Below are positions 1-64,000 of a stretch of DNA of 64,000 nucleotides, piece after piece. Under the pieces are notes generated by a model. It was not told the DNA's origin. It worked only from the letters and a program-made list of their open reading frames with translations, and ran no database searches. Position 1 is the stretch's first letter. Every line of letters begins with the position of its first letter. The stretch comes from Terriglobia bacterium (lineage in GTDB: Bacteria > Acidobacteriota > Terriglobia > JAJPHL01 > JAPKYU01), in NCBI GenBank assembly GCA_965206645.1, contig CBDBKE010000003.1, positions 384,001 to 448,000 of the forward strand. The letters are read 5' to 3'. Position numbers and translations under genes: made by a program.

Positions 1-2
1 TC

Positions 3-1094
3 ACCCCGGTGGTGGCCTCGGAAGCCAACGCGGAGCTGGTCAGCCTGAAGCGGCTGCTGGCCGAGAGCGATTACATCAGCCTCCACGTGACGCTCACCCC
101 GGAAACGGCCGGCCTGATTAACGCTGCCACTCTGGCCCGCATGAAGCCAGGCGTGCGGATCATCAACTGCGCCCGGGGCGAGGTGATCAACGAGCGCGAC
201 CTGGCCGAGGCGATCCGAGCCGGTAAGGTGGCCGGTGCGGCCCTCGACGTCCTCCACCAGGAGCCGCCGTTGCCCAATCACCCCCTGGCGTCGTTGCCGC
301 AAGTGATTGCCACGCCGCACATCGCCGGTTCCACTGAGGAGGCCCAGGAGGTGGTCGGCTATCGCATCGCCGAGCAGGTGCGCGAGTATCTCAAGCACGG
401 GGTCATCATCAACGCGGTGAACGTGCCGGCGCCTTCGCCCGACGAATACCGTAAGCTACAGCCGCACCTGCAACTGGCCGAACGCCTGGGAGCGCTTCTG
501 GCCCAAATCGCCGAGGGAAACCAGCTCGCAGTCCGCATCGCCTACTTTGGCAAACTGGCGGAGATGAATACCAGCCTGCTCCGCAACGCGGCGCTGAAAG
601 GCGTGCTGAACCGGGTGCTGGCGGAGAAGGTCAACCTGGTGAATGCCGCCTCCATCGCGGCCGATCGGGGTATGCGGTTGGAAGAGAGCCGCAGCAGCAG
701 TCGAGCTGAATTCACCGACTCCGTGCGGATCAGTCTGCAAACAGATCGCGCCGAAGCGGTAGCCGAGGGGACGGTGCTGCTGCACAATCCCTTCCCGCGC
801 CTGCTGGCGGTGGACGGAATCCACATCGAGGCGCCGCTCACTGGCAATCTGCTGTTCTTCAAGAACACTGACGTCCCCGGAGTCATCGGGCGCATCGGGA
901 CGCTGCTGGGCCGGCGCCGGGTCAACATCGCCAACTTCTCTCTGGGACGCCGTGAGAATAGCAGCCGCCGCAAGGGCCGGGTCGAGGCCGTGGCCGTGAT
1001 CCATTACGACGGCCCGCGCGTGTCCAACTCGGTGTTGGCGGAGCTGCGCAGAATCCCTGCGGTCCGTTTCGTGCGCGCCGTCGAAATCGGCTAG
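3..1094 (+). CDS. serA: D-3-phosphoglycerate dehydrogenase (5' part outside window)
   Basis: INCARG, ALDV, TPHIAGST motifs; C-terminal ASB and ACT domain (DVPGVIGRIGT..NIANFSLGR). Confidence 0.95.
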   Translation, partial: TPVVASEANAELVSLKRLLAESDYISLHVTLTPETAGLINAATLARMKPGVRIINCARGEVINERDLAEAIRAGKVAGAALDVLHQEPPLPNHPLASLPQVIATPHIAGSTEEAQEVVGYRIAEQVREYLKHGVIINAVNVPAPSPDEYRKLQPHLQLAERLGALLAQIAEGNQLAVRIAYFGKLAEMNTSLLRNAALKGVLNRVLAEKVNLVNAASIAADRGMRLEESRSSSRAEFTDSVRISLQTDRAEAVAEGTVLLHNPFPRLLAVDGIHIEAPLTGNLLFFKNTDVPGVIGRIGTLLGRRRVNIANFSLGRRENSSRRKGRVEAVAVIHYDGPRVSNSVLAELRRIPAVRFVRAVEIG

Positions 1095-1138
1095 AAGTCA
1101 GTCGTTACAGGGATGACGGGGCTCTCGGGGCTTTTTGG

Positions 1139-1657
1139 TCATCCCGCGGCGAATGGCGTGCTCTGACCTCGATTTTCGACAAATTGCTTGCACTCCGACC
1201 GCAACAGCTCTCGGAATTGGTCTGCAGCTTCCGGTTTCGTAAAAGCCCTCTTGGGAATGTAGACGGGCCGTTTCCCGGTGATCAGGAACCCATCCCGACC
1301 CTCATGAATCTCTCCGCACTGGTCCCATCGCAACGACCACTCCGACGCACCTTTGGAAAACTGGAATCCTTCCCGATTGGCTCGTAGGCGGACCGGTGTA
1401 TCGGCGGCTCGCTTGGGAGTCAGCAGTGGCCGCCGTCGGGAAAACACCAAGTCCGACGTCCACGCGATCACGATGACCGTCAACAGGGCGGTTACCCAAG
1501 TCCAACCTGAGAAAACGAGTTGATAAATGAGTACGGGCAGGGCTACTAGAATGGCTTTTCTTCTGAGCGGCCCGCTGTCGCGTCGTGGCACGATCGTCCA
1601 GATGTGCTTGAGGTCCTCATCGGTGTAGGAGAACTCCAGCTCGATGGGCTCTGTCAT
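1139..1657 (-). CDS. YcxB-like membrane protein
   Basis: Two TM helices followed by W..(I)HE....YIPKRAF C-terminal motif. Confidence 0.7.
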   Translation of the reverse strand: MTEPIELEFSYTDEDLKHIWTIVPRRDSGPLRRKAILVALPVLIYQLVFSGWTWVTALLTVIVIAWTSDLVFSRRRPLLTPKRAADTPVRLRANREGFQFSKGASEWSLRWDQCGEIHEGRDGFLITGKRPVYIPKRAFTKPEAADQFRELLRSECKQFVENRGQSTPFAAG

Positions 1658-1849
1658 GAGGGTCGGTCGCGATTCAGCTTACTGGGGGGGGGGGAGTCGT
1701 CCGCTGAGCCGTCGGGGCCTCGATTAGACCTCGGTTCGCCGCCCGAGTCAACTGCCCCGACAGGATCCGCCTGCGTCGCTCCCCGTTTGATTCCATTCGC
1801 TGCAAGAAGCTTGGGGGGCCCGCCCCGAATCGGCTAAACTTCGGGCTGC

Positions 1850-2911
1850 ATGCAGAATGGGAAAAACCAGCGCCAGGGGATCAAGCTGCTGCGCGGCCTG
1901 GTGCGCCATGCTCCGTTTGCGCTGAAGAATTTCCGGCACTACTTCCAGAACCTGTACCGCCGTAAGATCCTGCGTACGAACGTCGTTGCCCCCTATGCCG
2001 CGGTGCTCTACGTGACCCACAAGTGCAATCTGGCCTGCACCTACTGCACGCAGAAGGAACCGGACGTGTTCAGCGACGAGCTATCAACCGCAGACACGAT
2101 CCGGCTGCTCGGCATCATGCGCCGCGAAACCGACTCGATTCTGTTCACCGGCGGCGAGCCCCTGCTGCGCAACGACATGGAAGAACTGGCGCACGCCGCC
2201 CGGCACGATATCCGGTTTCGCTCGGTCCTGCTGGTCACCAACGGCACGTTGCTGCACCGCCGGCAAAAGCTGTTCGACTCGCTCACCGGCCTGGTGGTCA
2301 GCCTGGACGCTCTCGCCATGGACACCCGCTGGCCCATGTCGAAGTCGGCAGTGGTCCCCAAAGTGCTGGAAAACCTGCAACTGGCCCGCTCGCGTATGCC
2401 CTCGCCGGGCACCATCAGCGTCAGCACCGTGATCGAAGAGTGGAACATCGCCGAGATCGAGCGCATCCTGGACTTCTGCGGCGAGCACGGGTTCGTCTTC
2501 GCCACCCAGACTGCGCTGAAAGACAAGATGCCGAACCTGCGCTTGCTTACTAACCCGCGCTACCGGCAACTAGTGGACAGGATCGTCGAGCGCCGCCGCC
2601 AGAAGCTCCAGCCCATCAACGGCACCCCCAGGCTGATCCGCACCCTGCTGGAGTTCGGCGACTTTCAGTGCTTCCCCACCATGTTTCCCCGCGTGTATCC
2701 CAACGGCGATGTGTTTTATCCCTGCGAACCACTGAAGAAAATCGGCGGCAACCTGCTCCGGGAGGGTTCGTTCACGAAAGTCTTTGCACGTGGGAAGAAG
2801 CTATACGGGGACATTCCCGCCTGCCACGCGATCTGCCACCTGTTCGGCAACGTCCTCTCTTCCTATTACGCCAAAGACTTCTGGGGCCTGTCCGGCGACT
2901 ACGTCCGCTGA
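1850..2911 (+). CDS. Radical SAM protein with C-terminal Cys motif (twitch/SPASM-like)
   Basis: CNLACTYC, TGGEP, TNG, G.V.PC and CHAIC motifs. Confidence 0.9.
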   Translation: MQNGKNQRQGIKLLRGLVRHAPFALKNFRHYFQNLYRRKILRTNVVAPYAAVLYVTHKCNLACTYCTQKEPDVFSDELSTADTIRLLGIMRRETDSILFTGGEPLLRNDMEELAHAARHDIRFRSVLLVTNGTLLHRRQKLFDSLTGLVVSLDALAMDTRWPMSKSAVVPKVLENLQLARSRMPSPGTISVSTVIEEWNIAEIERILDFCGEHGFVFATQTALKDKMPNLRLLTNPRYRQLVDRIVERRRQKLQPINGTPRLIRTLLEFGDFQCFPTMFPRVYPNGDVFYPCEPLKKIGGNLLREGSFTKVFARGKKLYGDIPACHAICHLFGNVLSSYYAKDFWGLSGDYVR

Positions 2912-2979
2912 AAGCTGCAGGTCGTATCCCAGCGCCAGATTTGTGTTTCCAGCACCCAGATGTCCGTTGGTGAACCTCG

Positions 2980-3558
2980 TCACTCGCCCTGTTGGGGCTG
3001 GCGTGCCGCGCTCCACGGCGGCACGATCCCATTCATCCGCGCGTAGGCGATCGCCTGGCCCAGATGCTCGTGCTGGTGCAAGGCCATCATCAGGAACAGG
3101 TCCCGCACAGTGGTCTGACGGCCAAACATCTCCACCGGCTTGTCCATCTCAGCGTCGGGGGTCTTCAGCGCCGCCTGACGGACATGCTCAAATGACTGTT
3201 TCAGCAACTCCAGGACCTTGGCCTTGTCGGTGATTTTCTCCAGGTCGCGACCCACGTCGGCCGGTGGGGCAACGCCGATCATCCCCGTCAGGAAAAAGTT
3301 CGCCCCAGCCACGTGCATGTAGGCCTCGCTCACCGACCGGACTCCCTCCCCCGGCCGCCAGGTGTATTTCTCCTCGGGCATGGCCTCAGCAAGGTCCAGG
3401 AGCTTCTTCTCCACCCCGTCGAGCTGGTTGAGGAACTCGGCGCGGAACCCGGTGGCCTCCGGCGGCGAAGGAGACTCGCCAGCGCAGGCGAATTCCCCGA
3501 TCGCACCGGAGCCCAACAGGCAAACCAGGACTAGAGCACTCAAGGCTGCTCGTTTCAT
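2980..3558 (-). CDS. Secreted DinB family protein
   Basis: Signal peptide MKRAALSALVLVCLL after an AGGAGG RBS; WRP..GVRSV....H and HQHEHLGQ motifs. Confidence 0.85.
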   Translation of the reverse strand: MKRAALSALVLVCLLGSGAIGEFACAGESPSPPEATGFRAEFLNQLDGVEKKLLDLAEAMPEEKYTWRPGEGVRSVSEAYMHVAGANFFLTGMIGVAPPADVGRDLEKITDKAKVLELLKQSFEHVRQAALKTPDAEMDKPVEMFGRQTTVRDLFLMMALHQHEHLGQAIAYARMNGIVPPWSAARQPQQGE

Positions 3559-3653
3559 GTTTCGTTCTCCTCCTTCACAAAGGGGTCGAATATCGCTTTG
3601 CCCCTGCGCGCTCTGCCGCTTGGCGCGCAGGTGGGCTACATCGGCTCGAAGTT

Positions 3654-4115
3654 TCAATTGGCCCCGGCAGCTTTGCGCGATTGTTGCATGTATTGCCGGA
3701 CCGTCTCCAGCGAACCGGGGGCCCGTCGCTCGGACCATTTCTTGTAGCGTTGTGCCGCCTTCTCCAGGTTCGAGAACATGTGAGGGTTGCGGAATCCTTG
3801 CCGCATAGCACCCACCACTGGCTCCATGCACTCCCACACCCGAAAGAACTCGCCGCCGGTCAGGAAGAACAGCTCTTCATGCAGCAGGCCGTTGTTCAGC
3901 AACAGGCAAGCCTGGTCCCAATAGCTGACCACCATGCGCATAGAGACGTTTTCCTGGGAGCCTGGCGGGGCCAGCCGCTGTAGGTCTTCCATGGTCTCGG
4001 GAAAGAAGTTTTGCAGGTACCACTCCCGGGCTTGGCGAATCCTGGCCTCCCGCCGCAAATCGTACAGTTGCAGTTGCAGTTGCCCCTGGGCATGAGTCGG
4101 TTTTCCTTTAGCCAT
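3654..4115 (-). CDS. Hypothetical protein (DUF4760-like)
   Basis: Strong RBS (GGAGGAGG); L.L.LYDLRRE..R.AR.W and YW pattern. Confidence 0.6.
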   Translation of the reverse strand: MAKGKPTHAQGQLQLQLYDLRREARIRQAREWYLQNFFPETMEDLQRLAPPGSQENVSMRMVVSYWDQACLLLNNGLLHEELFFLTGGEFFRVWECMEPVVGAMRQGFRNPHMFSNLEKAAQRYKKWSERRAPGSLETVRQYMQQSRKAAGAN

Positions 4116-4180
4116 TGTCTCCTCCTCCAGACCTATTCCAGACCTACTCCAAAATTGATGGGCCCCTATCCTACCTCAAA

Positions 4181-4262
4181 ACGGCCTCACAACTGACCCC
4201 CCAACCGACCCCCCAACCGACCTCACAACCGGCTCACAACCGGCTCACAACCTATCTCACAA
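4181..4262. repeat. Degenerate 11-12 bp tandem repeat (acc-gac/ggc-ctcaca)
   Basis: About 7 units visible; the last unit overlaps the stop of the 4252..4860 gene. Confidence 0.8.
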
Positions 4263-4860
4263 TTGGCAGCTCGCGGTGGAGCTGGCTGCGCAGGGTCGTC
4301 TCTGCAATCCGGGCCAGATGCTCGGCGAAGAAACCATCGTAATAAAACTCTTGAGGACTTTCTTCACTGGAGACGCGCAAGCGCCAGCCCCCTACGGTGG
4401 GTTCGGCTCGAACCGAGGAAATCGAGCCAACAGGAATTTCGAGAAGGGGCTGGTGCTCCAGGTCGAGCACATGCAAGGCCTCCGGGGCCAGGAACAGCCG
4501 CACCGGGCGCGGCGGCTTGCCAGCCCGGCTGAATCTCCCACCATTGAGCACCACCAAGGCTCCCAGCTCGCGCGCCTGCTCGTCCACGGATCTTTTTCCC
4601 CGCGCCGGGCGCACGAATAGGGCCAGCAACAGCAGTGATAGCCCAAGCAGGAGCTGGCTCGTGGATGCTCCCTGGTCCGCGAGCAGGAAGATTCCGATCA
4701 GGGCCACAGCAAAACGGAGAAGGTTCCACCAGCGGGGGCGCCGGCGCAGGGCCAGGCCCTTGGGGATCAGCAGCACCAGGGAAAACAGGACAAACAGGGC
4801 TGCCCGCCGCAGCCGCTGGGCCAAGCTCGCCTTTGCCGGTCCGGATGGCTCCTGCGCCAT
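4252..4860 (-). CDS. Hypothetical membrane protein
   Basis: Three hydrophobic segments then a soluble domain; co-oriented with the upstream ligase. Confidence 0.7.
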   Translation of the reverse strand: MAQEPSGPAKASLAQRLRRAALFVLFSLVLLIPKGLALRRRPRWWNLLRFAVALIGIFLLADQGASTSQLLLGLSLLLLALFVRPARGKRSVDEQARELGALVVLNGGRFSRAGKPPRPVRLFLAPEALHVLDLEHQPLLEIPVGSISSVRAEPTVGGWRLRVSSEESPQEFYYDGFFAEHLARIAETTLRSQLHRELPIVR

Positions 4861-4869
4861 GTCTTGGTG

Positions 4870-6483
4870 CTAGCCGCGGGTTCGAGCAGCGGCGCTGAAC
4901 ATCTTCCGCAGACGGAATTTCTGGACCTTGCCGCTGGCAGTCTGAGGGAAGCCCTCCACGAAATGGATGTAGCGGGGGACCTTGAAAGCAGCAATGCGGG
5001 CGCGGACAAACTCGCGAATTTCCTCGGCATCCGCCGCACCAACCTTCAGGCGCACGGCCGCCGCCACCTCCTCGCCGAGCCGGTCGTTCGGCACGCCGAA
5101 TACGGCCACGTCGCTGACCTTCGGATGTGTGCGCAATAGCTCCTCGATTTCTTTCGGGTAAATGTTCTCGCCGCCGCGGATAATCACCTCCTTCAGGCGC
5201 CCGGTAATGGTGAAATAACCCTCCGCGTCCCGGGTGGCCAGGTCGCCACTGTGCAACCAGCCATCGTGCGTAATCACCTCCTCGGTGGCCTTCGGATTGT
5301 TGTAGTAGCCCTTCATTACCAGGTAGCCCCGGGCAACCAACTCCCCTTGCCGGCCGGAAGGAAGCTCCTCCAGCGTGGCCGGATTGACAATTTTGGCCTC
5401 GACATGCGGCAGCGCGCGGCCGACCGTAACGAGCCGCTTTTCCAGCGGATCCTGAGGCCGGGTCTGCGTGATGACGGGCGAGGCTTCGGTGAGACCGTAG
5501 GCGATTGTTAGCTCGGGGATATGCATCTGTTCCATCACCCGGCGCACCACGGTCGCCGGACAGACCGAGCCGGCCATCACCCCGGTGCGGAGGCAGGTCA
5601 AATCGAACTGGGAAAAATCCGGGTGGTCCATCTCCGCCAGAAACATGCTCGGCACGCCCAGCACGGCCGTGCAGCGCTCGCGGTGGATCGTCTGCAGCAC
5701 TTGAACGGGATCAAACTTTTCCACCAGGGCTAGGCCGGCCGCATGCGTGTATCCGCCCAGAACGCCGATCACGCAACCGAAGCAGTGGAACAGGGGCACG
5801 GGGACGCAGACGCGGTCGTCCAGGGTGAGCCCGAGCGCGACGCCGACCCAGTGGCCGTTGTTCACTGTGTTGCGATGCGTAAGCATCACGCCCTTCGGAA
5901 AGCCGGTCGTTCCGGAGGTGTACTGCATGTTGATCAAATCGTCGAGCTCGAGCGACTGCTCGCGCCGGCGAAGTTCAGCAGCGGACACGCGCCCGGCGAG
6001 CTGCTCCAGATGGCGAAACGGCTGAGCTCCGTTGGGCGCCGCCGGCCCGAAAAAATATTTCTGGCGAAGCTGGGGCAACGGCGGCAGGGACGCCAGAACC
6101 TCCGGGTAGCTCACGTCGCGGAAACCCGGGCCGAAGAACAACGCGTTCGATTCCGATTGCCGCAGCAAGTACTCGACCTCGGCCTCCTTGAACGCGGTGT
6201 TCACCGTGACCAGCACTACGCCGGCGCGGGCCAGGGCAAATTCCAGCAGCACCCACTCGGCGATGTTGGTGACCCAGACTGCGGCACGGTCGCCCTTCTG
6301 CAGTCCGGCGGCCATCGCCCCGCGGGCGTAGACGTCGGCCCATTGGTCGAGTTCGCGAAATGTCCAGCGGAGATTCGTTTTCGAGGCGCCAAAAGGCGAG
6401 TGGGCCACCAGCGCCAGCCGGTCGGGATGATCACGTGCCGCCCGCCGCAAAACCTCGCCCACAGGCAGGTCGGGATGTTGCAT
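4870..6483 (-). CDS. AMP-binding acyl-CoA synthetase
   Basis: YTSGTTGFPKG, YGLTEASP, SGDL, GGENIYP, TASGK motifs. Confidence 0.93.
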   Translation of the reverse strand: MQHPDLPVGEVLRRAARDHPDRLALVAHSPFGASKTNLRWTFRELDQWADVYARGAMAAGLQKGDRAAVWVTNIAEWVLLEFALARAGVVLVTVNTAFKEAEVEYLLRQSESNALFFGPGFRDVSYPEVLASLPPLPQLRQKYFFGPAAPNGAQPFRHLEQLAGRVSAAELRRREQSLELDDLINMQYTSGTTGFPKGVMLTHRNTVNNGHWVGVALGLTLDDRVCVPVPLFHCFGCVIGVLGGYTHAAGLALVEKFDPVQVLQTIHRERCTAVLGVPSMFLAEMDHPDFSQFDLTCLRTGVMAGSVCPATVVRRVMEQMHIPELTIAYGLTEASPVITQTRPQDPLEKRLVTVGRALPHVEAKIVNPATLEELPSGRQGELVARGYLVMKGYYNNPKATEEVITHDGWLHSGDLATRDAEGYFTITGRLKEVIIRGGENIYPKEIEELLRTHPKVSDVAVFGVPNDRLGEEVAAAVRLKVGAADAEEIREFVRARIAAFKVPRYIHFVEGFPQTASGKVQKFRLRKMFSAAARTRG

Positions 6484-6543
6484 GGATAGCTTTCAGCCGG
6501 TACTGGATTAGCCCGACAAATGAGCCTGAGGACCCAAAGTATA

Positions 6544-7488
6544 CTACGGCGTAAAAGCCGCCCGGAATGAGTTCTCCGCCAGGCGACGTAGTTCGTCGCG
6601 GCTGAAGCCGAGCGCGTCATGGGCGAGCGCATACTCGCGCACCAGTTCGGTCCCAAACATGCTCGGATCGTCGGTGGAAAGCGAGACCAGCATTCCTACG
6701 TCAAAGAAGCGCCGTAGCGGGTGTCGTGGGAGGCTCTCCAGGACGCCGGTGCGCAGGTTGCTGGACAGGCACACGTCTACGGGGACTTGCTTCTCGGCCA
6801 GGTGGCCTACCAATTGGGGGTCGCGGATGGCGCTCAGGCCGTGGCCGATGCGCTCGGCTCCCAGAGCGCGCAAAGCTCCCCAGACAGATTCCGGGCCCGC
6901 GGTTTCGCCGGCATGTGCAGTCAGCCGCAGTCCTTCGCTCCGGGCGTAAGCGTAGACTTCGCGGAACAGCTCGGGTGGAGCCTGGGTCTCGTCTCCGCCG
7001 ATGCCGATGGCGACCACGCCGCGCTCGCGCAGCCGTGCCGCCCGGCGGGCCATCTGCATGGCCGCCTCCGGGCCGAACTGGCGAGTCGCGTCGAAAATCC
7101 ACCGCACTTCGATTTCGCCTCCCTGCTGGCCGCGGCGACAGCCGGTTCGCGCCCCTTCGAATAGCTCTTCGAGCGGCCTGTTCTGCCACAGCAGCACACC
7201 AGCGGCCAGATAGATTTCCGCGTAGCTTACTCCCGCAGCCTGTAGGCGCCGCACCAGCCGGCGGGTGATCAGCTCGTAGTCTTCGGGGCTGCGCAAGTAC
7301 TGGCAGACCGTCTTGAATGCCACCAGGAAACCTGGGAAGTCCCGGAAGCGATAGAGCTCAGCCGGCGGAGGCGGGAGGCTGTGCCGCGCGGCCAACTCCC
7401 GCAGCGTTTCCAGGTCCACCGAGCCCTCCAGGTGCAAGTGGACTTCGGCCTTGGGCAGTGAGACGATGAACTTTTCGAGATCCGTCAA
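6544..7488 (-). CDS. add: Adenosine deaminase
   Basis: PKAEVHLHLEGS, HAGE, RIGHG, STDDP motifs. Confidence 0.92.
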   Translation of the reverse strand: MTDLEKFIVSLPKAEVHLHLEGSVDLETLRELAARHSLPPPPAELYRFRDFPGFLVAFKTVCQYLRSPEDYELITRRLVRRLQAAGVSYAEIYLAAGVLLWQNRPLEELFEGARTGCRRGQQGGEIEVRWIFDATRQFGPEAAMQMARRAARLRERGVVAIGIGGDETQAPPELFREVYAYARSEGLRLTAHAGETAGPESVWGALRALGAERIGHGLSAIRDPQLVGHLAEKQVPVDVCLSSNLRTGVLESLPRHPLRRFFDVGMLVSLSTDDPSMFGTELVREYALAHDALGFSRDELRRLAENSFRAAFTP

Positions 7489-7543
7489 GGGGATGCCATC
7501 ATATCGGAACCAGCCGACGCCTCGCCTCGTCTTTCACTTGGGT

Positions 7544-8377
7544 ATGCCCGTGCTCCGAAGCCTTGTGCTGGCCCTGGTGGTGAGCCTCCTCGCTCTGGCC
7601 GCCGGTCAGAAGCTGGTGCTGAAAGATGGCAGCTACCAACTGGTGCGCAGCTACCAGCTGCTGGATGATCGCGTCCGCTACTTCAGCTTGGAGCGTAATC
7701 AATGGGAAGAGATGCCGGCTTCGCTGGTGGATTGGAAAGCTACCGAAGAACGAAATCAGAAGGAACAGGCGGAGGTTCTCCAAAAGGCTAGAGAAGCCGC
7801 CACGCCGGACCGCTCGCCGCTGGCTGACGAACCGGGTTTCGAGATCGCGCCCGGTCTGCATCTTCCTGACAAAGACGGCCTGTTCGTGGTGGAGAACGGG
7901 AAGGTGCGGGAGCTGCCACAGCACCAGGCGTCGGTGCGCACGGACAAAGGACGGATGTTGACCAACATCCTGCTGCCTGTTCCGCTACTGAAACATCGCA
8001 CCCTTGTCGAGATCCCTGGTGCCCGTGCGACACTGCAGCTAGAGAAGTCGCCTCAGGCGCTGTTTGCCAGCGGACGGACGCGCGGTGACTCGCGCTACGC
8101 GCTGCTGCGCCTGAAGCCCAAGGGCGACAAGCGCCGGGTGGAAGCGATCCTGTTGCGGGTCTTCAGCGGTAAACCGACCCACGCGGGCGACTCTATTCCC
8201 CTGACGGTGGAGACCGTAACCCTCAATGTCTTCCGGCTCGTTCCGCAAGAACCCCTCCGCCCCGGCGAATACGCCGTAGTGGAATTCCTCGGCAACGACC
8301 TGAACCTCTTCCTCTGGGACTTCGGCGTGCGCAAGCAGCATGAATCACGTGGAACACAGCAAGAAGCAGGCAGTTAG
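7544..8377 (+). CDS. Secreted hypothetical protein
   Basis: Signal peptide; L.LKDGSYQLVR.Y...DRVRY.S.ER..WEE.P..LVDW pattern; PGEYA. Confidence 0.7.
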   Translation: MPVLRSLVLALVVSLLALAAGQKLVLKDGSYQLVRSYQLLDDRVRYFSLERNQWEEMPASLVDWKATEERNQKEQAEVLQKAREAATPDRSPLADEPGFEIAPGLHLPDKDGLFVVENGKVRELPQHQASVRTDKGRMLTNILLPVPLLKHRTLVEIPGARATLQLEKSPQALFASGRTRGDSRYALLRLKPKGDKRRVEAILLRVFSGKPTHAGDSIPLTVETVTLNVFRLVPQEPLRPGEYAVVEFLGNDLNLFLWDFGVRKQHESRGTQQEAGS

Positions 8378-8460
8378 ATGCCGTCCTTCCCGTGCGCCCC
8401 GTGGTTCACGCAGCGGCGCTCGACGGATTTAGTGGGAAGCAGTTGCGAGGCCAATCCTCG

Positions 8461-8622
8461 CTAACGCCTCCGCGCCCGACCCGGGCCTCTCTTCCTCAGC
8501 TTCCGCTTCCGGGAGCCGCGCTCGGCAGAAGATTTCGGTTTGGGAGACTTGACCTTGCGCGCCTTGCGCCCTGCGCGCTTGGCTTTCTTGCGCTCTTCGC
8601 GTGAGAGTTGTTTTGTGTCCAT
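8461..8622 (-). CDS. Small very basic protein (53 aa; below the ORF-track cutoff)
   Basis: ATG..TAG ORF MDTKQLSREERKKAKRAGRKARKVKSPKPKSSAERGSRKRKLRKRGPGRARRR directly downstream of uvrD. Confidence 0.6.
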   Translation of the reverse strand: MDTKQLSREERKKAKRAGRKARKVKSPKPKSSAERGSRKRKLRKRGPGRARRR

Positions 8623-8679
8623 AAGCTTGTCGATTGTAGCTTGTAGTCTCTACTAACCGCGAGCTACCAGTTACTCCCG

Positions 8680-10905
8680 TTAGGCCTTTTCCAGGCCGGC
8701 GTACTTCTGTACCAGTTTCCTCAATCCGTAGTCCGGGAAAGAGACGGTCACCTTCGCCTCTGCGCCATCGCCCTCGCGCTGCACCACGGTGCCTACGCCG
8801 AACTTGGAATGGCGGACCCGCTGGCCCAGTCCAATTGCCGAGTCGCCCCGTGTTGTCTCCGCCGGCAGTCCTTTTGAGCTTGATCGGCCGCCAATCCCGC
8901 GGGCCTCAAGGAACTTTGCGACGTCCTGTACCGAATTGTAAGCTGGACCGCTGTAGGTTGCTGTCATCTTTCGCCGCCGCGGCCCGCCCAGGTTCTCCAG
9001 CAGTTCGGGCGGGATCTCTTCCAGAAAACGGGAAGGCTCGGTTTGACCCTGAAGCGCGGCGCCGTATTGGCGACGGAACTCGGCGCGGGTCAGGATCAGC
9101 CGCTGCTGAGCCCGCGTCATTCCCACATAGCAGAGCCGCCGCTCTTCTTCCACGCCAGCCGGGCCCTGCACGGAGCGGCTGTGGGGAAACAGTCCCTCTT
9201 CCAGACCCACCAGGAAGACCACCGGGAACTCCAGGCCCTTGGCGGCATGCAGTGTCATCAGCGTGACGGCCGTGCGCTCATCGTAGCCGTCGGCCTCCGA
9301 GACCAGGGCAGCGCGATCCAGGAATTCGGCCAGTGTTTCGCCGCGCTCCACGCTCTCCTGGGCCGCATTCAGCAATTCCTGGATGTTCTCCACGCGGCTG
9401 CTGGCCTCTGGCGTGTCCTCCTCTTCCAGCCGGGTCACATAGCCGGTGCGGTCGAGCACGGCGAGCAGCAATTCAGTGGACGGGGCCTCTGCCTGTACCA
9501 GCGCTATCAAGTCTTCGGCCAGCCGGCGGAACTCGGCCAAGGTCTCATGCTTAGGCCCCCGCAACAGCTTTGCCTCTAGCACTCCTTCCAGCGCTCGCCA
9601 CAGCGCCAAGCTGTGCTCCAGCGCGTAGCCCTCCAATTGCTCCACTGTTTTCTTGCCGATGCCCCGAGGAGGAATATTGATAATACGCAGCAGGCTGAGG
9701 GAATCGTCGGGATTTCGCGCGAACTTCAGGTAAGACAGCAGATCCTTGATCTCGGCCCGCTCGTAAAAGCTGGTACCAGCGACCACGCGGTACTTCAGGC
9801 CGTAGCGCCGCATGGCTTCTTCCAGGGGGCGTAGCCGCGCGCTGGAGCGGAAGAGCACAGCGGCCCGTCCCTCGGGATTGGTCCCAAGGTAGCGCGCCAC
9901 CCAGTCCGCCACGAACAGCGCTTCGTTTTCGGCGTCGGGAGCCTCGTACAGGCCCACTCCTTCGCCCTGCTGGTTTTCTGTCCACAATGTCTTGCCAATG
10001 CGGGATTCGTTGTGGGCCACCAGGGCGCTGGCCGCCGCCAGGATGGTTTTTGACGAGCGGTAGTTCTGCTCCAGGCGAATCATGCGCGCCTCGGGGAAAT
10101 CCTGCTCGAACTCCAGGATGTTGCGCAGGTCCGCCCCGCGCCAGCCGTAAATGGACTGGTCCTCGTCGCCCACCACGCACAGGTTGCGGTGCACCTGAGT
10201 GAGCAGCCGGATCAACTCGTACTGAGGGCGGTTGATATCCTGATACTCGTCCACCAGCAGGTGCTGGAAACGCTGGTTGTACTTGGCCGCGCTCTCCTGG
10301 TTGGTGGCCAGCAGGCGCACGGCTTCCAGCAGCAGGTCGTCGAAATCGAGGGCGTTCGAGCACCCGAGCGCCGCCTGGTACTGCTCGTAGATCGTCGCCA
10401 ACTGCTCGCTGCGCGGGTCGGAGGCGTTGGCGCGGAAAACCTGTGGGCTGATCCCGTGGTTCTTGGCATGGCTGATGCGAGTCAGCACCGCGCGCGTCCG
10501 CATAAACTGCTCGTCCAGGGACAGCTCCTTCATCGCCTTGCGGACGACCGCCAATTGCTCGTCCTCATCGTAGATGGTGAAGTCGCGCGAAATGCCGGCG
10601 GCGGGCCCGTCCCGGCGCAGCACCCGCACGCAGAAGGAATGGAAGGTGGAAATCCAGGGCATGCGCGCCACCTGGCATCCCACGAGCGACTGCACGCGCA
10701 GCCGCATCTCGTCGGCCGCCTTGTTGGTGAAGGTGACGGCTAGGATGCTCTCCGGCTGCACAGCCAGATCATCCATCAAGTAAGCGATGCGGTAGGCGAT
10801 GACGCGCGTTTTTCCGCTGCCTGCTCCTGCCAGCACGAGCAACGGTCCTTCGGTGGTCGTCACCGCTTCGCGCTGTTGCTGGTTGAGCTGCTCCAACAAG
10901 GACAT
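8680..10905 (-). CDS. uvrD: UvrD/PcrA DNA helicase
   Basis: AGAGSGKT, VDEYQD, QNYRS, TLHAAKGLEF, EEERRLCYVGMTRA; C-terminal Tudor-like domain. Confidence 0.96.
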   Translation of the reverse strand: MSLLEQLNQQQREAVTTTEGPLLVLAGAGSGKTRVIAYRIAYLMDDLAVQPESILAVTFTNKAADEMRLRVQSLVGCQVARMPWISTFHSFCVRVLRRDGPAAGISRDFTIYDEDEQLAVVRKAMKELSLDEQFMRTRAVLTRISHAKNHGISPQVFRANASDPRSEQLATIYEQYQAALGCSNALDFDDLLLEAVRLLATNQESAAKYNQRFQHLLVDEYQDINRPQYELIRLLTQVHRNLCVVGDEDQSIYGWRGADLRNILEFEQDFPEARMIRLEQNYRSSKTILAAASALVAHNESRIGKTLWTENQQGEGVGLYEAPDAENEALFVADWVARYLGTNPEGRAAVLFRSSARLRPLEEAMRRYGLKYRVVAGTSFYERAEIKDLLSYLKFARNPDDSLSLLRIINIPPRGIGKKTVEQLEGYALEHSLALWRALEGVLEAKLLRGPKHETLAEFRRLAEDLIALVQAEAPSTELLLAVLDRTGYVTRLEEEDTPEASSRVENIQELLNAAQESVERGETLAEFLDRAALVSEADGYDERTAVTLMTLHAAKGLEFPVVFLVGLEEGLFPHSRSVQGPAGVEEERRLCYVGMTRAQQRLILTRAEFRRQYGAALQGQTEPSRFLEEIPPELLENLGGPRRRKMTATYSGPAYNSVQDVAKFLEARGIGGRSSSKGLPAETTRGDSAIGLGQRVRHSKFGVGTVVQREGDGAEAKVTVSFPDYGLRKLVQKYAGLEKA

Positions 10906-10994
10906 CGAATTCTGATTGTACTCCACCGCGCCGCCCGCCATGGCGCGCTTTCCCCGGGCACAGCGCGCGGAAGTTTCTACTGTCGGGATACAAT

Positions 10995-12458
10995 GTGCCG
11001 GTGCCTTCCGAGCTAATCTTCGAATCCGCCACGCGCATGGCCGAGCTGGTGCGAAGCGGTCAGGTTTCCCCGGTGGAACTGGTGGATGCCCACCTGGCGC
11101 GGATTCGGGATGTGAACCGGGAGCTGCGGGCCTTTGCCACCGTGCTGGACGAAGAAGCCCGGCAGGAGGCGCGACAGGCTGAATCGGCCGTCCAGCGCCG
11201 CAAGCTAGGACCGTTGCACGGTGTGCCAGTCACCGTCAAAGACTGCATCGAGACCGCCGGCATCCCGACCCAGAGCGGCTGCCGGCTGCGATCTGGGTTC
11301 CTGCCCGAGCGCGATGCTGCAGTGGTGTCCCGCCTGCGGGCGGCGGGCGCCATTCTGCTGGGCAAGACCAACGTTCCGGACCTGCTGGTGGCCTACGAAA
11401 CCGACAACCTGATTACGGGGCGCGCCGCCAACCCCTGGGCCCTGGCCCGTACGCCGGGCGGTTCCAGCGGAGGCGAAGCCGCCGCAATCGCGTCGGGCTG
11501 CTCGGCCGGGGGCTTGGGCACCGATGGCGGCGGTTCGGTTCGGGTCCCTGCCCACTTTTGCGGCATCGTGGGCTTAAAGCCCACGCCGGGGCGCATTCCC
11601 GGCTCCGGACTTTTTCCGGCGCTGGTCGGGCCGTTTGCCCTGCTGGGGGTGGTGGGACCCATGGCGCGCTCGGTGGCGGACGTCCGGCTCCTGTTCGAGG
11701 TTCTGGCCGGTCCTGATCCTGACGATGCTATGTCGGTCCCGCTGCCGGTTCCTCCACCGGAGGAAACAACTCGCCGGGTTACCCGCGACCTGCGCGTCGG
11801 CTTTTACGAGGACGACGGTGTGGCGCCGGTGACGCCGGAAACTCGGGCCGCCGTGCGAACGGCCAGCGAGGCTTTGCGCCGAAAGGGGTTCAGCCTCCAG
11901 CCTTTCCGGGCAGCCCCGCTGGAGCGCGCTCCCCGGATCTGGTGGACGTTTTTTGGCAGAGCCAGCCTGCCGCTATTTCGTTCCTTTGTGGCCGGACGAG
12001 AAAGCCAGTTGCACGCCATCACGCGAGAATTTCTGGCTGTGGCCGAAGGCGAGGGCCCGATCACTTACGACGAATTCCTCAACGCCTGGTCCGAACGCGA
12101 CAAGATGCGCGCTTGGCTGTTGCGGCAGATGGAGGACGTGCCGGTGCTGCTGACGCCGGTCGGTTCCATACCCGCGTTCCGCCACGGAGAGCGATCCTGG
12201 ACCATCGAAGGCGAGACACTGAGCGGGATGTGGAGCACCATGGGGCCGGCCCAGACCTTCAACCTGCTGGGCAATCCTGCAGTCGTGCTGCCCGTAGGCC
12301 GTTCGCCCGAAGGCCTGCCCATCGGGGTCCAACTGGTGGGTCGCCCCTACGAGGAAGAATTGCTGCTGGCTGTGGCCGCCCGTCTGGAGGAGAGCCTGGG
12401 CGCCTGGCAAGCGCCACCCTTGCGCGCCACCACTGCTTCCGGCACTTCCGGAGCGTGA
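10995..12458 (+). CDS. Amidase signature family protein
   Basis: GPLHGVPVTVKD, GGSSGG, GTDGGGSVRVPA. Confidence 0.93.
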   Translation: MPVPSELIFESATRMAELVRSGQVSPVELVDAHLARIRDVNRELRAFATVLDEEARQEARQAESAVQRRKLGPLHGVPVTVKDCIETAGIPTQSGCRLRSGFLPERDAAVVSRLRAAGAILLGKTNVPDLLVAYETDNLITGRAANPWALARTPGGSSGGEAAAIASGCSAGGLGTDGGGSVRVPAHFCGIVGLKPTPGRIPGSGLFPALVGPFALLGVVGPMARSVADVRLLFEVLAGPDPDDAMSVPLPVPPPEETTRRVTRDLRVGFYEDDGVAPVTPETRAAVRTASEALRRKGFSLQPFRAAPLERAPRIWWTFFGRASLPLFRSFVAGRESQLHAITREFLAVAEGEGPITYDEFLNAWSERDKMRAWLLRQMEDVPVLLTPVGSIPAFRHGERSWTIEGETLSGMWSTMGPAQTFNLLGNPAVVLPVGRSPEGLPIGVQLVGRPYEEELLLAVAARLEESLGAWQAPPLRATTASGTSGA

Positions 12459-12574
12459 TCTGCCCACGGACCGGCGGCCCGTAGATGCCAGGGTCGGGCT
12501 CCGGTCCCACGCCAAGGCAATTCCTGACACCTGATACCCGGTTGACACCGGAAACCTGATACCTGCCGCCTGCC

Positions 12575-13126
12575 TTAGCTGAGGAGTTCGCGGATTTGCC
12601 CGGTGAGTCGGGGCCGGCCTGAGTCCAGTTCGCGCCGCACCAGGTTCAGGCCGTAGACGCACATCTCGAATTTGTCGGAAAGCTGCCGAAACAGAGGCGC
12701 GACCTTGCGGTACTCGAACTGGTCGAATGCCGCCACAATGTGATAGGACTCCTTGCCGGCCTTGACGTAGTCCACGAAGGAATCCAGGCGCTCGTGCCGC
12801 AGCCGCCAGTTGCGGATGGATTCGGGAAACATGCCGGTGAAGAACAAGGTGAAGTCCCCAATGTGCTTCCGAACCTGCCGTTCCCGGTCAAAGGAAGGAG
12901 CGTTCATCAGGGGATTGGACTCGATCAACATCTCCCCCACGTCCTCCAGCGGCCGGCCTTGCATGTCGCGGACCTTGTAGAGATTTTCGATTCGGACAAA
13001 ATCGGTGAGCAAGCCGATGATATAGGAAGTGACCTCGGGATCGTCCAACGCCAGAGTTCCGTGGAAGCTGTGTTCCACCAGTCCGGTGAACAGCGAACTG
13101 AGTTCCGATCCCGGGTGCACGTACAC
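12575..13126 (-). CDS. Conserved hypothetical protein
   Basis: Coherent ORF with RKHIGDFTLFFTG.FPE motif. Confidence 0.75.
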   Translation of the reverse strand: MYVHPGSELSSLFTGLVEHSFHGTLALDDPEVTSYIIGLLTDFVRIENLYKVRDMQGRPLEDVGEMLIESNPLMNAPSFDRERQVRKHIGDFTLFFTGMFPESIRNWRLRHERLDSFVDYVKAGKESYHIVAAFDQFEYRKVAPLFRQLSDKFEMCVYGLNLVRRELDSGRPRLTGQIRELLS

Positions 13127-13279
13127 TGGACTCCCTCCGAAACGCAGGCCAAGACTCCAGCCAAATGGACGCGCGCAGATCCCCTCTGGTTGCTGCCATT
13201 GCTATCTAGTACTGTTATCCTCGTGGTTGTCAAGTTACGAGGCCGTGCGGCTGCTGTCGGAAATAGAACCTCGGCACGG

Positions 13280-13921
13280 GTGATTCTGGCATCGCACCGC
13301 TTCCGGCGAGGGCGGCGCTGCGGACCTGCGGAACTGTCCCCGCAACTTTCAGCCAAGCAGCGGGCGGCACTGGCGCGCTGGCTGGAAGCGCTGCCCGCAG
13401 GATTCAGCATGCGGCTGCCGCGCATCAAAGTTGCCGCGGCGGCGAGCCTGCAAACGCAGGCCCACAGTCCGGCCCATGCGGCGAGCTTTATCCCACAGCG
13501 CTACCTGCTGCTGGGGCAATCGCTGTTTTCGCGGCCCGGAGAGCTAGGCCGCATCCTGTATCACGAACTCTGCCACTTCCTCTGGCCACGATTGCGATCT
13601 GGCCGCCGCCTCTATGAAGCCGAGATCGCGCGGGAAACGGAAGCCGGCATCCGTGGCGAACTAGGCTACTCCGCCGAGGAGGCCAAAGAGGCCCTGCGCG
13701 GTGCCCAGGGTCAGGCGACGACCGCAGCCTCTCCCGGACCCGCCCGCGCCCGGCAGACACGCTGGCGCTACTACCTGTGCGAGAGCTTCTGTGACACGGG
13801 CGCCTGGCTGCTACTGCGTCAGGCAGGCCATCGCCGCAGCCGTCACTCGGAGTGGACGTTGGAACGGCGCGCCCGGACCAAGCGATGGCAGGCCTGGCGC
13901 GCGGCGGCTGGTTTCCCGTAA
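13280..13921 (+). CDS. Hypothetical protein with HExxH motif (possible zinc metallopeptidase); start uncertain
   Basis: RILYHELCHF, GELGYSAE, Y.CESFCDT. Confidence 0.6.
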   Translation: MILASHRFRRGRRCGPAELSPQLSAKQRAALARWLEALPAGFSMRLPRIKVAAAASLQTQAHSPAHAASFIPQRYLLLGQSLFSRPGELGRILYHELCHFLWPRLRSGRRLYEAEIARETEAGIRGELGYSAEEAKEALRGAQGQATTAASPGPARARQTRWRYYLCESFCDTGAWLLLRQAGHRRSRHSEWTLERRARTKRWQAWRAAAGFP

Positions 13922-14026
13922 AATCGCATTTGGGGGCCGGAGTGCGGTAATATGAACACAGGCACCGTGGGTCGCGGGCAACCGTTTTGTGCACCAGAGG
14001 CTGCGCGCATAGCGTCTAAATAACGT

Positions 14027-14755
14027 ATGGACGTTTCGTTAACCGCAGCGTTTCTCGCAGGGATCGTTTCCTTCCTTTCCCCGTGTGTTCTTCCGCTTGT
14101 GCCCGGCTACGTTTCGATCATTTCCGGGGCCAGCGTGGAAGAGCTGAAAGCGGCTGGCCCGGATGACCACCTGTTGCGCCGCGTGTTGTTCCATTCCCTG
14201 TTCTTCATCGCTGGCTTCTCCATCGTGTTCATCTCGCTGGGGGCCTCGGCCACCTGGCTGGGTGGGACCCTGCGCTCCCACCTGCCCTTACTGTTGCAGA
14301 TTGGCGGCGTGGTGGTGATCCTGTTCGGCCTGCACATGACCGGCATTCTGAAAATCGGCCTGTTGTACCGCGATGCCCGCATCCGCACCAACCCAGCCAG
14401 TCGATCTGTGTCGGCGCCGGGTTCCCTCCTGTTGGGCCTGGCATTCGCCTTTGGATGGACGCCCTGTATCGGCCCCATCCTGGCAGCCATCCTGGCTTTG
14501 GCCTCCACCAAGCAAACAATTGCTCAGGGCATCCTGCTGCTGGCAGTCTATTCGCTGGGCCTGGCGGTGCCGTTCCTGCTGACCAGCTTGGGGCTGAGCC
14601 AGTTCTTCAACTTCTACCGTGGTTTCCGCAAGCATCTGCACACGGTGGAGGTGTTTTCCGGCGCGGTGCTGATTTTGGTCGGCGCTCTGCTCGTGACGAA
14701 CCAATTCACCAGGCTTTCCGGCTACCTTTCCTTTTTGAACCGTTTTGCGCTTTAA
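14027..14755 (+). CDS. ccdA: Cytochrome c biogenesis protein CcdA
   Basis: SFLSPCVLPLVP and FGWTPCIGPIL. Confidence 0.93.
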   Translation: MDVSLTAAFLAGIVSFLSPCVLPLVPGYVSIISGASVEELKAAGPDDHLLRRVLFHSLFFIAGFSIVFISLGASATWLGGTLRSHLPLLLQIGGVVVILFGLHMTGILKIGLLYRDARIRTNPASRSVSAPGSLLLGLAFAFGWTPCIGPILAAILALASTKQTIAQGILLLAVYSLGLAVPFLLTSLGLSQFFNFYRGFRKHLHTVEVFSGAVLILVGALLVTNQFTRLSGYLSFLNRFAL

Positions 14756-14763
14756 TTCCATAT

Positions 14764-15375
14764 ATGAGTACCAAGACACCTCCTTTCGATTCCAGTCCGC
14801 CGCCTGAGCCAGGAGGTGGCAGCCTCCCTCCCCCGGAGAAATCGAGGCGCGGCCGCCCGTTGCGGAACTTCGGACTCATTCTGGTCGGTAGCGCTCTGCT
14901 GCTGTTTGGCGCGCTCCGCTACGGCTCATGGGAGCCGCCGCCGACCCCTCTGGGGGACAAGGAGGGCCCCCTTGTCCCCGACTTCGTGCTCAAGGACATT
15001 CACGGCAACAATTTCCGGATGGCCGACCTGAAGGGAAAGGTTGTCATCCTGGATTTCTGGGCCACCTGGTGCCAGCCGTGCACCATCGAAATCCCCTGGT
15101 TCGTTGACCTGTACGACCGCTACGGCCCCGAGGGCTTGGAGATCGTCGGCGTCGCCATGGACGACGAAGGCATGGAAGTGGTCAAGCCCTTCGCCAAAGA
15201 GTACAAGATGAACTACCGGGTCCTGCTCGGCAACGATGCGGTGGCCGAACTGTTCGGGGGTATCTGGGGGCTTCCAACCACGTTTATTATCGACCGAGAG
15301 GGGCGCATTCGCGACAAGCACGAGGGGTTGGTGAGCCGCAGCGTGTTCGAGGAGGCGGTCGAGAAGCTGCTGTGA
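14764..15375 (+). CDS. TlpA/ResA thiol-disulfide oxidoreductase
   Basis: N-terminal TM; DFWATWCQPC; GLPTTFIIDREG. Confidence 0.9.
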   Translation: MSTKTPPFDSSPPPEPGGGSLPPPEKSRRGRPLRNFGLILVGSALLLFGALRYGSWEPPPTPLGDKEGPLVPDFVLKDIHGNNFRMADLKGKVVILDFWATWCQPCTIEIPWFVDLYDRYGPEGLEIVGVAMDDEGMEVVKPFAKEYKMNYRVLLGNDAVAELFGGIWGLPTTFIIDREGRIRDKHEGLVSRSVFEEAVEKLL

Positions 15376-15422
15376 GGGGGCCGATTCCCTTCGTAGGGCG
15401 ATTCAGCAGAGGCGGGGAGCGA

Positions 15423-15487
15423 TTCTGAGCAAATAACCGAGTTTGAGCAGACAACTGAGTTTGAGTAGACAACTGGGGCTATGAGCC
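15423..15487. repeat. 18-bp degenerate tandem repeat (gagcagacaactgagttt)
   Basis: Three units ending at the ATG of the next gene. Confidence 0.75.
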
Positions 15488-15993
15488 AATCTCCAAGAAT
15501 CCTCGCAACGCTGCTTTTAACCCTTTGCCTGAGCTGGACGGCGGCGGCTAGGGAGCGATCCAAGCGGACTGAGGTAGTCAAAGTCTTTCCTCCTTCCACT
15601 CCGGTGATGGCAGCGGCGGCGGACATAGTGGAGCTGCCCCTGCGCCTGGAGATTGCCGCCGGGTTCCACATCAATGCCAGAAAGCCCACCCTGGATTATC
15701 TGATTCCCACAAAGTTGAATTGGACGTCGAAAGAATTCAAGCTGCTCGATGTGGAGTATCCGCCAGCGGAGCGCTACACGTTCAGCTTTGCACCTGGCAA
15801 GCCGCTGAAGGTTTACCAGGGAACAGTCAGCATCCGCAGCCGCTTTCGGGTACCGGGCCGGACGCCGACGGGGAAAGTGATCCTGCGCGGGGTACTGCGC
15901 TACCAGGCCTGCGATGACAGCGCCTGCTACCCCCCAGCAAAGATCGCCGTAGAAGCGCCGGTCCATGTGGTGAAGTGGAGCCAGAGCCGCTGA
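15481..15993 (+). CDS. Stand-alone DsbD N-terminal (alpha) domain protein
   Basis: Signal peptide; GFHIN, YP, YQACDDSACYPP. Confidence 0.85.
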   Translation: MSQSPRILATLLLTLCLSWTAAARERSKRTEVVKVFPPSTPVMAAAADIVELPLRLEIAAGFHINARKPTLDYLIPTKLNWTSKEFKLLDVEYPPAERYTFSFAPGKPLKVYQGTVSIRSRFRVPGRTPTGKVILRGVLRYQACDDSACYPPAKIAVEAPVHVVKWSQSR

Positions 15994-16005
15994 GTCTCCC
16001 CCTGC

Positions 16006-17442
16006 TTACTTGACCCCTGAGATCTGACACTTGCTTTCCAGGCGACTGACTGTGCGGTCTCTGCCCAGCAGGGCCATCACTTCGAAGATGCCGGGAGCCA
16101 CGGCCTGACCGGTCAGCGCCACGCGAGCGGCATTGATCAGCAGCCCGGCCTTTACTCCGCGCTGCTCAGCAAAGCCGCGCAGCGCCGCTTCGGTCCGGGG
16201 AGGGTCGAAGGGCTCCACCTGCTCAAGAACGGCGGCCAGCGCCGGCAGCAACTCAGCCAATGCCGGGTCTTTCCAGAATTTCTTGGCTGCCTGCGGGTCC
16301 ACCGGATAGTCGTCGGTGAAGAAGGCTCGGGCGCTGCCCGTGAAATCCTTTAAGGTGCGCATGCGCGCCTTCAGCAGGCCGATGGCGTCTAGCAACCAGG
16401 CACGATCCGCACGGCCGAGTTCATCACGCCAGAGTTCGGCCCGCTCCAGTTGTTCCCGGACAAACGGGAGCAGCTGCTCGGCGCTGGACTGCTGGATGTA
16501 TTGTTGGTTGAACCACTCCAGTTTTTCCGGGTTGAATACCGCGTTGCCCTTGCCGATGCCTTCCAGGGAAAAAGCAGCAACCAACTCCGATGTAGAAAAC
16601 AGCTCGCGATCGTCACCGGGTGACCAGCCGAGCAAGGCCAGGAAATTTCGCATGGCTGCCGGAAGCACGCCCTGGTCCTGGTAGGCGACCACCGAGGTGG
16701 CGCCGTGACGCTTGCTGAGCCGTGTGCGATCGGGACCCAGGATCAGCGGGACATGGGCAAACAGCGGAGGGGGAACCTCAAGTGCCTGATAGAGAAGCAC
16801 CTGTTTGGGCGTGTTCGACAGGTGGTCGGCACCGCGCAGCACGTGGGTGACGCGCATGTCCAGATCATCGGCCACCACGCTCAGGTGGTAGGTGGGCAGG
16901 CCGTCGGAACGCAGCAGCACGAAATCTTCCAGCTCGGCGTTGGGAAACTCGACGAACCCAAAGACCGCATCTTCGAACGCGGTCGCCCCTTCATCGGGAG
17001 TTAGAAAGCGAATGGCAAACGCGCGGCCGGCCGGGTCCTGCTCGAGGCGAGTGCGGCAAGGATCACGCAGCGCTCGAGGTCGGCGTTCGCTGCCTTTGTC
17101 CACGACGGGTGGAACGGTGGGCGCGCAATAGCAGCGGAATGCACGGCCCTTGGCCAGGACCCGTTCCGCCACGGAGCGGTAGAGTTCCCGGCGCTGGGAC
17201 TGAAAAAATGGCCCCTCGTCCCAGTCCAGCCCCAGCCAGCGCATCGCTTCCAGGATGCCCTCGCTCATCTCCGGGCTGGAGCGCTCTACGTCGGTGTCTT
17301 CAATGCGGAGGATGAACTTGCCTCGAGGGCCGTGGCGGCGGGCAAACAGCCAGTTGAACAAGGCCGTCCGCGCCCCGCCGACATGCAGGTAGCCGGTCGG
17401 CGACGGCGCAAATCGGACGCGGATCTCCTCTGGTTGGCTCAT
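16006..17442 (-). CDS. gltX: Glutamate--tRNA ligase
   Basis: RVRFAPSPTGYLHVGG, LRIEDTD, RLSKRHG; anticodon-binding domain present. Confidence 0.96.
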   Translation of the reverse strand: MSQPEEIRVRFAPSPTGYLHVGGARTALFNWLFARRHGPRGKFILRIEDTDVERSSPEMSEGILEAMRWLGLDWDEGPFFQSQRRELYRSVAERVLAKGRAFRCYCAPTVPPVVDKGSERRPRALRDPCRTRLEQDPAGRAFAIRFLTPDEGATAFEDAVFGFVEFPNAELEDFVLLRSDGLPTYHLSVVADDLDMRVTHVLRGADHLSNTPKQVLLYQALEVPPPLFAHVPLILGPDRTRLSKRHGATSVVAYQDQGVLPAAMRNFLALLGWSPGDDRELFSTSELVAAFSLEGIGKGNAVFNPEKLEWFNQQYIQQSSAEQLLPFVREQLERAELWRDELGRADRAWLLDAIGLLKARMRTLKDFTGSARAFFTDDYPVDPQAAKKFWKDPALAELLPALAAVLEQVEPFDPPRTEAALRGFAEQRGVKAGLLINAARVALTGQAVAPGIFEVMALLGRDRTVSRLESKCQISGVK

Positions 17443-17530
17443 TGACAATTGGCCGATTGAGAATTGTTGATTGGGCCGGTTCAATCGTCAATGACCCAAT
17501 CGGCAATGGCCCAATCCTTAATGGTTCGAT
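17441..17530. repeat. Short-period repeats arranged as an inverted array (attg.. / ..caat)
   Basis: attgacaattggccgattgagaattgttgattg followed by caatcgtcaatgacccaatcggcaatggcccaat. Confidence 0.7.
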
Positions 17531-17533
17531 CGG

Positions 17534-17734
17534 TTAACAGCCGCGGGAGAAAAGGAAAGCCAGCAACAAGGCTGCCGCCATGAACGCCACCATGATCCCC
17601 ACTGCCCGCAGGGAAGGAAGCCCGCTGGCCCGAGGCGGTTCCATTCCCTCCAGGGGACCCATCAAGCCCAGCGGCGTGGGACGTCGCGGCCGGCGCTCCG
17701 GCTCCGGGCGCTCTTCCGGCGGCTTCTCAGCCAT
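17534..17734 (-). CDS. Small membrane protein
   Basis: GGAGG RBS, Pro-rich N-terminus, C-terminal TM. Confidence 0.55.
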   Translation of the reverse strand: MAEKPPEERPEPERRPRRPTPLGLMGPLEGMEPPRASGLPSLRAVGIMVAFMAAALLLAFLFSRGC

Positions 17735-17821
17735 CTGCTCGGTACCTCCCCTATCTCCTCCCCTGTCCCCTATGATACGCGTCGGCGGCCGCCCAAAGCT
17801 CCCGGGGCGTGACTCGGCTTC

Positions 17822-18562
17822 TCATCCAAAGGATCCAGGTTCGCCGGTACGGATTTCCGAAAGCTGCTTCAACCAGAGAAAGCCGAGAAAAAAAGCCAGC
17901 CCGGGAAACAGCCACACCGCAATTTCCGTAACCAGCGTAAGTTGTGGAAAGGGACGCTCCACCACTCGGGTTGAATAATGAAAGAACATCAGCAGGGGAA
18001 AATAGCAAGCATGCACAGCGGCAGCCAAAGCAAAGGCGGCGGCCACACGCTCGACTTCCTCCCACAAGGCCCAGGCAAGGAAAGCGAAGCCGACTCCGGC
18101 AAAGAACACATAGAGCCAGCTGAACAGGTGCTGGAACAGCAAGTTGTGGTGCATGAACACCAGCATCGCCTGCCGGGAAGCCTCGTCAGGGGAGGCGACG
18201 AACTGGATTCCCGCTGAGGGTTCCACGGCTGCCATCCAGATGCCGCGGACGGCCTGCACCAGGAACCCCAAAGCCGCGAAGCCGCCTCCAAACAAGGCTC
18301 TCGTCGGATGCAGGGAGCGCGCCGCCAGGGCCACGACCGCCACCACCCCGGCCACCCCCTGCCCGAATTTCATCACCCCCAGGATCACGCCTAGCGCGAA
18401 CAAGCTCACAACCTCCTCCAACTGGCGCGCCGGCTCGACCAGCGTGAAGGGCGCTGCCCGCTGCTGGGCTACGGGTGTGGCCGCCGCAGCAGCCAGATAG
18501 GCGATCGCTACCAGCAACGCAGCCAGAGAGGCCCAGTGCAGTGCGCGCGCCGTGGTGAACAC
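17822..18562 (-). CDS. Hypothetical polytopic membrane protein
   Basis: About six hydrophobic segments. Confidence 0.7.
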   Translation of the reverse strand: MFTTARALHWASLAALLVAIAYLAAAAATPVAQQRAAPFTLVEPARQLEEVVSLFALGVILGVMKFGQGVAGVVAVVALAARSLHPTRALFGGGFAALGFLVQAVRGIWMAAVEPSAGIQFVASPDEASRQAMLVFMHHNLLFQHLFSWLYVFFAGVGFAFLAWALWEEVERVAAAFALAAAVHACYFPLLMFFHYSTRVVERPFPQLTLVTEIAVWLFPGLAFFLGFLWLKQLSEIRTGEPGSFG

Positions 18563-18635
18563 GGGCGCATTGTAGCGCGATTCCTGCCCTGCCGGGCAGG
18601 CTAGTCGGCCTCGCGCGAACGGCTTCGCGGTTGCA

Positions 18636-18665
18636 TTGACGGTGTTTCTTTACTCTGTGTATAGT
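18636..18665 (+). promoter_or_regulatory. Putative sigma70 promoter
   Basis: TTGACG-18 bp-TATAGT ending 20 bp before ATG 18686. Confidence 0.5.
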
Positions 18666-18685
18666 CGAGGGAAGGGGCGCGCTCG

Positions 18686-21600
18686 ATGAACCAGGCTCAC
18701 CACGGCATTCTGGCGCTTGCGCTGTCGCTGGTGGCCTGTGGGGTGCTTTACTCGCTACGTCGTCGCAGCGGTCAGGGTTTCTTGCTGGCCTGGGCCGCTA
18801 CTTGGGCGCTGCTGGCCGGCTACTACAGCTTGTCACTGCTGCCTCTACATTCGGGCCAACGTCTGGCCCAAGCCGCACAGGAGACCCTGATGGTGCTGGC
18901 TGCGCTGTCGCTACTGGCGATGGCAGTGGGAACGCCAGTGCGGCCTCGATTCGGGGAGTGGTACGCGTTGGGGGCGGGCCTCGGCCTCATCTGGAGCGCA
19001 ACCTATGCGTACGGGTGGCTCCAGCCTCTGGCCGCACTTTCGCCGGCTGCCGGCAGCTCGCTCCTGCTGCTGTACGCTGCCGCTCGCTTCTGGCACCAGA
19101 GTCGGGCCGGCAAGGCGCTGGGGCTGCGCCTTCTGAGTCTGGCGTCCTTGCTGTTGGGTTGCACGCTAGCTGCCGAGGGCGCGGGCACGTTGCTTGGCGC
19201 CGGTCTGGGGGTCGCCAATTCTGGTGCTGCGACCTACGGTCTGCTGGTGCTGGCGGTAGCCATGGCTGTGGTGCTCCATGACGAACAGCAGCACAAAGTA
19301 GAAGATCACCTGCTTGGCCTCTCAGACCTCAATCTGCACACCAGCGGCTATCAGACTGCCAGGAATCTCCAGCAGACCCTGGGGCAGGTGCTGGAGCGCA
19401 TTCTCAATCTGTACGGACTTTCCCAAGGGATGATCACCCTGCAAGGGTCGGAGCGCTACCCGGGGACGCACCTGTTCCGCGGGTTCAGCACCGAGGCGGT
19501 TGCCGAATGGGAGCGCCGCGACCTGGACGCCGCCGCGATAGCTCTGGTGGACCGCATGGGCAGCCCGGTGCTACTGAACGACCTGCAAGATCGCCCGGCG
19601 GCCGGCGGCCCGGAATCCGATACAGCGCTCCGGGAATTCCGCCAGGTGTTGCGGGAGGCGGGAATTCAGGCCTTGGTCGCCATCGGGCTCAAGACTAACG
19701 CAGCACGATACGGGGCGCTCGTGCTGGCCTATCCGGCACAACGGGTCTGGATCCCGGCGGAATTGCGCCTGCTGGCCACGGTCGCCGAGCAGATTGCGAT
19801 GGCAGTGGAGAATTTCCTGCTGTCCCGGGATTCCCACCGTCGCGCTGAGGAACTGCGCCTGTTGAACCACACCGGCCACGCCTTCAGCTCTACGCTCAAT
19901 CGGGATGAACTGCTGCGCCGCATTCACCGGGAAATCGAGAAGCTGATGGACGCCAGGAATTTCTACATTGCCTTGTGGGACGAACCCGACCGGCAAATTC
20001 ACTTTGAGCTGGAGGCGGAAAACAGCGTTTATCTGCCGAAGCGCCGGCGCAAAATGCGAAACTCCATCACCGAGTATGTTCTGTGCACCCGGGAACCGCT
20101 CTTACTCAGGGAGCGCCCTGATGAATTCCGTGCCACCCATGGCATCGAACCGAGCAGCCGTCCGGCGCGCTGCTGGCTGGGCGTGCCCCTGCTACTGCAC
20201 GAGCGCGCGACCGGCGTGATGGCCGTGCAGAATCTTGAACGCGAAAACGCCTACGACGGGGGGCACCTGGAAATCATAAAGACCTTGGCTGGCCAGGCGG
20301 CCATCGCACTGGAGAACGCGCGGCTGTTCAGCGAAGAACAGCGGCGTTTGCGCCAGTTGAGTTTTCTGAACAACATCACCCTGATTGCCGTCTCCACCCT
20401 AAACGCCGACGAGATGCTGGCCGAAATCGCCCGCGAGATCCAGCGCAACTTCGCCTACGACCACATCGGCATCGGCCTGCTCGATTATCAGACCAAGGAG
20501 ATCGAAATCAAGGCTGAAGCCGGGCTTCGGGCCCAGGCACTGGGCCGCCGCATTCCGCTGGACGTGGGAGTAATCGGGGGCGTGGCCCGCACTGGCGAAA
20601 TGGTGCTGATGAACGACCTGCTCGCGGAAAAGCGCGCCCAGGGCATCCTGACCAACGCCCGCTCCGAACTGTGCCTGCCCATCCTCTACGCCGACCAGAT
20701 GCTGGGCGTGCTGAACGTGGAGAGCGTCCAGGAGGGTGCCTTCCAGCAAGAAGACGTGATGATCCTGCGCACTCTGGCCGACCATCTCTCCGCCGCCCTG
20801 CACAACGCCTTCATCTTCCAGCGTACCCGACAGTAGGCTATTACCGACGGCCTGACCGGGGTCAAGACCCATTACTTCTTCATGGAATCCCTGCAAGCCG
20901 AGTGGAAAAGTGCCACGCGCGCCGGGCGTGTCTTTTCGCTCGTGCTGCTTGACCTGGACAGTTTCAAGCAGGTGAATGACACTCTGGGCCACCTGGAAGG
21001 GGATCTGGTGCTGGCCCGGCTGGGAAAGATCTTGGATCAGAGAAGCCGCCAGTCCAATGTGGTGGCCCGCTACGGTGGCGAAGAATTCATAATCTTGATG
21101 CCGGAAGCCGGCGCCGAACAGGCCCAGATTCTGGCCGAGCGCCTGCGCTTGTGGATCGCCTCCGATTCAGTCTTCTCTACCCGGAAGCTGACCGCCAGCT
21201 TCGGCCTGGCCACCTTCCCCAGCCACGGCGATTCGCCCGAGGAGTTAATCCGCGCCGCCGACGCCGGCCTTTACCTGGCCAAACACCGGGGAGGAAACAT
21301 GGTGGAGGTGGCGGAACAGTTCCGGCGCCAGGAGGAGAGGCTGTGGCGTGGGCACGTGCTTTCCACCTACCTGGAGAACCTGAGCCGGCGGCTGGAGAGC
21401 ACGGGGCCAGAGACCTTCCATTACCTGCTGCAACGACTGGAAGAAGCCTGGCCTGCCTTCCCCGGCGACCCGCTGGAGTTGGAGCGCGCGGTGCTGGAAG
21501 GCATGGCGGCCCTGGCGGAAGCCGTCGATCGGCGCGCCTACCTTGGGGGCAGCCACCTGCAGGCGATGACTCGCTACGCCATGTTGCTGGCCGCCGCCAT

Positions 21601-22075
21601 GCGCCTGCCGGAACGAGAGCAAGACGACCTCCGGGCCGCGGCCCGTGTGCACGACATTGGTTACCTGGCTGTGCCCGCTGGCATTTTGGAGAAAACCGGA
21701 AAACTCACTCCCGCCGATTTTGCCGCCTTGCAGACGCACGCCAGCGCCGGAGCGCGCCTGCTCGAAACCGTTCATGTGAACGCCTCCATCGTGGCCTCAG
21801 TTCGCTATCACCACGAGTTCTACAGCGGCAACGGCTATCCGGAAGGGCTGACGGGCGAAGACATTCCCCTTGGAGCGCGCATCTTGGCGGTGGCCGACGC
21901 CTTCGATGCCCTCACCTCGGAGCGCCCGTATCGCCGCCCTCGCAGTCTCAACGAAGCGCTTGAGGAGCTGGAGCGCTTCTCCGGCGTCCAGTTTGACCCT
22001 GTGGTCGTGCAAAGTCTCGTGCGTCTGATCCGGGTGGAAGCTACCGAAGCGGCCGAGGAAATCCCCACCGGCTAA
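18686..22075 (+). pseudogene. Membrane sensor-3xGAF-GGDEF-HD-GYP protein with in-frame TAG at 20834-20836
   Basis: Frame continues RQ*AITDGLTG..; YGGEEF, HDIG, HHE, GNGYP, VADAFDA motifs. Confidence 0.88.
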
Positions 22076-22200
22076 CACAATCGAAAAGGCCTGGCGGTTG
22101 CGGAAGGAGTCGGGCCGTTCCTACTCACTGACAGTTGTCGTAGCCGGCTTTGTTGCGGTTGCCGCAGCCGCGCGCGATCGGGGTCCCTCTCGGCAAACCG

Positions 22201-22653
22201 CTAGGCTGTGCGCTCCCGGCTGACCCCCAGGGCGCGTTCGTACCCCACCGCTGTGTAGTAGATGGCGTCGTTGAAGAACTGGTCCACCTTGTTGACCAGC
22301 TCCTGCTCGCCGTAAATTTCCAATGCTGTTCCGCCTAGGCCGTGAGTGTTCACGTAGATCAGCAGGTTCTTCTTGGTCAGGATCAGCGCGTAGATTACTT
22401 CGTGCAAGGGGATGCCCTCTCCGAAGCGGCGGCGGCCGAGGTCTTCGTAGTTCAGCCTGATCTCGTCGCGGGATTTTCCCACCATCCAGGCGCCGAGGTT
22501 CTTGTAGACGCTATAGGTGCGGTTGTGAATCTCCGTATCGGGGAAGCAACGATAGCCCGGGGTATGGGGATGCGACTTCAACTGCTGGACAAGGCCCTGG
22601 GTGAGCTGCTCGGCGTTGGCTTCAATCATTTGGATGAGCCGGGTGGAAAGCAT
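22201..22653 (-). CDS. Hypothetical all-helical protein (RsbRD-N/globin-like; weak)
   Basis: AGGAGG RBS; G..RF.EGIPL.EVI.AL pattern. Confidence 0.7.
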   Translation of the reverse strand: MLSTRLIQMIEANAEQLTQGLVQQLKSHPHTPGYRCFPDTEIHNRTYSVYKNLGAWMVGKSRDEIRLNYEDLGRRRFGEGIPLHEVIYALILTKKNLLIYVNTHGLGGTALEIYGEQELVNKVDQFFNDAIYYTAVGYERALGVSRERTA

Positions 22654-22721
22654 CGGGCCACCTCCTGCTACTGGGGCTCCCATTGTACACTGTCCGGTTT
22701 GATTGGGAAGCGCCGAGCGCG

Positions 22722-24668
22722 CTACTTGACCGTCAGCCGCCAGAGTTCCTTCTCGCGGAAGATGCGGAACAGCTCCTCGTCCAACATCTTGTCTTTGACC
22801 TCGAATCCGATGATGTTGAGAGCCTTCTCGACCGGCACCGCCTTCTTATAGGGGCGGTCCGAAGCCGACAGCGCGTCGTAGATGTCCGAGATGGTCATCA
22901 TTTTCGACTGGATGGGGATGTCCGGAGCGAAAATCTTGCGCGGATACCCGCTGCCGTTCAGCTTCTCATGGTGGGCGCGCGCGATCAACGGGATGTTGCG
23001 AATCTCTTTGGTCCACGGGATCTTGCTGAGGAAATTGAAGGTGTGCTCAACGTGGGATTGGATATCCTCGCGCTCGGCCTCGTCCAGACTGCCCTTGGGG
23101 ATGGAGAGCAGCCGCATCTCGCCAGGTTGAAGCAGCGCACGCTCCTCGCCGGCCCAATCGTCCAGGAAGCGGCGTGCGGCCAGGTCGGCCAGCCGTTCGA
23201 AGTTGCCTTCGGGAAGCACGGTTGGTTCGTTGCACTGCAACAGAAACTCGAAAAACCCGTCCATCTCCTTCAGGCGTTCGGCCAGCTCGGCATCGAATTC
23301 GGGCAGCCGCCTGAGGTATTCCTCGCGGCCCTTTTCTAACAGGTACTGGAGCCGGTGGCCGGCGTGCTCTTCTCGGATGGACTTGCGAACAAAGTTGAAC
23401 CGTTCCCGCACGATTTCTAGCTGAGCCGGATACAGCTTCTTGGCTTTGATCAGCACCTCCTCGCGGACCCCAACCTTGCCGAAGTCGTGCAGCACCGCGG
23501 CGTAGCGGAGCTCGCGCATCTGGTCGGGAGTGAACCTGACGTCGCGATAGGGACCGTCGTCCACGCCGTCCACCGCCTCGGCCAGTGCGCTGGTGACCTT
23601 CTCCACGCGGAACGAGTGGCCAAAGGTGGTGGGGTCGCGTGCCTCGATCGCTACCACCGAAGCCTTCACTAGGCCTTCGAACAAATTCTGAATGCTCTCA
23701 TAGAGCCGGGCCTTTTCCAGGGCCACCGCTGCCTGGCTGGCCAGCGATTCCACCAACTGCTGCACTCGCCCCGGGTAGGGAATCACTAGCAGGTCGGCGT
23801 TCTCCGGGGTGACCTTGGCCTGGGGGTCCCTCTTGCAATTGATCAGTTGCAGGACTCCTACCACTTCGCCCCTGGGGTTTTTCATCGGCACCGCCAGCAT
23901 GGACTTCGTGCGGTATCCGATCTGGGTGTCAAAGTCGCGGCTAAAGCCGAACGGCATGCCCGGCGGCAGATAGTAAACGTCAATAAGCGCCAGGGTCTCC
24001 CCTTTGAGCGCCACGTAGGGGGCGATCCGGCTGGTATCAATGGGGATGGTGAACTGATTGAAGGCGACCTGCACGCTGTCATTCTGGGTCAGCGTGAAAC
24101 GCAGCACCTTCTCTTCCGTCGCCTCATTCTCTTCCACCAGGTAGAGGGAACCGGCGTCGCTGCCAGTGATTTCGCGGCTCTTGCCCAGGATCAGCTCCAG
24201 CAGGGGCTGCACATCCCGCTCGGCCGAAAGGGCGATGCCGATGCTGTTGAGGTCGTCGATTTCGTCGTGGGCCCGCTTGAGCGACTCCGTTAACTCTCGA
24301 TTCTTCGACGCCAGGCGCAGATTCTCCAACGCGCCGCGCACCGTGCTTTCCAGCACGCCCTGGTGAAACGGCCGGGGCAGGAAGAAATAGATCGGGAAGC
24401 CCGTAGATTCGGCGGGCAGGGTGCCGTCTCCTTCCAGCACGTAAACCAGCCGCGCCTGCTCCTCCAGCACCGCCTCGCGCAGTTCGGTCGAAAACACTGC
24501 CGGCGTGCCGGAGATAATGACGGTCGGCGGCTTCAGGTTAAGGATCGAGACCTCTTTCACCGCGCGCGCGCCGGGCAGCCACTGACGCAATTGCTCCAGC
24601 CCCTCGTCCTGGGTCACCAGAAGTACTTTTTCTCCCAATTCGGGCTGTGGAGCAGCTTGGGTGGACAT
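22722..24668 (-). CDS. GAF + HD-GYP phosphodiesterase
   Basis: GAF (YRTKSMLAVPM), GHS.RV, LHDFGKVG, HHEKLNGSGYP. Confidence 0.92.
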   Translation of the reverse strand: MSTQAAPQPELGEKVLLVTQDEGLEQLRQWLPGARAVKEVSILNLKPPTVIISGTPAVFSTELREAVLEEQARLVYVLEGDGTLPAESTGFPIYFFLPRPFHQGVLESTVRGALENLRLASKNRELTESLKRAHDEIDDLNSIGIALSAERDVQPLLELILGKSREITGSDAGSLYLVEENEATEEKVLRFTLTQNDSVQVAFNQFTIPIDTSRIAPYVALKGETLALIDVYYLPPGMPFGFSRDFDTQIGYRTKSMLAVPMKNPRGEVVGVLQLINCKRDPQAKVTPENADLLVIPYPGRVQQLVESLASQAAVALEKARLYESIQNLFEGLVKASVVAIEARDPTTFGHSFRVEKVTSALAEAVDGVDDGPYRDVRFTPDQMRELRYAAVLHDFGKVGVREEVLIKAKKLYPAQLEIVRERFNFVRKSIREEHAGHRLQYLLEKGREEYLRRLPEFDAELAERLKEMDGFFEFLLQCNEPTVLPEGNFERLADLAARRFLDDWAGEERALLQPGEMRLLSIPKGSLDEAEREDIQSHVEHTFNFLSKIPWTKEIRNIPLIARAHHEKLNGSGYPRKIFAPDIPIQSKMMTISDIYDALSASDRPYKKAVPVEKALNIIGFEVKDKMLDEELFRIFREKELWRLTVK

Positions 24669-24819
24669 GACTTCGAACCCCGCGGAATGCAAAGAGTTGC
24701 GAGCCGATGTTACCTGATTGCCTACTGGGTTTGCAACTGCCAGCCCCCGGCCCATTCTGGCACTTGCGGCGGAAAGCATCTGCCGCGAGGCGTCTCGGAC
24801 CCACGGCCCTCCAGTCTCC

Positions 24820-25563
24820 CTAAGTCTTCAGCACAAAGTAGACTTCTTCCTTGACGGACTCCTTGGGAAACCCGGCACGGCGGAGCATGCCGTGGGCGTT
24901 CGCGATCATCGTCGGGTGCCCGCACAGGTAGGCGGTAGTGGTTTCAGGGGTGAGACCCAGCTGGTCGGTATACTTGCGCAGCACGTCGTCTACGCGCCCG
25001 CGCTCACCCCGCCACTCGGGATCTTCCCAGCTACGGCTGACGGTGGGAACAAATTTCAGCCACGGGTGGTTACGGGCGGTCTCCTCCAGTTCGTGGGCGT
25101 AAGCGAATTCCCAAGAGCGGCTGGCACCCTCCATGACGAACAGTTGGTGGCCCTCTTCCGGCTGGCGGACCATGGTGCGGACCATGCTGACGAAAGGGGC
25201 CACGCCGGTCACAGTGGCCACCATCAGGTGCCGGGTGCGGCCGCTTTTGCGGTCCAGCGTGAACAGGCCCTTGCAGGCCGGGCGCACCAGCAGCTCGGCG
25301 CCGGTTCCGAGCGGGTACAGGAGCGGGGTCAGCGCTCCCTCCGGTACCAGCTCGAAAAAGAACTCCACTTCCGGTTCGGCGGGGCTGGAGACGATCGAAT
25401 AGGGCCGCTCAATGACCTTGCCGTCCTTCGGCACGCCCAGAGTGGCATACTGGCCGGGCTTGAACGAAAGTGGCTGTTCCGGCGCGATGCGGATGCTCCA
25501 CAAATCGGGAGCGTAGTCCTGGCGGGAAACGATCTGGGCACGCAAGTGTTTCGCGGCAGCCAT
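24820..25563 (-). CDS. Ferredoxin--NADP reductase
   Basis: RPYSIVS, GALTP, TVTGVAPF, YLCGHP. Confidence 0.9.
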   Translation of the reverse strand: MAAAKHLRAQIVSRQDYAPDLWSIRIAPEQPLSFKPGQYATLGVPKDGKVIERPYSIVSSPAEPEVEFFFELVPEGALTPLLYPLGTGAELLVRPACKGLFTLDRKSGRTRHLMVATVTGVAPFVSMVRTMVRQPEEGHQLFVMEGASRSWEFAYAHELEETARNHPWLKFVPTVSRSWEDPEWRGERGRVDDVLRKYTDQLGLTPETTTAYLCGHPTMIANAHGMLRRAGFPKESVKEEVYFVLKT

Positions 25564-25700
25564 GGCACCATTCTACTTCACCATCCTTGGCTTGGCCTAG
25601 AGCCGTACTCGCTGGCACCTGCCGACGATCCGGTGGAAAAATTCGTCGAGGGAACGACGGGCAGCAGCGGCCCAGCCGGTCCTCATACAAAAATGAAGGA

Positions 25701-27026
25701 TTAACCGCGCCTGCGCGACCGGCGGAACAGCAGGTAGAACGGCACTCCGGCGGCCACCGTCAGCAGTCCCCAAAGCGACTCCTTCGGATAAACTCGGAAG
25801 GTAAAGACCGCGATAACGGGTGAGGCGGCAACGAAAAGAGCCGGAAGGAAAGGATAAGCAGGAACGCGAAAGGGGCGAGGCAGGTCCGGGCGGCGTGCGC
25901 GCAGCACGAATACACCCAGAACCGCCAGCCCCGCAAACAGTACCAGGATAAAGCTTACGTAAACCACCAGCGATTCGAAGGCCGAAACGCAAATCAAGAT
26001 GGTGCACCAGGTACTCTGCAAAAAGATGGCTCGCGCCGGGGTGTGAAAGCGAGGATGGACGGTGGCAATCGCCTGAGGAAAGACGCCGTCGCGCGCCATG
26101 GCAAAATAGACGCGCGGCCCAGCCAAGACCATGGCGCTGACGGACCCGGCCAGCGCTAGCAACAGCATCCCGGTGACCAGGTGGCTGGCTACCTGTCCGA
26201 AGGCGGCCACGCTGGCCTTCTCGGCGATGGCCTGCACACCGGCCATCTCCGGGATCGGCAGTGCATACAGATAGAAAGTGTTCAGTGCCAGATAGAGAGC
26301 GGTGACCATCACCGTCCCCCCCAGCAGAGCCAGCGGTAGGTTGCGGGCTGGCTCTCGGATTTCCCCCGCCAGGTAGGCCGCGGCATTCCACCCGCTATAG
26401 GCGAACATCACGAAGACGAGCGAGACCGGAAAATTACTCCACATCGCCGGCTCGGCGCTGCGAAAATGTGCTGTGTCACCGGTGCCCAGCCAGAAGCCAG
26501 CCACCACCAAGACCAAAATTGCCGATACGGTGGCCGCGGTGATCATCCGTTGGAACAAACCGCCTAGTCCGACGCCCAGTGCATGGACCATGGTCAGTCC
26601 CCAGACTAACGCAATGGCCAGCGCGATCCCTGCCACCCGCGGGGGCTCCACGGCAGGGAAAAAGTGCGCCGCATAGTGCGCAAACGCCAAGGACACCGCT
26701 GCGATGGCACCACTGAAACCAATGAAAAACGAGACCCATCCGCTCAGAAACCCGACCAGCGGTCCGTAGGTTTCGCGTAGGTAGACATACTCGCCACCCG
26801 CCTCCGGCATAGCTGCTCCCAATTCGCTATAGGAGAGCGCCCCGGCCAGTGCGAGCATGCCCCCGACCACCCAAACCGCCAGCAGTGCCACCGGATCGCC
26901 AAGATCCCGGGCAAGAAAACCCGAAGTGGTGAAGATGCCCGCTCCAATCACATTGGCCACCACTACGGAGGCAGCGGTGAGCGGTCCAAGACGGCGATCC
27001 AGGGTGGCGTGCGTGCCGGGTTCCAC
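25701..27026 (-). CDS. APC family amino acid permease
   Basis: IGAGIF, GGEYVYL, FAYSGWN, RVYFAMARDG. Confidence 0.92.
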   Translation of the reverse strand: MEPGTHATLDRRLGPLTAASVVVANVIGAGIFTTSGFLARDLGDPVALLAVWVVGGMLALAGALSYSELGAAMPEAGGEYVYLRETYGPLVGFLSGWVSFFIGFSGAIAAVSLAFAHYAAHFFPAVEPPRVAGIALAIALVWGLTMVHALGVGLGGLFQRMITAATVSAILVLVVAGFWLGTGDTAHFRSAEPAMWSNFPVSLVFVMFAYSGWNAAAYLAGEIREPARNLPLALLGGTVMVTALYLALNTFYLYALPIPEMAGVQAIAEKASVAAFGQVASHLVTGMLLLALAGSVSAMVLAGPRVYFAMARDGVFPQAIATVHPRFHTPARAIFLQSTWCTILICVSAFESLVVYVSFILVLFAGLAVLGVFVLRARRPDLPRPFRVPAYPFLPALFVAASPVIAVFTFRVYPKESLWGLLTVAAGVPFYLLFRRSRRRG

Positions 27027-27132
27027 GAAGCTAGCTTATCCGAACACGGGCCCATTCGCAGACTGACATATCCCTGGTCCCGAAGGCATTGCCAAACTAG
27101 CAAATAGCTTCAGTGTGGGAACCGGCTTCCAA

Positions 27133-28790
27133 CCCGGATTTCCGTTTTGAAACTCCAAAGCTAACCTTATACTGACCTCCGACGCCAATATTTATGCCGG
27201 TTCCAGCGTCAATACAGCTTCCGGAGGTAGAAACCGAGTGGGTGAGAGGCAAAATCAGCCCTTTCAGTTCTCTTTCAATGCTGCATTGAAGGTCGATTTC
27301 CAGGGGTCGCGGGTTACTTCCGACGGCGGCCTGATCCTCGTGCGCGAATCAGACGAACATTTGGGATTCGGAGAACTCATCAAACAGCACTTGGCCGATC
27401 CTCGGAGAAAGAACACACGGTTGCCCTTTGCTGACCTCCTGCGCCAGTCCGTGTACAGCCGCTTGGCGGGTTACGAAGATATGAATGACGCGGAACGGCT
27501 CTCTCAAGATCCGACGTTCCGGCTGATCGGTTCAGAAAAGATCTGGGAGCGAGGAGCCGCGTTGACTTCCCGGCTGCAATCGTTCGAGACAGAACTACTG
27601 ACGCAAGATGAGAACCTGGCTGGTTTGGCAGCGATCAACCGGGATTTAATCGCCAGGGCGGAAGCTATGGATTCCCCGCAACGGGTGGTGCTGGACATGG
27701 ACTCGACCGAGATTCCGGTCTACGGCCAGCAGGAGCAGAGTGCCTACAACGGGCATTTCGAGTCGAGCTGCTATCACCCGTTGTTGCTGTTCAATCGCGA
27801 GGGTGACTGTCTGGCGGCCAAGCTGCGACCGGGCAACGTGCACAGCGCCGAGGACTGGAAAGAACTTCTCCTGCCGGAGATCGAGCGGCAGCAGCAGCTG
27901 GGCAAGGAAGTGGTGTTTCGTGCCGACGCGGCCTTTGCCAAGCCGGAGATTTACGAGGCTCTGGAGGAGCGGGAGGTAAAGTACGCCATCCGCATCCCGG
28001 CTAACGACAGCCTACAGCGGGACATTGAGGAGTTGCTGACTCGGCCGGTGGGGAGACCCAGCAAGAAGCCGTTGGTGGAGTTCAAGGGCTTTCTATACCA
28101 AGCGGCCAGTTGGAAGACAGCCCGCAGGGTGGTGGCCAAGGTGGAGCATCATCCAGGGGAGCTGTTCCCGCGAGTAGGGTTTATCGTTACGAACTTGACT
28201 CTGCCAAGTCGGGCGGTGATGCGGTTTTACAACAAGCGGGGGACAGCGGAGCAGTGGATCAAAGAAGGAGAGCAAGCAGTGAAGATGACGCGGCTCAGTT
28301 GTCACCGGTTCCGGTCGAACGAGGTCCGGCTGTGGCTCACCATCATTGCCTATAATCTCGGCAACCTGTGGCGGCGACTGGTGCTGCCACAGAGAATCGG
28401 GAACTGGTCCCTGACGAGCTTGCAACAGCGGTTGGTGAAAACGGGAGGACGGCTGGTGAAACATGCGCGATATTACTGGCTTTTGCTGGCCGAAGGGCAC
28501 TTGAGCCGGAGGCTGTTCAGCAGCATGCTGCGAACGATCTCGGCACTGCCGCTGCCAGACGGCTAGCGAACCGGGAGAGAGGGTAATTTTAGGTGCTCAG
28601 AAGTGGTCGGGCCGGATAAGTGTCAGCGGCGCGGCAGGCTGGGCAGGCGAACCCCGCACAGCGACTCCGAAGAACAGCCAAAATGTGCCGCACTACCACC
28701 TCAAAGAGGCCAGAGCTGTTTGCGGTTGACACGACAGGGTACGAGGCATAGCTTTTCGGGTGAAGAGGAAGCTCAAAATGGAAATTCCGG
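27133..28790 (+). mobile_element. IS1380 family element, copy 1 (1658 bp)
   Basis: Imperfect IRs cccggatttccgttttga / tcaaaatggaaattccgg; no matching TSD. Confidence 0.9.
27238..28566 (+). CDS. IS1380 family transposase
   Basis: TSDGGL, LDMDST, RADAAF, RGTAEQWIKE. Confidence 0.93.
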   Translation: MGERQNQPFQFSFNAALKVDFQGSRVTSDGGLILVRESDEHLGFGELIKQHLADPRRKNTRLPFADLLRQSVYSRLAGYEDMNDAERLSQDPTFRLIGSEKIWERGAALTSRLQSFETELLTQDENLAGLAAINRDLIARAEAMDSPQRVVLDMDSTEIPVYGQQEQSAYNGHFESSCYHPLLLFNREGDCLAAKLRPGNVHSAEDWKELLLPEIERQQQLGKEVVFRADAAFAKPEIYEALEEREVKYAIRIPANDSLQRDIEELLTRPVGRPSKKPLVEFKGFLYQAASWKTARRVVAKVEHHPGELFPRVGFIVTNLTLPSRAVMRFYNKRGTAEQWIKEGEQAVKMTRLSCHRFRSNEVRLWLTIIAYNLGNLWRRLVLPQRIGNWSLTSLQQRLVKTGGRLVKHARYYWLLLAEGHLSRRLFSSMLRTISALPLPDG

Positions 28791-29021
28791 TTAAGATGCA
28801 TGCTACCGCGCCCGCGTTTCATCCCATCCAGAAGAGACCATGGCGATCTGAGTTTGAGTCGGTGGGGCGGCCTGAGGTAAAATGTTAAGTCGAGCGGAAG
28901 CTGAACTTGAGAGTTCCCGAGGAAACCGAAGCCCGGGATTCAGCAAGACTGGGATTTGAGCAAGACCGGATTTCAGTAAGAGAGGACGCAACAAATCTTT
29001 AGACACGGGAGGAATCAACTA

Positions 29022-30026
29022 ATGAGAGGCAAGCACTTGGCTTTGGTTTCACTTGCTCTCGCGGCGAGCATTACGCTGCTGTCCCCGGCTTTCGCGCAGG
29101 GCGCCGGCTCGAAACAGAAGCTCTCCGGCGTGATCATCAAGCAAGATGCGGATAGCTTTGTTCTGCGAACGGGTAATGGGATGGACCAGAAAGTCAAGGT
29201 CACGCTTGTCACAGAAATCAAGGAGAAGAAAAAGAATCCCTTCCGGAGCGCAAGGGAGTACGCAGCCAGTGAGCTGCTGCGCAGCCTGAAGGTGGAGGTG
29301 GAAGGGCGGTTAGACGATTCTGGCGTACTGGTTGCCAAAAAGATCCGTTTCACGAACGACGACCTGGAACTGGCCCACGCGGTCGAGGGAAGAGTGGCGC
29401 CGGTGGAAACGCGGGTGGGCAAGGCAGAAGCCAGGATGACGGCGTCGGAGAAGCGACTTGCCCAAAGTGAGGACAACGCGGAGCGGCTGGCCGGCCAGAT
29501 CGAGGAGCTGAACACTATCTCGAATGCCGCGCACGGGGAAGCGAAAGCGGCCCAGCAAACAGCAGATGACGCTGTAGCCGCGGTTCAGGCCACCAACCAA
29601 AGAATTGCAGCGCTGGACGATTACCAGCTCGAAAAGAGCGTCACCGTTCAGTTCAAGGCTGGAAGTGCTTTCCTGTCGATGGAAGCCAAGGACCTGCTGG
29701 ACGAACTGGCGGCCTATGCGGAGACCCAGAAGGGGTTTGTCATTGAAATCGCCGGCTTTGCCTCAGCCGATGGGAGCGAAGAGCTAAACCGTCGTCTCAG
29801 CCAGCGCCGGGCTGAGGCGGTTTCTCAGTACCTAGCCGAGAATCACGATATTCCTTTGCGGCGAATGATTATTCCCTTCGGGTATGGTGAGTCGCATCCC
29901 GTTGCTGACAACTCTACGCGCCAGGGTCGAGAGGGAAACCGGCGTGTGGAAGTCAGGGTCCTGGTCAACCGGGGCTTGACAATGACTACGGAGCCGCAAG
30001 CCAACCTGGTTAAGCAGGAAGGGTGA
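29022..30026 (+). CDS. OmpA family protein (N-terminal DUF5666-like domain, coiled coil)
   Basis: Signal peptide; N..LSQRRA.AV, G.GE..PVADN....GR..NRRVE. Confidence 0.9.
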   Translation: MRGKHLALVSLALAASITLLSPAFAQGAGSKQKLSGVIIKQDADSFVLRTGNGMDQKVKVTLVTEIKEKKKNPFRSAREYAASELLRSLKVEVEGRLDDSGVLVAKKIRFTNDDLELAHAVEGRVAPVETRVGKAEARMTASEKRLAQSEDNAERLAGQIEELNTISNAAHGEAKAAQQTADDAVAAVQATNQRIAALDDYQLEKSVTVQFKAGSAFLSMEAKDLLDELAAYAETQKGFVIEIAGFASADGSEELNRRLSQRRAEAVSQYLAENHDIPLRRMIIPFGYGESHPVADNSTRQGREGNRRVEVRVLVNRGLTMTTEPQANLVKQEG

Positions 30027-30361
30027 AGTAGGCAGGCAGTGGCCTAGTCTCGCCAGGGCCTACAGCGATGGGCGGAACATTCCGAGGCGCGGCTGCCGTG
30101 CACCCACGAAATTTGAGGGTCAGGGTCACACGCTTCCTGCTTTTTCTTGGCCTGCTGAGCGGGCTGCTGAGCCTGCTGCCGCAGCGCGAGCCTCACACGC
30201 TGGCGGGCACCCCACACTCCACCACGAGCCTGAACCAGGGAAGCGAGCGCACGGCGTTCACGCTTATTGCGCGAAAGGCACTTGTACCGGGTACGCGGCA
30301 AAATCCAGGATAGATTGAAATTGCCTTCCCCCCGAATGCAGGGAACGAGTGAAAAAGCAAC

Positions 30362-30457
30362 ATGAGCAAACAGAGAGGTTTCTCGCTGATCGAGCAACTT
30401 ACTGTGGTAGCGATCATTGTGGTTGTTGCGCTTTGGCTATGGCTGATCCTGCACTGA
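30362..30457 (+). CDS. Minimal prepilin-type peptide (31 aa)
   Basis: MSKQRG|FSLIEQLTVVAIIVVVALWLWLILH*: class III signal G|F..E5 motif. Confidence 0.55.
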   Translation: MSKQRGFSLIEQLTVVAIIVVVALWLWLILH

Positions 30458-30578
30458 TCGACCCAACGATTGATATAGTTAGCTTGACAGCAGACCTCCG
30501 GATCTTTGGTCAAGGGGCAAGGGCCCCGATTTGAGCCCAAACACGCTTGACGAGAGGGGAGGCAAGGAGAATCTGTTA

Positions 30579-32177
30579 ATGAACAGCTGGCGGCGATTCG
30601 TGTTGACGATTCCGCTGGTGATTCTGTCCTGCGCCGTGTTGGCAGGGGTCTACGGGGGGCGAGTCAAAGCCACTCCGGGCTCTAGCGATGACAATATTCG
30701 GGCCAACCTCAGGTTGCTCACCAAGGTGTACTCGGCGGTGGAGGAAAACTATGCCGACGCGGTAGACCCGGAGAAGGCAATTTACCACGGCGCAATTCAG
30801 GGGATGTTGCGGACCCTGGACCCACACTCGGATTTCTTCGATCCCAAGAGCTTTCAATTACTGCGAGAAAAGCAGCGCGGCAAGTACTACGGGGTCGGCA
30901 TGACGGTGGCTCCACGCGGCGGCGAGACCATCGTGGTGGCGCCGTTCGCTGGCTCGCCTGCTTATCAGGCCGGTCTGCGGCCCGGCGACATTATTGTGCA
31001 GGTGGACGACACACCCACCGATAACCTGTCCACCGGTGAGGTGGTGAAACTGCTGAGGGGACCCAAGGGGATCACTGTACGGGTCCTGGTGTTACGCGAA
31101 GGGACTCCGGCACCGCTGGAGTTTGCCATTACCCGCGCCGAGATTCTTCTCCCCAGCATCGAGCACGCCTTTGAAATTCGGCCCGGCATCGGCTTTATCA
31201 GGATCGCCAGCTTCAGCGAGACCGCCAGCCGGGAACTGGCCAAAGCGCTCAGAAAGCTGAACCACAGGAACCTTCGCGGACTGATCCTGGACCTGCGCGG
31301 CAACCAGGGCGGGTTGCTCTCGGAGGGCGTCAGCGTCGCCGACATGTTCCTGAGCCGGGGCCAGGTGGTTGTCAGCCACCGCGGACGCGCTTCGGGCGAA
31401 AAGGTCTACCGAGCTGCGCGAGGCAATGGGGGAGTGATGTATCCGCTGGTGGTGCTGATCAACCGCCAGAGCGCCAGTGCCGCAGAGATTGTGGCCGGCG
31501 CGGTGCAGGACCACGACCGCGGTCTGGTGGTCGGCGAAACCAGCTTCGGCAAAGGCTTGGTGCAAACCGTGTACCCGCTCAGAGAGAACACGGGATTGGC
31601 CCTAACCACCGCTAGGTATTACACGCCCAGCGGTCGCCTGATCCAGCGAGAGTTCACCGGTATTACTCTTTACGACTACTACTATTATCGGGACGAAGAC
31701 GAATCGGATGACAATGAGCGCCCTGGGCGACAAATCCGGATGACCGACAGCGGGCGCCCCGTCTATGGCGGGGGCGGAATTACGCCCGATGTGAAGATGT
31801 TGACGCCGCCCCTGAAGGGCTTCCTGCGCACCCTGGGGCGGAAATACGCGTTGTTTAACTTCGCCAGGTTTTACCTGGCTACCCACGAGACGATAGGCCG
31901 GGACTTCCAGGTAGACGAGTCGGTGCTGGACGAGTTCCGGCGGTTTCTGGATAGGGAGAAGATCGTCTACACTGAAGAGGATGTTCAGGAACACCTGGAG
32001 ACCATCCAGCGGCGCATCAAGCAGCACCTGTTTATTTCGGTTTTCGGAAAAATGGAAGGGGACCGGAGCGTTCTTGAGACCGACCGGCAGGTGTTGAAGG
32101 CGATCGAACTTCTGCCAAAGGCCAAAGAATTGGCGGAGACCGCTCGGCGCACTTTGGCGCAACAGCTGAACCGCTAG
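30579..32177 (+). CDS. S41 family C-terminal processing peptidase
   Basis: LDPHS, PDZ domain, DLRGNQGG, SASAAEIVAG, SFGKGLVQ. Confidence 0.93.
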   Translation: MNSWRRFVLTIPLVILSCAVLAGVYGGRVKATPGSSDDNIRANLRLLTKVYSAVEENYADAVDPEKAIYHGAIQGMLRTLDPHSDFFDPKSFQLLREKQRGKYYGVGMTVAPRGGETIVVAPFAGSPAYQAGLRPGDIIVQVDDTPTDNLSTGEVVKLLRGPKGITVRVLVLREGTPAPLEFAITRAEILLPSIEHAFEIRPGIGFIRIASFSETASRELAKALRKLNHRNLRGLILDLRGNQGGLLSEGVSVADMFLSRGQVVVSHRGRASGEKVYRAARGNGGVMYPLVVLINRQSASAAEIVAGAVQDHDRGLVVGETSFGKGLVQTVYPLRENTGLALTTARYYTPSGRLIQREFTGITLYDYYYYRDEDESDDNERPGRQIRMTDSGRPVYGGGGITPDVKMLTPPLKGFLRTLGRKYALFNFARFYLATHETIGRDFQVDESVLDEFRRFLDREKIVYTEEDVQEHLETIQRRIKQHLFISVFGKMEGDRSVLETDRQVLKAIELLPKAKELAETARRTLAQQLNR

Positions 32178-32370
32178 GAAACTGCCCGCCGGAAATCTAT
32201 CCAACCGTGTGGTGGGAAATGGTGAAAGGCCCGCCTCGGGCCAAGTTCTCCTGGTTCTCGTTGACAGAATTGCACCGTAAGGTTACCGTCGCAGAAGATG
32301 CATGGGAGAAGCTGGGGCGGGTACCCCGGGACCGCAAGGGGACAATGCTACCGAGAGAAGGATTGCTAAG

Positions 32371-32655
32371 TTGGACGAGCAGCTGAAGCAGCTGATGAAG
32401 GAGATGAGCGACGCGATCAACGAATCGCTGTTGGAATCTGAGCGGATTGGCGAAGTCATCGGCAACATCAAGCACGCCGGCTACGACGTCTTTCTGGTGC
32501 TGGAAGCTAAGATCGGATTTAACCGGCGGGAAGAAAGCATCAAGAAAGAGCCGCTGAAGAGCGTGACGAATCCCTCGGGACGACTGCGGTTCACCACCCA
32601 GGACACGAAATTCCTCAAGGCGTTGAAGATTTCCGTTGACGAAGACATGCACTAA
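32371..32655 (+). CDS. Conserved hypothetical protein (start uncertain)
   Basis: LKQLMKE..DAINESL.ES.RI...GYDVFLVLEA.IGF...D.KFLKALKI. Confidence 0.65.
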   Translation: MDEQLKQLMKEMSDAINESLLESERIGEVIGNIKHAGYDVFLVLEAKIGFNRREESIKKEPLKSVTNPSGRLRFTTQDTKFLKALKISVDEDMH

Positions 32656-32793
32656 CCTCGCAACCCCCCCAAGACTTTCCCCGGATTCTCTCCCGTACGT
32701 TCCTGATCGCAGGCAACCTTTTCCGCAGCTTGGTTCGCCGGTCCCACCGCAACGGAAGCCCGCGATGCTAACCACGAGAGGTCATCGTGACTT

Positions 32794-32861
32794 GAGGTTG
32801 ACACGGAGGGCGACGGGCGTATGCTTTTGGTCGAAGGGGAAGGGCAAATCGAAAATTCCGG
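32794..32861 (+). mobile_element. Orphan IS1380-type right end with outward promoter
   Basis: Colinear similarity to 28723-28790, ending caaatcgaaaattccgg; TTGACA-16 bp-TATGCT. Confidence 0.6.
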
Positions 32862-33004
32862 ATAACTACAGGTGTAACAACTAAGCCCGTCCGTTTGAAA
32901 GCTGTGCTCGGTTGCACCCAAAGTGGGTGTATATTTTCAATCGCCGGAAGGCCGAAAAGGAAATTCCGGCTCCAATGCCGACCATCCTCCCCTCGGTAAG
33001 CGAC

Positions 33005-34597
33005 ATGACTCGTGTCCTCGGCTGCAGCATCTTGCTCGCAACAGCCGCTGCCGCGCAGGTATACACGATTGAGACCATCGCGGGAGGCGGAGATGGAGTT
33101 GGCGACGACGGCCCGGCTATCAGAGCCAAGTTGACAGAACCAACCGGTGTGGCGGTAGACGCCGCCGGCAACATCTACATTGCAGATCGGCACAATCACC
33201 GCGTACGCAAGGTCGACAGCTCAGGAACCATCAGCACCTTTGCGGGCACGGGGGTGGGCACGAGGGACTATGGTTTCAACGGGGATGGCGGACCAGCGGA
33301 CCGCGCCTTGTTGGCTTTCCCTGAAGGGGTGGTTGTGGACGCCGTGGGCAACGTCTACATCGCAGATACGGACAACCATCGTATCCGCATGGTCGATGCC
33401 TCGGGCATCATTCATACTATCGCGGGCTCGGGAGAGAGTGGTTTTGACGGGGACGACGGCCCGGCCATCAGTGCCTTGTTGAGCGAACCCAGCGGAGTGG
33501 CGACGGACGGGGCGGGCAACCTCTACATCGCCGATTCGAGGAACCACCGGATCCGCAAGGTCGACGCCTCGGGCATCATTCATACTATCGCGGGCACGGG
33601 GGTGGGAGGCGCCACAAGGGAGGGCGGTTTGGCCGTCGAGTCTGATCTATTTAGGCCTCTCGATGTGGCGGTGGACGGTGCTGGCAATATATACATCGCG
33701 GACTTCACTCGCATCTTCAAGGTCGACATCTCGGGTATAATCCGCACTTTCGGGGGGACGGGACGGGCGGAAACTGGCGCTAACGTCTTCGCCCCTCGCG
33801 GCGTGGCGGTAGACGCCGTCGGCAACGTCTACTTTACTAACCCTTCCTTACCCGGTATCCGCAAGGTTGACGTCTCGGGCGCCATTAGTACAGTCGTCGA
33901 ATTGGTGGAAGAGGATAATCTTCCCCGAGGTCTGGCGGTCGACACCTCCGGAATCGTTTACTTCACGGACATCATAAACTTTCGGGTTTACAAGGTCGAC
34001 GCCTCGGGTGCCCTGACCACCATCGCCGGCCTGGGAGTGGGGGACTATAGCGGGGACGGCGGCCCGGCCACGAAAGTCAAATTGGAATTTCCTAGAAACG
34101 TGGCGGTGGACGGCACGGGGAACGTGTATATCCAAGACTTCTCCCGCATTCGCAAGGTTGATGTTTCGGGCATCATTGACACTATCGCGGGCACGGGAGA
34201 AAGAGGCTTTGGCGGAGACGGCGGTCCGGCCACCAGTGCTTTGTTGACTTTCCCTCAAGGAGTGGCGACGGACGGCGCGGGCAACCTCTACATCGCAGAT
34301 GCGGAGAACCACCGCATTCGTGTGGTCGATAGCACGGGTGTCATTCGCACTATCGCGGGTACGGGAGAGGACGGGTTCGGCGGGGACGGCGGCCCGGCGG
34401 TCCAGGCCCAGCTAAACTACCCCCCTGGCGTGGCGCTGGACGATGCGGGCAACGTCTACATCGCCGATACGCACAACCACCGGATCCGAATCCTGACGCC
34501 TGCCGGTGGTGAGCGAGCGCCACTGTTAGAAGAAATACGCGGTCTTCTTCGACTACGATCTGCGGTCCCGACACGCACGTTAGGAGGGAAAAAGTGA
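33005..34597 (+). CDS. Secreted NHL-repeat protein
   Basis: Repeated P.GVAVD..GN.YIAD..NHRIR and GDGGPA units. Confidence 0.93.
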   Translation: MTRVLGCSILLATAAAAQVYTIETIAGGGDGVGDDGPAIRAKLTEPTGVAVDAAGNIYIADRHNHRVRKVDSSGTISTFAGTGVGTRDYGFNGDGGPADRALLAFPEGVVVDAVGNVYIADTDNHRIRMVDASGIIHTIAGSGESGFDGDDGPAISALLSEPSGVATDGAGNLYIADSRNHRIRKVDASGIIHTIAGTGVGGATREGGLAVESDLFRPLDVAVDGAGNIYIADFTRIFKVDISGIIRTFGGTGRAETGANVFAPRGVAVDAVGNVYFTNPSLPGIRKVDVSGAISTVVELVEEDNLPRGLAVDTSGIVYFTDIINFRVYKVDASGALTTIAGLGVGDYSGDGGPATKVKLEFPRNVAVDGTGNVYIQDFSRIRKVDVSGIIDTIAGTGERGFGGDGGPATSALLTFPQGVATDGAGNLYIADAENHRIRVVDSTGVIRTIAGTGEDGFGGDGGPAVQAQLNYPPGVALDDAGNVYIADTHNHRIRILTPAGGERAPLLEEIRGLLRLRSAVPTRTLGGKK

Positions 34598-34696
34598 TGA
34601 ACTCCGCAAGAGCAAAGCCCTCGGGGACGGTTGTGGTTGAACGCGGTCCGGTCAGCCTGGCCGTAGATTCAAAAAGAAGAGAAGGATGGAGAGGAA

Positions 34697-35310
34697 TGTT
34701 CAAATTCAATCTGTTTGCGGCCATGCTATGTCTGTTAACCCTAAACTTGATGGCGCAAACCGTGCCGCGGCCCGCAGGTCCCTACTTCGAGCCACTCCTG
34801 GATTGGCAATACAGAGCAGGAATATCGAAGCGCGACATCGTGATCGCCCCCGGCGACAGCATCATTCCCCAGATTGCAAACAGTGGGACCCCGCAAAACG
34901 GGGGATTCTTTATGATCTTCCAGGCCAGTAATGTCTCGACGACCATGGCGACGTTCCAAGTGGACTTCTTCGACCCGAACGGGGAATCCATGAACATGCC
35001 ACTCGCAACAAGTCCCGATGACCTGACTGGCACACCTGCCCGTGGATTTCAGGGGGCCCTCTCCCCGGGCGGTTACGGTGCGCAAGTTACGATTCCAGAC
35101 GGCTCTCCCACGGCCATTGGTTATGCCGTGGTGACCATGAATCCGGCCAAATCGGTTGCAGTCAACGCGACGTTCTTGCAGTTAGTTCCAGGGCACCCGC
35201 TGTTTATGGCCGGCGTGCCACTGTCGAACGTCCTTCACAAGACGGCATTCATGCCGTACCTGTCAGGGGCTGGGTTCACTCCCACCCTGGCTTTGGTGTC
35301 GCTGCAGTCT
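34697..35310 (+). pseudogene. Secreted protein, 5' fragment (interrupted by IS3)
   Basis: Signal peptide; stop codon supplied by the IS3 end; frame resumes at 40121 on the minus strand. Confidence 0.8.
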
Positions 35311-35377
35311 TGACCTGACCGGCACTTTTTGTACCAAGTGGAAAGAGAGAGAATCCACTTGAGGAGGAAGTGAGGTC

Positions 35378-35656
35378 ATGCCGACAAGGAGTTACAAGCC
35401 GGAGCAGATTGTAGCGGTGCTACGGCAGATAGAAGTGCAGATGGGGAACGGGAAGACTGCGCCCCAAGCCTGCAAAGAAGCTGGAATCCACACCCAAACC
35501 TACTACCGGTGGCGGAAGGAATACGGCGGGCTGAAGGTGGTGCAGGCAAAACGGCTAAAGGAGTTGGAGAAGGAAAACACGCGGCTGAAGCGGTTGGTAG
35601 CGGAGCTTTCTCTGGAGAAGCAGGTACTGCGGGATGTGGCACAGGGAAACTTCTGA
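35378..35656 (+). CDS. IS3 transposase OrfA
   Basis: HTH; TYYRWRKEYGGL..KRLKELEKENTRLKRLVA. Confidence 0.9.
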   Translation: MPTRSYKPEQIVAVLRQIEVQMGNGKTAPQACKEAGIHTQTYYRWRKEYGGLKVVQAKRLKELEKENTRLKRLVAELSLEKQVLRDVAQGNF

Positions 35657-36603
35657 GCCCTGAGCGGCGGCGTTGTGCGGTGGAGCGTGCGTGGGAGCAA
35701 CACGGGTTGTCGGAACGGCATGCCTGCCGGCTGCTGGGGCAATGGCGAGGGACACAACGATACGAGCCGATTCATCGGGTGGACGAGGATGCTCTGACCC
35801 GAGCGATCATTGCCCTGGGAGCGAAGTACGGGCGATATGGCTACCGGAGGATCACAGCGTTGCTGCGGAGTGCGGGCTGGGAAGTGGGCAAGGACCGGGT
35901 GCAGCGGATTTGGCGGCGGGAAGGGCTGAAAGTGCCGCAAAAACAAAGGCCGCGAGGACGGCTGTGGCTGAACGACGGTTCCTGTGTACGACTGAGGCCG
36001 GAGCGACCGAACCACGTGTGGAGCTACGACTTCATGAGTGCCAGAACGCACGAGGGGAGAACGCTGCGGCTGCTGACCTTGCTGGATGAGTACACGCGGG
36101 AATGCCTGGCGATCCGGGTGGAGCGGAGGATGGGCAGCCAACAAATCATTGAGGCGTTGTCGGACGTGATGTTGTGGCGAGGGATACCGGAACAGATTCG
36201 ATCCGACAATGGTCCCGAGTTCATCGCCAAACAACTGCGCCAGTGGTTGGCAAATCTAGGGACCGGGACACTGTACATCGAACCGGGCAGTCCCTGGGAG
36301 AACGGGTACTGCGAGAGTTTCAATGGGAAGCTGCGGGACGAATGCCTGAATGGAGAGATCTTTTACTCCTTGAAGGAGGCACAGGTGGTGATTGAACAGT
36401 GGAGGGTGCAATACAACACGGTGCGGCCGCACTCGGCGCTCGGCTATAGGCCCCCGGCGCCGGGGGCCTATAGAGCCTGTGTGGAAACTCGGTTTAGCTG
36501 GCTGGAAATCAAAAGGGATCATGATTCGCTCCAGAATTCTGGTGTTTCGATCTTCGCCGAGTCGCCGGTCCGGGAGTCTGCTGAACTAGCCTTCCTGATT
36601 TAG
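35653..36603 (+). CDS. IS3 transposase OrfB (C-terminus replaced by IS1182 sequence)
   Basis: WSYDF, RSDNGPEF, ENGYCESFNGKLRDECL. Confidence 0.88.
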   Translation: MSPERRRCAVERAWEQHGLSERHACRLLGQWRGTQRYEPIHRVDEDALTRAIIALGAKYGRYGYRRITALLRSAGWEVGKDRVQRIWRREGLKVPQKQRPRGRLWLNDGSCVRLRPERPNHVWSYDFMSARTHEGRTLRLLTLLDEYTRECLAIRVERRMGSQQIIEALSDVMLWRGIPEQIRSDNGPEFIAKQLRQWLANLGTGTLYIEPGSPWENGYCESFNGKLRDECLNGEIFYSLKEAQVVIEQWRVQYNTVRPHSALGYRPPAPGAYRACVETRFSWLEIKRDHDSLQNSGVSIFAESPVRESAELAFLI

Positions 36604-37866
36604 CTTCGGTTTGTTGCGCCACAGGCGGGTGAGGTTGAAGGCCGTTGCGGCCAGCGCGAACTCCACCGCGACCTTCTCCAGGCCCCGCCGCCGGAACTGC
36701 CGCATTCCACGCTGTTCTTTCAAAACCCCGATCACTGGTTCCACGATCGCCTTGCGCCGCTGATAAACCGCCCGGCCGGCCGGGTCGCGCAGCTTGCGTC
36801 GCATTCGCCGATGTTCCGGATGCCGTACAGCAGGTGCTCCGGGCGCGCGTTGGCCTCGGTTCAGTTCCCGCGCCAAGTTCGAGTCGGGCACATAGACGTC
36901 CAGGCCACGCTGGGCCAGTTCCACGATGGTCTCCAAGCAAAAGAAGCCGCTGTCGGCGCTGACCTTCTGCGGGCGTTCCCGGCAGCGCCGCTCGACCGCC
37001 TCCACCAGAGGGACCAGCGTCGCGTTGTCGGTGGCGTTTTGCCCCACGTGCTGCTCGACAATCAGATGATCTTCGCTGACCGCCACCTCCGCCGTGTAAC
37101 CCAGCGTGAATCCCTTGCGGTCGCGCAAAAACCGGCTGTCGGGATCGGTTTCCGAACGCCGCTTCAGCCCGCTTTTGCGCAACCGCTCCAGGCATCGCGG
37201 GATTTCTTCCAGCCGCTTCTCCAGCGCTGCCATCTGCTTGCCGCTCAGTTGCTGGCCAGCCGCTTCCTCGCAGGACTGCGTGTCACATTGTTTCTGCCAG
37301 CGACGAATCTGCCGCCGAATTTTGGCTCGCTCTGCCCTCAACTTGGCCACCGTCTCCACCCGGTCCTGCGAGGCGTTGGCCGCCACCCGCGTCGAGTCCA
37401 TGGCCACGTGTCCCAGCCGCCCCATCCCCAGCGACCGCGCCAACTCCACCACCTGTGTGAACAGATCGTTCAGGGCACGGGCGTGCCGCGTCCGAAACTG
37501 GTTCAGCGTCCAAAAGTCCGGCCCCGCTCCGGCCGCCAGATAACGGAACGCCAGGTCCTCCCGCACCCGCTGTTCCAGACGGCGGGCCGAGGTCACGCCC
37601 AGCGCGTAGGCATACAGCCACACCTTCAGCAACAGCGCCGGATGATAGGCCGGGCGGCCTTCTTCCACGTAGCCCTGCTCAAACGCACTCAGTTCCAGCC
37701 GCTCCACGACTTGGTGCACAAAAAAACAGATGTGATCTTCTCCCAGCACCTCCCGCACGCTGGGCGGTAGCAGATACGCTTGCTCCGGGTTGTAGGTCAA
37801 GAATTTCATCGCGCCCCCTTAAGGCGCATTATACGTGACTCGCAAGAGCGGTTTTCACACAGACTC
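36473..37866 (-). mobile_element. IS1182 family element, copy A (1394 bp)
   Basis: IRs gagcctgtgtggaaac / gttttcacacagactc; TATA duplication. Confidence 0.92.
36586..37809 (-). CDS. IS1182 family transposase
   Basis: GRPAYHP.LLLK...YAY..G..S.R.LE, MDST, TDPDSR, ADSGF, Y.RRK.IVEPV.G. Confidence 0.92.
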   Translation of the reverse strand: MKFLTYNPEQAYLLPPSVREVLGEDHICFFVHQVVERLELSAFEQGYVEEGRPAYHPALLLKVWLYAYALGVTSARRLEQRVREDLAFRYLAAGAGPDFWTLNQFRTRHARALNDLFTQVVELARSLGMGRLGHVAMDSTRVAANASQDRVETVAKLRAERAKIRRQIRRWQKQCDTQSCEEAAGQQLSGKQMAALEKRLEEIPRCLERLRKSGLKRRSETDPDSRFLRDRKGFTLGYTAEVAVSEDHLIVEQHVGQNATDNATLVPLVEAVERRCRERPQKVSADSGFFCLETIVELAQRGLDVYVPDSNLARELNRGQRAPGAPAVRHPEHRRMRRKLRDPAGRAVYQRRKAIVEPVIGVLKEQRGMRQFRRRGLEKVAVEFALAATAFNLTRLWRNKPKLNQEG

Positions 37867-37958
37867 TATAGCCCTCCCCTGCCACTGAAACCAGTTTCAC
37901 AGCCCCAGGCTGCGATGTAAACTCTCACTACGGTTGGTACAAAAAATCGGTCTGGTCA

Positions 37959-38010
37959 GTCGAATCAAACGTAAGGCTGGCCGTACAGCGATCACCGTCA
38001 TCGTAGTTAA
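37959..38010 (-). pseudogene. Third fragment of the disrupted secreted protein (NYDDGDRCTASLTFDS)
   Basis: In frame with 39669-40121 once IS1380 and one GTTAA are removed. Confidence 0.7.
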
Positions 38011-39668
38011 CCCGGATTTCCGTTTTGAAACTCCAAAGCTAACCTTATACTGACCTCCGACGCCAATATTTATGCCGGTTCCAGCGTCAATACAGCTTCC
38101 GGAGGTAGAAACCGAGTGGGTGAGAGGCAAAATCAGCCCTTTCAGTTCTCTTTCAATGCTGCATTGAAGGTCGATTTCCAGGGGTCGCGGGTTACTTCCG
38201 ACGGCGGCCTGATCCTCGTGCGCGAATCAGACGAACATTTGGGATTCGGAGAACTCATCAAACAGCACTTGGCCGATCCTCGGAGAAAGAACACACGGTT
38301 GCCCTTTGCTGACCTCCTGCGCCAGTCCGTGTACAGCCGCTTGGCGGGTTACGAAGATATGAATGACGCGGAACGGCTCTCTCAAGATCCGACGTTCCGG
38401 CTGATCGGTTCAGAAAAGATCTGGGAGCGAGGAGCCGCGTTGACTTCCCGGCTGCAATCGTTCGAGACAGAACTACTGACGCAAGATGAGAACCTGGCTG
38501 GTTTGGCAGCGATCAACCGGGATTTAATCGCCAGGGCGGAAGCTATGGATTCCCCGCAACGGGTGGTGCTGGACATGGACTCGACCGAGATTCCGGTCTA
38601 CGGCCAGCAGGAGCAGAGTGCCTACAACGGGCATTTCGAGTCGAGCTGCTATCACCCGTTGTTGCTGTTCAATCGCGAGGGTGACTGTCTGGCGGCCAAG
38701 CTGCGACCGGGCAACGTGCACAGCGCCGAGGACTGGAAAGAACTTCTCCTGCCGGAGATCGAGCGGCAGCAGCAGCTGGGCAAGGAAGTGGTGTTTCGTG
38801 CCGACGCGGCCTTTGCCAAGCCGGAGATTTACGAGGCTCTGGAGGAGCGGGAGGTAAAGTACGCCATCCGCATCCCGGCTAACGACAGCCTACAGCGGGA
38901 CATTGAGGAGTTGCTGACTCGGCCGGTGGGGAGACCCAGCAAGAAGCCGTTGGTGGAGTTCAAGGGCTTTCTATACCAAGCGGCCAGTTGGAAGACAGCC
39001 CGCAGGGTGGTGGCCAAGGTGGAGCATCATCCAGGGGAGCTGTTCCCGCGAGTAGGGTTTATCGTTACGAACTTGACTCTGCCAAGTCGGGCGGTGATGC
39101 GGTTTTACAACAAGCGGGGGACAGCGGAGCAGTGGATCAAAGAAGGAGAGCAAGCAGTGAAGATGACGCGGCTCAGTTGTCACCGGTTCCGGTCGAACGA
39201 GGTCCGGCTGTGGCTCACCATCATTGCCTATAATCTCGGCAACCTGTGGCGGCGACTGGTGCTGCCACAGAGAATCGGGAACTGGTCCCTGACGAGCTTG
39301 CAACAGCGGTTGGTGAAAACGGGAGGACGGCTGGTGAAACATGCGCGATATTACTGGCTTTTGCTGGCCGAAGGGCACTTGAGCCGGAGGCTGTTCAGCA
39401 GCATGCTGCGAACGATCTCGGCACTGCCGCTGCCAGACGGCTAGCGAACCGGGAGAGAGGGTAATTTTAGGTGCTCAGAAGTGGTCGGGCCGGATAAGTG
39501 TCAGCGGCGCGGCAGGCTGGGCAGGCGAACCCCGCACAGCGACTCCGAAGAACAGCCAAAATGTGCCGCACTACCACCTCAAAGAGGCCAGAGCTGTTTG
39601 CGGTTGACACGACAGGGTACGAGGCATAGCTTTTCGGGTGAAGAGGAAGCTCGAAATGGAAATTCCGG
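38011..39668 (+). mobile_element. IS1380 family element, copy 2 (1658 bp)
   Basis: Same IRs as copy 1; 5-bp TSD GTTAA at 38006-38010 and 39669-39673. Confidence 0.93.
38116..39444 (+). CDS. IS1380 family transposase
   Basis: Protein identical to 27238..28566. Confidence 0.93.
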   Translation: MGERQNQPFQFSFNAALKVDFQGSRVTSDGGLILVRESDEHLGFGELIKQHLADPRRKNTRLPFADLLRQSVYSRLAGYEDMNDAERLSQDPTFRLIGSEKIWERGAALTSRLQSFETELLTQDENLAGLAAINRDLIARAEAMDSPQRVVLDMDSTEIPVYGQQEQSAYNGHFESSCYHPLLLFNREGDCLAAKLRPGNVHSAEDWKELLLPEIERQQQLGKEVVFRADAAFAKPEIYEALEEREVKYAIRIPANDSLQRDIEELLTRPVGRPSKKPLVEFKGFLYQAASWKTARRVVAKVEHHPGELFPRVGFIVTNLTLPSRAVMRFYNKRGTAEQWIKEGEQAVKMTRLSCHRFRSNEVRLWLTIIAYNLGNLWRRLVLPQRIGNWSLTSLQQRLVKTGGRLVKHARYYWLLLAEGHLSRRLFSSMLRTISALPLPDG

Positions 39669-40121
39669 GTTAAACGTTAACGTTCCCGTATTCGAACCTG
39701 TGTTCCGATAGGTATAGCTTCCCGTATAGGTGTCCGCGCCCTCGGTTTCCCTGAAACGCCCAGGACTGACAAAATCCACATAGGCTGTCGGGTAGTTCGT
39801 CGCTCCCCGTTTACCAACGAAGAGATCGTTGAACGCAGCTTCGTCTGCCGGAGCGAACATCTCGCCCGTAACTCGCGCCAAGCTCGTCCAGATCGGCTGG
39901 GTCACAAACGCTCCTTCGTCATGCGCTTTAAAGCCAATCCCTGTTATGGAGCCAGGCAACAGAGGATCTCCGCGAATTTCAAGCGTTCCCTCCGACGTAG
40001 ACGTACAGGAAAGAACGTCCCTTAACAGGAACGCTCGGTGATGCCTGGCACCGAAGTTCATTGTGGCTCTACAGAGTTCGGCCCCGTCAAAGCCGGTGCG
40101 CGCAATCAGTGTCACATCCTG
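39669..40121 (-). pseudogene. Middle fragment of the disrupted secreted protein (inverted)
   Basis: QDVTLIARTG...NTGTLTFN; joined to 35310 through the GTCT TSD. Confidence 0.8.
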
Positions 40122-40163
40122 AGACTGACCAGACCGATTTTTTGTACCAACCGTAGTGAGAGT

Positions 40164-41070
40164 TTACATCGCAGCCTGGGGCTGGGGCAAAACGCCACCG
40201 ACAACGCGACGTGAAACTGGTTTCAGTGGCAGGGGAGGGCTATAGGCCCCCGGCGCCGGGGGCCTATAGGCGAGCGCCGAGTGCGGCCGCACCGTGTTGT
40301 ATTGCACCCTCCACTGTTCAATCACCACCTGTGCCTCCTTCAACGAGTAGAAGATCTCTCCATTCAGGCATTCGTCCCGCAGCTTCCCATTGAAACTCTC
40401 GCAGTACCCGTTCTCCCAGGGACTGCCCGGTTCGATGTACAGTGTCCCGGTCCCTAGATTTGCCAACCACTGGCGCAGTTGTTTGGCGATGAACTCGGGA
40501 CCATTGTCGGATCGAATCTGTTCCGGTATCCCTCGCCACAACATCACGTCCGACAACGCCTCAATGATTTGTTGGCTGCCCATCCTCCGCTCCACCCGGA
40601 TCGCCAGGCATTCCCGCGTGTACTCATCCAGCAAGGTCAGCAGCCGCAGCGTTCTCCCCTCGTGCGTTCTGGCACTCATGAAGTCGTAGCTCCACACGTG
40701 GTTCGGTCGCTCCGGCCTCAGTCGGCCTCAGTCGTACACAGGAACCGTCGTTCAGCCACAGCCGTCCTCGCGGCCTTTGTTTTTGCGGCACTTTCAGCCC
40801 TTCCCGCCGCCAAATCCGCTGCACCCGGTCCTTGCCCACTTCCCAGCCCGCACTCCGCAGCAACGCTGTGATCCTCCGGTAGCCATATCGCCCGCACTTC
40901 GCTCCCAGGGCAATGATCGCTCGGGTCAGAGCATCCTCGTCCACCCGATGAATCGGCTCGTATCGTTGTGTCCCTCGCCATTGCCCCAGCAGCCGGCAGG
41001 CATGCCGTTCCGACAACCCGTGTTGCTCCCACGCACGCTCCACCGCACAACGCCGCCGCTCAGGGCTCAG
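40164..41070 (-). pseudogene. IS3 OrfB, frameshifted
   Basis: cggcctcagt duplicated at 40713-40732. Confidence 0.85.
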
Positions 41071-41345
41071 AAGTTTCCCTGTGCCACATCCCGCAGCACC
41101 TGCTTCTCCAGAGAAAGCTCCGCTACCAACCGCTTCAGCCGCGTGTTTTCCTTCCCCAACTCCTTTAGCCGTTTTGCCTGCACCACCTTCAGCCCGCCGT
41201 ATTCCTTCCGCCACCGGTAGTAGGTTTGGGTGTGGATTCCAGCTTCTTTGCAGGCTTGGGGCGCAGTCTTCCCGTTCCCCATCTGCACTTCTATCTGCCG
41301 TAGCACCGCTACAATCTGCTCCGGCTTGTAACTCCTTGTCGGCAT
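41067..41345 (-). CDS. IS3 transposase OrfA
   Basis: Near identical to 35378..35656. Confidence 0.9.
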   Translation of the reverse strand: MPTRSYKPEQIVAVLRQIEVQMGNGKTAPQACKEAGIHTQTYYRWRKEYGGLKVVQAKRLKELGKENTRLKRLVAELSLEKQVLRDVAQGNF

Positions 41346-41412
41346 GACCTCACTTCCTCCTCAAGTGGATTCTCTCTCTTTCCACTTGGTACAAAAAGTG
41401 CCGGTCAGGTCA

Positions 41413-41734
41413 GGGGCTCGGCCCTTGGCTTTTCCCGAGCCACAATAACCCAAGCACGCACCAAAAGACTCTGAAGACAGTCTGGCACGCCGTTTTGCGA
41501 AGGGCCAAGGTCCCTTACTTCCGCATCTACGATCTGCGCTCGACGTACGCGACACGGTTGAGCGCCGGCGGAGTGGCGGACGAGTGGGTTACGCAGCTTC
41601 TCCGTCAAGGAGACGCGAAAGTGTTCAAGAAATATTCGCAAATGAAGCTGCAAATGAAGCGTGAGGCTTTACAAAAGCTGAACCGGATGGCAAACGAGGC
41701 CAACCGGAGTTTTGTCACGGAGCGACCAAATTGA
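41413..41734 (+). pseudogene. Tyrosine integrase C-terminal remnant, truncated by IS3
   Basis: FRIYDLRSTYATRL..GG.......LLR......KKY. Confidence 0.8.
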
Positions 41735-41760
41735 GGGGTTTTGTCACGGTTTTGTCACGG
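41710..41760 (+). repeat. Three TTTTGTCACGG direct repeats (putative integrase arm sites)
   Basis: Exact 11-mers at 41710, 41739 and 41750. Confidence 0.7.
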
Positions 41761-41846
41761 TCAAGGGGTATTTGGCCCTCTCTGGGGACGTTCTGGAGTT
41801 TTTCGAAATTCGGAAGTGGTTTAGAATCAATAGAGCGATTTCAGTC

Positions 41847-41886
41847 GGGCGGTTAGCTCAGTTGGTCAGAGCGCCTGCCTTACAAG
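41847..41886 (+). pseudogene. tRNA-Val(TAC) 5' half (att-like fragment)
   Basis: gggcggttagctcagttggtcagagcgcctgccttacaag with no T arm or 3' acceptor strand after it. Confidence 0.85.
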
Positions 41887-42345
41887 TGGCTACCTCTCCT
41901 CTTCTCCTTTCACTCTCTCCCTTCTTTTCCATAGCTTTACACTCATTCAGGGACTCTGCTTTCGCTCAGCACATAACCCTTTTTGGCTGTTTGACTTGCA
42001 TTTCTGACACATTTTTGGCACAGCAGGAAGTTCATGAGAGCGACTGCCGTGGACAGATGCTCTGTTTGAAGATCGCCTCCGAGGGAGATTGCTATTCCCA
42101 CTCATGGGCCGAGGCGCTCGTCTGCGATTACCAGTTGGCGCATGCCTCGAGCACAAATGCGTCCTGCCCTCTTCAGCTGGACCGGCACGGCCAGTCCGGA
42201 AATATCTGGATACAACCTGCAAACTGAGCGAGATACCAAATTGGGTCGTGCCACATTCGCACTTCGGAAAATGCCACACACACTCCTTTGTCAGTGTGGC
42301 AATCTGGTTGACCCCCTCCTTGACCCCGGCAACTCTTAACCAATA

Positions 42346-42420
42346 AAATCGGGGCTTCGACGCCTTACAACTTCCGCGGCAAGAAGCCGACTCCCTACGG
42401 CGGCTTGCTGCCGGTGGTCG
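42346..42420 (+). pseudogene. Short relic of a different IS1380-type transposase N-terminus
   Basis: Translates KIGASTPYNFRGKKPTPYGGLLPV. Confidence 0.45.
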
Positions 42421-42765
42421 GGAGGGCGCTGATCTGAGAGCCTAGCTATGCGCTATGCATGAAATTTTACGCACTAGCCGTAACGCACTAGAAACACGTC
42501 ACTTCCGAGCGAGGTTTTGACGACGCGGATTCTGGGCGGGAAGGGAAACCGGGGACGGAATAGCCAAAAGACCAGTTGCCGAGCTACCACCTCACGACGA
42601 CCGCCAACCCGCTACGAACGCAGCCACACTCGCAAAGTGAATCTGTGCATAATTCAGGTATCAAACTTGTGCCGTCGCGCTGCGTTGAACTTATGTGGCA
42701 TTTGGACTACCCCCAGCGTTGAAAACCAATGATAAGACATTCTTCGGGATGATCCATGCAACAAG

Positions 42766-42945
42766 GTCCACTATAATGCGCGCCTCGAAGGTCGCAACTT
42801 CGCACCCGACAAGGAGCTTGCCTATGCGCTTGTGGTTAGCGTACAGGCGAAGAAGATTTCCGATCTCTACGACACCATCGTCCGCAAATTCGCGCCCCTG
42901 ATTGAACCGCTGCGGCCGGTTGTCGAAATTCCCATCACGATCTGA
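42766..42945 (+). pseudogene. C-terminal relic resembling S8 (IetS-like) peptidase tails
   Basis: VHYNARLEGRNFAPDKELAYALVVSVQAKKISDLYDTIVRKFAPLIEPLRPVVEIPITI*. Confidence 0.45.
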
Positions 42946-42967
42946 TCGTTCAGATAGCGGTACATGA

Positions 42968-43546
42968 CTAGAACCCAACAAAGATGCCGATGCTGGACTC
43001 GAGAACATTCAGAGTATGACCCTCGACACCGCGTATAGAGTACATGCGCACATCGAAGCGAAGGCCGACAGGCGCCATCACCTCCAGATTCAACCCGCCC
43101 CCATAGTTAAAACTGAACTTCGTCCCGAAGCTGGAAGACCCGCTGCCTCCCGCACGAACGAGACCCCCACCGGCTGTCGCGTAAGGCCGGAATATGGGTG
43201 CGGGCAATTCCGCCCGCAGATTCGTACTGAAGAGAAAGGCATTGCCGTCGCTGTCAATGAAATTCGGACTGTACGCGACGGTGTGCTCCAATCCCAGTGT
43301 CGCCGCAGAACGATGCAGCCGCACTCCGAAGATTCCAAAGTCCTTGGGGTCAATCTGGAAGCCTGAAAGATCGTCCGGGGAGTTTATAGACGGCACTCCG
43401 ATGGCCCCGCCCACCCCGCCCACTCCTGAACTCAGAGTGAGGGTGCCCGGGTGCTGGAAGCCTCCAAAGACTGTAAAGTCCTGAGCATGGAGCGTACCTG
43501 TGAACCCCGTCCACGCCACAATCAGAAATCCGAGGAAATATCTCAT
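42968..43546 (-). CDS. Outer membrane beta-barrel protein
   Basis: Signal peptide; PYATAGGG, FNYGGG, GLRFDVR; C-terminal Phe. Confidence 0.85.
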   Translation of the reverse strand: MRYFLGFLIVAWTGFTGTLHAQDFTVFGGFQHPGTLTLSSGVGGVGGAIGVPSINSPDDLSGFQIDPKDFGIFGVRLHRSAATLGLEHTVAYSPNFIDSDGNAFLFSTNLRAELPAPIFRPYATAGGGLVRAGGSGSSSFGTKFSFNYGGGLNLEVMAPVGLRFDVRMYSIRGVEGHTLNVLESSIGIFVGF

Positions 43547-43755
43547 CTGACAATTATAATCAATCCACGTCGCCGTCCAACCGCCGCTTGAGGTCTTCCG
43601 TACTTTGCCCGCCGGGGTCAGGCAGGGGTCTCACCTGTTTTGGTACAGCGTCCCGGTGCGGCACTCATCTCCAGCCTGCACTACTTGGTTCAGCAGCGCG
43701 ACGTACTTGCGGGCGCAGCCGAGCAGCGCGTGGTGGTTGAGGGTAAGTCGCGGTG

Positions 43756-43960
43756 TCACGAGTTCACCTCCTCACTCGCAACGGCCTTGCGGGCCCGCTT
43801 CTTGCGCATCGATTCGCCTTGCAGCTCGCTACAGCGGGCGTTGTGTACCAGGCGGTCGAGAATGCTGTCGGCCAGCGTGGGATCGCCGATCTGGATATGC
43901 CACTTGGCCACCGGCAACTGGCTGGTCAGAATGGTCGAGCGTCTCTGATAACGGTCGTCG
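43756..43960 (-). pseudogene. IS21 IstB ATPase C-terminal remnant
   Basis: RSTILTSQLPVAKWH..IGDPTLADSILDRLVHNA...L.GESMRK. Confidence 0.85.
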
Positions 43961-44061
43961 ACGCGAACGTAGATCCCGACGCGAAGCGCTTTTGCCCCCT
44001 GTCCGAAAACCCCCTTGTGATCGGTGGTCGGAACACACCGTGTTTTCAGGGGTTTGGGCAT
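43961..44061 (-). pseudogene. Serine recombinase N-terminal remnant
   Basis: RVGIYVRV resembles the catalytic Y.RVS strand. Confidence 0.45.
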
Positions 44062-44149
44062 GCGATACAGGTATGTCCGGAAACTATAGTTTACTCACAT
44101 AGGGACCGCAACGCCCTAGGAAGGCGTCCAGTTGAGGCATGCCCCAACT

Positions 44150-44215
44150 GGACGGAGCAAGAAGGCAGTGCCTACAACTGGTACGTTGAGTCGATCTGCT
44201 ACCCCCCCCGCTTGA
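44150..44215 (+). pseudogene. IS1380 transposase relic
   Basis: QEGSAYNWYVESICYP versus QEQSAYNGHFESSCYHP in the full copies. Confidence 0.55.
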
Positions 44216-44264
44216 TCTGGTCAATGATCACGATGCTGTAGAGGTGGTCGTGGTCACTCCGTGA

Positions 44265-45330
44265 CTATTCCCTTGGATGTGCGTGAACGGCTGGCCCTCG
44301 GTAGCCAATCCTTCGGATAATGCTGCCAATTTTCGGAAGCAGCACCTCTGGCTCAACGGCTCGTGCGAGGAGGTGGGCGACCAGAACCCGCAGGAGTTCA
44401 CCGAAAAGCAAATGTACATCCGATAGGGCGTGTTCGTTCGGACGCCACGGCGTGGGAAACTGGTCTTCGCATACGACTACGATGGGAGGCTGATCGCTCC
44501 GAGTTACATCCGTGGACTCGGCGACGGCGAACCCTTTCGGCATATCGCCGAGTTTCAGGCGTTCCGATCCTGGTTGAGCCTCAAGCACTTTCCTGCTAGC
44601 CACGTTGATGATGGCTTCTTGGCGCGGTATGCGCTCGGCGTCCAGCAAACGTTGTCGGATGATCCGGTCGAGACCCGACAGGAGAAGCGCAAGAACAGTG
44701 GTTGTGATGGCCGTTCTTGGGCTGTCGTCCAGTTGCACGAGTGAGATGACGACGCCGTCAGCGATCTCTAGTCGAAGCGTCCAGTGCCCGGACCCATCAG
44801 GCTGAGGTTTGAAGTAGATACGGGCTTCCGCCGCCGCGAGCCGTTCCGCGATATCAGCAACATCGTCGAGTGTCAGTAAATTGCCGGACTGCGCCATCAG
44901 AATGGCCGCCGCGGCTGCTAGCCTCGCGGGCATTGGCGACGTAGACCCTCGAGGGAATAGGATATCTGTTGCCTGGAGAATAATCCTACGCTCGACCAAA
45001 GGCGGGACGTCTGCAAGCAGATCGGCCATCGAGAGCGCGACGATAGGCAATAGGCGATCCATCCGTGTGATGGTATCGGCCATTCTTGGAAGAGTGCGGT
45101 ACAGCGCGTCGAGAGGTTCGATGCTCTCGTCGACGGCCTTCAAGTCTGGGACGAACACATCCTTCAATAGCCGGATCTTGAGACCAATCTTCTTCGATGT
45201 TGCACACAGATGCAACGCGTCACCGATCAGCGACACAAAGAAAGATCCGCCTGGCCGGAACGCTGAAATCGCTGCCGCTGCATCCGTATAAGCCCTGATT
45301 GCCGTTTCGATGTCATGTTGACCCTTCAGA
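44265..45330 (-). pseudogene. 3' fragment of a large hypothetical protein
   Basis: Long open frame with protein-like composition only below about 45330; no credible start. Confidence 0.6.
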
Positions 45331-46133
45331 GTGAAAGGCCTGCCGAGGCGTGGGCCCGTGTCGAGCAGCGCGCCGTCGAGCTGTTGCGCCAGAACCGCAT
45401 CGCCGAAGCTCGGACCTTGCTGGAGGCCGTTGTGGAGGAACAGCCCGGGAACGCGCGCGCCCAAGCCTACCTGGCGGCCGCCGAACTGCAGTCCGGTGAG
45501 GTCGAGAAAGCGATCAACCGTGCGAGCCGGCTCCTGAAGGCCGATCCGGACAACGCCGACCTGCACGAGCTGCTTGCTCAGGCGCACATGCTGAATCAGG
45601 ACTGGGCCCGGGCTGAGAAGCAGTGGCGCGCCGTGCTCCGCGAGCGCCCGAATTCGGAAGAGGCGCGCTTCCAACTGGCCAAGGCCCTGCTGCAGCGCGG
45701 GCGCTTTCCAGAAGGCTTGCAGGAGGTGACGCGCGCCGTGGAGATCAACCCGCGGCGGAGCAACGCGCGGGCCTTGCGCGGCAACCTGCTGGCCCGAGTG
45801 GGGCGAACCGTAGAGGCGGCCAGGGAATGGCGGCTGGCGCTGGCTAGCGATCCCAACAACCCGGCTGCGCTGGCCGGGCTGGCCGTCTATTTGCGCGAGC
45901 GCGAGCCGGACGTGGCGCTCGAATACGCTCGCCGTGCGGTCGAGCTCAATAACTGGGAGTCGGTTGGGTCGATCCGCATCCTGGTGCTGGTGCACCGGAC
46001 GCGCGGGGAACATGAGCGCGCACGGGAGGTGTTACGCAAAGGGCTGCGAAAACTCTCCGACAACCCTGTCCTGGCTTCGGAATTACGCGGGCTGAACAAA
46101 CCAGCCCCGAAAAAGCCTGCGTCACCCCAGTGA
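45315..46133 (+). CDS. TPR-repeat protein (possibly 5'-truncated)
   Basis: Tandem TPR units (A....P.N..A...LA). Confidence 0.85.
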   Translation: MLTLQSERPAEAWARVEQRAVELLRQNRIAEARTLLEAVVEEQPGNARAQAYLAAAELQSGEVEKAINRASRLLKADPDNADLHELLAQAHMLNQDWARAEKQWRAVLRERPNSEEARFQLAKALLQRGRFPEGLQEVTRAVEINPRRSNARALRGNLLARVGRTVEAAREWRLALASDPNNPAALAGLAVYLREREPDVALEYARRAVELNNWESVGSIRILVLVHRTRGEHERAREVLRKGLRKLSDNPVLASELRGLNKPAPKKPASPQ

Positions 46134-46696
46134 CTGCCCGCCCCACCAAGAAGTCTGTCATTCGCCAGTACCTGCAGCAAGCGCGTCCGGCCCGCATCGG
46201 AACGGAGGAAGCTTTGGCTATCCGGCGCGAGCTGGCGTGGGTGCTGGGCCCGCAGGCGCGTATCTCCCAAGAGTACCTGCTGGACCTGCTCGCCGAGATG
46301 GGCGCCGGCGTGGACGCTGAACTGGGAGGGATCTCCCGAGAAGTCCTAGGGCTGCTGCACTTCGAGACGCTGGAAGCCGCCGAAACCACCCTGCGCACGC
46401 TCGATGAGCGCTACCGGAACTGCCGCAGCCGAAATGAACGCGCCCTCGCCGAGGAGTGCCGCCGCGGCGCCATTCGGCTGCGCCGCCGTGCCGCCCTGAT
46501 CGCCCGCAACCGCAAGGTGGCGGCGGACAAGCGCGCGGAGAAAGAAGAGATCGCCCAGTGGTTCACCATTTGGCTCCAGACCCCGGAGCTGTTCTTCGAC
46601 TGGCTCGCTCTGCGCAAACAATCCGAGGATTTCAGCAACCGTTTCGGTCCGCCACTCTCCGACCATCCAGTCTCCGACCCTATGGATCGGGGGTGA
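46130..46696 (+). CDS. Conserved hypothetical protein
   Basis: Start overlaps the TPR stop (GTGA); EKEEIAQWF.IWLQTPELFFDWL.LRK. Confidence 0.75.
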   Translation: MTARPTKKSVIRQYLQQARPARIGTEEALAIRRELAWVLGPQARISQEYLLDLLAEMGAGVDAELGGISREVLGLLHFETLEAAETTLRTLDERYRNCRSRNERALAEECRRGAIRLRRRAALIARNRKVAADKRAEKEEIAQWFTIWLQTPELFFDWLALRKQSEDFSNRFGPPLSDHPVSDPMDRG

Positions 46697-46721
46697 CCGT
46701 TATGGCTGCCGTAGTGGGTTA

Positions 46722-46865
46722 TTCCTCCCTCCGCTCGCCTAGCTGGATCATCAGGAACCGCTGGCTGTCGGGCGCGGAGTCCAAGCGGCACGAGATACCG
46801 CAGTCGGGCGGCTTCAGCCTGCTTTGCGGTCTTCCGCTCCGTTCTTAGTGTGCCTGGGTTGGGAA
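46722..46865 (-). ncRNA. Candidate structured RNA, possibly a 5'-truncated 6S RNA
   Basis: Nested pairings (aacc/ggtt, gcggag/ctccgt, accgca/tgcggt) around a central bubble; no credible ORF. Confidence 0.35.
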
Positions 46866-46979
46866 CACAATCAGCTTCGTCGGTGTCTTTAAACACGGAT
46901 TCTCAGGATGAGTTACTCGAAGTGGGGGGCGATGGATATTCAGTGCATCTACCCGAAGGCGAGCAAATCCATTAACTCT

Positions 46980-48208
46980 TGCCAGCTCAACCGGTCGATG
47001 CAACACAAGCGTTAAATCGTTCTGCCGGAGTTTCAAACTCCAGCGTCTGACGGGGCCGTTCGTTCAGCTGACGTGCCACCTTGTTCAGATGCGCCTGAGA
47101 GTGCACCGACAAGTCCGTTCCCTTGGGGAAGTACTGTCGGAGTAGACCGTTGGTGTTCTCATTCGAACCGCGCTGCCATGGACTCTGAGGATCACAGAAG
47201 TATACGTCAATGTCGGTCGCCAACGTGAACCGTCGATGCTCGGCGAGCTCCAGGCCTCGATCCCAAGTCAGAGATTTGTACAGTTCCGTCGGCAGCTTCT
47301 TCGCGTGCTTGATGAGCGCCGACACGACCGTCTCCGTTTTCTTGCTGGATACTTTCGTAAGCATCACGTAGCGCGTATGACGTTCGACCAGAGTCGCAAT
47401 GTGGCTGTTCTTCGATCCGGACAGCAGATCGCCTTCCCAATGACCGGGCACGGCACGATCTTCGACCGAGGCCGGGCGCTCACGGATCGATACGATGTCG
47501 GTGATCTGTCCTCGTCCATGGCCTCTCAGACTTGCATGTCGGGATCGACGAATCGTCCGCTTTGACCGCAGATGCTGCATCAGCTCTGCCTTCAGCGCAC
47601 CGCGGGCTTGAACAAACAGGCTGCGGTAGATGGTCTCGTGAGACACGTGATAGGACGGATCCTTCGGATAGGCTCGTTTCAGCCAGCTGGCGATCTGCTC
47701 AGGCGACCAGTTTATGCTGAGCTTTCTGGCCACTACCCGTCGTAGTTGTGGATGCTTGACCAGCTGACACCGCTTCGGCCGGCGGGCCCTCTCCCCGGCT
47801 TGCTCATCGGCCTCCGCTGCTCGATAGTCATTATCGCCGCCATTCCGCCGAATCTCCCGGCTCACCGTCGATGGTGAGCGACCCAGCAACCCGGCGATGG
47901 ATCGTATCGATTGATGTGCCGCAATGCCTCGAGAGATCTCTTCGCGCTCCGACAACGTCAGTGCCCAACATGAACGGCGTGGTGGCCGAGGACGGATGCC
48001 TCCGTACGGAGCAAGCTGATGGTAAACAGACGATGGCTGCTTACAAAACACTCGTCCAATCGACTTGAGCGACTCCCCTCGTTTCCACCGATCCCACACC
48101 TCCTCCAGTTCCGCCAGCGTGTAACCGCGACGAGCTCTTTGCTTCATCCGCATACACTCCACCTCCTCCTTTCAAGGCAAAGTGTTGCGTCGATGGGTTG
48201 AGACCACC
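46980..48208 (-). mobile_element. IS30 family element
   Basis: About 27-bp IRs (ctcaacc..tcga.gcaacac); 2-bp CT flanks. Confidence 0.88.
46987..48147 (-). CDS. IS30 family transposase
   Basis: WSPEQI, VSHETIY, GHWEGDL, SLTWDRG, PWQRGSNENTNGLLRQYFPKG. Confidence 0.95.
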   Translation of the reverse strand: MKQRARRGYTLAELEEVWDRWKRGESLKSIGRVFCKQPSSVYHQLAPYGGIRPRPPRRSCWALTLSEREEISRGIAAHQSIRSIAGLLGRSPSTVSREIRRNGGDNDYRAAEADEQAGERARRPKRCQLVKHPQLRRVVARKLSINWSPEQIASWLKRAYPKDPSYHVSHETIYRSLFVQARGALKAELMQHLRSKRTIRRSRHASLRGHGRGQITDIVSIRERPASVEDRAVPGHWEGDLLSGSKNSHIATLVERHTRYVMLTKVSSKKTETVVSALIKHAKKLPTELYKSLTWDRGLELAEHRRFTLATDIDVYFCDPQSPWQRGSNENTNGLLRQYFPKGTDLSVHSQAHLNKVARQLNERPRQTLEFETPAERFNACVASTG

Positions 48209-48283
48209 CTGATTAACGTTCGGTATGATCCATTCGATGGCCGGTGCGGTTGCGGGATCGGGTAGGGCAGGCCGCATGATGTA

Positions 48284-48424
48284 TCACGGTAAATGATCAG
48301 CCTGGAAATATTTGGGTCGCAACTGGCACAGATTACAAACCCGAAGAACGAAGCGATCCACGACTGGATGCCTCAACTCTTCCAGCAGGTAGAGCGCCAA
48401 GCTGGGTCGTCAGGGATCGAAGCC
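48284..48424 (-). pseudogene. Degenerate cas1-like fragment
   Basis: [39 protein letters not shown]. Confidence 0.6.
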
Positions 48425-51400
48425 ACGCGTCGACGGCAGGGTTGCCAAAGCCGGGGGCCAACTGGTCTTTCTTTTGTCGAAGGACGGCGGCAATTTGATC
48501 CTTGACGAATAGCTGCTTCAATTCGGCGCTTCTTCCGGCTCTGCTTGCAAAACTTCTTGTCCGCAACATTCTCATGTCTCGCCCTTTCGCCATCCGTGCC
48601 CTTGTTGCCTGGTCTCCAGCCCAGCGTTTCACCCACACATCGGTCTGAGCCTCTTGGATCGCCTTCAGGTGGCCGATCAACTCATCGTACAGCGCTTCGA
48701 GTTCCGCGATCTGCTCGGCAACCTCTTGGCGCACCCGTTCCGGATCGCGTTGGGGCGCCGCTTGAGTCTGAGACGATCTATGCACCGCTGGGCGGCCCAC
48801 GCCCCAGCGATAGTTGAGCCGCACGTAGATGTTAGTGCCGTTGAACCCGAAGGGCGAGAACTGGCCGTAGTAATTGCCGACCGTCCGGATGCCAAACTCG
48901 TTCACGTCGGGGTAAGTATTCAGCAAGTTCTCCCCGCCGATGGCCAGAGCAACGTTTTTCCCGAGCGGGATCCCGAGCTCGACATCGAGCAGCGCCTTGC
49001 CGCCATAGGACGGGTACAGCCACGACTCGGACACGACACCCAAGTCAGCCGCGTTCCGCCCGTCCTCGCTGTCCCAGAACTGACCGAAGTAGTTCAAGCG
49101 GCCCATGAGATTCCATCGGCCGGCGTCGTGATTGACGTTGAAGCTCCACCGCGTGTTCGGCAGCCCCCGTTCCAGCGTAGTGATGCGGAACTGGTCGATC
49201 ACGGAAGATTCGATGTTCTTGACCTCTGTATCCGTGTAGTTGTAGATCGCACTGAACGTCGTGCGCCCCTTCACCAGCGTCGAGATCAGGTCGACGCCCT
49301 GGGTCGTCGTCGAAAAGTCGTTCAAGAAGAACCGGAACACGGGGAAATTCCGTGCTTCTGGAATCCCCTCCGCCAGCAACGTCTCGATCTCGTCATCCGA
49401 CAATTTGATTTCCTGGGCCAGGGCGACGCGGTCGTCGATGTCGACCCGGAAATAGTCCGCGGTGAAGGTGAACGGGCCCTTCTCGAGGACGACGCCCGCG
49501 CTGTAGTTGCGCGATGTCTCCGGTTGGAGCTGGCCTCCGCCCCGCGCCATGGCCACGGCTGAGGTAGCCGGAACCACACCTTGGTTGGTCAGTTGCCCGC
49601 CGATAAAGGCGGTCGTCACGTTGAACGCGTTCTGTTGCCCCGGCGTCGGCGCCCGAAACCCGGTGCTGACGGCGCCGCGCAGCGCGGCCATGCCGGTCAG
49701 CTTGAGGCGCCCGGAGACCTTGTAGTTGACCGTCTTGCCGAAGTCGTCGAAGTTCTCGAACCGGACGGCCGTGCCGAGCGTCCACCGGCCCGGGTCGCTG
49801 AACTCAACGTCGCCATAGACGGCGATGTTGCTACGGCTCCAGGTTCCCGCCGTCGTGTCGGCCCGGTAGCCGTTGAAGCCGTTCGAACCGGAACTGAAGC
49901 CCTGCGCGGCATACGGACCGATCTCCCACGACGGCTGATCGCCGGCGCCAATCGTGAACTCCTCCCTCCTCCACTCCGCGCCGGCGGCCAAGTGCACGAG
50001 ATCGTTGAGGGGGTAGGAAACGTCGAAGTTGAGATTGGTTTCCTTCTGCCGATAGACGCCGGGCCGGAACGACGTCGGCGTGTCGAAACCGAGCGACGCA
50101 TTGACCGTATCGAAAATGAACTGATCGATCTCGCTGGTGCCGATGCTGGCGCTCGCGTCCCAGGTGAAGCCGTTGCTGGCGAACCCGCGCAGACCGCCGA
50201 CCAGCGAGTAGTCGATCAGATCCCCGCCGAACTGCGGAGTGAATCCTCCAGGAAACCGGTTGTGGAGAGTGAAGCAGTTCGGGTCGGCCTCGACTGCGGA
50301 GAGAGCGCCTGCGTCGGGGACGTTGTCGACGATCGGGATGATGGGGCAGCCGCCGGCGCCCGGCTCGCGTCCGGGAGGAGGAACCTTGCTGGTGGGCGCG
50401 GTATCGGCCCAGACCCGGTCGCCGACGAGCAGCGTACGGTTTCCGTCGACCACGGGACCGCGAAAAACCCCGCCCCGCGTGTGTGGATTCCGGAAGTAAA
50501 AGCCCCCGGTCACCTTGCGGGACGCGTAGTTGCCGTGACCGTAGAGTTGATAACGATCGTCGAACAGATGGCCGAAGTTTGCGAACAGCTTGAAGTCGTG
50601 GTTGATTCTCGGCGATCCCCAAACCTGCGCCGTGTCGCGCAGATTCGTATTGCCCGCGTTGATGATGTCCGACGCGTCCTGGCGCTGGATGGCGCGGTTG
50701 GTCGGCTCGGCGGTGCCGTACTCCATGCTGATGTTGCCGAAACCGTTCGCTCCCAGCGGCACCCCGACGTTGCCGGCTACAGAAAACGTCCGGCCGCGTC
50801 CGCCGATTCCGTTACACGAGTGCTTGATGTCACCGATGATGCCCGACCCGCACGTCTCCGGGTTCCCCGAATTGGCATCGAAGAAGCCCCCGGTTTGGAC
50901 TTCCAGGCTGCCTCCCGAGGGATCGTTCTTCAGTTGAAAGTTCATGACTCCGGCGATGGCGTCCGAGCCGTATTGCGCCGCCGCGCCGTCGCGCAGCACC
51001 TCAACCTGCCGAATGGCAATCGATGGAATGATGGAGAGGTCCGGTCCCTGCGAGCCGTCGGCGATGCCATTTCCCAGCCAAGTGATGACCGCCGAGCGGT
51101 GGCGGCGCTTTCCGTTGACTAGGACCAGCGTGTGGTCGGGCGCTAGGTTGCGCAAGTTAGCCGGACGGACGACGGTCCCCGCATCGCTGATCGGCTGAGT
51201 GCTGATGTTGAAGGAGGGGATGACAGTCCGCAACTGGGATACCAAATCCCTGCTACCCTGTCTAGCGAGGTCCTCGGCACGGATGACGTCCACGGGCACG
51301 GTGGACGCGGTCACCGACCGTGGCTCGGCGCGGCTACCGACGACCACGACGGACTGGGCGACGGCGGCCAATTCGAGCGTAAAGTTTCGCAGGACCGATT

Positions 51401-51695
51401 GGCCGGCAATCAGTTCGACGTCATCGGCGATGCCAGTCTCGAAGCCGGGATTCTCAGCCGTAATCGTGTAGACCCCGGGCTCTAGAGTCAATTCGTATGC
51501 GCCGTCGGCATCCGTCGAACCGGTCACCTCGGCTCCGGTGGCGTTGTTGGTCGCCGTTATTTCCGCGCCTGTGATGACTGAGCCGGAATCATCGGTTACC
51601 TCTCCGCGCAAGGTAGCCGTTTGCTGAGCGTACGCGACTCCGGAAACCCCAACCAGGAGCAACATGATTATGACAACAAGACTTCTTTGGAACAT
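48333..51695 (-). CDS. TonB-dependent receptor with N-terminal carboxypeptidase-like domain and atypical C-terminal extension
   Basis: [56 protein letters not shown]. Confidence 0.93.
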
Positions 51696-51732
51696 GGTCA
51701 ACTCCCAAACATAGAGATAATGAACAGCTCAC

Positions 51733-51786
51733 GTATTGCAATACATAAGTATTGTACTCATCCAGTAGGTGTACTCGTCCAGTGGA
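51733..51786. promoter_or_regulatory. Palindrome GTATTGCAATAC plus 17-bp direct repeat upstream of the receptor gene
   Basis: tgtactcatccagtagg / tgtactcgtccagtgga. Confidence 0.45.
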
Positions 51787-51840
51787 TTAGTGACACTTTG
51801 GCTCCTTGGAAAGGGATTGGTTTTGGGTGAGGAACTCAAG

Positions 51841-52562
51841 CCAGGATTTCCATTTTGTCCCTAACACGGCGACAATTATACACCCGCGCTGCCCCGAATA
51901 CCACCTCTCTTCGCGCTGAACCCTGCACATCACCTCCGCCGGTAGGCGCCAGGGCTCGTCCGTCCGCTCACAGACGTTGCTTGAGCGGGCTGAACGGTGC
52001 TCCGGCCGACAATGCTCCCTGCGAAACCTTTTTGGAGCCAAAAACTGTTGATCCTCACCCGGTCAACGCTACCCACCCGGCACAGGCAGCGCCCAGATCC
52101 GTCGCAGCATGTCGCCGAACAGCCGCCGGTTCAGATACCCCTCGGCCAGCAGCAGCCAGTAATACCGCGCGTGCTTGACCAGCCGACCGCCGGTCTTCAT
52201 CAACCTGTGTTGCAAGCTCGTCAGCGACCAACTCTTGATCCTGTTCGGCAGTCCGAGCCGTCGCCACAAGTTGCCCAGGTTGCAGGCGATGATCGTCAGC
52301 CAAAGCCGTACCTCGTTAGATCGGAACTTGTGGCAACTGAGCCGCGTCATCTTCACCGCCTGCTTGCCTTCCTTGATCCACTGTTCTGCGGTGCCGCGCT
52401 TGTTATAGAACCGCACCACCGCCCGATTCGGCAGCGTCAGATTCGTTACAATGAACCCCACTCGCGGGAACAACTCCCCGGAATGATGCTCTACTTTCGC
52501 CACCACCCTTCGAGCCGTCTTCCAACCGGCTGCCTGGTACAAGAACCCCTTGTGCTCGACCA
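51841..52562 (-). mobile_element. IS1380 family 3' remnant (divergent), truncated by IS3
   Basis: C-terminal 164 aa similar to the full copies; IR ccaggatttccattttg at 51841. Confidence 0.88.
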
Positions 52563-52629
52563 TGACCTGACCTGCACTTTTTGTACCAAGTGGAAAGAGA
52601 GAGAATCCACTTGAGGAGGAAGTGAGGTC

Positions 52630-52908
52630 ATGCCGACAAGGAGTTACAAGCCGGAGCAGATTGTAGCGGTGCTACGGCAGATAGAAGTGCAGATGGGGAA
52701 CGGGAAGACTGCGCCCCAAGCCTGCAAAGAAGCTGGAATCCACACCCAAACCTACTACCGGTGGCGGAAGGAATACGGCGGGCTGAAGGTGGTGCAGGCA
52801 AAACGGCTAAAGGAGTTGGAGAAGGAAAACACGCGGCTGAAGCGGTTGGTAGCGGAGCTTTCTCTGGAGAAGCAGGTGCTGCGGGATGTGGCACAGGGAA
52901 ACTTCTGA
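52630..52908 (+). CDS. IS3 transposase OrfA
   Basis: Protein identical to 35378..35656. Confidence 0.9.
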   Translation: MPTRSYKPEQIVAVLRQIEVQMGNGKTAPQACKEAGIHTQTYYRWRKEYGGLKVVQAKRLKELEKENTRLKRLVAELSLEKQVLRDVAQGNF

Positions 52909-53762
52909 GCCCTGAGCGGCGGCGTTGTGCGGTGGAGCGTGCGTGGGAGCAACACGGGTTGTCGGAACGGCATGCCTGCCGGCTGCTGGGGCAATGGCGA
53001 GGGACACAACGATACGAGCCGATTCATCGGGTGGACGAGGATGCTCTGACCCGAGCGATCATTGCCCTGGGAGCGAACTACGGGCGATATGGCTACCGGA
53101 GGATCACAGCGTTGCTGCGGAGTGCGGGCTGGGAAGTGGGCAAGGACCGGGTGCAGCGGATTTGGCGGCGGGAAGGGCTGAAAGTGCCGCAAAAACAAAG
53201 GCCGCGAGGACGGCTGTGGCTGAACGACGGTTCCTGTGTACGACTGAGGCCGGAGCGACCGAACCACGTGTGGAGCTACGACTTCATGAGTGCCAGAACG
53301 CACGAGGGGAGAACGCTGCGGCTGCTGACCTTGCTGGATGAGTACACGCGGGAATGCCTGGCGATCCGGGTGGAGCGGAGGATGGGCAGCCAACAAATCA
53401 TTGAGGCGTTGTCGGACGTGATGTTGTGGCGAGGGATACCGGAACAGATTCGATCCGACAATGGTCCCGAGTTCATCGCCAAACAACTGCGCCAGTGGTT
53501 GGCAAATCTAGGGACCGGGACACTGTACATCGAACCGGGCAGTCCCTGGGAGAACGGGTACTGCGAGAGTTTCAATGGGAAGCTGCGGGACGAATGCCTG
53601 AATGGAGAGATCTTCTACTCGTTGAAGGAGGCACAGGTGGTGATTGAACAGTGGAGGGTGCAATACAACACGGTGCGGCCGCACTCGGCGCTCGGCTATA
53701 GGCCCCCGGCGCCGGGGGCCTATAGAGTCTGTGTGAAAACCGCTCTTGCGAGTCACGTATAA
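52905..53762 (+). CDS. IS3 transposase OrfB (C-terminus replaced by IS1182 sequence)
   Basis: DDE motifs as in copy 1. Confidence 0.88.
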   Translation: MSPERRRCAVERAWEQHGLSERHACRLLGQWRGTQRYEPIHRVDEDALTRAIIALGANYGRYGYRRITALLRSAGWEVGKDRVQRIWRREGLKVPQKQRPRGRLWLNDGSCVRLRPERPNHVWSYDFMSARTHEGRTLRLLTLLDEYTRECLAIRVERRMGSQQIIEALSDVMLWRGIPEQIRSDNGPEFIAKQLRQWLANLGTGTLYIEPGSPWENGYCESFNGKLRDECLNGEIFYSLKEAQVVIEQWRVQYNTVRPHSALGYRPPAPGAYRVCVKTALASHV

Positions 53763-55118
53763 TGCGCCTTAAGGGGGCGCGATGAAATTCTTGACCTACA
53801 ACCCGGAGCAAGCGTATCTGCTACCGCCCAGCGTGCGGGAGGTGCTGGGAGAAGATCACATCTGTTTTTTTGTGCACCAAGTCGTGGAGCGGCTGGAACT
53901 GAGTGCGTTTGAGCAGGGCTACGTGGAAGAAGGCCGCCCGGCCTATCATCCGGCGCTGTTGCTGAAGGTGTGGCTGTATGCCTACGCGCTGGGCGTGACC
54001 TCGGCCCGCCGTCTGGAACAGCGGGTGCGGGAGGACCTGGCGTTCCGTTATCTGGCGGCCGGAGCGGGGCCGGACTTTTGGACGCTGAACCAGTTTCGGA
54101 CGCGGCACGCCCGTGCCCTGAACGATCTGTTCACACAGGTGGTGGAGTTGGCGCGGTCGCTGGGGATGGGGCGGCTGGGACACGTGGCCATGGACTCGAC
54201 GCGGGTGGCGGCCAACGCCTCGCAGGACCGGGTGGAGACGGTGGCCAAGTTGAGGGCAGAGCGAGCCAAAATTCGGCGGCAGATTCGTCGCTGGCAGAAA
54301 CAATGTGACACGCAGTCCTGCGAGGAAGCGGCTGGCCAGCAACTGAGCGGCAAGCAGATGGCAGCGCTGGAGAAGCGGCTGGAAGAAATCCCGCGATGCC
54401 TGGAGCGGTTGCGCAAAAGCGGGCTGAAGCGGCGTTCGGAAACCGATCCCGACAGCCGGTTTTTGCGCGACCGCAAGGGATTCACGCTGGGTTACACGGC
54501 GGAGGTGGCGGTCAGCGAAGATCATCTGATTGTCGAGCAGCACGTGGGGCAAAACGCCACCGACAACGCGACGCTGGTCCCTCTGGTGGAGGCGGTCGAG
54601 CGGCGCTGCCGGGAACGCCCGCAGAAGGTCAGCGCCGACAGCGGCTTCTTTTGCTTGGAGACCATCGTGGAACTGGCCCAGCGTGGCCTGGACGTCTATG
54701 TGCCCGACTCGAACTTGGCGCGGGAACTGAACCGAGGCCAACGCGCGCCCGGAGCACCTGCTGTACGGCATCCGGAACATCGGCGAATGCGACGCAAGCT
54801 GCGCGACCCGGCCGGCCGGGCGGTTTATCAGCGGCGCAAGGCGATCGTGGAACCAGTGATCGGGGTTTTGAAAGAACAGCGTGGAATGCGGCAGTTCCGG
54901 CGGCGGGGCCTGGAGAAGGTCGCGGTGGAGTTCGCGCTGGCCGCAACGGCCTTCAACCTCACCCGCCTGTGGCGCAACAAACCGAAGCTAAATCAGGAAG
55001 GCTAGTTCAGCAGACTCCCGGACCGGCGACTCGGCGAAGATCGAAACACCAGAATTCTGGAGCGAATCATGATCCCTTTTGATTTCCAGCCAGCTAAACC
55101 GAGTTTCCACACAGGCTC
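53725..55118 (+). mobile_element. IS1182 family element, copy B (1394 bp)
   Basis: Reverse complement of copy A; TATA duplication. Confidence 0.92.
53782..55005 (+). CDS. IS1182 family transposase
   Basis: Protein identical to 36586..37809. Confidence 0.92.
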   Translation: MKFLTYNPEQAYLLPPSVREVLGEDHICFFVHQVVERLELSAFEQGYVEEGRPAYHPALLLKVWLYAYALGVTSARRLEQRVREDLAFRYLAAGAGPDFWTLNQFRTRHARALNDLFTQVVELARSLGMGRLGHVAMDSTRVAANASQDRVETVAKLRAERAKIRRQIRRWQKQCDTQSCEEAAGQQLSGKQMAALEKRLEEIPRCLERLRKSGLKRRSETDPDSRFLRDRKGFTLGYTAEVAVSEDHLIVEQHVGQNATDNATLVPLVEAVERRCRERPQKVSADSGFFCLETIVELAQRGLDVYVPDSNLARELNRGQRAPGAPAVRHPEHRRMRRKLRDPAGRAVYQRRKAIVEPVIGVLKEQRGMRQFRRRGLEKVAVEFALAATAFNLTRLWRNKPKLNQEG

Positions 55119-55210
55119 TATAGCCCTCCCCTGCCACTGAAACCAGTTTCACAGCCCCAGGCTGCGATGTGAACTCTCACTACGGTTGGTACAAAAAATC
55201 GGTCTGGTCA

Positions 55211-55408
55211 GGACGACCTCAGAAACCAAAGCACTTGAAGCGCGGCACGATCTTCCCTGTGAAGTGCACACGGGCCGAGTTGCGCCGATTCAAGGCGTTG
55301 GCTTCCTCGGTGCGGGTTCCACTTGCAGAACTGATGCGGGAAGGAGCACGGTTCTACGCTCGGCGGCTAAAGAAGAGAAAAGGCGAGTCGAGAAAGGAGG
55401 AACGATGA
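55211..55408 (+). pseudogene. Small DNA-binding protein (RHH-like), 5'-truncated by IS3
   Basis: GRP...IFPVKCTRAELRRFKALA....PLAELMRE; stop overlaps the integrase ATG. Confidence 0.5.
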
Positions 55409-56595
55409 AGACTCGCCGTAGTTTCCAAAATGGCTATGTGACAGATCGTAGGGGTAAGTGGATTATTCGCTGGAGGGAGCGCGTAGTGAAGGACGGGAAG
55501 CTGGCGTGGGCACACCGTCTCGAGACGCTCAGGTCTACCAGTTCGATGACCAAAGGCGAAGCCAGAAAAATCCTGCTAGAACGGCTGGACGAACTCAATC
55601 CGCTTGCCCATTTCCCGGCTCGGGAAACAACGCTGGAGCAACTGGTGAGACGTTGGGAGCAGGAATCGTTGCCCAACAAATCACTGCCCACACAAGCAGG
55701 ATACCGGAAGCTGCTTAAGAAGCACATCCTTGCCGGGGATGGGTTGGCGCTGGTATGTTTGCGGCCACCTGATCTTTCTCCGGGGCTGGTTCAACGTTTT
55801 GTCAGCCGCAAGACTGAAGCGGGGCTTTCGCCACAGACGGTGCGTAACATTTATCACCTGCTGCGCTCGATCTTGCGCTTCGGCATACGTCTCAAGCTAC
55901 TCAGGGAAAACCCATCAAACGGTGTAGAACTGCCTAAGAAGGTGGGGCCTCGTCAAGAGCGGGCTGTGTACACACCGGAGCAAGTCAGCGCCATTTTGAC
56001 GGCGTTCGAGCAACAGGACGATTTACTGTCCCGAACTCTAATTCTGTGCGTCTACTTTACGGGTCTTCGCCGCTCAGAATTATGCGGTTTACGGTGGCAA
56101 GACGCAGACCTCCAAAGGAAGGAGATTCGACCGCAGCGGGCGGTATGGAACGGGCTGGAATGCGACCTGAAGAGCGCAGCCAGCTATTCTGCCTTACCTA
56201 TCCCTGAAATTCTCAGGGATGCCCTCCTCGAACTGCGGCTACGTAGCAGGTTTGCGAATCCCTGTGACCCGGTCTTCGTGGGGCCCGGTGGCAAGCCTAT
56301 GATCCTCGCGAATTGGGTGAGACGAAAGTTGCGTCCTGTTCTTCGACAACTGGCTTTGCCCATGGGTGCTCTTCACAGTTTCCGGCATCCCCGGAGCACT
56401 CGGCTGAATTTCCTTGGCGTTGACCCGCGTACGCTTCAGGCACTAAATCGCCATGCGGATGTGGGGGTGACGTTCAAGCATTACACGCACCTGGTTCCAG
56501 GGGTCCAACGGCAGGCTGTGGATCTCATGGAGGCGGAGTTTCTGGCAGCCCGCGGGAACTCGTGCTCCACTGGTGCTCAAGAGAGGTTGGTTTAG
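55405..56595 (+). CDS. Tyrosine recombinase/integrase
   Basis: AGGAGG RBS; TGLRRSELCGLRW, LKS, HSFRH, RHAD....HYTH. Confidence 0.92.
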   Translation: MKTRRSFQNGYVTDRRGKWIIRWRERVVKDGKLAWAHRLETLRSTSSMTKGEARKILLERLDELNPLAHFPARETTLEQLVRRWEQESLPNKSLPTQAGYRKLLKKHILAGDGLALVCLRPPDLSPGLVQRFVSRKTEAGLSPQTVRNIYHLLRSILRFGIRLKLLRENPSNGVELPKKVGPRQERAVYTPEQVSAILTAFEQQDDLLSRTLILCVYFTGLRRSELCGLRWQDADLQRKEIRPQRAVWNGLECDLKSAASYSALPIPEILRDALLELRLRSRFANPCDPVFVGPGGKPMILANWVRRKLRPVLRQLALPMGALHSFRHPRSTRLNFLGVDPRTLQALNRHADVGVTFKHYTHLVPGVQRQAVDLMEAEFLAARGNSCSTGAQERLV

Positions 56596-56631
56596 GTTGC
56601 TCTCGGAGCTAAACTATTGATACCAAAGCAT

Positions 56632-56708
56632 GCCCCTGTAGCTCAGATGGACAGAGCAGCGGTTTCCTAAACCGTTGGTCGGGAGTTCGAGTCTCCCCAG
56701 GGGCGCCA
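56632..56708 (+). tRNA. tRNA-Arg(CCT)
   Basis: Acceptor gcccctg/caggggc, anticodon arm gcggt-ttCCTaa-accgt, GTTCGA, encoded CCA. Confidence 0.95.
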
Positions 56709-56843
56709 CATCTTTCAATCGGTCGGTTCCGGGGCTCCCAAAGACATTCAACTAGCGGCTAGGGCAAGATGAGACTAGCCAGGTCACCGCGTTGACTTGC
56801 CTGTGGGTGGGGCGTAGCATGGCCGGCTGGGGGCGTCCTTACC

Positions 56844-59800
56844 ATGATCGGTCAGACACTGGGCCACTACCACATCCTGGAGAAGCTCGGTGGGGGCGGG
56901 ATGGGTGTCGTCTACAAGGCCGAGGACACGAGGCTGGGACGCCACGTCGCCCTGAAGTTCCTGCCCGAGGAGCTCTCCAAGGATCGCCCGGCGCTTGACC
57001 GCTTCCACCGCGAGGCCCGCGCCGCCTCGGCTCTGAATCATCCCAACATCTGCACCATTCATGACATTGACGAATACAAAGGCCAGCAATTCATGGTCAT
57101 GGAGCTTCTGGAGGGCCAGACGCTGAAGCACCACATTGGCGGCAAGCCGCTGCAGGCCGAGCAGGTGCTGGAGCTCGGGGTTCAGATCGCCGATGCGCTC
57201 GAGGCAGCCCACGCCAAGGGGATCGTGCATCGCGACATCAAGCCGGCCAATATCTTTGTGACTCCGCGGGGCCAGGTTAAGGTGCTGGACTTCGGCCTGG
57301 CCAAGCTGGCGCCCCAAAGCCAGCGGGTGGGTGAAGCAATGGGAGCCTCGGCTTCCGACACCTGCCTCACACTCGACGAGGCTCTGACCAGCCCGGGCAC
57401 ATTTCTCGGCACAGTAGCCTACACCTCCCCGGAGCAAGTGCGTGGCGAAGAAGTCGATGCACGCTCGGACCTGTTTTCCTTCGGCTTGGTGCTCTATGAA
57501 ATGGCCACGGGCCAGCTGGCGTTCACAGGCAACACCTCTGGAGTCATCCTGGAAGCGATTCTCAACAAAGCGCCGGCATCCCCCCTGCACTTAAACTCTA
57601 AACTGCCACCCAAACTGGAAGAGGTCATCAACAAGGCGCTGGAGAAAGACCCTAAGTTCCGTTCTCAGACAGCTTCGGAATTGCGCGCTGACTTGCAGCG
57701 TCTGAAACGCGACACGGACTCGGGGCTGGCAGCGGCTCTGCTGGCCTCCGACACACGCCCGCCTGCGGGGGCTCGTCGTGGGCGCAAGGCCAGGCCAGGG
57801 CGCATTAAGGCGCTGGCGGTACTGCCGCTCGAGAACCTCTCTGGCGACCCCGAACAGGAATACTTCGCCGATGGGATGACCGAGGCGCTGATTACTGACC
57901 TTGCCCAGATCCGAGCGCTGAGGGTGATTTCGCGCACTTCGACGATGCAGTACAAGGGGGCAAAGAAAGCGCTGCTCGAGGTTGCGCGAGAATTGAACGT
58001 GGACGCTGTGGTGGAAGGGTCGGTGCTGCGTTCGGGGGATCGGGTGCGGATCACAGCGGACTTGATCCACGCGGCCACAGATCAGCACCTGTGGGCCAAG
58101 AGCTACGAGCGCGACCTGCGCGACATCCTGTCGCCTTGCAGAGCGAGGTGGCGCGGTCCATTGTTGATGAGATTAAGATCAAACTGACATCACGGGAACG
58201 GACCCACCTAGCCCGTATACGCGCGGTTAACCCCGACGCCCATGAGGCCTATCTCAAGGGCCGCTACCACTGGAACAAGTTTACAGAGGAGGGTTTGAAA
58301 GAAAGCATTGAGTACTTCAAGCGGGCGACTGACATAGACCCAACCAACGCTCTTTCCTACGCCGGGTTGGCCAATAGCTATAGCAAACTTGCGTTGTTCT
58401 CTTACTTGGCTCCCTCGGATGCCTGTCCAAGAGGGAAAGCAGCCGCAACCAAAGCGCTGGAGCTAGATAACAAGCTGGCCGAAGCGCACACCGCATTTGG
58501 CTTGATCAAGTTCTTCTTCGAGTGGGATTGGGCCGGAGCCGAGCAGGAGTTCAAGCATGCCGTGGAACTCAACCCAAACAACGTCGATGCCCTTGTGCCG
58601 TACTCGGAATATTTGCTGTTGACAGGAAGATTTGACGAAGGCATCGCCGCGGGCAAGCGAGCACTCGAACTGGACCCACTCTCACCCCCAGCCAATTTGA
58701 ACCTGGGATGGGCCTACTTCGAGGCACGCCGCTTTGACGCCTCGATTGCTCAAATCAAGAAAACACTAGAGCTGAATCCGGAATTCGCCTATGCGCACAT
58801 GCAACTAGCGTGGAGCTATGCGAAGAAAGAGATGTATGCGGAAGCCATAGTTGAGTCCGACACAGCGCTAGCCCTCTTGGCTGAGGCTGACGATCAACTC
58901 TTGCTAGGTTCGCTCGGATGGGTCTATGGCCTCTCGGGCAGGCCAGGCCAGGCCCTGAAGCTGTTAGACCGATTGGGGAGGTTGTCGAAGCGGAAGTGGG
59001 TTGATCCCTGCTTGGTAGCCCACGTTCATGACGGCCTTGGGGTAAAAGATTACGTTTTCGAGTGTTTGAACAACGCCTATGAGGAACGCTCGGCGGCCCT
59101 GGTCTATTTGAAGGTGTGCCCAACCCTCGACGGTCTTCGCTCCGACCCCCGCTTTGAAGAGCTGTTGCGGCGCATGAAGTTCCAAGATCCGAGCCATGCA
59201 CTGGCTGGCGCCGGGCTGGCCGACTGCCACGCCTCGGTCTTGCAGCTTTGGGCAAGGATTTCACCACGAATACAACAGTCGAAGTGTCTTGAGGATGCCG
59301 CGCAGGAGCTGGCTACGGCGGTGCATACGCAGTTCCATGAATCGATCGTTCTTGCCCGTGTGTTCATAACTGTCCCCTTCTTCGGGTTGCCGTTGGGGAA
59401 CGAAGAGTTCGTTCGTAGCCTGGCTGGATCGGCTGGGGCCGCCACTGAGTTAAGGGCCACCACTCCTGTTCTCTCACTCGCAGGGACTCACGGCCAAGAA
59501 TCAGACTGGAACGACCGCCGCCGGTCCAAACGGCATATGGGAATACCGTTGATTTCATCGGCTTTCGTGGACGGTATTCCAATGATCTCCCGCCTGCTCA
59601 AGGATCTTGGAGTACCCTTGCAGTGGATCGACAGCCACGACGCAGCAATCATAAGAGCGACAGTGGGGCGTTCGTTTGGCTTGTTCTTCGTGGAGGAGGC
59701 TGCTGGGGCCAGCGATCACAAAGGCCGAAAGGTCATCCCAGAGCAGGACTTTGTGTCCACCTATAAGGTGAAAAGTGTCTTTGGTACTGGCGGTGCCTAT

Positions 59801-59944
59801 GCGGGTGGCCAGATCGTCGTCATGATTATATTCTGCCGCGACGTTTTATCACGCGCTGCGGTCGAACCTTTCTTAGTGCTGACGGACTTGTTCCAGCAGC
59901 AGACCAGATCCCTCGTGGAAACCTCAAGAATTTTCGCTGAGTGA
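56844..59944 (+). pseudogene. Ser/Thr kinase-TolB-like-TPR protein with extra C-terminal domain, frameshifted near 58130
   Basis: [30 protein letters not shown]; RDIL continues as ALQSEVA in another frame. Confidence 0.88.
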
Positions 59945-60083
59945 TAAAAGCTCAAGCTTTGCAAGCCGGATCTGAGCTTGAGGCGACAGAGCGACCGGAG
60001 AGGATGTATCCTTTCTTCGGTCGCAGGCAAGAGCGGGCGCCTGACACCGCGCCGGAGCAAACAGCCGCCCCGTCGAATCTCGC

Positions 60084-61091
60084 ATGAAGGATTTGAGCGT
60101 CTTCTCACGCCCTCTATTCCCAAAGATCAGTGCCCGCGCGTTCCAAGCTTTGCTGCTTCTATGCGTTCTTCTACTCCCCGCGTGTAAGACACGTGAGCAA
60201 CCACTGTACGCAGTCATACCCAAGGGCCAGTCCCATGTCTTCTGGCAATCTGTGCACGCTGGGGCGGTGGCCGCGTCACGAGAGTCAGGTGTGGATATCG
60301 CCTGGAATGGGCCAGCATTGGAAACAGACTTCACAAAACAAATCGCCATCATAGATGCCTTTATCAACCGTCGGGTCGACGGCATCCTGCTCGCTCCGAG
60401 CGAACAGGAGGCTCTTGTACCGGCCATCCAGCGTGCTCACCGAGCTGGCATCCCTCTCACCATCTTCGATTCGCGAGCCCAAACAGAGGACTACGTTTCT
60501 TTTATCGCCACAGACAACTATGCCGGTGGAGTGATGGGGGCACGTCGTCTGGCTAAGATCCTTGGTGGGCGGGGCAGAGTGGCGATGATCGCGGTCATGC
60601 CCGGAGCAGCTTCTACCCTGGAACGCGAGAAGGGATTCCAGGATACGCTCCAGAAGGAGTCTCCGGACATCAAGCTTGTAGCTTGGCAATACGGCATGGC
60701 GGAATACGCACGCTCCCTCACTGTGACCGAAGATATCCTGACAGCCCATCCCACACTCGAGGGCATTTTCGCTTCAAACGAGTCGAGTACGGTTGGAGCA
60801 GCCCAGGCTGTTAAGGGACGGGGATTGGCCGGTAAGATAAAGATTGTGGGCTTCGACTCTTCTCCCAGCTTGCTAGACGATCTGCGAGCCGGAACCATCG
60901 ACTCGCTCGTCCTACAGGACCCGTTTCAAATGGGATACCTGGGCTTGAAGACGCTCATCGACTACCGCGCCGGCCGCGAGCCACCGAAACGAACGGACCT
61001 ACCCCCCACGCTGGTTACCCGCGAGAATCTTGATGACTCCAAAATTCAACGTTTGGTCAATCCTGACATTGAGCGCTACCTGAAGGAATAG
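60084..61091 (+). CDS. Sugar ABC transporter substrate-binding protein (RbsB-like)
   Basis: Lipobox-like LPAC; VIPKG..HVFW, TDNY.GG, VGFD, QDPF.MGY. Confidence 0.9.
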   Translation: MKDLSVFSRPLFPKISARAFQALLLLCVLLLPACKTREQPLYAVIPKGQSHVFWQSVHAGAVAASRESGVDIAWNGPALETDFTKQIAIIDAFINRRVDGILLAPSEQEALVPAIQRAHRAGIPLTIFDSRAQTEDYVSFIATDNYAGGVMGARRLAKILGGRGRVAMIAVMPGAASTLEREKGFQDTLQKESPDIKLVAWQYGMAEYARSLTVTEDILTAHPTLEGIFASNESSTVGAAQAVKGRGLAGKIKIVGFDSSPSLLDDLRAGTIDSLVLQDPFQMGYLGLKTLIDYRAGREPPKRTDLPPTLVTRENLDDSKIQRLVNPDIERYLKE

Positions 61092-61099
61092 ATTTTCAC

Positions 61100-62638
61100 A
61101 TGTCGGTCGATGGGATTTCCCGCATCGTCTCCCAACCTTCGTCGTCCCTTGTGGAGCTCCGAGGAATCGACAAGTCCTACGGAGGAGTGCCAGTCCTGAA
61201 ACAGGCCGGTCTCCATGTCGGATTGGGAGAAATTCACGGGCTAGTAGGTGAAAACGGCGCCGGCAAGTCCACACTGGTCAAGATCCTCGGGGGCGAAGTG
61301 CCACGGGACAGCGGCGAAATTCGCTGGCTAGAGGAGCCGACCCCACTCGCCTCTCGAGGCGATGCGGAGCGCCTGGGCATCACAATGATCCACCAAGAAC
61401 TGAACCTGGCGCCCCATCTCACCGTGGCCCAGAACTTATTCCTCGGCCACGAACCGACCCGATTCGGCCGGCCATTCAGAATCATTGATCGTGCACGAGA
61501 ACTCTCCGAAACCCAGGACTTGCTCAAGCGGATTGGGTTCGACTTGGATCCGCAAGTGCAGGTTCGTCGCTTGCGCCCGGCCCAAAGGCAATTGGTCGAA
61601 ATTGCCCGAGCCGTCATCCGGGCTACACGCCTCGTGATCATGGACGAACCGACCTCATCGCTGTCATCCCGAGAGGTGGAAGAGTTATTTCGCGTCGTCC
61701 GGCGGCTGAAGGAGCACGGGACTGCTGTCATTTTCGTGACACACCGTTTGGAGGAACTCGCACAGATCGCTGATCGCACCACAGTCCTGCGTGACGGTGA
61801 AACAGTTCACGAAGGCGCCATGCCACGCCAGGATTTCGGTGAGCTGATTCGCGCTTTAGTTGGACGTGAATTAAAGGATTTCTTTCCACCCCGTAGCTCC
61901 CAGCGAGGGAAGCTCGCACTGGAAGTTCACAACCTGACCCGCCCAAGGAGTTTCATAAATGTCAGTTTTGGCGTCCACGAGGGAGAAATTGTTGGTCTCG
62001 CCGGACTGACTGGGGCAGGTCGAACCGAGCTGGCGGAAGCAATATTTGGGGTGGCGCCACCAGTCGACGGCCAAATCTTCATCCATGGTGAGCAAGCCAC
62101 CATCCGCTCGCCGCAGGACGCGATCCGTTACGGCCTGGCGCTCATTACAGAGGATCGGAAACGGACGGGCCTCACACTAAACCTCGGCGTCGCGAAAAAT
62201 ATTACCCTCGCGAATATGTCCGGCATAACTCGCAAGGGGCTCATCGATCTCAAAAAGGAAGAGCAGGTAGCGCAGCAATTGTTAGACCGTTTGCGGATTC
62301 GCGCAGCTTCCCTAGCCCAGAAGGTCAACCGGTTGAGCGGCGGCAACCAGCAAAAAGTCGTCCTGGCCAAGTGGCTCTTTGGGCAGGGTCGAATTTTTCT
62401 TTTCGACGAGCCCACTCGCGGAGTGGATGTTGGCGCCAAGACGGAAATCTATCGCATCATGAACCAGCTGGCTGGAGCTGGCGCTGCGATTCTGATGATT
62501 TCCTCTGAGTTGCCAGAAATCCTGGGCATGACAGACCGAGTTCTCGTCATGCGTAACAATCGTTTGGTCAAAGAGCTGGTAACGGCCCAGACGACACAGG
62601 AAGAGATCATGCGCTATGCAGCGCTGGAGCAAGAGTAG
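61100..62638 (+). CDS. Sugar ABC transporter ATP-binding protein (RbsA-like)
   Basis: GENGAGKST, MDEPT, LSGGNQQK, DEPTRGVDVGAK. Confidence 0.95.
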   Translation: MSVDGISRIVSQPSSSLVELRGIDKSYGGVPVLKQAGLHVGLGEIHGLVGENGAGKSTLVKILGGEVPRDSGEIRWLEEPTPLASRGDAERLGITMIHQELNLAPHLTVAQNLFLGHEPTRFGRPFRIIDRARELSETQDLLKRIGFDLDPQVQVRRLRPAQRQLVEIARAVIRATRLVIMDEPTSSLSSREVEELFRVVRRLKEHGTAVIFVTHRLEELAQIADRTTVLRDGETVHEGAMPRQDFGELIRALVGRELKDFFPPRSSQRGKLALEVHNLTRPRSFINVSFGVHEGEIVGLAGLTGAGRTELAEAIFGVAPPVDGQIFIHGEQATIRSPQDAIRYGLALITEDRKRTGLTLNLGVAKNITLANMSGITRKGLIDLKKEEQVAQQLLDRLRIRAASLAQKVNRLSGGNQQKVVLAKWLFGQGRIFLFDEPTRGVDVGAKTEIYRIMNQLAGAGAAILMISSELPEILGMTDRVLVMRNNRLVKELVTAQTTQEEIMRYAALEQE

Positions 62639-62714
62639 CTGGCAACAAAATTAAAAGATCAAGTCGCGGGCACAAGAAAATAAGAAGACCGATCCGACTG
62701 TCAGTTTCTAGCGC

Positions 62715-63716
62715 ATGGACGACCAATCGGTTGAGACTTCAATGACGTCTGTTGGGCCCAAGCTTCCTAAACACGCTATGCGTCGCGGTTGGTTGGAGCG
62801 CATGCTTCCGTTCGCTAGCGTGGCGGTCCTATTCATCACTCTTTCGATTCTGTCACCCTATTTCCTTACAATTCAAAACCTATCGACGGTCTGCCGCCAG
62901 ACTGCTGTCATCAATATCATGGCGTTGGGGATGACGTTGATCATCATCTCGGGCGGCATCGATCTCTCGGTCGGATCGGTAATGGCTTTTGCAGGAATTT
63001 GCGGCACGATGCTGCTCCAGATGGGGGTTCCCTTTCTACCCTCCATCTTGGGCGCAATGCTGGCCGGCGCCGCGTGGGGCCTGGTAAATTCCCTACTCAT
63101 CACGGTGCTTAGAGTCAGTCCATTCATTGCCACATTGGGCACGATGGGTGTCGCGCGAGGCCTCACTCTGGTGATCACGGGCAGCTTGCCTGTGGTGAAT
63201 CTGCCGGCGTCTTTCGGCCGGCTTGGAGATGGCAATTTTCTGGGGGTCGTTCCGGTGCCTCTAGTGATCCTAGCTACCCTCGCATTGTTAACCGGGTTCA
63301 TTCTGAAGTACACCCGCCTGGGGCGCTACGCTTACGCAATCGGCAGCAATGTCGAGGCAGCACGTTATGCTGGTATTCCCGTCCGTCGGTTTCTGATCGC
63401 TATCTACATCTTTGCTGGCGCGGCGACAGGGCTGGCCGGAATGATTGAGTTCTCGCGGCTGATGACCGGTCAACCTACAGCCGGGCAAGGCTACGAGCTG
63501 TCTGTCATTGCCGCCGTGATCATCGGCGGAGCAAGCTTATCGGGAGGTGAAGGGTCTGTTACTGGCACCATCGCGGGAGCGTTCTTGATGAGCCTCATGT
63601 CGAACGGTAGCAATCTGCTCGGCGTCTCACCATTTTGGCAGCAGGTGCTCATTGGAGTCGTTATCGTCGCGGCCGTGGCCATGGACGAACTTCGCAGGCG
63701 CCGACAGATAACGTAG
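62715..63716 (+). CDS. Sugar ABC transporter permease (RbsC-like)
   Basis: GGIDLSVGS, PFIATLG, YAIGSN, IAAVIIGGASL.GG.G. Confidence 0.95.
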   Translation: MDDQSVETSMTSVGPKLPKHAMRRGWLERMLPFASVAVLFITLSILSPYFLTIQNLSTVCRQTAVINIMALGMTLIIISGGIDLSVGSVMAFAGICGTMLLQMGVPFLPSILGAMLAGAAWGLVNSLLITVLRVSPFIATLGTMGVARGLTLVITGSLPVVNLPASFGRLGDGNFLGVVPVPLVILATLALLTGFILKYTRLGRYAYAIGSNVEAARYAGIPVRRFLIAIYIFAGAATGLAGMIEFSRLMTGQPTAGQGYELSVIAAVIIGGASLSGGEGSVTGTIAGAFLMSLMSNGSNLLGVSPFWQQVLIGVVIVAAVAMDELRRRRQIT

Positions 63717-63771
63717 GGGCAGGCGAGCAGTTCAGAGACAGCAAAGCCATTCCTAAACAAGGAGAGGTAGC

Positions 63772-64000
63772 ATGGCACATGTGAGTGAAATCGGGCCAGA
63801 TTTGTATCGCATCTCGGCCTTCGTGGAGCAGTTCAACCTTCAGTTCAACCATTTCCTTGTCCTCGACGATGAGCCGCTGCTGTTCCACGCGGGCCTCAAG
63901 GGGATGTTCCCAGAAGTACGCGAGGCAGTGGCAAGCGTTATGGATCCGTCAGGGATTCGTTGGATTGGGTTCAGCCACTTTGAGTCGGATGAATGCGGCG
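63772..64000 (+). CDS. MBL-fold (ODP/FprA-like) protein, runs off window
   Basis: AGGAGAGG RBS; [24 protein letters not shown]. Confidence 0.8.

Follow-up and report, generated by a model that had tools for sequence, protein, structure and literature searches.

The insertion sequences at the locus and the insert in IS3 copy 2

The window, that is, the whole stretch of 64,000 nucleotides analysed here, carries three copies of an insertion sequence of the IS3 family. The family was assigned by a match to NF033516 (237.9 bits, with a cut-off of 160) and by the domains HTH_Tnp_1, HTH_21, rve and rve_3, orfA coding for the HTH part and orfB for the rve DDE core. Copy 1 (35311-37958, plus strand) and copy 3 (52563-55210, plus strand) are both split by an element of the IS1182 family and consist of the parts 35311-36472 and 37867-37958, and 52563-53724 and 55119-55210, respectively. 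Copy 2 (40126-41412, minus strand) is not invaded by IS1182; it comprises 1287 nt, namely 1250 nt plus an insert of 27 nt and a duplication of 10 nt. In the following, C1 to C4 designate the contigs of the genome, K designates coordinates of the IS1182 element, and K+ and K- designate its two orientations.

Copy 2 is part of a cluster of insertion sequences extending from 35311 to 41412, in which the IS3::IS1182 composite of copy 1 (35311-37958) is followed by an insertion sequence with a DDE_Tnp_1_4 transposase (open reading frame 38116-39444; repeated at 27131 and 38009) and then by copy 2. At the other end of the region, an open reading frame of the phage integrase family (55186-56595) adjoins IS3 copy 3.

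Read in the sense of IS3, copies 1 and 3 contain the uninserted junction ...CAGTTTCAC|AGCCCCAGG..., whereas copy 2 reads ...CAGTTTCAC GTCGCGTTGTCGGTGGCGTTTTGCCCC AGCCCCAGG..., with a net gain of 27 nt; on the window, positions 40180-40215 read ggctggggcaaaacgccaccgacaacgcgacgtgaaactgg. The insertion was placed at 40185-40211 (minus strand), with K547-573 of IS1182 as its source; since the position can be shifted by 1 nt, 40184-40210 is equally possible. The exact identity to IS1182 extends over 29 nt (40183-40211, minus strand; K546-574), which comprises the insertion and an overlap of 1 nt at each junction. The window contains the 27-mer at 37018-37044 (minus), 40185-40211 (plus) and 54547-54573 (plus), three occurrences against an expectation of 0 from 100 shuffles. 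For the 29-mer 40183-40211, 17 exact matches were identified in the genome, 16 of them in IS1182 copies and one at the site in copy 2.

The preliminary description of this DNA had reported the 27-nt difference between copy 2 and copies 1 and 3, and an exact match of the insert and its two flanking bases to the IS1182 transposase gene. Both were borne out, the former by the comparison of the copies and the latter genome-wide. Three further details given there also hold. The insert is locally in frame and adds nine amino acids (RRVVGGVLP); it is separated by 29 nt, given before as about 30 bp, from the empty IS1182 target TATA (40241-40244), which lies inside a palindrome; and its orientation is K+ on the IS3 sense strand. 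Since the IS1182 transposase ORF is located on K- (K114-1337), an IS3 sense transcript over the insert would be antisense to this ORF, as had been stated.

Apart from the insert, copy 2 differs from the reference copy by five SNPs and by a private 10-nt tandem duplication (CGACTGAGGC x2; 40725-40734, minus strand), which shifts the reading frame of orfB ahead of the rve catalytic core. Because the duplication splits orfB, Pfam identifies HTH_21 and rve of copy 2 in two separate frames. With its orfB frameshifted by the duplication, copy 2 is a dead copy, and the in-frame position of the insert is therefore without consequence for a transposase. In the 3' part of orfB, the palindrome CTATAGGCCCCCGGCGCCGGGGGCCTATAG (40240-40269) holds the empty target TATA; it comprises 30 nt in copy 2 and 34 nt in most copies, due to a G>C SNP.

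The closest IS3 relative of copy 2 is a copy invaded by IS1182 (C3:859477-862093), in which IS1182 has the same K+ orientation as the insert. The base 518G is common to these two copies alone among 64 copies, and 1133C is also shared. This faintly suggests an earlier occupation of copy 2 by IS1182; the link consists of two SNPs, and the orientation would match in 50% of the cases by chance. Near the left end of the IS1182 inside C3:859477-862093, stretches of 2, 10 and 8 nt are missing, and deletions of 1-3 nt are clustered at K429-496 and K652. These deletions may represent either error-prone repair synthesis or consensus errors.

IS1182 and its hairpin target

The IS1182 element in copy 1 comprises 1394 bp (36473-37866, plus strand, K+), with its transposase ORF at 36586-37809 on the minus strand; the one in copy 3 is located at 53725-55118 in K- orientation and contains the 29-mer at 54545-54573. 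Membership in the IS1182 family was established by a match to NF033551 (321.3 bits, with a cut-off of 270), and the transposase matches the Pfam families DUF772, DDE_Tnp_1 and DDE_Tnp_1_6. The element ends in 16-bp terminal inverted repeats, GAGCCTGTGTGGAAAC and GAGTCTGTGTGAAAAC, and is flanked by a TATA target duplication, as expected for the family, some members of which also have palindromic targets (PMC5678879).

In nearly all cases in the genome, and in both orientations, IS1182 has inserted at the right-hand TATA of a perfect palindrome of 34 nt that belongs to the 3' part of IS3 orfB. In this palindrome context, 14 left and 9 right IS1182 junctions were identified genome-wide, and the few exceptions are located at other GC-rich palindromes. 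In the window, the TATA sites are 36469-36472, 37867-37870 and 53721-24, in addition to the empty site 40241-44 of copy 2. IS1182 is close to a specialist parasite of IS3 in this genome.

For the direction of transfer, 80 loci encoding relatives of the transposase were compared. The closest relatives are encoded by metagenome-assembled genomes of Acidobacteriota, Terriglobia and 'Candidatus Acidiferrales'. At the homologous position of the transposase gene, the 29-mer is present exactly in one locus (L001) and with six substitutions in six others (L002-L004, L025, L060 and L066), as expected for a diverging coding sequence. Since the transposase genes of the relatives hold the 29-mer and 70 of 71 IS3 tails lack the insert, IS1182 is clearly the donor. 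The 29-mer is native to IS1182, from where it moved into IS3.

Distribution of the insert among the IS3 copies of the genome

The genome comprises 4.4 Mb in four contigs and contains about 100 IS3 copies or fragments and about 15 near-full IS1182 copies, with identities of 98-100%. When one mismatch was allowed, 70 uninserted junctions were identified in the IS3 tails genome-wide and a single one with the insert. Among 64 near-full-length left parts of IS3, 46 continue into an uninvaded tail by the exact motif and 4 more with one SNP; 11 meet an IS1182 end (3 in K+ and 8 in K- orientation), and 3 are aberrant. In total, 58 uninvaded IS1182 target sites are present, and all 57 besides copy 2 are without the insert. 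The statement that copy 2 is the only IS3 copy without IS1182 therefore applies to the window and is wrong beyond it, and the link between being uninvaded and being tagged vanishes genome-wide. The insert was not found in the IS3 copies of the same-genus genomes that were searched. In none of the relatives searched was an orthologous locus of copy 2 with its flanks identified; these flanks consist of repeats or are unmatched.

A direct repeat of at least 4 nt at the inferred ends was present in only 6 of 65 paired IS3 copies. This suggests either an extensive shuffling of flanks by recombination between copies, or that the inferred ends are off.

Further IS1182-derived patches near the target

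IS3 matches were chained, and each aberrant tail was annotated against IS3 and IS1182. Four clean IS1182-derived patches of 27, 29, 60 and 64 nt were identified in the genome. The 27-nt patch is the insert of copy 2 (40185-40211; K547-573, K+), 29 nt from the TATA. The 60-nt patch (C4:1604480-1604539) is derived from K49-108 in K+ orientation and located 2 nt from the TATA, and the 64-nt patch (C1:364306-364369) is derived from K868-931 (match K867-932), inverted, and located about 143 nt upstream of the TATA. The 29-nt patch (C4:834283-834313; K497-527) is located beyond the end of another IS3 copy, at a distance of about 77 nt from this end and about 165 nt downstream of the TATA. Compared to the IS3 reference, no IS3 bases were lost or gained at the 27-, 60- and 64-nt patches. 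The 29-nt patch is likewise a clean insertion, being absent from the orthologous stretch of a same-genus genome. None of the three patches besides the one in copy 2 occupies the position of the copy 2 insert, which is present in 1 of 71 IS3 tails.

In all four patches, the length of the IS1182 match exceeds the net insertion by exactly 2 nt (29/27, 62/60, 66/64 and 31/29). For the three patches within IS3, one extra matching base was present at six of six junctions; when the junctions are treated separately, the probability of this by chance is about 2 x 10^-4. The patches differ from one another in orientation and in position, flanking repeats are absent, and none of the four is farther than about 165 nt from the target TATA of IS1182 at the palindrome foot in IS3.

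Four further IS3 tails are rearranged at the target site. In C4:1200790-1202075, a 29-nt duplication surrounds a 9-nt remnant and forms a snap-back palindrome. In C4:649062-650382, IS1182 nt 4-48 are followed by a restart of IS3 38 nt upstream. In C2:323286-324603, a 72-nt IS3 piece that ends inside the TATA was re-inserted about 100 nt upstream, and the complex tail C2:446534-448150 contains about 290 nt of inverted IS1182.

In a self-comparison of the whole genome, isolated pieces of 24-150 nt from multi-copy elements were screened. This resulted in 104 clusters, which were curated by eye, and most of which were set aside as by-products of the alignment of IS3 tails. Six IS1182-derived pieces were obtained, five of which lie no more than about 165 nt from a target TATA in IS3; such target neighbourhoods, about 72 sites of 340 nt each, constitute about 0.6% of the 4.4-Mb genome. 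The sixth piece, of 45 nt (C2:833063-833106), consists of the IS3 palindrome and the first 16 nt of the right end of IS1182 in unique, non-IS surroundings and appears by its composition to be a copy of an IS3-IS1182 junction. In the same screen, no internal IS3 pieces were identified outside IS3, although IS3 copies are several-fold more numerous than IS1182 copies. For a 31-nt piece of another element (C2:734957), there is no spanning orthologue. An 89-nt istB piece (C4:2034226) was rejected as a clean patch, since it abuts the end of another element and is hence a remnant.

Support from the assembly and from sequencing runs

A repeat-rich genome assembled from long reads of metagenome type, with about 100 IS3 and about 15 full IS1182 copies of 98-100% identity, is difficult for consensus building, and the insert might be an artefact of assembly or polishing. 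In four sequencing runs represented by Logan contigs, none of the pieces listed for 39650-40450 bridges a junction of the insert; contigs of this kind cannot show absence. Of the four runs, only X15, possibly the source sample, has depth in the two bins that span the insert (40163-40189 and 40190-40216). X1 and X18 have no depth in either bin and X17 has none in the first, and in one X17 contig, a loose end at 40211 has the sequence without the insert. In scans of metagenomes, the insert junction had 0 matches and so did the uninserted control junction; the scanned collection is therefore considered to be without this IS3.

Possible consensus errors are also suggested by the clustered 1-3-nt deletions in the IS1182 copy C3:859553-860928. 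Errors of long reads are, however, indels of 1-3 nt and not exact copies of 27 nt with a clean return, and the 6 nt that the two elements share at the junction are far fewer than any assembler word size. There are three more clean patches, of which one is located in unique DNA, and copy 2 has private changes besides the insert, as a real locus that has diverged should have. An artefact is for these reasons very unlikely.

Origin of the insert

The preliminary description had proposed a templated insertion via TGGGGC microhomology or a scar of repair after loss of IS1182. The microhomology does not account for the product. Pairing of TGGGGC with GCCCCA in register was rejected, since it predicts a single copy of TGGGGC and the product has two; for the same reason, the usable overlap at the junctions amounts to 1 nt per side. 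A simple deletion scar of an IS1182 that had been located in place was also rejected, since the patch is not colinear with an IS3::IS1182 composite. In kind, the templated insertion or IS1182-linked repair scar is supported by the clean copy, the 1-nt overlaps and the series of patches at the target.

The nearest donor of the 29-mer is the IS1182 of copy 1 (37018-37046, minus strand), which is located 3.1 kb from the insert and inverted relative to it. This is the geometry of a strand switch within a replication fork. Independent of IS1182 transposition, a nascent strand could have switched to the lagging template 3.1 kb behind the fork and back, and the 27 nt would have been copied from the inverted IS1182 of copy 1. 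The palindrome, located 29 nt from the insert, would stall forks and promote such switching. For other organisms, there is ample documentation of short inverted copies that arise by template switching, and the 29-nt patch at C4:834283 can be read with microhomologies of 5 nt and 2 nt. On the other hand, a distance of 3.1 kb is long compared to the short-range switches described, and in the present arrangement the nearest donors are about 7 kb away for C4:1604480 and more than 50 kb away for C1:364306. The overlaps are 1 nt per side although the 6-nt GCCCCA was available, which remained unused in register. Template switching also gives no account of why all validated clean patches are derived from IS1182 and none from the commoner IS3 or from the flanks. 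It is rather unlikely to have produced the insert.

It is quite probable that the insert is a non-functional scar, formed when IS1182 DNA was copied or captured into a decaying IS3 copy during the repair of a break or during later gap filling. Two features expected of filler DNA at a repaired break were found, namely an insert identical to DNA from another place in the cell (16 IS1182 copies) and very short microhomology at the junctions. The break, its cause and the enzymes are deduced from these end products, and the following sequence of events is proposed. A recurrent process would be tied to the activity of IS1182 at the TATA, which forms the 3' foot of the GC-rich palindrome in IS3. Excision of IS1182 from the target, or its attempted entry, would leave the IS3 DNA broken, with IS1182 DNA held adjacent. 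After resection of the broken IS3 ends, a repair polymerase or an end-joining system could use a stretch of IS1182 as template or filler, with about 1 nt of pairing on entry and on exit. The expected outcome is a clean short patch with no target bases lost, at a variable distance from the restored TATA.

In copy 2, the TATA and the 29 nt next to it are intact. A break at the TATA would therefore require an additional step, that is, precise repair at the break and a patch at the boundary between resection and gap filling. The ends would have been rejoined precisely at the 4-nt TATA, and the patch would have arisen at the point, 29-30 nt away, at which gap filling reached the resected strand. 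A simple copying across the IS3-IS1182 junction fails as an explanation, because the sources are internal (K546-574 and K867-932) and not at the ends of IS1182. Alternatively, the palindrome alone could act as a fragile site, without IS1182 activity.

Among the genes for repair proteins, an intact Ku is encoded at C2:196811-197347 (158.9 bits). The gene for LigD (C2:449516-450802; positions 1090-2376 of locus L090) retains only the C-terminal part of the ligase and the Prim-Pol domain; it is cut by an IS21 element, whose istB is located directly upstream of the remnant. Neither the ligase adenylation domain PF01068 nor the LigD phosphoesterase domain PF13298 was found in the genome, which is rated 97.9% complete. 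Because the adenylation domain of LigD is absent and the gene is cut by IS21, canonical joining by Ku and LigD may not work in this organism. The sole reverse transcriptase is the RT-maturase ORF (465 aa) of a single group II intron (C4:454900-456870; L091), whose RNA domains were identified with Rfam (RF02003 with 86.8 bits and RF00029 with 41.5 bits).

Readings as a functional tag

In other insertion sequences, transposases can be subject to antisense control, for example by RNA-OUT of IS10. For copy 2, the insert might likewise be functional, either since an IS3 transcript with 29 complementary nucleotides regulates IS1182 or since the insert protects copy 2 from invasion, as a memory of the parasite. 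The orientation of the insert antisense to the transposase mRNA, its spacer-like length of 27-29 nt and the uninvaded state of copy 2 are consistent with this. The complementarity, however, is located in the middle of the ORF (K546-574; ORF K1337-114) and not at the translation start near K1337, the region over which antisense RNAs of transposases typically pair. The insert is present in one of 71 IS3 tails, its carrier copy is frameshifted, and 57 other targets are empty without it. The sister patches are sense as often as antisense, vary between 27 and 64 nt and are scattered, one being located outside IS3. There are no flanking repeats, no intact Cas1 was found, and the allele was not found in the relatives searched. 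A regulatory or protective role is extremely unlikely, and the memory or antisense tag put forward in the preliminary description is contradicted by the 70 of 71 uninserted tails, the dead carrier, the heterogeneous sister patches and the lack of an intact Cas1.

Like a CRISPR spacer, the insert is a piece of a mobile element of 27-29 nt that is stored in host DNA near a palindrome. In contrast to spacer acquisition, there is no repeat duplication at the junctions, no array and no intact Cas1, and the patches vary in length and are scattered in position. The only Cas1 match in the genome is a fragment at 48293-48415 on the minus strand (41 residues, 28.5 bits) with an in-frame TGA, covering 41 of 283 profile positions. 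Ectopic integration by Cas1-Cas2 was rejected on these grounds, that is, the lack of flanking repeats and the fragmentary sole Cas1 match with its stop. The Cas1-like fragment is located between a gene for an IS30 transposase (46987-48162) and a gene for a TonB-dependent receptor (48333-51701).

In a wider form, IS3 copies containing IS1182 pieces would act as traps, and their antisense transcripts would serve as a heritable, sequence-specific brake on IS1182. The IS3 traps would then be a bacterial analogue of a piRNA cluster, with the 27-nt insert as one antisense unit, a possibility to which hardly any probability is assigned.

Comparison to known systems

Excision footprints and abortive gap repair have been described for other transposons, like the filler DNA of maize Ac/Ds and the internal deletions of Drosophila P elements. 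The IS3 tails resemble these in that pieces of the element are located at or near its former site, together with local duplications. Classical footprints are located exactly at the excision site and keep the ends of the element, whereas in copy 2 the TATA is restored and the patch is derived from the middle of the element and located 29 nt away.

With templated insertions of polymerase-theta-type or SD-MMEJ repair, and with their bacterial analogues (the group II intron-like reverse transcriptase G2L4; bioRxiv 10.1101/2022.03.14.484287), the patches share the exact copying of a template and very short terminal pairing. The template of such insertions usually lies within tens of nucleotides of the break, whereas in the present case it is another element. 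Snap-back synthesis, another feature of such repair, is suggested by one of the rearranged IS3 tails. The only reverse transcriptase of the present genome belongs to a standard group II intron, whose RNA is also present, and is not a free-standing repair enzyme.

In Sinorhizobium meliloti, bacterial NHEJ has been shown to capture DNA fragments at chromosomal breaks (PMC6379672, in which the capture of Ty1 cDNA and mitochondrial DNA at yeast breaks is cited). As in these captures, the patches consist of short DNA from elsewhere in the cell with overlaps of 0-2 nt, the donor is an abundant mobile element, and Ku is encoded. The differences are that no target bases were lost or gained at the four clean patches, that the inserts are very short (27-64 nt), that the ligase domain of LigD is missing and that the break is deduced and not induced.

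For the target choice of IS1182, a related system is IS1272, a member of the IS1182 family that is reported to attack stem-loop targets (PMC5678879). Here, also, IS1182 inserts at the foot of a palindrome. The stem-loop is reportedly replaced by IS1272 without a target duplication; in the present genome, the palindrome is kept and TATA is duplicated.

A defence memory would have been remarkable; the evidence points the opposite way. The insert is most likely a scar left by the repair of a break, and a modest curiosity. The patches can be regarded as a small natural record of how broken DNA is patched in a bacterium, in an Acidobacteriota genome laden with insertion sequences. They are clean fillers of 27-64 nt from a single transposon source, all near the hairpin target of that transposon. 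Natural filler DNA is well known in eukaryotes and scarce in bacteria. The patch series could serve as a footprint of past IS1182 activity or excision, and it exemplifies a transposon whose copies are found almost exclusively within another one.

Fragments of IS1182 in this genome and in relatives

In the IS1182 elements of relatives, decay fragments and weak matches of 26-31 nt (E ~0.01) were the only pieces identified, and there were no patches. In the present genome, IS1182 fragments end repeatedly at K579-596 with an overlap of 12-15 nt, as in C1:274677-275271, C1:311244-312061 and C3:149087-149867. This looks like the insertion of a third element into IS1182, which would have been followed by recombination. 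The site at K579-596 is separated by 8 nt from the sequence that was the source of the 27-nt patch, and the same fragment ends are also present several times in a same-genus genome (G003).
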